Assembly: GCA_030167865.1 (NCBI GenBank)
Contig: JALAGF010001026.1
Location: 45,279 to 65,278 of the forward strand
Source of the DNA: Craspedostauros australis
Taxonomy: Eukaryota
Reading direction: 5' to 3'
DNA: 20,000 nucleotides
Numbering within the stretch: position 1 is the stretch's first letter; each line of letters opens with the position of its first letter. The notes under the pieces are model-generated. The model made no database searches. It was not told the origin of the DNA and saw only the letters and a list, made by a program, of their open reading frames with translations. This document shows, piece after piece, positions 1-20,000 of this stretch. The position numbers and the translations under genes were made by a program.

Positions 1-411
1 ATATGATGTTTAGAAATACATTTTGAGACACGAATCATGTCTGAATGAAAGGATCAAACACGAACCGTTGTGAAGATTAGTCAAATGGGTCGATGATGAA
101 AGGTGGAATCTGACACGTCATCTCGTCCATAGAATCTTCGTTGCGCTTCTTCTGGACACAACCCTTAGTTTCAGTACTGAGGCCACGTGAAGCACAATTC
201 GATGAAATTCCAACAGATGCGAGATGAGGCAAAGAACAGGTTCCGCCACAACACAACACGCAAACAGGACAACACAACAGCACGCAGAAGATCGTGGGTT
301 GACACAATTCCAAACCCAAACACGAAGACGGACACAAAACGAAAACAGGACATCTTTGAGAAGACACCAACCCAACCAACACCAACTCCAACAACAACAA
401 CAACAGCCACC

Positions 412-1089
412 ATGCCGGTAAGTACGGCTGCTGCTTCTGCTCGATTGGTTCAGCTGGGAACGAACGTGGAAAACAGCGCAGCGTGTGCAAACACGGCCGC
501 AGATTCACGATGTTGATCTCACCCAACTGTTCTTTTGACTTTCCCAACCGCCAACTGATTGATCGATCAACCCACCAAACTATCAACACACAACGCACAA
601 TGCATATTGCGCGACGAATCACGATGACACGTGCAGCGCGGAAGAAGAGGAGGAGCATCCCGTGCTGCGCCACGACCAGCGCGGCGTCGCCCAGTGGCTG
701 CACCACCAGCCCGTGCTGCCAGCACATCCACACCTGCGCCAATGCAGCCACAGCAATCCTCCGGAGGTGGCATGCTTTCCGGAATCGGATCCACCATCGC
801 CCAAGGTATGGCATTCGGTACCGGATCTGCCATCGCCCACCGTGCGGTCGGAGCCGCCGCCGGTGCCCTGACCGGAGGTGGCGAGGAGCCAGCCTCGCAG
901 CAGCCAATGGAGGTCACTGGCGGACAACCGCAGGCCCAGCAGCAGCAGATTCAGGGAGCATGCGCCCAGGACAAGCAGATGTTCTTCGATTGCCTCCAGC
1001 ACAACAGAGGCGACCAGCAGGCCTGCTCTTTCTTGTACGACACTCTCCAAACTTGCCAGCGTGAGCAGAGCTCCATGCAGTTCAGCTAA
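412..1089 (+). CDS. CHCHD2/CHCHD10 (Mix17)-like mitochondrial intermembrane-space twin-CX9C protein; exons 412-417 and 637-1089, ~152 aa
   Basis: ATG CCG at 412-417 is followed by a GTAAGT donor (418), and a CAG acceptor ends at 636. Splicing gives MPRGRRGGASRAAPRPARRRP.... The central segment GMLSGIGSTIAQGMAFGTGSAIAHRAVGA and the C-terminal C-x9-C-x10-C-x9-C (CAQDKQMFFDC...CSFLYDTLQTC) are hallmarks of this family. Confidence 0.92.
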
Positions 1090-1375
1090 TTTATCGCGTT
1101 GGACAGCTTCCTTGGATGATGGACACCGTCTCGTGAACACCTCGTCCCAGAGTACTCGTATCATCAGACAAATTAGACGATCCGCTGGGTGAAGGATGGA
1201 GTGACAAATGAAGAGCCCACACAACAAGAGAGCAGAATGGGTCGAACTCTCTGGTCTACTCTGCTCACATGATCCCAACGGAACAGTAGGCATTCTAAGA
1301 ATTGGTCTCTAGCAAGATCGAATTACCATACCAAATCTCTGCTGCTCCAACAATACAGAATCCAGCGGTTTTGAC

Positions 1376-4300
1376 CTATGCCGCGCCCTCTTGCGGATGA
1401 AAGTCCAGCTCGTGCAACTTGGGGAATCGAAGGGTGATGCTTGCCTCTTCGACGGGGTTCAGAGAGTTTTGCTTCAGCACGATGCGTTCCAACTCTTGGC
1501 ATCTGTAGATGGCGTCCGGGACAGTCTCCAATCGGTTGCTCTCAAGCAACAGCTCGCGCAGCGACGTTGGAAACGAGACCGATTGCATCCCCTGGAGTTG
1601 ATTCTCAGATGCATCCAAGTGCCGCAGACGCGTCAGCTTTGCGATGGACCCCGGCAATTGTTTCAGCCCGCATCCTCTGAGCGACAGCGTCTGGGACAGA
1701 GACGAAAACGAATATTGTGTTGGGGAAAAGAGTTGAATACAATACAATGAAGTATCGGATTCGTGGCGTAACATGGAGAAGGGATAGAGCAAGACGAGAC
1801 AAGAAGAAACTGGTGTGGTAGAACGCAGTGTCAAACGATACACAGCAGATCCATTCCAAGATATTACATACTCGTGGAAGAGGAGCATTTGTCCTCGTCC
1901 GTGAGAAAGCGCATCACCCGTTGCATCAACTTACCTCCAGATGGGGCACGCACTCGCCGAATGTGTTGGGCAGACACTGCAGAGCACATCGCTCAAGTCG
2001 CAAACTCTTCAACGATTCACCGCACAGCAACAGACTGCAAGGGAAAGTGGACACCACCGTATGCACCTTATCGTTGGTTGAAGATGTTGCGGACGTGGTC
2101 AAGCGGAGGCCAGAGAGCTGGATGGATACGCTGCTTCGATTGTCCCTGCTTCTGTTGCCTGTGGCGGCTGTGGTGCGTGTGTTGCAACCATTCTGTGTGG
2201 ATGGCAGATAATAGATGCATCGTCTCATCGAGCTCATGGATGCTTCAATTTCGTTTGTGGAAGCCGATGCTGTCGGATTGGCAGGGTCGGACCAAATGTA
2301 CTTCGAGAGTTGACCATCGCCTTGCATCGAAATTCGACACGGGAAGATCGCATGCTCAAACACCTTTGCAGCAAGGCGCGGCATCCAGGATGATTCTGAT
2401 GCGGTGTCTTCGGAGTGAGCGTCTCCCGTCCGTGGCGGCAGCAATGCCATGTGCAGTTGGCAGTACTGTGACCAAAGAAACTCGGAGCAGCAGGCGGACC
2501 GCGCGTGTCCCGAAAGGATCTCGTTCTCGATTCGTCGGTGCGCTGCTGCGTAGCTTCGTAGATAGACAGAGAACGACACGCATGCAGCGTAGATGGGAGT
2601 GATCAGAAGGTCCAGCATTGCATCGCCAGCGTCAACATCATCGCTGGCGTTCCCTGCCCGTGCCAATCGCATCAACGAACATGTAGCGAACGTGATGGAT
2701 GAATCAAGCGATTGCAACGCCGCTGTCATGGATTCTTGCCTTGCTGGGTCTGGAAACAGACGTAGCGATTCGGCGATTCGTTGCTGCAACCTTGTGATCA
2801 GTATTCCCATGATCACAGTTGAGTGCAGGCGTAGATACGCCGTATCTTTATGCGCAGCTTTTGTCTCCACATTCACTCTTTGCGAAAGGAACGACATGCA
2901 CGCGTCCAGGTTGCTGTCCACGAAGTTGCAAAGTGCGTGGATTTCGCTGTTGTTGTCTTGGCTACTGCTCGCGTCGCCATAATCCTCTGCACCAGAGTCC
3001 ATCATGTTTATCGAAATTGCCCATCCGATGCTCTTGCAAAGAGCCCTTGCTTTGTCGAGGTCGCTCGAACCATTGGATGCACCCATCGTGTCTATCTTCA
3101 GGCGATTTACTTCGGATACGAATCTTTCAAAGAAGGTTGCTTTGTGGTTCTCTCCCACCGGAGCGTTGACACTGGCATCCTCGTCGGATTGTCTTTCTTC
3201 CACCATCTGACAGCCTCTCTGCAACCATATCCAAGTGCTTTCATCACCCCGGCTGTTGCCAGCTGCGTCCATTTCATCAGATGCCAACGTGTCGGATGAC
3301 AGGAAGTGCGAAAGGATCGCAAGCTGCGTCTGGCATGAGAAGATCTGGTAGGGAACGGGGACCTTCGAGTGTGACCAAGTTCCGCCGCTGGATATGCTTG
3401 AGATCACCGTATGCATGATTGGCAGAACTGTGTCCATCGCAGCTGATGTTTCATCCTGCTCCAAAAAGTAGGAACTGATGGAAGTGATCAAAGTTGATGC
3501 GATGTGAAATGCTCCGGAATGAAGGCAAATCATGACACAATCTACGCATCTCTTGAGCAAGCAGAGGGCGTTGCGTGCGTTGAGTTGGACAGGAACCTGA
3601 AGCGTCAGTTGTTGTTTTGATTCGATCGTGGTAGAGATCTCGATGCCGCAGATTTGAAGCATCAGCTCAGTCGTTGTGGTTTGATTCGATCGAGGAGACT
3701 GCGGCGGAGGGGCTGAGTAGTGCAGTTCTGCTTCCCTCTTCTCGACGATGCCTCGGCTATCACCTCGCGCATGCGGATCCTGATCTTCTCCTCGGGCTTT
3801 GCGAATGATGCTCACATCATCTTCTGTCTGAGCCTGCAATCGGCGATTCCACGACTCCTCAAGCGACAACTCTATGGGGACTGTCTCGGCGCCTTCTGGT
3901 ACCCGTGGCAAGTCAATGTAATCGTCTTCGTCTACGAACTCATTGCCATTCCCTTCGTGAATATCATTTGTGGCTGATTGCTCGTCGTGGTCTATCACTA
4001 TCGTTGTTGTTGTTGCTGCTGCTGCTGTCGTTGATAAAGCTACACCCGGTTGCCATGGTGGCGGATCTTCACTTGCATCGTTTGTCCGCCGCCGCTTCGC
4101 AACGTGATTTTTGGTATCTACCGTCGTCGTCGTTGCTGCGGTTGCTGCTGCCGGTGCTGTTGCTATTGTTGCGGAGGGCGATGACATGGATGAAGCGTTT
4201 CGCTTGAGCCCAATCAATCTTGTCGCAGGCAATGGCAGGACTTCTGGGATGACGGTCACGCGGTCCTTGTTGAAATGCTGATAGGGACACAGTTTGTCTG

Positions 4301-5590
4301 CGCAGAATCCATCCAGCTCGTACGGGCACATGGCAGCATTTGGATCCATCCGGTTGCTGCGAATCTGTTCCACGCTTTGTGTGTGCTGATCCTTACTCTT
4401 GACACCATGTAGATGAAGAAAGTCGAGGCAAGTTTTCCACATCAAGGAGCGGCGTGGATGAACTGTGCTTTCACCTTCGTTGAGGTTCTTGGTGTGCAAC
4501 ATGGCTTTGTCGATCGCTGAAGCTTCTCTGGTGGATATCTGCAAGACTCGTTCCAGCAATTCCTTGGTGTTGATGGACGAGACTAGATGCAATGAATCGG
4601 CTGCGTCTGTGGATGCATCGTAAACGGGACGAATCTCGCAGTCCAAATTATAGAAGAATAGGGATTCATCCTCTGCTGGATTGTCAGCGGAGGTTGCGAA
4701 CAATTCCTCATCAATGGAATCCGCTGATAGATCACCATCACGGCTTGAACCCACGAACAGGCATTCGTCGTCATCGTCGTCATCATCGTCGTCATCAATG
4801 ACTATGATTTCCCTCTCCTCATTGCTTGTCTTCGACACCATCAATGACGAATCTCCTGCAGCGTCGACCGTTTGATCAATCTCGGCGTCGTTGCCTCCGT
4901 CAGCATCGTCATGACGGCGTAGCAACCTTTGCAACTTGGTGTGGCTTTTTCGAAGAGTCTCTCTCAGCTTCTTCTGCAGCTTGACATTTCGCCTTCGGCT
5001 GTACTCGAGCACTTTCTTCCGTGCCTGTAGCTGGATGTGCGCTGCCTTCAGCAGTTGCTTTCGAGATCTGTTGGTACGAAGCGCCATGAACAGGAGCGGA
5101 TACATATTGGAACACAAGGAATGAAAGAAGCATCGTAGCGCGTGGAATGAGATCAAGATTGGTTCGTCTCAAAGACGATGACGGCGTGCATTTGATGCCA
5201 TGAGAGGTCATACATTTCTCGTCCTCTTGCTTCGATTCTGGTTACTGTCTCCGCAGGAACTTACTTGGACTGTCTGATTTCGCGTTCCAGCTCCATCTTC
5301 CGCTTCTCCAGCATGCTCAAACCAGATTCATGAAAACCGACCTCTTCTCCAAGCTGTGCTGCCACCAACCGACGGTCAACTTCGTGACCCGATGAACTCA
5401 TCGCCTCCTCTACCTCCATCTCTACCTCCACCTGATCTTGTTGTTGTTCTTGATCCTTCATCGCTTCCATGTGCTCTTTCACATCCACTTGCATCTCCCC
5501 TTCATCTTCTTCACAGGGTGCAAGAGGGGATTCGGGCTCCGCCAGCGGATCCGTCGTCCGCCGCGAATCGTTGGAGCTGTTACGATCCAT
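1376..5590 (-). CDS. Large protein with a zf-C3H1 (ZFC3H1/Red1-type) zinc finger and C-terminal leucine-rich repeats; exons 5590-5265, 5067-1935, 1690-1376, ~1257 aa
   Basis: Three ORF-track segments join in frame through intron 5264-5068 (GTAAGT..AACAG, phase 2) and intron 1934-1691 (GTAAGT..CCCAG, phase 0). The finger CPYELDGFCADKLCPYQH (C-x7-C-x4-C-x3-H) lies at ~4275-4328. LRR units include LKSLRLERCALQCLP, LETLSLRGCGLKQLP, LRHLDASENQLQ, LRELLLESNRLETVP and LERIVLKQNSL, with the repeat register continuing across intron 2. The N-terminus has acidic and coiled-coil stretches. Confidence 0.8.
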
Positions 5591-6832
5591 CCTAAAGACA
5601 GCGATCAGGTGAATGTCGCCAGTTGATACGCTTCAAGTCGCTGCAGGCAATCGAGCAAGACGCAACAAAGCAACGTGAAGATGAGAATTCGGCGAAAAAT
5701 TGCACAGCGAAACCCCGTAATGCTCTCTTGCTCTCGCAGGCCTGATCTCGTCGACACCTCCAACCACTCGATACAGTATAGCAAGCCAACGTCTTGCTGC
5801 AAAAACAATCTCCAACTCGCACACTCTTTGCACTGGCAATCAATCTGTCCTCTCTGTGTGGCTTGGTGCTCTTCTTCGTGTGATTGTTGTCTGTGTTTCT
5901 TGGTGGGACATGGCGGCAACTGACGCCTGTTCGGAACAAGGAAGAACGGCGCTTTCGCCATCGTCGATGTTTTAATCGAACGAGTCGTACTCACTGAAAT
6001 CAGAGAAGACTGACGAATGTGTCCACGCCACCAGCACACGTAGAGCACTGTGCATTGCGCACAAGACCACCAAACACCTCCACGCTATCAATCTCAACGA
6101 CACAAACCAAAGCAAGTGACTGCCATCTCCAGATCCTTATCCCCGTCCGAAGTTGCATAGAATTCATCGAGAGAAGAATACTTCGAGCGTATGCGTTTGC
6201 ATCTAGAGAGAGTACACAGTGGAGAATCGTTTCATTGAGACGGAGTGCTGCATGGCTGTCGCATTCAATTTGTTCCTTTTCAAATTTTACATTTGCTTGT
6301 ACCAACAAGTGATCCATAGTGAAATCAGACTGAGATGGGATGTCCACATTCGGCTTCGTTTGCTCTTCTTCGTGCTTTCGCGTTTGTGCAAATCGTGGAA
6401 AAGGAGCAAGGAGAGAAGAAGGCCATGAGAAGAAAGAATGCCGTGCCAGCAGCACCACTTCTCGAGAGAGAGAGAGAAGCATCTAGCCTTGGTCTCTGCA
6501 ATGACCATGGCTGCTGTGTGGGTAGATGCACGCCTTCACGTGCGCCGCTCGTTCTCTCCAGGTTTCGTTTCCCTCTCTCCATTCCGTTGAGCTTCTTCTT
6601 GGTATCTCGCCATCTGTTTGTGGCTGACCCAGTCGACGACGCAAAGGAGAGAGGAGCTGTCAGCCACCATCCACAGCCTTGGTATGGAGCTGCCGATGAT
6701 CGCCAAAAGCGTGGGCCAATCGTGCGCAGATGCATGAAGCCAGTAACCGCTTCCTCTCCTCTGCATCCCGAATTCTCGGTGCTCTGCACCAATACGCAAT
6801 GCACCGGCAGAGTTGTGTTTGCTTCACGCCAT

Positions 6833-7300
6833 TCACGAGTCCGCGAACATGCCCGGTGGCTGCTCTTCTGCCAACTCCAGATATTCCTCCTCCTCCACCA
6901 ACGATGTCACTACATCATTCCATTCCTTGACGTCCGGTTCCACCGTCGCCAACACGCTGTCCTCGTCCACAATCGTGTCGGAAAGAGCTGACCCGTGCCA
7001 ATGACCACCGAAGGGAACGGCGATGCTCGTGGTGCCTGTGAACGTATCCCAAACGGTGTGATACAGCTCATCCGCCGCTGTGATTTTGGATCCCTCCCAA
7101 TCGATTCGCACGATCTCGTCTCCCGCGACGAAGGGACGGCTGTGGCACCTGACGTTGGTGATGTCCCCGACATCGTCGAATCCTCGTTCCGTCAGTCCAA
7201 CCTCAACAACCCGTTGCGCACTTGGATTGCGGCGGAACCAAAGGTGCTTGGTGGGGTGAAAGAGCTTTCGGACCTTGGGGAGCGCTGCGGTTGATGCCAT
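6833..7300 (-). CDS. Glycine-cleavage H-protein-like (single hybrid motif) protein, divergent, ~155 aa
   Basis: First ATG in the ORF is at 7300. The N-terminal pattern LFHPTKHLWF...VVEVGLTERGFDDVGDI resembles the GcvH H-x-W...GIT...LGDI motif. SIAVPFGG resembles the 'SPVSG' element, and the end (LVEEEEYLEL) resembles the GcvH C-terminal helix. The ESVK lipoylation motif is absent. The family call is from motif recognition only. Confidence 0.65.
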   Translation of the reverse strand: MASTAALPKVRKLFHPTKHLWFRRNPSAQRVVEVGLTERGFDDVGDITNVRCHSRPFVAGDEIVRIDWEGSKITAADELYHTVWDTFTGTTSIAVPFGGHWHGSALSDTIVDEDSVLATVEPDVKEWNDVVTSLVEEEEYLELAEEQPPGMFADS

Positions 7301-7408
7301 CGCTGATGATACCAATGTTGCTATTGGTCGTATTGTTATGACCTTGTGATGGTCGTGGCTCACCTCGCGAAAGAAAATCCAAGTTTTGTGCTCCTCAGTT
7401 TGATGGAA

Positions 7409-7416
7409 TGACGTCA
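7409..7416. promoter_or_regulatory. Palindromic TGACGTCA (CRE/bZIP-type site containing TGACGT) upstream of the GcvH-like gene
   Basis: Perfect palindrome about 110 bp upstream of ATG 7300. Function is unverified and a single 8-mer can occur by chance. Confidence 0.25.
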
Positions 7417-7786
7417 CAAGGGAGACGGAGAATCAACATCTCAGAATGACGGAACAGCTCAGAGCGCCAACCTCCTCTTGATTGAGGAGTACATGCTACG
7501 ACCCACTCTGCACTTTGGCAAGTCTACCGGGTCGATAGATGCACGTACGATTACTCGATGACTCCACCTCTTTCTGTGCAGCGTATCAGCAAGAAAAACG
7601 ATGTCTGAAAGTTCGCACACTTCGCCTTGTGAGAGGTCTTGTATTCGCCAGTTGTTGGTAACATTCTGGTTTTAGCACGCAGCACTCTACTACCCACCTC
7701 ACATGCGTCGAGTGCTTCTCGTTCGATGTTAGCGCCCAGTTTATCGGAGCAAAAGGAAAATCCCCAGATCCCCACCCAGGGTTCCT

Positions 7787-10700
7787 CTACATCTCTTTCA
7801 GCATGAACAATGGGTCGCTTTGGTCTTCGTTCGGTTGCTGATGATGCGACTTGCGTTGTTGTTGCTGCTGCTGCTGCTGCTGTGGTTGTTGCTGTTGCTG
7901 TTGCTGTTGCTGTGGATCGCGTCGCATGCCCATGGTATTCTGCATGTTCATTCCGCCTGTATTCACATTCCCACCACCCATGGATCCTGGTTGGTTCATC
8001 ATTCGACCGGGGATGGCAAGAGGTTGTTGTGAGAATCCTTGCTGCTGAAGCGGTGCGAAGAATTGCTGGATCTGCTGCATTGTTTGCGGAGACTGCGTGT
8101 ACGGCATTTGATGGCGCGGTGGCGACCCCGGTTGCATCATCCGCATTTGAGACATTTGCTGCTGGTGTTGCTGCTGCTGCGAACGTTGTGACATCTGCTG
8201 CTGCTGCTGCTGGTTGTTTTGGTACTGTTGCTGTTGTTGCTGTTGCTGCTGCTGTTGTTGAGCCAGCTGTTGCTGAGTCTGTCCACGGCTCGAATGCTGC
8301 ATCTGTTGTGCGCGCTGCTGCTGTCGCTGCTGCTGTTGCTTCTTCTGCTGCTGCGCCATCATTTGCTGTTGTAATGCCGCGCGCTGCTGCTGAAGGCTGG
8401 CAGCGGCGTGGTTCTGGTTCATGTTGGGCATAGGCGCTTTCATGTATGGAGAGTACTGCGACTGGTGCTGACGTTGGTGCTGGCGCTGACGCTGCGAATG
8501 CTGACGTGCTGGTTGGCTGTGTTGCGACTGTTGCCGGTGTTGATGCTGCTGCTTTTGCTTCTGCATGTCCATTCTCGCGGTAGTTTGCGGCGCTCCATAA
8601 ACAGGCTTTTGCGGAGTCTTCGCCATTGTCGTTTTGCTCATCTGCGGATGCTTGCTGTGCGACTGGCTGGTTGTTTGCTTCATGCTCGATGTAGGCGCTG
8701 CTGCCTTGGGCTCGACCTTCCGCTTCCTTTGCGCAGGTCGGCTGGATGCGGCATCCTGCCGACTTGACACCGATCGTTTTCTGTCAGTTCGGCTCGATGT
8801 GACGGGCTTCTTGGCAGTGGCTGTACCAGTCTTGATGGTTGTTGCCGAATGATGCGAGGTCTGGCTTGAAGCTGATGATGCGTGCGTCGTGGAGTCCTTT
8901 GAAGTGATTGACCTTGATCGAGATGCTGTCACGGGCTTTGCCTTCCTCACAGCAAAGTTGTACCCAACGGCGATAGCAAAAGGGTCCACCCTCAGTGGAT
9001 CTCCGATATCTGGTGCTTCTGCGCGTGCCATTTCGTTGCGCCACAGTACATCGCATTGCATTGCATTGTGTTGGATGAAGGTGGTGGAACACAAGAAACA
9101 GACAAGAAACGTTGTTTGAGAATGAATTGCAAGCCACACGAGTACACACCCGAACACCCACACCCACACGTGCACACACCAGTATACACGCCCTTGTACG
9201 ATGCGCATCATGGCCATGTACCATACTTTATTCAACAACACCGGCAAGTTTCAGTCCACTTACGATCCATTGGCACAACGGCGACCGACGGGTTGGATTC
9301 CGCAATGCTGGTTGCAATCCCAAAAGAAGAGAGAGGGAACGACAGCGATTTGAGATGCGTAGCCTTCGTCAACGACGCTGCTTGTCGCCCTGGAGCCGAG
9401 CAGATTTCGGACAAATTCTTCTCAAAGACTGGGAAGGATGGAACGCATGGCAGGATTGTTTCGGTGGATTCCTTCGACGGAACAGAAAGGTCCACATGCC
9501 AGCCTGGGTGGGAGTCGATGAATGGTGGACAACGATTTGCGACGGTTTGAAGATTGAGTATCAACTGTGAGTATGCGGATGCTGCAGCAACACAAGTGTC
9601 GTGGGCGATACTGTTCTGTGCGCTGAGATCGTAATGACATCATGCAGTCTTCCGTCAAGCGTACGATAGAGACACCATCACCATCACCGTCACAATTACA
9701 ATCACCATCGCAAGCACATGCTTATGTACACATGCGAATGCATTCGAGTGAGGGTATGGCAGTACTTACCTGGTTCGCTCCACGGTTCGATCCCACTGCC
9801 CGAGGCCGACGGGACAGGTACGCAGGACGACGCCCCGTCCATATTATCTGGGTGCATGGCGACCAACAGCTTTTGTTCTGCCTTTTGCAGTTCGCTCCTC
9901 ATTTGGCTATTTGTGCGTTTGACACTCGATGAGGATCTGATTTTCTCCGATACCGTCGTTTTCATTTCATGCACCAAAGTCTCCAACGATGGCCGCAGCA
10001 CGATGAGCAATCGACGGCGGTGCAGCTTGTGCCACAGGCTCTTGCGCAGCGATCCTGGAATTCCCGGCAAGGCCTGGACCCATGTCGTGCTGGCATGCGT
10101 GCTGCGCATGTGATTCCATTGATCACGGCGTTTGTTGGCGGTGCGTTCCAGCGACGCAATGAAATCGGAAATACGAACCGACGCACGTTCCGTCTCAATA
10201 GTTTCGGACGTTCTGGCCTCGTACACGGCATTTACTCTCGATCCGGCCGCCATCTTTTTGCGTTTCAATACGGAAGAGGAGACGATGGCAGCCTTTTGAG
10301 CTTGCTTGACCACCGCCTGGTACTTCTGAACCTGTGCCTTGGTATCGGCCAGCAGCTTCTTGCAGTCTCGTTCTCGCTTGCCCGCCTTTTCGATGTTGTC
10401 CTTGTATCCCTTGAGCATCTTCAGCAACTTCTGGGTATCCGTTGGATTGTTGGTGCTGAGAGGGTTTCCGTCTGGTCATGGGAATAAAGTGTGTGTGTGT
10501 GAGCGTGGGTAAGGGTGAGTCAAAGTTGGGAAGCATAGGTGCAGCGACCACAAAAAGATGAAGCGTGCGCAAAGATTTCCCATACCTAGAAAGTTCAGAA
10601 CGCAAGACAGGCAAACAGGCAAACACGGGAGGAGGCGCGCAAGTAAATGGACATCACGGACGGCGACAGTGTGCATTGTCATCACTCACCAGCTCCAAAG

Positions 10701-13075
10701 TACTGCGAGAACTTGGTGCGGAATTGATGCAAGTGCGATTTGGTCTTTTCGACGATCTTGATGGATTCCTCCGATTTCATCAACGACGCCTTGTAGGCGT
10801 TCTCGGCATGCGACAAGCTCTTTTCCGCGTTGGTCAAGAGCTTGGTCAGATCTGCGTTCTTCTTTTCGGCCTCCGCCATCTGGGCCTGTTCGTGTTCCCG
10901 GACAGCCTCGGATCGTTGCTTGGAGGCCGTGAGTTGGCCGGTGCGTAGATCGGTCATGACGCATCGCAAGTGGCCAGCATAGGATGTGGTGACGTCGCCG
11001 AAATCGAACTTCTTGTTGACGACGTCGGGTATTTCGCCGCATACGATGGCCTCGAGGGCTTCACGGGCTGTGATGCCCCATTCTAGGAAGGTGCGTTGTT
11101 CGGAGGACGAATTCTTGCTGCTGCTGTCCTTGTCGCTGTCGCTTTTGGATTTGCGTTGGCTGTCGTGATCGCTGGACTTGTCGGAGATGGTGGACATCCA
11201 GATGCCCTCGTTGTGTATTTCGACGGAGAGCTGTCGGTTGATCTGCGTCATGACATTTTTGCGGTGCTTGTGGCGTGCCGCCGATCCAGCTCGTTCATAC
11301 GGTGACTCTTCAAGCCACTGTGGCTCGGTCTTCAACGGGAGGGGTGGGCGTAGCGCGGCTTTGTCCTTCTCCTTGTTTTGTTCGCCATGTGCTGTCGTCG
11401 ATGACGTCGTCGACGATGAAGAAGTGGGCGTTGGTGCAGGCTTTGTGCCTGGTAGCTTTGATCCTGACGGTGTTGCAACATCAGTCGTTGATGTCGCAGT
11501 TGTTGCATCTGCTGCCCGGTGGTCGCTTTCTTCGGATGCCGGAGAATTCTCTTGAATGAGCCTCTTGAGGTTCTTACGGATCTTCTCCGTCTTATCGAGA
11601 TGCCATCGGATGTACCGCTGGCTGAGCTGCTGATAGCCCGTCTGCCGGCGATGCTTGGTGCTGATGCGACTGGCCTCTGCGTCCCGCAGCTTCTTTTCGC
11701 ATTGCTTGCGCAAGCGCTCCTGCGTGGTCTTGTAGTCATTCTCGCTGCGTTTCTTGAGCTCCTCGCTGCGGGCAGCGAACTCCTGCGCCTGCTGCTGTTG
11801 CTTGAGGCGGATACGACGCAGGCGCTGCTCCCATTCAGCGCTGGCCATCTGTTCGGTGAGACGGCGCTTGCGGGCCTGCTCGCGATGCAGCTGGAGCTGC
11901 TTTTGCGCCTCTTGGCTTTGGCGCTTTCGAAGGATCTGGATGGAGGAATTGATCTTGCTCTGGTTGCTGGCGACCTTGTCCTTGTAGTGCTGCAGGAGGG
12001 TGGCCTGGTCCTTCTTCTCTTCCGCGATGGTCTTCATCTTGTACATGTCGATGTTGCGGTCTGTGCTGATCTGGTGTTCCTTGCGCTGCTCGGCGATGAG
12101 CTGCTCGATGAGTTTGGTCCCCGCAACGCAATCCTTCTCGAGCTGCTGGAGCTTGGCCTCGTACGATTTCTTGCGCTGCGCCTTCTGAAACTCCAAGTGC
12201 GACGGATCCTGATCTTCGTGTGGTCTGTCGAAGAAGGCCAGGGAGGATTGGATCTCATCCTCCAGGCTTGGCACGTCACCAACCATGTTATCCGCCAGAT
12301 CGGGCAGCAGCAATCGGCACCGTTGGTTCGGCTTCCGTGGAGGTTGAGGTTGGGATTGCGAGTTCTTGGTGCTGTCGCCCTTGTCCTTGCTCTCGCTGGG
12401 CACCGTCAACTTGATCTTGATTTTGGATGCGGCCTTCCTCTTTGCTTTTGCTTTCGCTTTCTTCTTGAGTTGCTTCATCTTTTTGGACTTCTTCAAAATG
12501 AACGCGTTGAAGTCGGTATCATCATCGTCGTCACGATCAGCATGTTTCTCCATGGCATTATCCTCCTTGCTCGTACTCTCGCTCTTGTCCTTCTCGTAGT
12601 TGTGGCCACTGATGGCAGTGGTGTTGCCCGCAGCAGCAGTCGCAATGTGCTGAGCCTCCGGATTGTCGCTATCCGTGTCCTGTCGGTCTGCTTTGCTTGC
12701 CGAGCTGCCGCCTTGCGCATCGGGTGCGGGTCGATCTACCGCATGATCGCTATCCGTGAGATCGACGACGTGGTCATTGGCATTGATCTGCTTGTGGGCG
12801 CCGTTGTTGGTGTCACCTGCGGAGACGTTGGAGTTTGCCATACTCGCATCAGAGGCCTTCTTCCACGCGTCCGCAACAACGATTTCTGCCTCCTCAGATT
12901 TGTTCGTCGCCCCAACCACCTCAACGGGCTTGGCATCATCTTTGACAGCGCTCCCTTCCACGCCATCGACGTCCATCGCGTCGATCACAACGACGGAATC
13001 GTCATCCTTCGATGCCGGTGCATCTCCTTCGGATGCGGGCGCCATCTTGCCGTCCTTGATGTGCAAGGATGGCAT
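7787..13075 (-). CDS. Large hypothetical protein with long coiled coils and a glutamine-rich C-terminus; exons 13075-10690, 10471-9770, 9503-9264, ~9018-7787, ~1519 aa
   Basis: Four ORF-track segments join in frame through three phase-1 introns: 10689-10472 (GTGAGT..CCAG), 9769-9504 (GTAAGT..CCAG) and 9263-9019 (GTAAGT..GCAG; an alternative in-frame CAG lies 9 nt further on). The likely start is MPSLHIKDGK at 13075, because the upstream part of the ORF looks non-coding. No domain was recognised. Confidence 0.75.
7855..8355 (-). repeat. CAG/CAA trinucleotide tracts encoding polyglutamine in the last exon of the large protein
   Basis: (TGC/TGT)n runs on the + strand at ~7855-7912 and ~8160-8355 translate on the - strand as poly-Q runs. 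Confidence 0.85.
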
Positions 13076-13526
13076 GGTGGAGTATGTGCTCGACAAGCCA
13101 ACAGTGTGTCTGCTCCACGAGTACGCGCGATCTACGCGTGCTGTCGCTGCGTCGACATGAGTTTCGCGTTGTTTTTGGTGTCTCGTCTCATGCGATCGGC
13201 TAAGCTCGTGATTGATGCCAGAATTGAATCGCGAGCGAACGATTTGACACGTTCGACTTTCAAAGGTATCTTTGTGTGATTGCTTTTCGCGCCCACTTTT
13301 GTTGTTTTTCTTGGTTGCACATTTGCTTGCTTGCTTTCTTGCTTGCTGTCTTGCTTGTGCTGTGACAACGGTTGTGGATGTTCGAGGTGCGATACCATGA
13401 TCACATCTGAACGCGCTGCATTGTATTGCGTGCAACAGCTCAAGCGAAGTCTTCATTTCTTCGCCGCACTTGCATTGACCACACCTCCGACCTTCATTTG
13501 GCACAAGAAACACGCGCGAACAGAGC
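13076..13526. promoter_or_regulatory. Putative bidirectional promoter between two divergent genes
   Basis: 451 bp separate the - strand ATG at 13075 from the + strand ATG at 13527. Inferred from the gene arrangement. Confidence 0.45.
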
Positions 13527-14697
13527 ATGACGACTCCCCAACGGCCTGTGCTGTCCCTGCTGGAGAAGTACTCCTCGTTGCATGAAGGCATCACTCGGAC
13601 GCGGCAAGCAACGAACGAAGTCCGACTGCAGACGGAGGCTGCGAACTGCGCCATGCAACGCCTGCGCGAGGAGCATGCTCGTTGCGAATCGCAAGCCAAG
13701 ACGAACGACCAGCAACGGCACGCATCGCAAGAACAGACGGCGGCAACGCAAGGGCAGCTCCATGCCTTGCAACAGCAGCAGGCGGCGCTGCAGGAGGAAC
13801 ATCAGACTCTGCAATCACAGCGCGATCGATTTTGGCAGCACGTGCGGCAACATCGGCGCGACTTTCTGCAGGCCTCGCAATCCTTCCGCGGTCGCTGTCG
13901 ACGATTGCAGTTGCGTGCCGAGGTTGCGGGCATGCAAGGAAGCTCTGCCGCGCTCGTGGCGTATCGTCGCGCCCACGAGGCTGCGACGACAGAGCATATA
14001 CCCCCAACGGCGACGGAGCGGCAGCTGCAAGAATCGATTGCGGAAGCCACGCGACGCCGCGATGCAGCAGCCGCAACCACTACTCTCCACGACGATGTCA
14101 CCGAGCTGCATCAGCGCATGCAGCAGCAGATGCAGCGCAAGCAGGAGCGCAAACGACAATTGCAACGGCAGTTGCATCGTATTCGGCAGGATGTGTCCGA
14201 AATCCAGCAGCAGATCGCCGCCGTGCAGCACCAAACGAACGATGCCAAGAATCGGGTCCTCGACGTGAAGAAAGGTGAGATTCACTGTGCGGGGTTTTGG
14301 AGGATGCTTGCTGTACTCCAATCTACGAGCCGCGCTGCAAGTGCTCCGCAATCGCGACTGACACATGCTTGTTTCTGGTACTAATATTCACTCTTCTTCC
14401 TCGTATGCAGCAGCAGCAGCAGAACGACAACGTAACAAAGCGCAGAAGAAGCGAAATACCATTGTGAATCCGTACCACGCATCCAAGACGAGGAAGGCGA
14501 AGGTTGCGGTGCAACAATCGGTGGCACCGGATGAAACTCTATCCTCGCCACCGGTGCCCCGACGACTTCCGCGCCCGAGGGTGGACAAAGTTCGGTCATC
14601 TCGCCGATTTGGGTGGGACGCGCATGGCGTCAACGATCCCATTGTGGACAGCGACGATGAAGATGGGTTGCTGTCATTTGTTGGGTTGGGTCGTTGA
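13527..14697 (+). CDS. Hypothetical coiled-coil protein; exons 13527-14274 and 14411-14697, ~344 aa
   Basis: Q/R/E-rich heptad-like sequence. Phase-1 donor AG|GTGAGA at 14275, branch-like TACTAAT at 14379-14385, a pyrimidine tract, and a CAG acceptor at 14410 that joins in frame to the 14365..14697 ORF. The protein ends in an acidic tail (DSDDEDGLLSFVGLGR). Confidence 0.7.
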
Positions 14698-15102
14698 GGA
14701 GAAGTCAGGAGTGCTGTGCTGCGACGAACAGTGCTCTCAAGAGAGAGAGAGCACTAGAATAAGTGCGATGGGGATGAAGAAACAAAAACAGAGATGGTGT
14801 TCGTGCAAAATGAAACATGTGGTCTTTCTACTTTTGGGTGATGTGCTGGACTGCTGTTGGTGCTGCATGATACTTCGGCTCGCACCGCGTTTGGGCGTGT
14901 CACGGGGTGAAGGGACCCCTGCTGTCAAGTTTCATCCATCAAGCCTCAGTGCGATGTTCCTAAAATACCCGTTGTTGCGCAAGGTATTTGTTCTGTATTG
15001 CAACTGAATTGGAACTGTGTCGCAACGTTCCCAACACAAGCAGCCCTGAACGACGCAGCCTTCATCCATGCATGCGCCATATTCTATACGTCTTCACATG
15101 CA

Positions 15103-16623
15103 TCAAAGCTTCAGCTCCTTGACCTTCTCCCAGGTGAAGTCCGGATCATCGCGACCGAAATGACCGTACGCCGCGGTCTTGCGCATGATGGGCCGTCTCA
15201 GGTCGAGATCCCGGATGATGCCTCCGGGGCGCAGATCGAAATTCTTCTTGACGACCTCCACCAGGTCCGCGTCCGTCATACCTTCCTTCGTCGTGCTGTA
15301 GCTATCGACGAAGACGGAGATCGGATGGGTGATGCCAATGGCGTACGACAGCTGGACGAGCGCGCGGCGGCACAGACCGGCGGCCACCAGGGACTTGGCG
15401 ACCCATCGCGCGGCGTAGGCGGCGGATCGATCGACCTTGGTGGTGTCCTTGCCGGAGAAGGCGCCGCCGCCATGGGCACCCCATCCACCGTAGGTATCGA
15501 CGATAATCTTGCGGCCCGTGAGACCGGCATCGCCGTGCGGGCCTCCGATGACGAATCGGCCGCTGGGGTTGAAATGGAAGACGGTCTCGCTGTCCAGGTA
15601 CTTCTCCGGAACGACCGGCTTGATGACGTGCTCCCGAAGGTCTGCCGCGATCTGATCTTTGCTGACGCCCTCGGAATGCTGGCATGAAATGACGATGGTG
15701 TGGACTCGTTGCGGGACCGGCACGCCGTTCTCCAATCTGTACTCGCACGTGACCTGGGTCTTGGCATCGGGTCGGACCCAGTCGCATGTTCCATTCTTTC
15801 GCACTTCCGTGATTTTGGATCCCAGCTGCGTCGCCAGCTTGTGCGTGAGCGGCATGTAGGTGTCCGTCTCGTCCGTGGCGTAACCGAACATGATGCCCTG
15901 ATCTCCGGCTCCCAGATCCTCGATCTTTCCTGCATCCACCGATTGGGCGACGTCAGCAGACTGGTCGTCGATGGCCACAATGACGTTGCACGTTTTGTAA
16001 TCGAAGCCCTTGGCCGGGTCGTCGTAGCCAATGTCCTTGATGGCGTCGCGGATGACCTGCTCGTAATTGACGGTGGCGGACGAGGTGATCTCGCCGAAGA
16101 TCATGACCATTCCGGTCTTGCAGCACGTCTCGCATGCCACGCGGGACATCTCGTCGCCCGAAACGCATGCGTCCAGGATGGCATCAGAGACCTGATCGCA
16201 GATCTTGTCTGTGGTATTGCAGCGGTGAGTTTAGAGAGGAGTTTAGAGAGAAGTATCGAGGAGTATTGTGTGTTGTGAGTTGAGTGTTGTGCATTGCGTA
16301 CAATTTGATTGAGAGCAAGAGGGACGGTTCAGAGTCGCAGTTCGATTCTCCAGAAGTGGATTCGATTGGGAGAGGAGGACAGCAGGAAGAGCAGTGATGA
16401 GTGATGAACGATCATGGCAGAACAGTTGCTCGTGTCTGACACTTGTTGCGATGGCTTGGAGATGACCATGCCAAGTCCAAGCCTGTTCCTCGAGCGTTCG
16501 CTCAAATCCAGATGTGCATCTTGTGAACAGTCGTGATGCTGTCACGTCGATGGGTGCGGGCAGGGTTGACTGACCTGGGTGGCCTTCGTTCACCGACTCG
16601 GAGGTGAAGAGATAGGTCGACAT
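15103..16623 (-). CDS. MAT: S-adenosylmethionine synthetase, canonical eukaryotic MAT; exons 16623-16575 and 16208-15103, 384 aa
   Basis: Exon 1 encodes [16 protein letters not shown] plus one G. The phase-1 intron 16574-16209 (GTCAGT..CACAG) joins it to [15 protein letters not shown]. Signature motifs [50 protein letters not shown] and TAAYGHFGR are present. Canonical length with no MATX insertions. Confidence 0.97.
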
Positions 16624-16637
16624 GATTGATGAGCAAG

Positions 16638-16675
16638 GTAGAGTAGAGTAGAGTAGAGTAGAGTAAAGTAGAGTA
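16638..16675. repeat. (GTAGA)n pentanucleotide microsatellite immediately upstream of the MAT start codon
   Basis: About 7.5 units with one variant (GTAAA). It reads (TCTAC)n on the MAT strand and ends ~14 nt before the ATG. Confidence 0.85.
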
Positions 16676-16740
16676 CGCTGTGGGAAAGCAATCGTTGAAC
16701 TGCTTCTGATTCTCTGTCTTGTTTGTTGCGTTGCTTCCTA

Positions 16741-16778
16741 GTTGTGCCTAGCTCGTTAGTTGTTGTGCCTAGCTCGTT
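16741..16778. repeat. 17-bp direct repeat GTTGTGCCTAGCTCGTT (two copies, 21-bp period)
   Basis: Copies at 16741-16757 and 16762-16778. Confidence 0.85.
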
Positions 16779-17703
16779 GTTGTACATGTGGTCGTACTTG
16801 TATCATCGTTTGCCGCTTCGTCCAAACCGCAACGCGCCCGCAACAAGAAGACCAACGGCTGCTCCGCCATGGTCGCCACGTTTCGCTTTCCTTCTTCTGT
16901 TCGCCTCGTGTTGTTGCCCATTTTTCGCGCAGCGTTGTTGTCCGAAGGTTTCCGATGTTTGGATTTTTTGTTGTTGGATCTGTCGTGTTCGTGTTTGGAT
17001 AGCTCGAGTTCTCACTGCGAGGTCTGTGGTTCTCGCTCGCATGTCTGTGTCGATGTCTTTGTCTGCCTCGGAAACCAACATCCGTTGTTGTGTCGCACAG
17101 ACAAAGTGATAACAAAATGATGATGTTGGAAGAGGAACGTGACAATGGTAGACGGACATACGGACAGACCTATAGAGAACCAGCCCACCGCAATCCACGG
17201 GACTGGATGGAACGTTCGCATGCTCACCGCACAATTTTTTTGACGGAGATGCGCGGTGTGCGTGACGGCGGAATCTTTTTTGGGAAGCCGGTGACACAAC
17301 GACGCGAGTGCGGGGGTGGCACACGTTGAGAGATCCAAATTTGCCACCAGACAACACGCGTCTTCCGCCCACAATCGTCATTGTTGCCGCCACACGCGTT
17401 GACGCGCGTCCAAGTGTCTTCGTCTTTGGATCTTTCTCGCGACAGAACTCGTCGTCTCGTGCGCAGGGGTGCAGTTTGGCTGTGCATGCTCACCAACAAA
17501 CACCCAACAACCAACTGACAAGGCACCCAACGACCAACCAAATCGAAGAGCAAACAACCAAGAAATTCAACGCCCCTCGCACCAGGCGCAAAATCATTTT
17601 CTCGCCTCTATCAACAGCCTCATCATAAATTGCCCAAAGGAGCAAATCAAACGGAATCTCTCCCACTTTCAACCAACCCAAACAACCCAAACAACCATCC
17701 ACC

Positions 17704-19116
17704 ATGACAACCAAGGTCGCCGCCGAGGAACGCAACTTCCTTTTCTCCTCCGAGTCCGTGAACGAGGGCCACCCAGACAAGCTCTGCGACCAGGTCTCCG
17801 ATGCCGTCCTCGACGCCTGCCTGAAGGCCGACCCATACTCCAAGGTCGCCTGCGAGACCGCCACCAAGGACAACATGGTCATGGTCTTCGGTGAGATCAC
17901 CACCGCCGGAAAGATCGACTACGAGGCCATCGTGCGCGAGCAGGTCCGCGAGATCGGCTTCGACTCCTTCGTCGATGACCTCAGCTCCGTCACCTCCAAG
18001 GGTCTCTCCTGCGACTCCTGCGAGGTCCTCGTCCGCATCAACAAGCAGTCCCCAGACATCGCCGGAGGAGTCCACGTCGGCAAGTCCGAGCTCGACGTCG
18101 GCGCCGGTGACCAGGGTATTATGTTCGGATACGCCTCCGACGAGACCGACAACTGCATGCCGCTCACCCACCTCATGGCCACCATGCTCGGAAAGCGCCT
18201 CACGGACGTCCGAAAGGACGGCTCCCTCTGGTGGCTCCGCCCAGACGGAAAGACCCAGGTCACCATCGAGTACACCCAGCACGCCGATGGATCCGTCACA
18301 CCAATCAAGATCCACACCGTCGTCATCTCCACCCAGCACGCCGAGCCATCCAAGGCCAAGAGAACCGAGGAGCAGAACGGAAAGGACAACCGCGAGACCT
18401 ACACCGGCGACGAGGTCATCGCCCCAACCATGGAGGAGATGAACGACCTCATCCACGAGCACGTCATCGTCGCCACCCTCAAGTCCATCAAGCTCAAGAG
18501 CGGAGAGACCGCCATGTCCATCTACAGCAAGGACACCTGCAACCTCCACATCAACCCATCCGGAAAGTTCATCATCGGAGGACCACAGGGAGACGCCGGA
18601 CTCACCGGCCGCAAGATCATCATCGACACCTACGGTGGATGGGGTGCCCACGGAGGCGGCGCCTTCTCCGGAAAGGACCCAACCAAGGTCGACCGATCCG
18701 CCGCCTACGCATGCCGATGGATGGCCAAGTCCGTCGTCAAGGCCGGACTCTGCAAGCGCGCCTGCGTCCAGCTCTCCTACGCCATCGGTGTGGCCAAGCC
18801 ACTCAGTCTCTTCGTCGAGACCTACGGAACCGAGAAGGAAGGCCTCACCGCCAAGCTCATCACCGACATCGTCAAGATCAACTTCGATGCCCGCCCAGGT
18901 GCCCTCGCCCGCGACCTCAACCTCCGCGAGCCAAAGTACAACAAGACCGCCGCCTACTGCCATTTCGGCCGCGAGCCATTTGAGGAGAACGGCATGAAGT
19001 TCTTCTCCTGGGAGGATCCAATCGACCTCACCAAGTACGCCTCCATGGCCAGCGCCGACCTCGACAAGGAGGTTGCCGACAAGAAGGAGGAGATCCTCAC
19101 CAAGTGGGTGGACTAA
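17704..19116 (+). CDS. MATX: S-adenosylmethionine synthetase, divergent MATX type, intronless, 470 aa
   Basis: All MAT motifs are present ([37 protein letters not shown]). It also has insertions absent from the neighbouring [68 protein letters not shown], and an extended C-terminus ([19 protein letters not shown]...KWVD). These match the insertion pattern that defines MATX. Very strong C-ending/GGA/CCA codon bias. Confidence 0.93.
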
Positions 19117-20000
19117 ACGCGTCCCTCGCTTCCTTTCGAATCCTACCACTCCATGTACTCCTTCCTTCGTCCAACACCAACAGCGTCATGATCATCATCG
19201 CAGCGATGGGACGAAGACAAACGCGACCTTCGTGCGTCGCGTGCTCGGCAATAACACTGCATCGAGTATAACATGTGGTACAAGATACCAACTATTATAC
19301 AATATTATTATATAATGCAATATGATATAATTCGGAGCAACCAACGACAGCACATACAATTAGCGCTACCGTGACACTGTCTTGCACTTGACCTCACCTG
19401 CACTGTATTTCATTCGCTCTATCTTCGCTGCAGAAATCTGATACATGCCGAGTCCACATGGAGACATCTGCGTGCGTACAAGCACGTGAAGGTGCATCTT
19501 TTTTCCGTTCTCTTGACTTGTCGTTCCCGGTTTTAGGGAATGCTTTCTTGCCACCGTCATAGGCGCACCTCGATTTGGTTGGTCGATCGGTTCGTTGGTT
19601 GGTTCGCAGTCTGTTGATTGTTGTTGCATTTTCTCTTCCGTCTCTCGTCGACGTCCCATGGCCTTGTTGGTGGGTGGCTCTAGCGGATGGTTGGATGAAT
19701 GAATGAATGAGTTACGTAGTGATTCGCACATACTGGTGGTAGCTCGCAAGGAAGTTAGGTAACGCTGCTTCCGATGCACAACTGTACGTATCGTGGGCAC
19801 AGGTGTAGGTACTCTGTTTGGAGTTATCGAACTCATCTATCTCTTCCTCAGTGGTATCGCCGCTCTGGAGACAAGTGTTAGGTTGTCGCAATCGCAAAAA
19901 AATCATATAATAGTATGAGTTGGGACAGACTAGCTCCGGGACTGACTCGGGACCTGACTGTCCATTCCGCGTACACGGTATTCGGTACCCAAGACCGATA

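Follow-up and report, generated by a model that had tools for sequence, protein, structure and literature searches.

Linked MAT and MATX genes for S-adenosylmethionine synthetase in the diatom Craspedostauros australis

Main finding and background

A canonical S-adenosylmethionine (SAM) synthetase gene (MAT) and a gene of the divergent MATX type were found head-to-head in the analysed stretch of Craspedostauros australis DNA (20,000 nucleotides, henceforth called the window). Their physical adjacency is a new element relative to the co-occurrence of the two enzymes described so far. One independent adjacent pair, arranged in tandem, was found in a different order of diatoms, and the head-to-head arrangement is not a conserved one. 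About an even chance is given to the reading adopted here, i.e., that the adjacency is a surviving, locally rearranged remnant of an older MAT–MATX neighbourhood of diatoms and not a purpose-built bidirectional switch.

MAT/MATX and EF-1alpha/EFL are the two textbook cases of patchy, mostly mutually exclusive paralogues. The MAT/MATX pair was reportedly defined by Sanchez-Perez et al. 2008 and Kamikawa et al. 2009. Here as there, it consists of a canonical MAT and a MATX with four insertions; the accessible parts of the earlier works describe presence/absence and phylogeny from cDNA or ESTs, to which the window adds the position of the two genes side by side. Deep paralogy with differential loss versus gene transfer is unsettled (PMC3923989), and Szabova 2014 relied on presence/absence and on trees with a long MATX branch (PMC3923989). 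Linkage in diatoms, where both genes persist, provides a different kind of evidence on the origin of MATX, as synteny can tell whether the two genes go back to an old tandem duplication, and chromosome-level diatom genomes exist.

MAT and MATX have been described to co-occur in five diatom species (Szabova 2014, PMC3923989). In addition, named records of both were found for Asterionellopsis glacialis and T. oceanica as well as for the genera Entomoneis and Cylindrotheca (different species within each genus). Together with T. pseudonana (see below), this makes co-occurrence less exceptional in diatoms than implied by the earlier note, which had it in only some lineages. The note, which was aware of no description of the linkage, agrees with the searched literature, which reports co-occurrence in diatoms and in which no MAT–MATX linkage was found; a text-word search of Szabova 2014 (PMC3923989) returned no mention of adjacency, synteny or linkage.

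Gene models and coordinates

The following features were annotated (window coordinates, strand, description and basis).

14826..15102, minus strand: probable MAT 3' UTR; a contig of sequencing run X1 with 100% identity (14826-15922) ends there, X1 being RNA by guess

15103..16208, minus strand: exon 2 of canonical MAT (codons 17-384 and stop); open frame, translation, Pfam S-AdoMet_synt N/M/C domains, 86-87% identity to Nitzschia MATs

16209..16574, minus strand: MAT intron, 366 nt, GT..AG, interrupting the GHPDK motif; sequence inspection, with the spliced CDS in frame

16575..16623, minus strand: MAT exon 1, 49 nt, ending with the first base of the D codon; sequence, with the N-terminus in agreement with Nitzschia P0127

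16624..17703, no strand: divergent spacer, 1080 bp, containing the 5' regions of MAT and MATX; sequence, promoters putative

16631..16680, no strand: (GAGTA)n-like 5-nt repeat directly upstream of the MAT start codon; repeat search

17704..19116, plus strand: MATX-type SAM synthetase, single exon, 470 aa; ORF, Pfam domains, MATX insertions, MATX clade

19117..19351, plus strand: probable MATX 3' UTR; X1 contig with 100% identity (18830-19351), the same guess on X1 applying

Two intact, divergent SAM synthetase genes 1080 bp apart, as described in the earlier note, were confirmed (MAT of 384 aa, MATX of 470 aa); the distance is that from ATG to ATG, and the genes are transcribed away from each other. 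On the minus strand, the two MAT exons yield a spliced CDS of 1155 nt encoding 384 aa, with the intron ends GTCAGT...CCACAG (16574..16209). The gene model is supported by the Nitzschia MAT P0127, which is likewise 384 aa long and 86% identical to the window MAT. Because no read or contig crosses the intron, the case for its splicing is one of homology only.

Both proteins matched all three S-AdoMet synthetase domains of Pfam far above the cut-off (MATX: E-values of 2e-37, 5e-36, and 7e-61 for the N, central, and C domains, respectively). Catalytic motifs including KVDRS were found in both proteins, and the GHPDK motif is present in MATX and in the spliced MAT. With three domains, no MATX insertions and 384 aa compared to ~385 aa expected, the MAT is of the canonical diatom type.

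Family membership and phylogeny

MATX insertions were defined as alignment columns filled in ≥90% of 29 MATX rows and in ≤15% of 66 other rows. This yielded exactly four internal blocks in the 470-aa protein (residues 89-96, 217-241, 266-276, and 428-433), and the C-terminal tail (residues 454-470) was also specific to MATX in the same comparison (29 MATX versus 66 other rows). In the pairwise alignment of the two window proteins, gaps on the MAT side sit at the MATX insertions. Four insertions relative to other eukaryotic MATs are the hallmark of MATX (PMC3923989).

Two trees were calculated, both as quick searches without bootstrap. In the first (96 rows), with a background of representative-library sequences that were mostly unnamed fragments and used for diversity only, the 470-aa protein fell within a MATX clade of 33 rows (SH-aLRT 100, stem 0.8). 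In the second (56 rows, bacterial root), it fell within a MATX clade of 16 rows (SH-aLRT 100, stem 1.13). Its nearest relatives were MATX proteins of the raphid pennate diatoms Cylindrotheca, Pseudo-nitzschia, Entomoneis, and Seminavis. The window MAT was placed in a diatom clade of 11 rows (support 97) in the 96-row tree and, in the 56-row tree, in a clade of 5 rows (97) with Achnanthes, two Nitzschia, and Cylindrotheca closterium, which nests in a diatom MAT clade of 20 rows (92). Based on these placements, both genes track the host lineage. The identification of the longer protein as a genuine MATX and of its partner as a canonical MAT was thus upheld by the four insertions, by the MATX clade at SH-aLRT 100, inside and not outside of which the 470-aa protein is located, and by the position of the MAT among diatom MATs. 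Judging from sequence, both SAM synthetases look vertically inherited and catalytically competent.

With MAT as query, the genome contigs yielded nothing but MetK of bacteria and archaea (≤57% identity), some of which served as outgroup. The scan of viral contigs gave no match to MATX; matches to MAT were limited to MetK-like genes plus two copies from giant-virus MAGs at 62-63%.

Divergence of the two genes

MAT and MATX of the window share 52% protein identity (216/412). The inverted-repeat arms between the genes are 72-77% complementary, with a maximum of 89% over 37 nt. A recent inverted duplication was rejected because of these values, i.e., 52% protein and 72-77% DNA identity, as the earlier note had argued from the divergence of the genes. 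Gene conversion between the inverted paralogues was likewise rejected, as no long tracts of high identity were present.

Contiguity of the window

An assembly artefact would consist of two unlinked loci fused in the spacer, e.g., at the short repeat 16631-16680. X1 was the only sequencing run found (0.39 share of words) and yielded four contigs, which lie inside the two genes and at their 3' ends. It leaves 15923-17731 unbridged by any read or contig, so that the spacer, the MAT intron and exon 1 are uncovered, an absence that proves nothing; the read layout passed over 16631..16680 as a repeat. Besides the 5-nt repeat array, the spacer contains a 17-nt direct repeat, and such repeats could favour a false join; they are merely 50 and 17 nt long, however. 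Moreover, the window is without N, its composition is even across the spacer, and the contig of another diatom (L054, see below) independently joins MAT to MATX. An artefact is hence considered very improbable.

Spacer and regulation

The spacer (16624..17703) has a GC content of 0.51. A hidden gene or RNA within it was looked for and not found: none of the four spacer ORFs (0/4) had a Pfam match at E ≤ 0.01, the one match at E = 0.056 lying far below the cut-off, and no Rfam family reached its gathering score.

As its other explanation, the earlier note had offered selected co-location around a shared control region, i.e., a possible two-isoenzyme switch. In such a switch, one bidirectional region would set the MAT:MATX ratio. 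The head-to-head orientation and the spacer of 1080 bp without another recognisable gene are in line with this proposal, as is the strong codon bias of both genes (GC3 of 0.80 and 0.87 compared to 0.57-0.68 in neighbouring ORFs). A putative bidirectional promoter of two nitrate-sensitive genes has also been described in a diatom (PMC6779911): the Phaeodactylum NR gene and its neighbour share with the window the divergent layout, a spacer of ~1 kb, and related products (PMC6779911). The window pair differs from them in comprising paralogues of one enzyme and in a layout that is not conserved in other diatoms.

Of the features by which bidirectional pairs are recognised, the window thus has the head-to-head arrangement, the short spacer and the lack of a recognisable intervening gene, but the arrangement does not recur in relatives. 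When synteny was compared, a divergent upstream MAT was present in 0/7 other diatom MATX contigs, two of which (L003 and L074) offer only ~2 kb of upstream flank. In addition, no 7-mer reached the threshold of 6/8 among eight MATX upstream regions, and the only 8-mer common to 5/8 of them is absent from the window. Given a head-to-head layout in none of the seven contigs and no upstream motif found that the window has in common with the others, the proposal of a switch was not sustained and is regarded as quite improbable. MAT and MATX would probably be served by separate promoters within the spacer.

Linkage in other diatoms

A MAT was detected in the flanks of one of the seven other diatom MATX contigs. 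On this contig (L054, Thalassiosirales-type), the C-terminus of a canonical MAT (2..334) lies in tandem ~560 bp upstream of MATX (905..2302) and on the same strand. The MAT piece shares 79-90% identity with MATs of Thalassiosirales, e.g., Conticribra, Skeletonema, and Thalassiosira, and the MATX shares one 90% cluster with those of Cyclostephanos and Thalassiosira punctigera; by these affinities, both genes likely derive from one organism. The other six contigs carried no MAT in the available flanks, which extended 2.1 kb upstream and 3.7 kb downstream of MATX in L003, 4.6/6.0 kb in L009 (Seminavis-like), 8.4/0.5 kb in L016, 10/6.4 kb in L030, 9.7/3.9 kb in L067, and 2.0/1.3 kb in L074 (T. oceanica-like); the figure of 6/7 concerns these flanks. 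L030 and L067 fall into one 90% MATX cluster with L054, and because their flanks are without MAT and that of L054 has one, the linkage is patchy even among close relatives. For T. oceanica, MAT (THAOC_10448, contig of 2327 bp) and MATX (THAOC_04573, contig of 8698 bp) are on different, short contigs.

Further records of MAT and MATX agree in the exact size of the contigs on which they are recorded: MAT P0406 and MATX P0521 (22749 bp), MAT P0230 and MATX P0564 (28103 bp), and MAT P0625 and MATX P0563 (30943 bp), the latter MATX being the exact protein of L016. In the 28103 and 30943 bp record pairs, a single MAT cluster is connected to a single MATX cluster. By their size match, the three pairs are an indirect hint that MAT and MATX share a contig in two more groups.

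No flanking genes common to the window and any of 80 metagenome loci were found with tblastx, and tblastx and blastn of the window against these loci gave no similarity beyond the two genes. The general microsynteny of the MATX surroundings has decayed.

The window pair could be a chance adjacency, produced by an unselected, lineage-specific rearrangement in fast-rearranging diatom genomes, with L054 as a separate accident. The different orientations (divergent in the window, tandem in L054), the 6/7 other diatom loci without a neighbouring MAT, and the lack of any flanking synteny are compatible with such an origin, and the pair emerged from a scan of many windows, where coincidences are inflated. 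Two named genes among ~10^4 would, however, be direct neighbours with an estimated probability of ~2 in 10^4 per genome, before counting the many pairs that would be noticeable, and the two direct cases plus three taxonomically coherent record pairs of equal size are far more than that. Chance is therefore considered rather unlikely. The old retained linkage that the earlier note had offered as one explanation gains from the adjacent pair of L054 and from the three equal-size record pairs, and loses from the six of seven flanks without MAT. Under the remnant reading, the MAT–MATX neighbourhood would be older in diatoms, with an ancestral linkage that was inverted in the window, is tandem in a Thalassiosirales lineage, and has broken up elsewhere.

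Origin of MATX

The adjacency might also mark a landing site and not a duplication site, if the diatom lineage acquired MATX from another eukaryote and inserted it next to the resident MAT via homology-assisted recombination. The free trees show MATX as a long-stemmed clade (0.8 and 1.13) separate from the MATs of stramenopiles, Szabova 2014 counts the horizontal spread of MATX as one of two scenarios that are still viable (PMC3923989), and conserved blocks with 72-89% nucleotide identity could have guided recombination. Against this, the mechanism is without direct evidence, MAT and MATX have a matching high-GC3 style, and the MATX-only tree of Szabova 2014 was rooted on the diatom/haptophyte/Aureococcus branch (PMC3923989). 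In the unconstrained 56-row tree MATX is not adjacent to the diatom MATs, which speaks against an ancestral linkage. Forcing both together costs 18.4 lnL, and as one clade they are neither rejected nor supported by the AU test (p-AU 0.162; the group was named after the tree was seen); the lack of a rejection counts against transfer. Integration beside a resident MAT is judged to be improbable.

A more far-reaching and unlikely version of old linkage would make the neighbourhood the birthplace of MATX. A tandem MAT duplicate in an ancestor of diatoms or ochrophytes would have evolved rapidly and gained the four insertions. Several orders of diatoms would have kept the linkage, with a divergent layout in the window, a tandem one in Thalassiosirales and a shared contig in a Cymatosirales-like lineage, and MATX would only later have been transferred between eukaryotes to haptophytes, dinoflagellates, and euglenids. 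If true, synteny would settle deep paralogy versus horizontal gene transfer for SAM synthetase.

Structural and functional comparison

MAT dimers are textbook structures. Human MAT2A, MAT1A, and other solved MATs belong to the same fold family and have the conserved motifs, with the closest PDB sequences at E ~1e-139. Among the 45 PDB sequences listed, 32 match MATX in two stretches, broken at residues ~215-273 where the large insertions are located, and the remaining 13 align chiefly over the C-terminal part. The ranges of the listed matches omit residues ~215-273 and the C-terminal tail, and none of the entries is named MATX. For Euglena MATX, SAM synthetase activity and a homodimeric state have been reported (as cited in PMC3923989).

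T. pseudonana encodes two SAM synthetases, Thaps3:21815 (465 aa) and Thaps3:39946 (450 aa), both predicted to be cytosolic (PMC4523565). Like the window, it has two types of the enzyme, a MATX-type one that groups with Emiliania and Aureococcus and a second one of heterokont type (PMC4523565); the typing of 21815 as MATX and 39946 as MAT follows from the tree description and the lengths in PMC4523565, the available portion of which gives no genomic positions for the pair. MATs of Thalassiosirales are long, at 445-472 aa, evolve fast and show changes in conserved motifs; the window MAT, in contrast, has the standard form of 384 aa.

In phytoplankton, the supply of SAM is coupled to the physiology of B12, methionine, and DMSP (PMC3476827, PMC3986220), and diatoms with both enzymes are a natural system for asking what MATX does differently. 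In T. pseudonana, the protein of the MATX-type 21815 was up 2.9-fold in a proteome study on DMSP regulation, and a figure legend on the response to B12 deprivation names the MAT-type 39946 as the SAM synthetase (PMC3476827, PMC3986220), which hints at different regulation of MAT and MATX. In C. australis, the two isoenzymes would probably provide cytosolic SAM under partly different regulation, the cytosolic location being suggested because there is no N-terminal extension.

Gene structures and contiguity

Two SAM synthetase genes, canonical MAT and the divergent paralogue MATX, were found on opposite strands at 15103-19116 of the window, divergently oriented and with 1080 bp between their start codons; the coordinates, lengths and distance in the earlier note were exact.

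Features of the gene pair
15103..16623, minus strand: MAT, start at 16623 and stop codon ending at 15103; spliced coding sequence of 1155 nt, 384 aa
49 nt from 16623, minus strand: first exon of MAT
16574..16209, minus strand: MAT intron of 366 nt, GT..AG, interrupting the GHPDK motif
17704..19116, plus strand: MATX, one uninterrupted reading frame, 470 aa

All three S-AdoMet synthetase Pfam domains and the conserved motifs are present in both proteins, and the 384-aa MAT shares its length and N-terminus with a Nitzschia MAT. Because an N-terminal extension is absent from both, both enzymes would be expected to be cytosolic. Codon style is similar in MAT and MATX (GC3 of 0.80 and 0.87 for 15103-16623 and 17704-19116, respectively), and these high values fit the strong codon bias of highly expressed genes.

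The neighbouring long ORFs (1926-5156, 7787-9247, 10682-13699, 13527-14384) have a GC3 of 0.57-0.68, far below both SAM synthetase genes, and Pfam gave no more for them than zf-C3H1, in a 1076-aa ORF, and LRRs, at 1376-1888. Many of the diatom MATs from environmental sequence are recorded with only 333-348 aa and an internal Met as the first residue; the same is true of the exon-2 ORF of the window MAT (protein record P0123, 348 aa). This suggests that diatom MAT genes commonly have a 5' intron near GHPDK, which cuts short the models of prokaryote-style gene callers.

The window contains no N, its composition is smooth, and no recognisable gene or RNA was found in the spacer between the start codons (16624..17703). 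The only sequencing run found yielded four contigs at 100% identity (14826-15922, 17732-17890, 18275-18439 and 18830-19351), none of which bridges the spacer; they are confined to the gene bodies plus about 235-280 nt past each stop, the pattern that transcripts would give, the RNA nature of the run being a guess. A (GAGTA)n-like array directly upstream of the MAT start codon (16631-16680) is the single place where the assembler could have slipped; the spacer also holds a perfect 17-nt direct repeat (16741-16778, copies 21 nt apart). By our estimate, two named genes would be direct neighbours by chance with a probability of about 2 in 10^4 per genome.

Family membership and age of the pair

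MAT and MATX are 52% identical at the protein level. The best matches of the 470-aa protein were in diatoms (83-92% identity), including Cylindrotheca, Entomoneis, Pseudo-nitzschia and Asterionellopsis (B9ZZX4), followed by haptophytes (~82%) and one dinoflagellate (75%). When 29 MATX-type rows were aligned with 66 other MATs, the window MATX had exactly four internal MATX-only blocks (residues 89-96, 217-241, 266-276 and 428-433) besides a MATX-only C-terminal tail; Szabova et al. 2014 (PMC3923989) ascribe 'four specific insertions' to MATX. Two trees were computed, both as quick searches with SH-aLRT as the only support measure. In the 96-row tree, the window MATX fell inside a 33-row MATX clade (100, stem 0.8), within an 11-row subclade of raphid pennate diatoms (96). 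In the 56-row tree, built with a bacterial root and a site-heterogeneous model, the MATX clade comprised 16 rows (100, stem 1.13), and the 384-aa MAT grouped with those of Achnanthes, Nitzschia and Cylindrotheca closterium (97), nested in a 20-row diatom MAT clade (92). Judged by these placements, both genes track the host lineage, and neither looks like a recent arrival. The assignment of one gene to canonical MAT and the other to MATX was thus correct, and both genes are typical of families already known.

The earlier note had held the two genes too diverged for a recent inverted duplication, and this was borne out: inverted-repeat arms between them are only 72-77% complementary, with a maximum of 89% over 37 nt, which excludes such a duplication and likewise obvious gene conversion. 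In the free tree, MATX did not stand beside the diatom MATs; forcing them together, a grouping picked after the tree was seen, cost 18.4 log-likelihood units and was not rejected (p-AU 0.162).

Haptophyte MATX was nested among diatom MATX sequences, with Asterionellopsis as its sister, under the site-heterogeneous model and fell outside a 19-row diatom clade (98) under LG+G4. Eukaryote-like MATs were also present on two giant-virus MAG contigs (L161:10001-11101 and L162:2682-3782; 62-63% identical to the window MAT); in the rooted tree both fell among eukaryotic sequences, at a position that was not resolved.

Linkage in other diatoms

Scanning metagenomes with MATX gave 214 matching stretches, 184 of which encode relatives, and the best 80 of the 184 loci were each searched with both proteins. 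Among these 80, seven distinct loci belonged to the diatom MATX clade of the 96-row tree (L003, L009, L016, L030, L054, L067 and L074); L010 and L031 duplicated the figures of L009 and L030 and were not counted separately. Six of the seven had no second MAT-family gene within the flanks available.

Flanks searched around diatom MATX genes without a neighbouring MAT (upstream/downstream)
L003: 2.1/3.7 kb
L009: 4.6/6.0 kb
L016: 8.4/0.5 kb
L030: 10/6.4 kb
L067: 9.7/3.9 kb
L074: 2.0/1.3 kb

The seventh, L054 (2820 bp), starts with the end of a canonical MAT (its C-terminal 111 codons), encoded on the strand that also carries MATX; about 560 bp separate the MAT stop from the MATX start. This MAT fragment matches Thalassiosirales MATs at 79-90% identity (Conticribra, Skeletonema and Thalassiosira among them), and the MATX clusters at >=90% with Cyclostephanos and Thalassiosira punctigera; one organism, rather than a chimera, is the likely source of both. 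L030 and L067 fall in the same 90% MATX cluster, yet no MAT occurs up to 10 kb upstream of their MATX. No neighbouring MAT was found at four non-diatom loci either (L028 and L057, haptophyte-like; L049 and L080, grouping with a pelagophyte).

The protein tables give, for each protein, the size of the longest contig carrying it. Comparing a few dozen sizes per side by eye, we found three exact matches between MAT and MATX records; well under one would be expected by chance on our estimate.

Equal sizes of the longest carrying contig
22749: MAT P0406 and MATX P0521, both Thalassiosirales-type
28103: MAT P0230 and MATX P0564
30943: MAT P0625 and MATX P0563 (the exact protein of L016)

The latter two join a single MAT cluster to a single MATX cluster, to which, among named relatives, Extubocellulus (Cymatosirales) is closest. 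Equal sizes are a strong hint of linkage on the same contig; if the L016 lineage is linked in this way, its MAT would lie downstream of MATX or further upstream, because none occurs in the 8.4 kb upstream.

Proximity of MAT and MATX was seen directly in at least one other diatom order and, by the indirect route, probably occurs in two lineages; local gene order in these genomes is otherwise scrambled. The old linkage proposed earlier gains partial support from the L054 tandem pair and the three equal sizes, but six of seven diatom loci speak against it within their flanks; in our view the best fit is a neighbourhood that is old but has been rearranged and in many cases lost, and that might date from the duplication that gave rise to MATX.

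Published work reports both paralogues in five diatoms and two MATs plus MATX in Aureococcus (Szabova 2014, PMC3923989), and in T. pseudonana a 465-aa enzyme clustering with Emiliania and Aureococcus plus a 450-aa heterokont-type enzyme (PMC4523565). In two further papers, T. pseudonana protein 21815 was up 2.9-fold in a proteome study (PMC3986220) and the legend of a figure on the response to B12 deprivation gives protein 39946 as the enzyme (PMC3476827), a hint that the isoenzymes appear in different contexts. Genomic linkage was not mentioned in the literature searched, the founding papers (Sanchez-Perez 2008, Kamikawa 2009) and supplements being outside its scope, and appears undescribed; it is relevant to how MATX arose.

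Upstream regions

The earlier note had also raised a shared control region acting as a two-isoenzyme switch. This idea is unsupported beyond the geometry, because the head-to-head layout occurred in 0/7 other diatom MATX contigs and a k-mer survey of eight MATX upstream regions gave no element including the window.

In 5/7 other diatom loci (L003:1748, L009:4215, L030:9851, L054:712, L074:1786), the 8-mer AAGAACGT/ACGTTCTT precedes the MATX start by 150-400 nt; it was absent from the window spacer, and shuffled sequences gave a mean of 0.01 such shared 8-mers. The 8-mer is often extended into a GAAnnTTC-type palindrome, which we take to resemble a heat-shock-factor site.

Canonical MATs of Thalassiosirales

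Canonical MATs of Thalassiosirales are long (445-472 aa; P0409, P0398, P0404 and others), with about 84 residues before the start of the alignment to the window MAT in P0409, and evolve fast as a clade (SH-aLRT 100, stem 0.56). Several near-invariant motifs are changed in the MAT of Thalassiosira sp. AJA248-18, including GAGDQG, EGHPDK (to ESHPDK) and another that has become GSYGGGALSGKD. MATX is still conserved. Canonical MAT may be changing function or location in Thalassiosirales.
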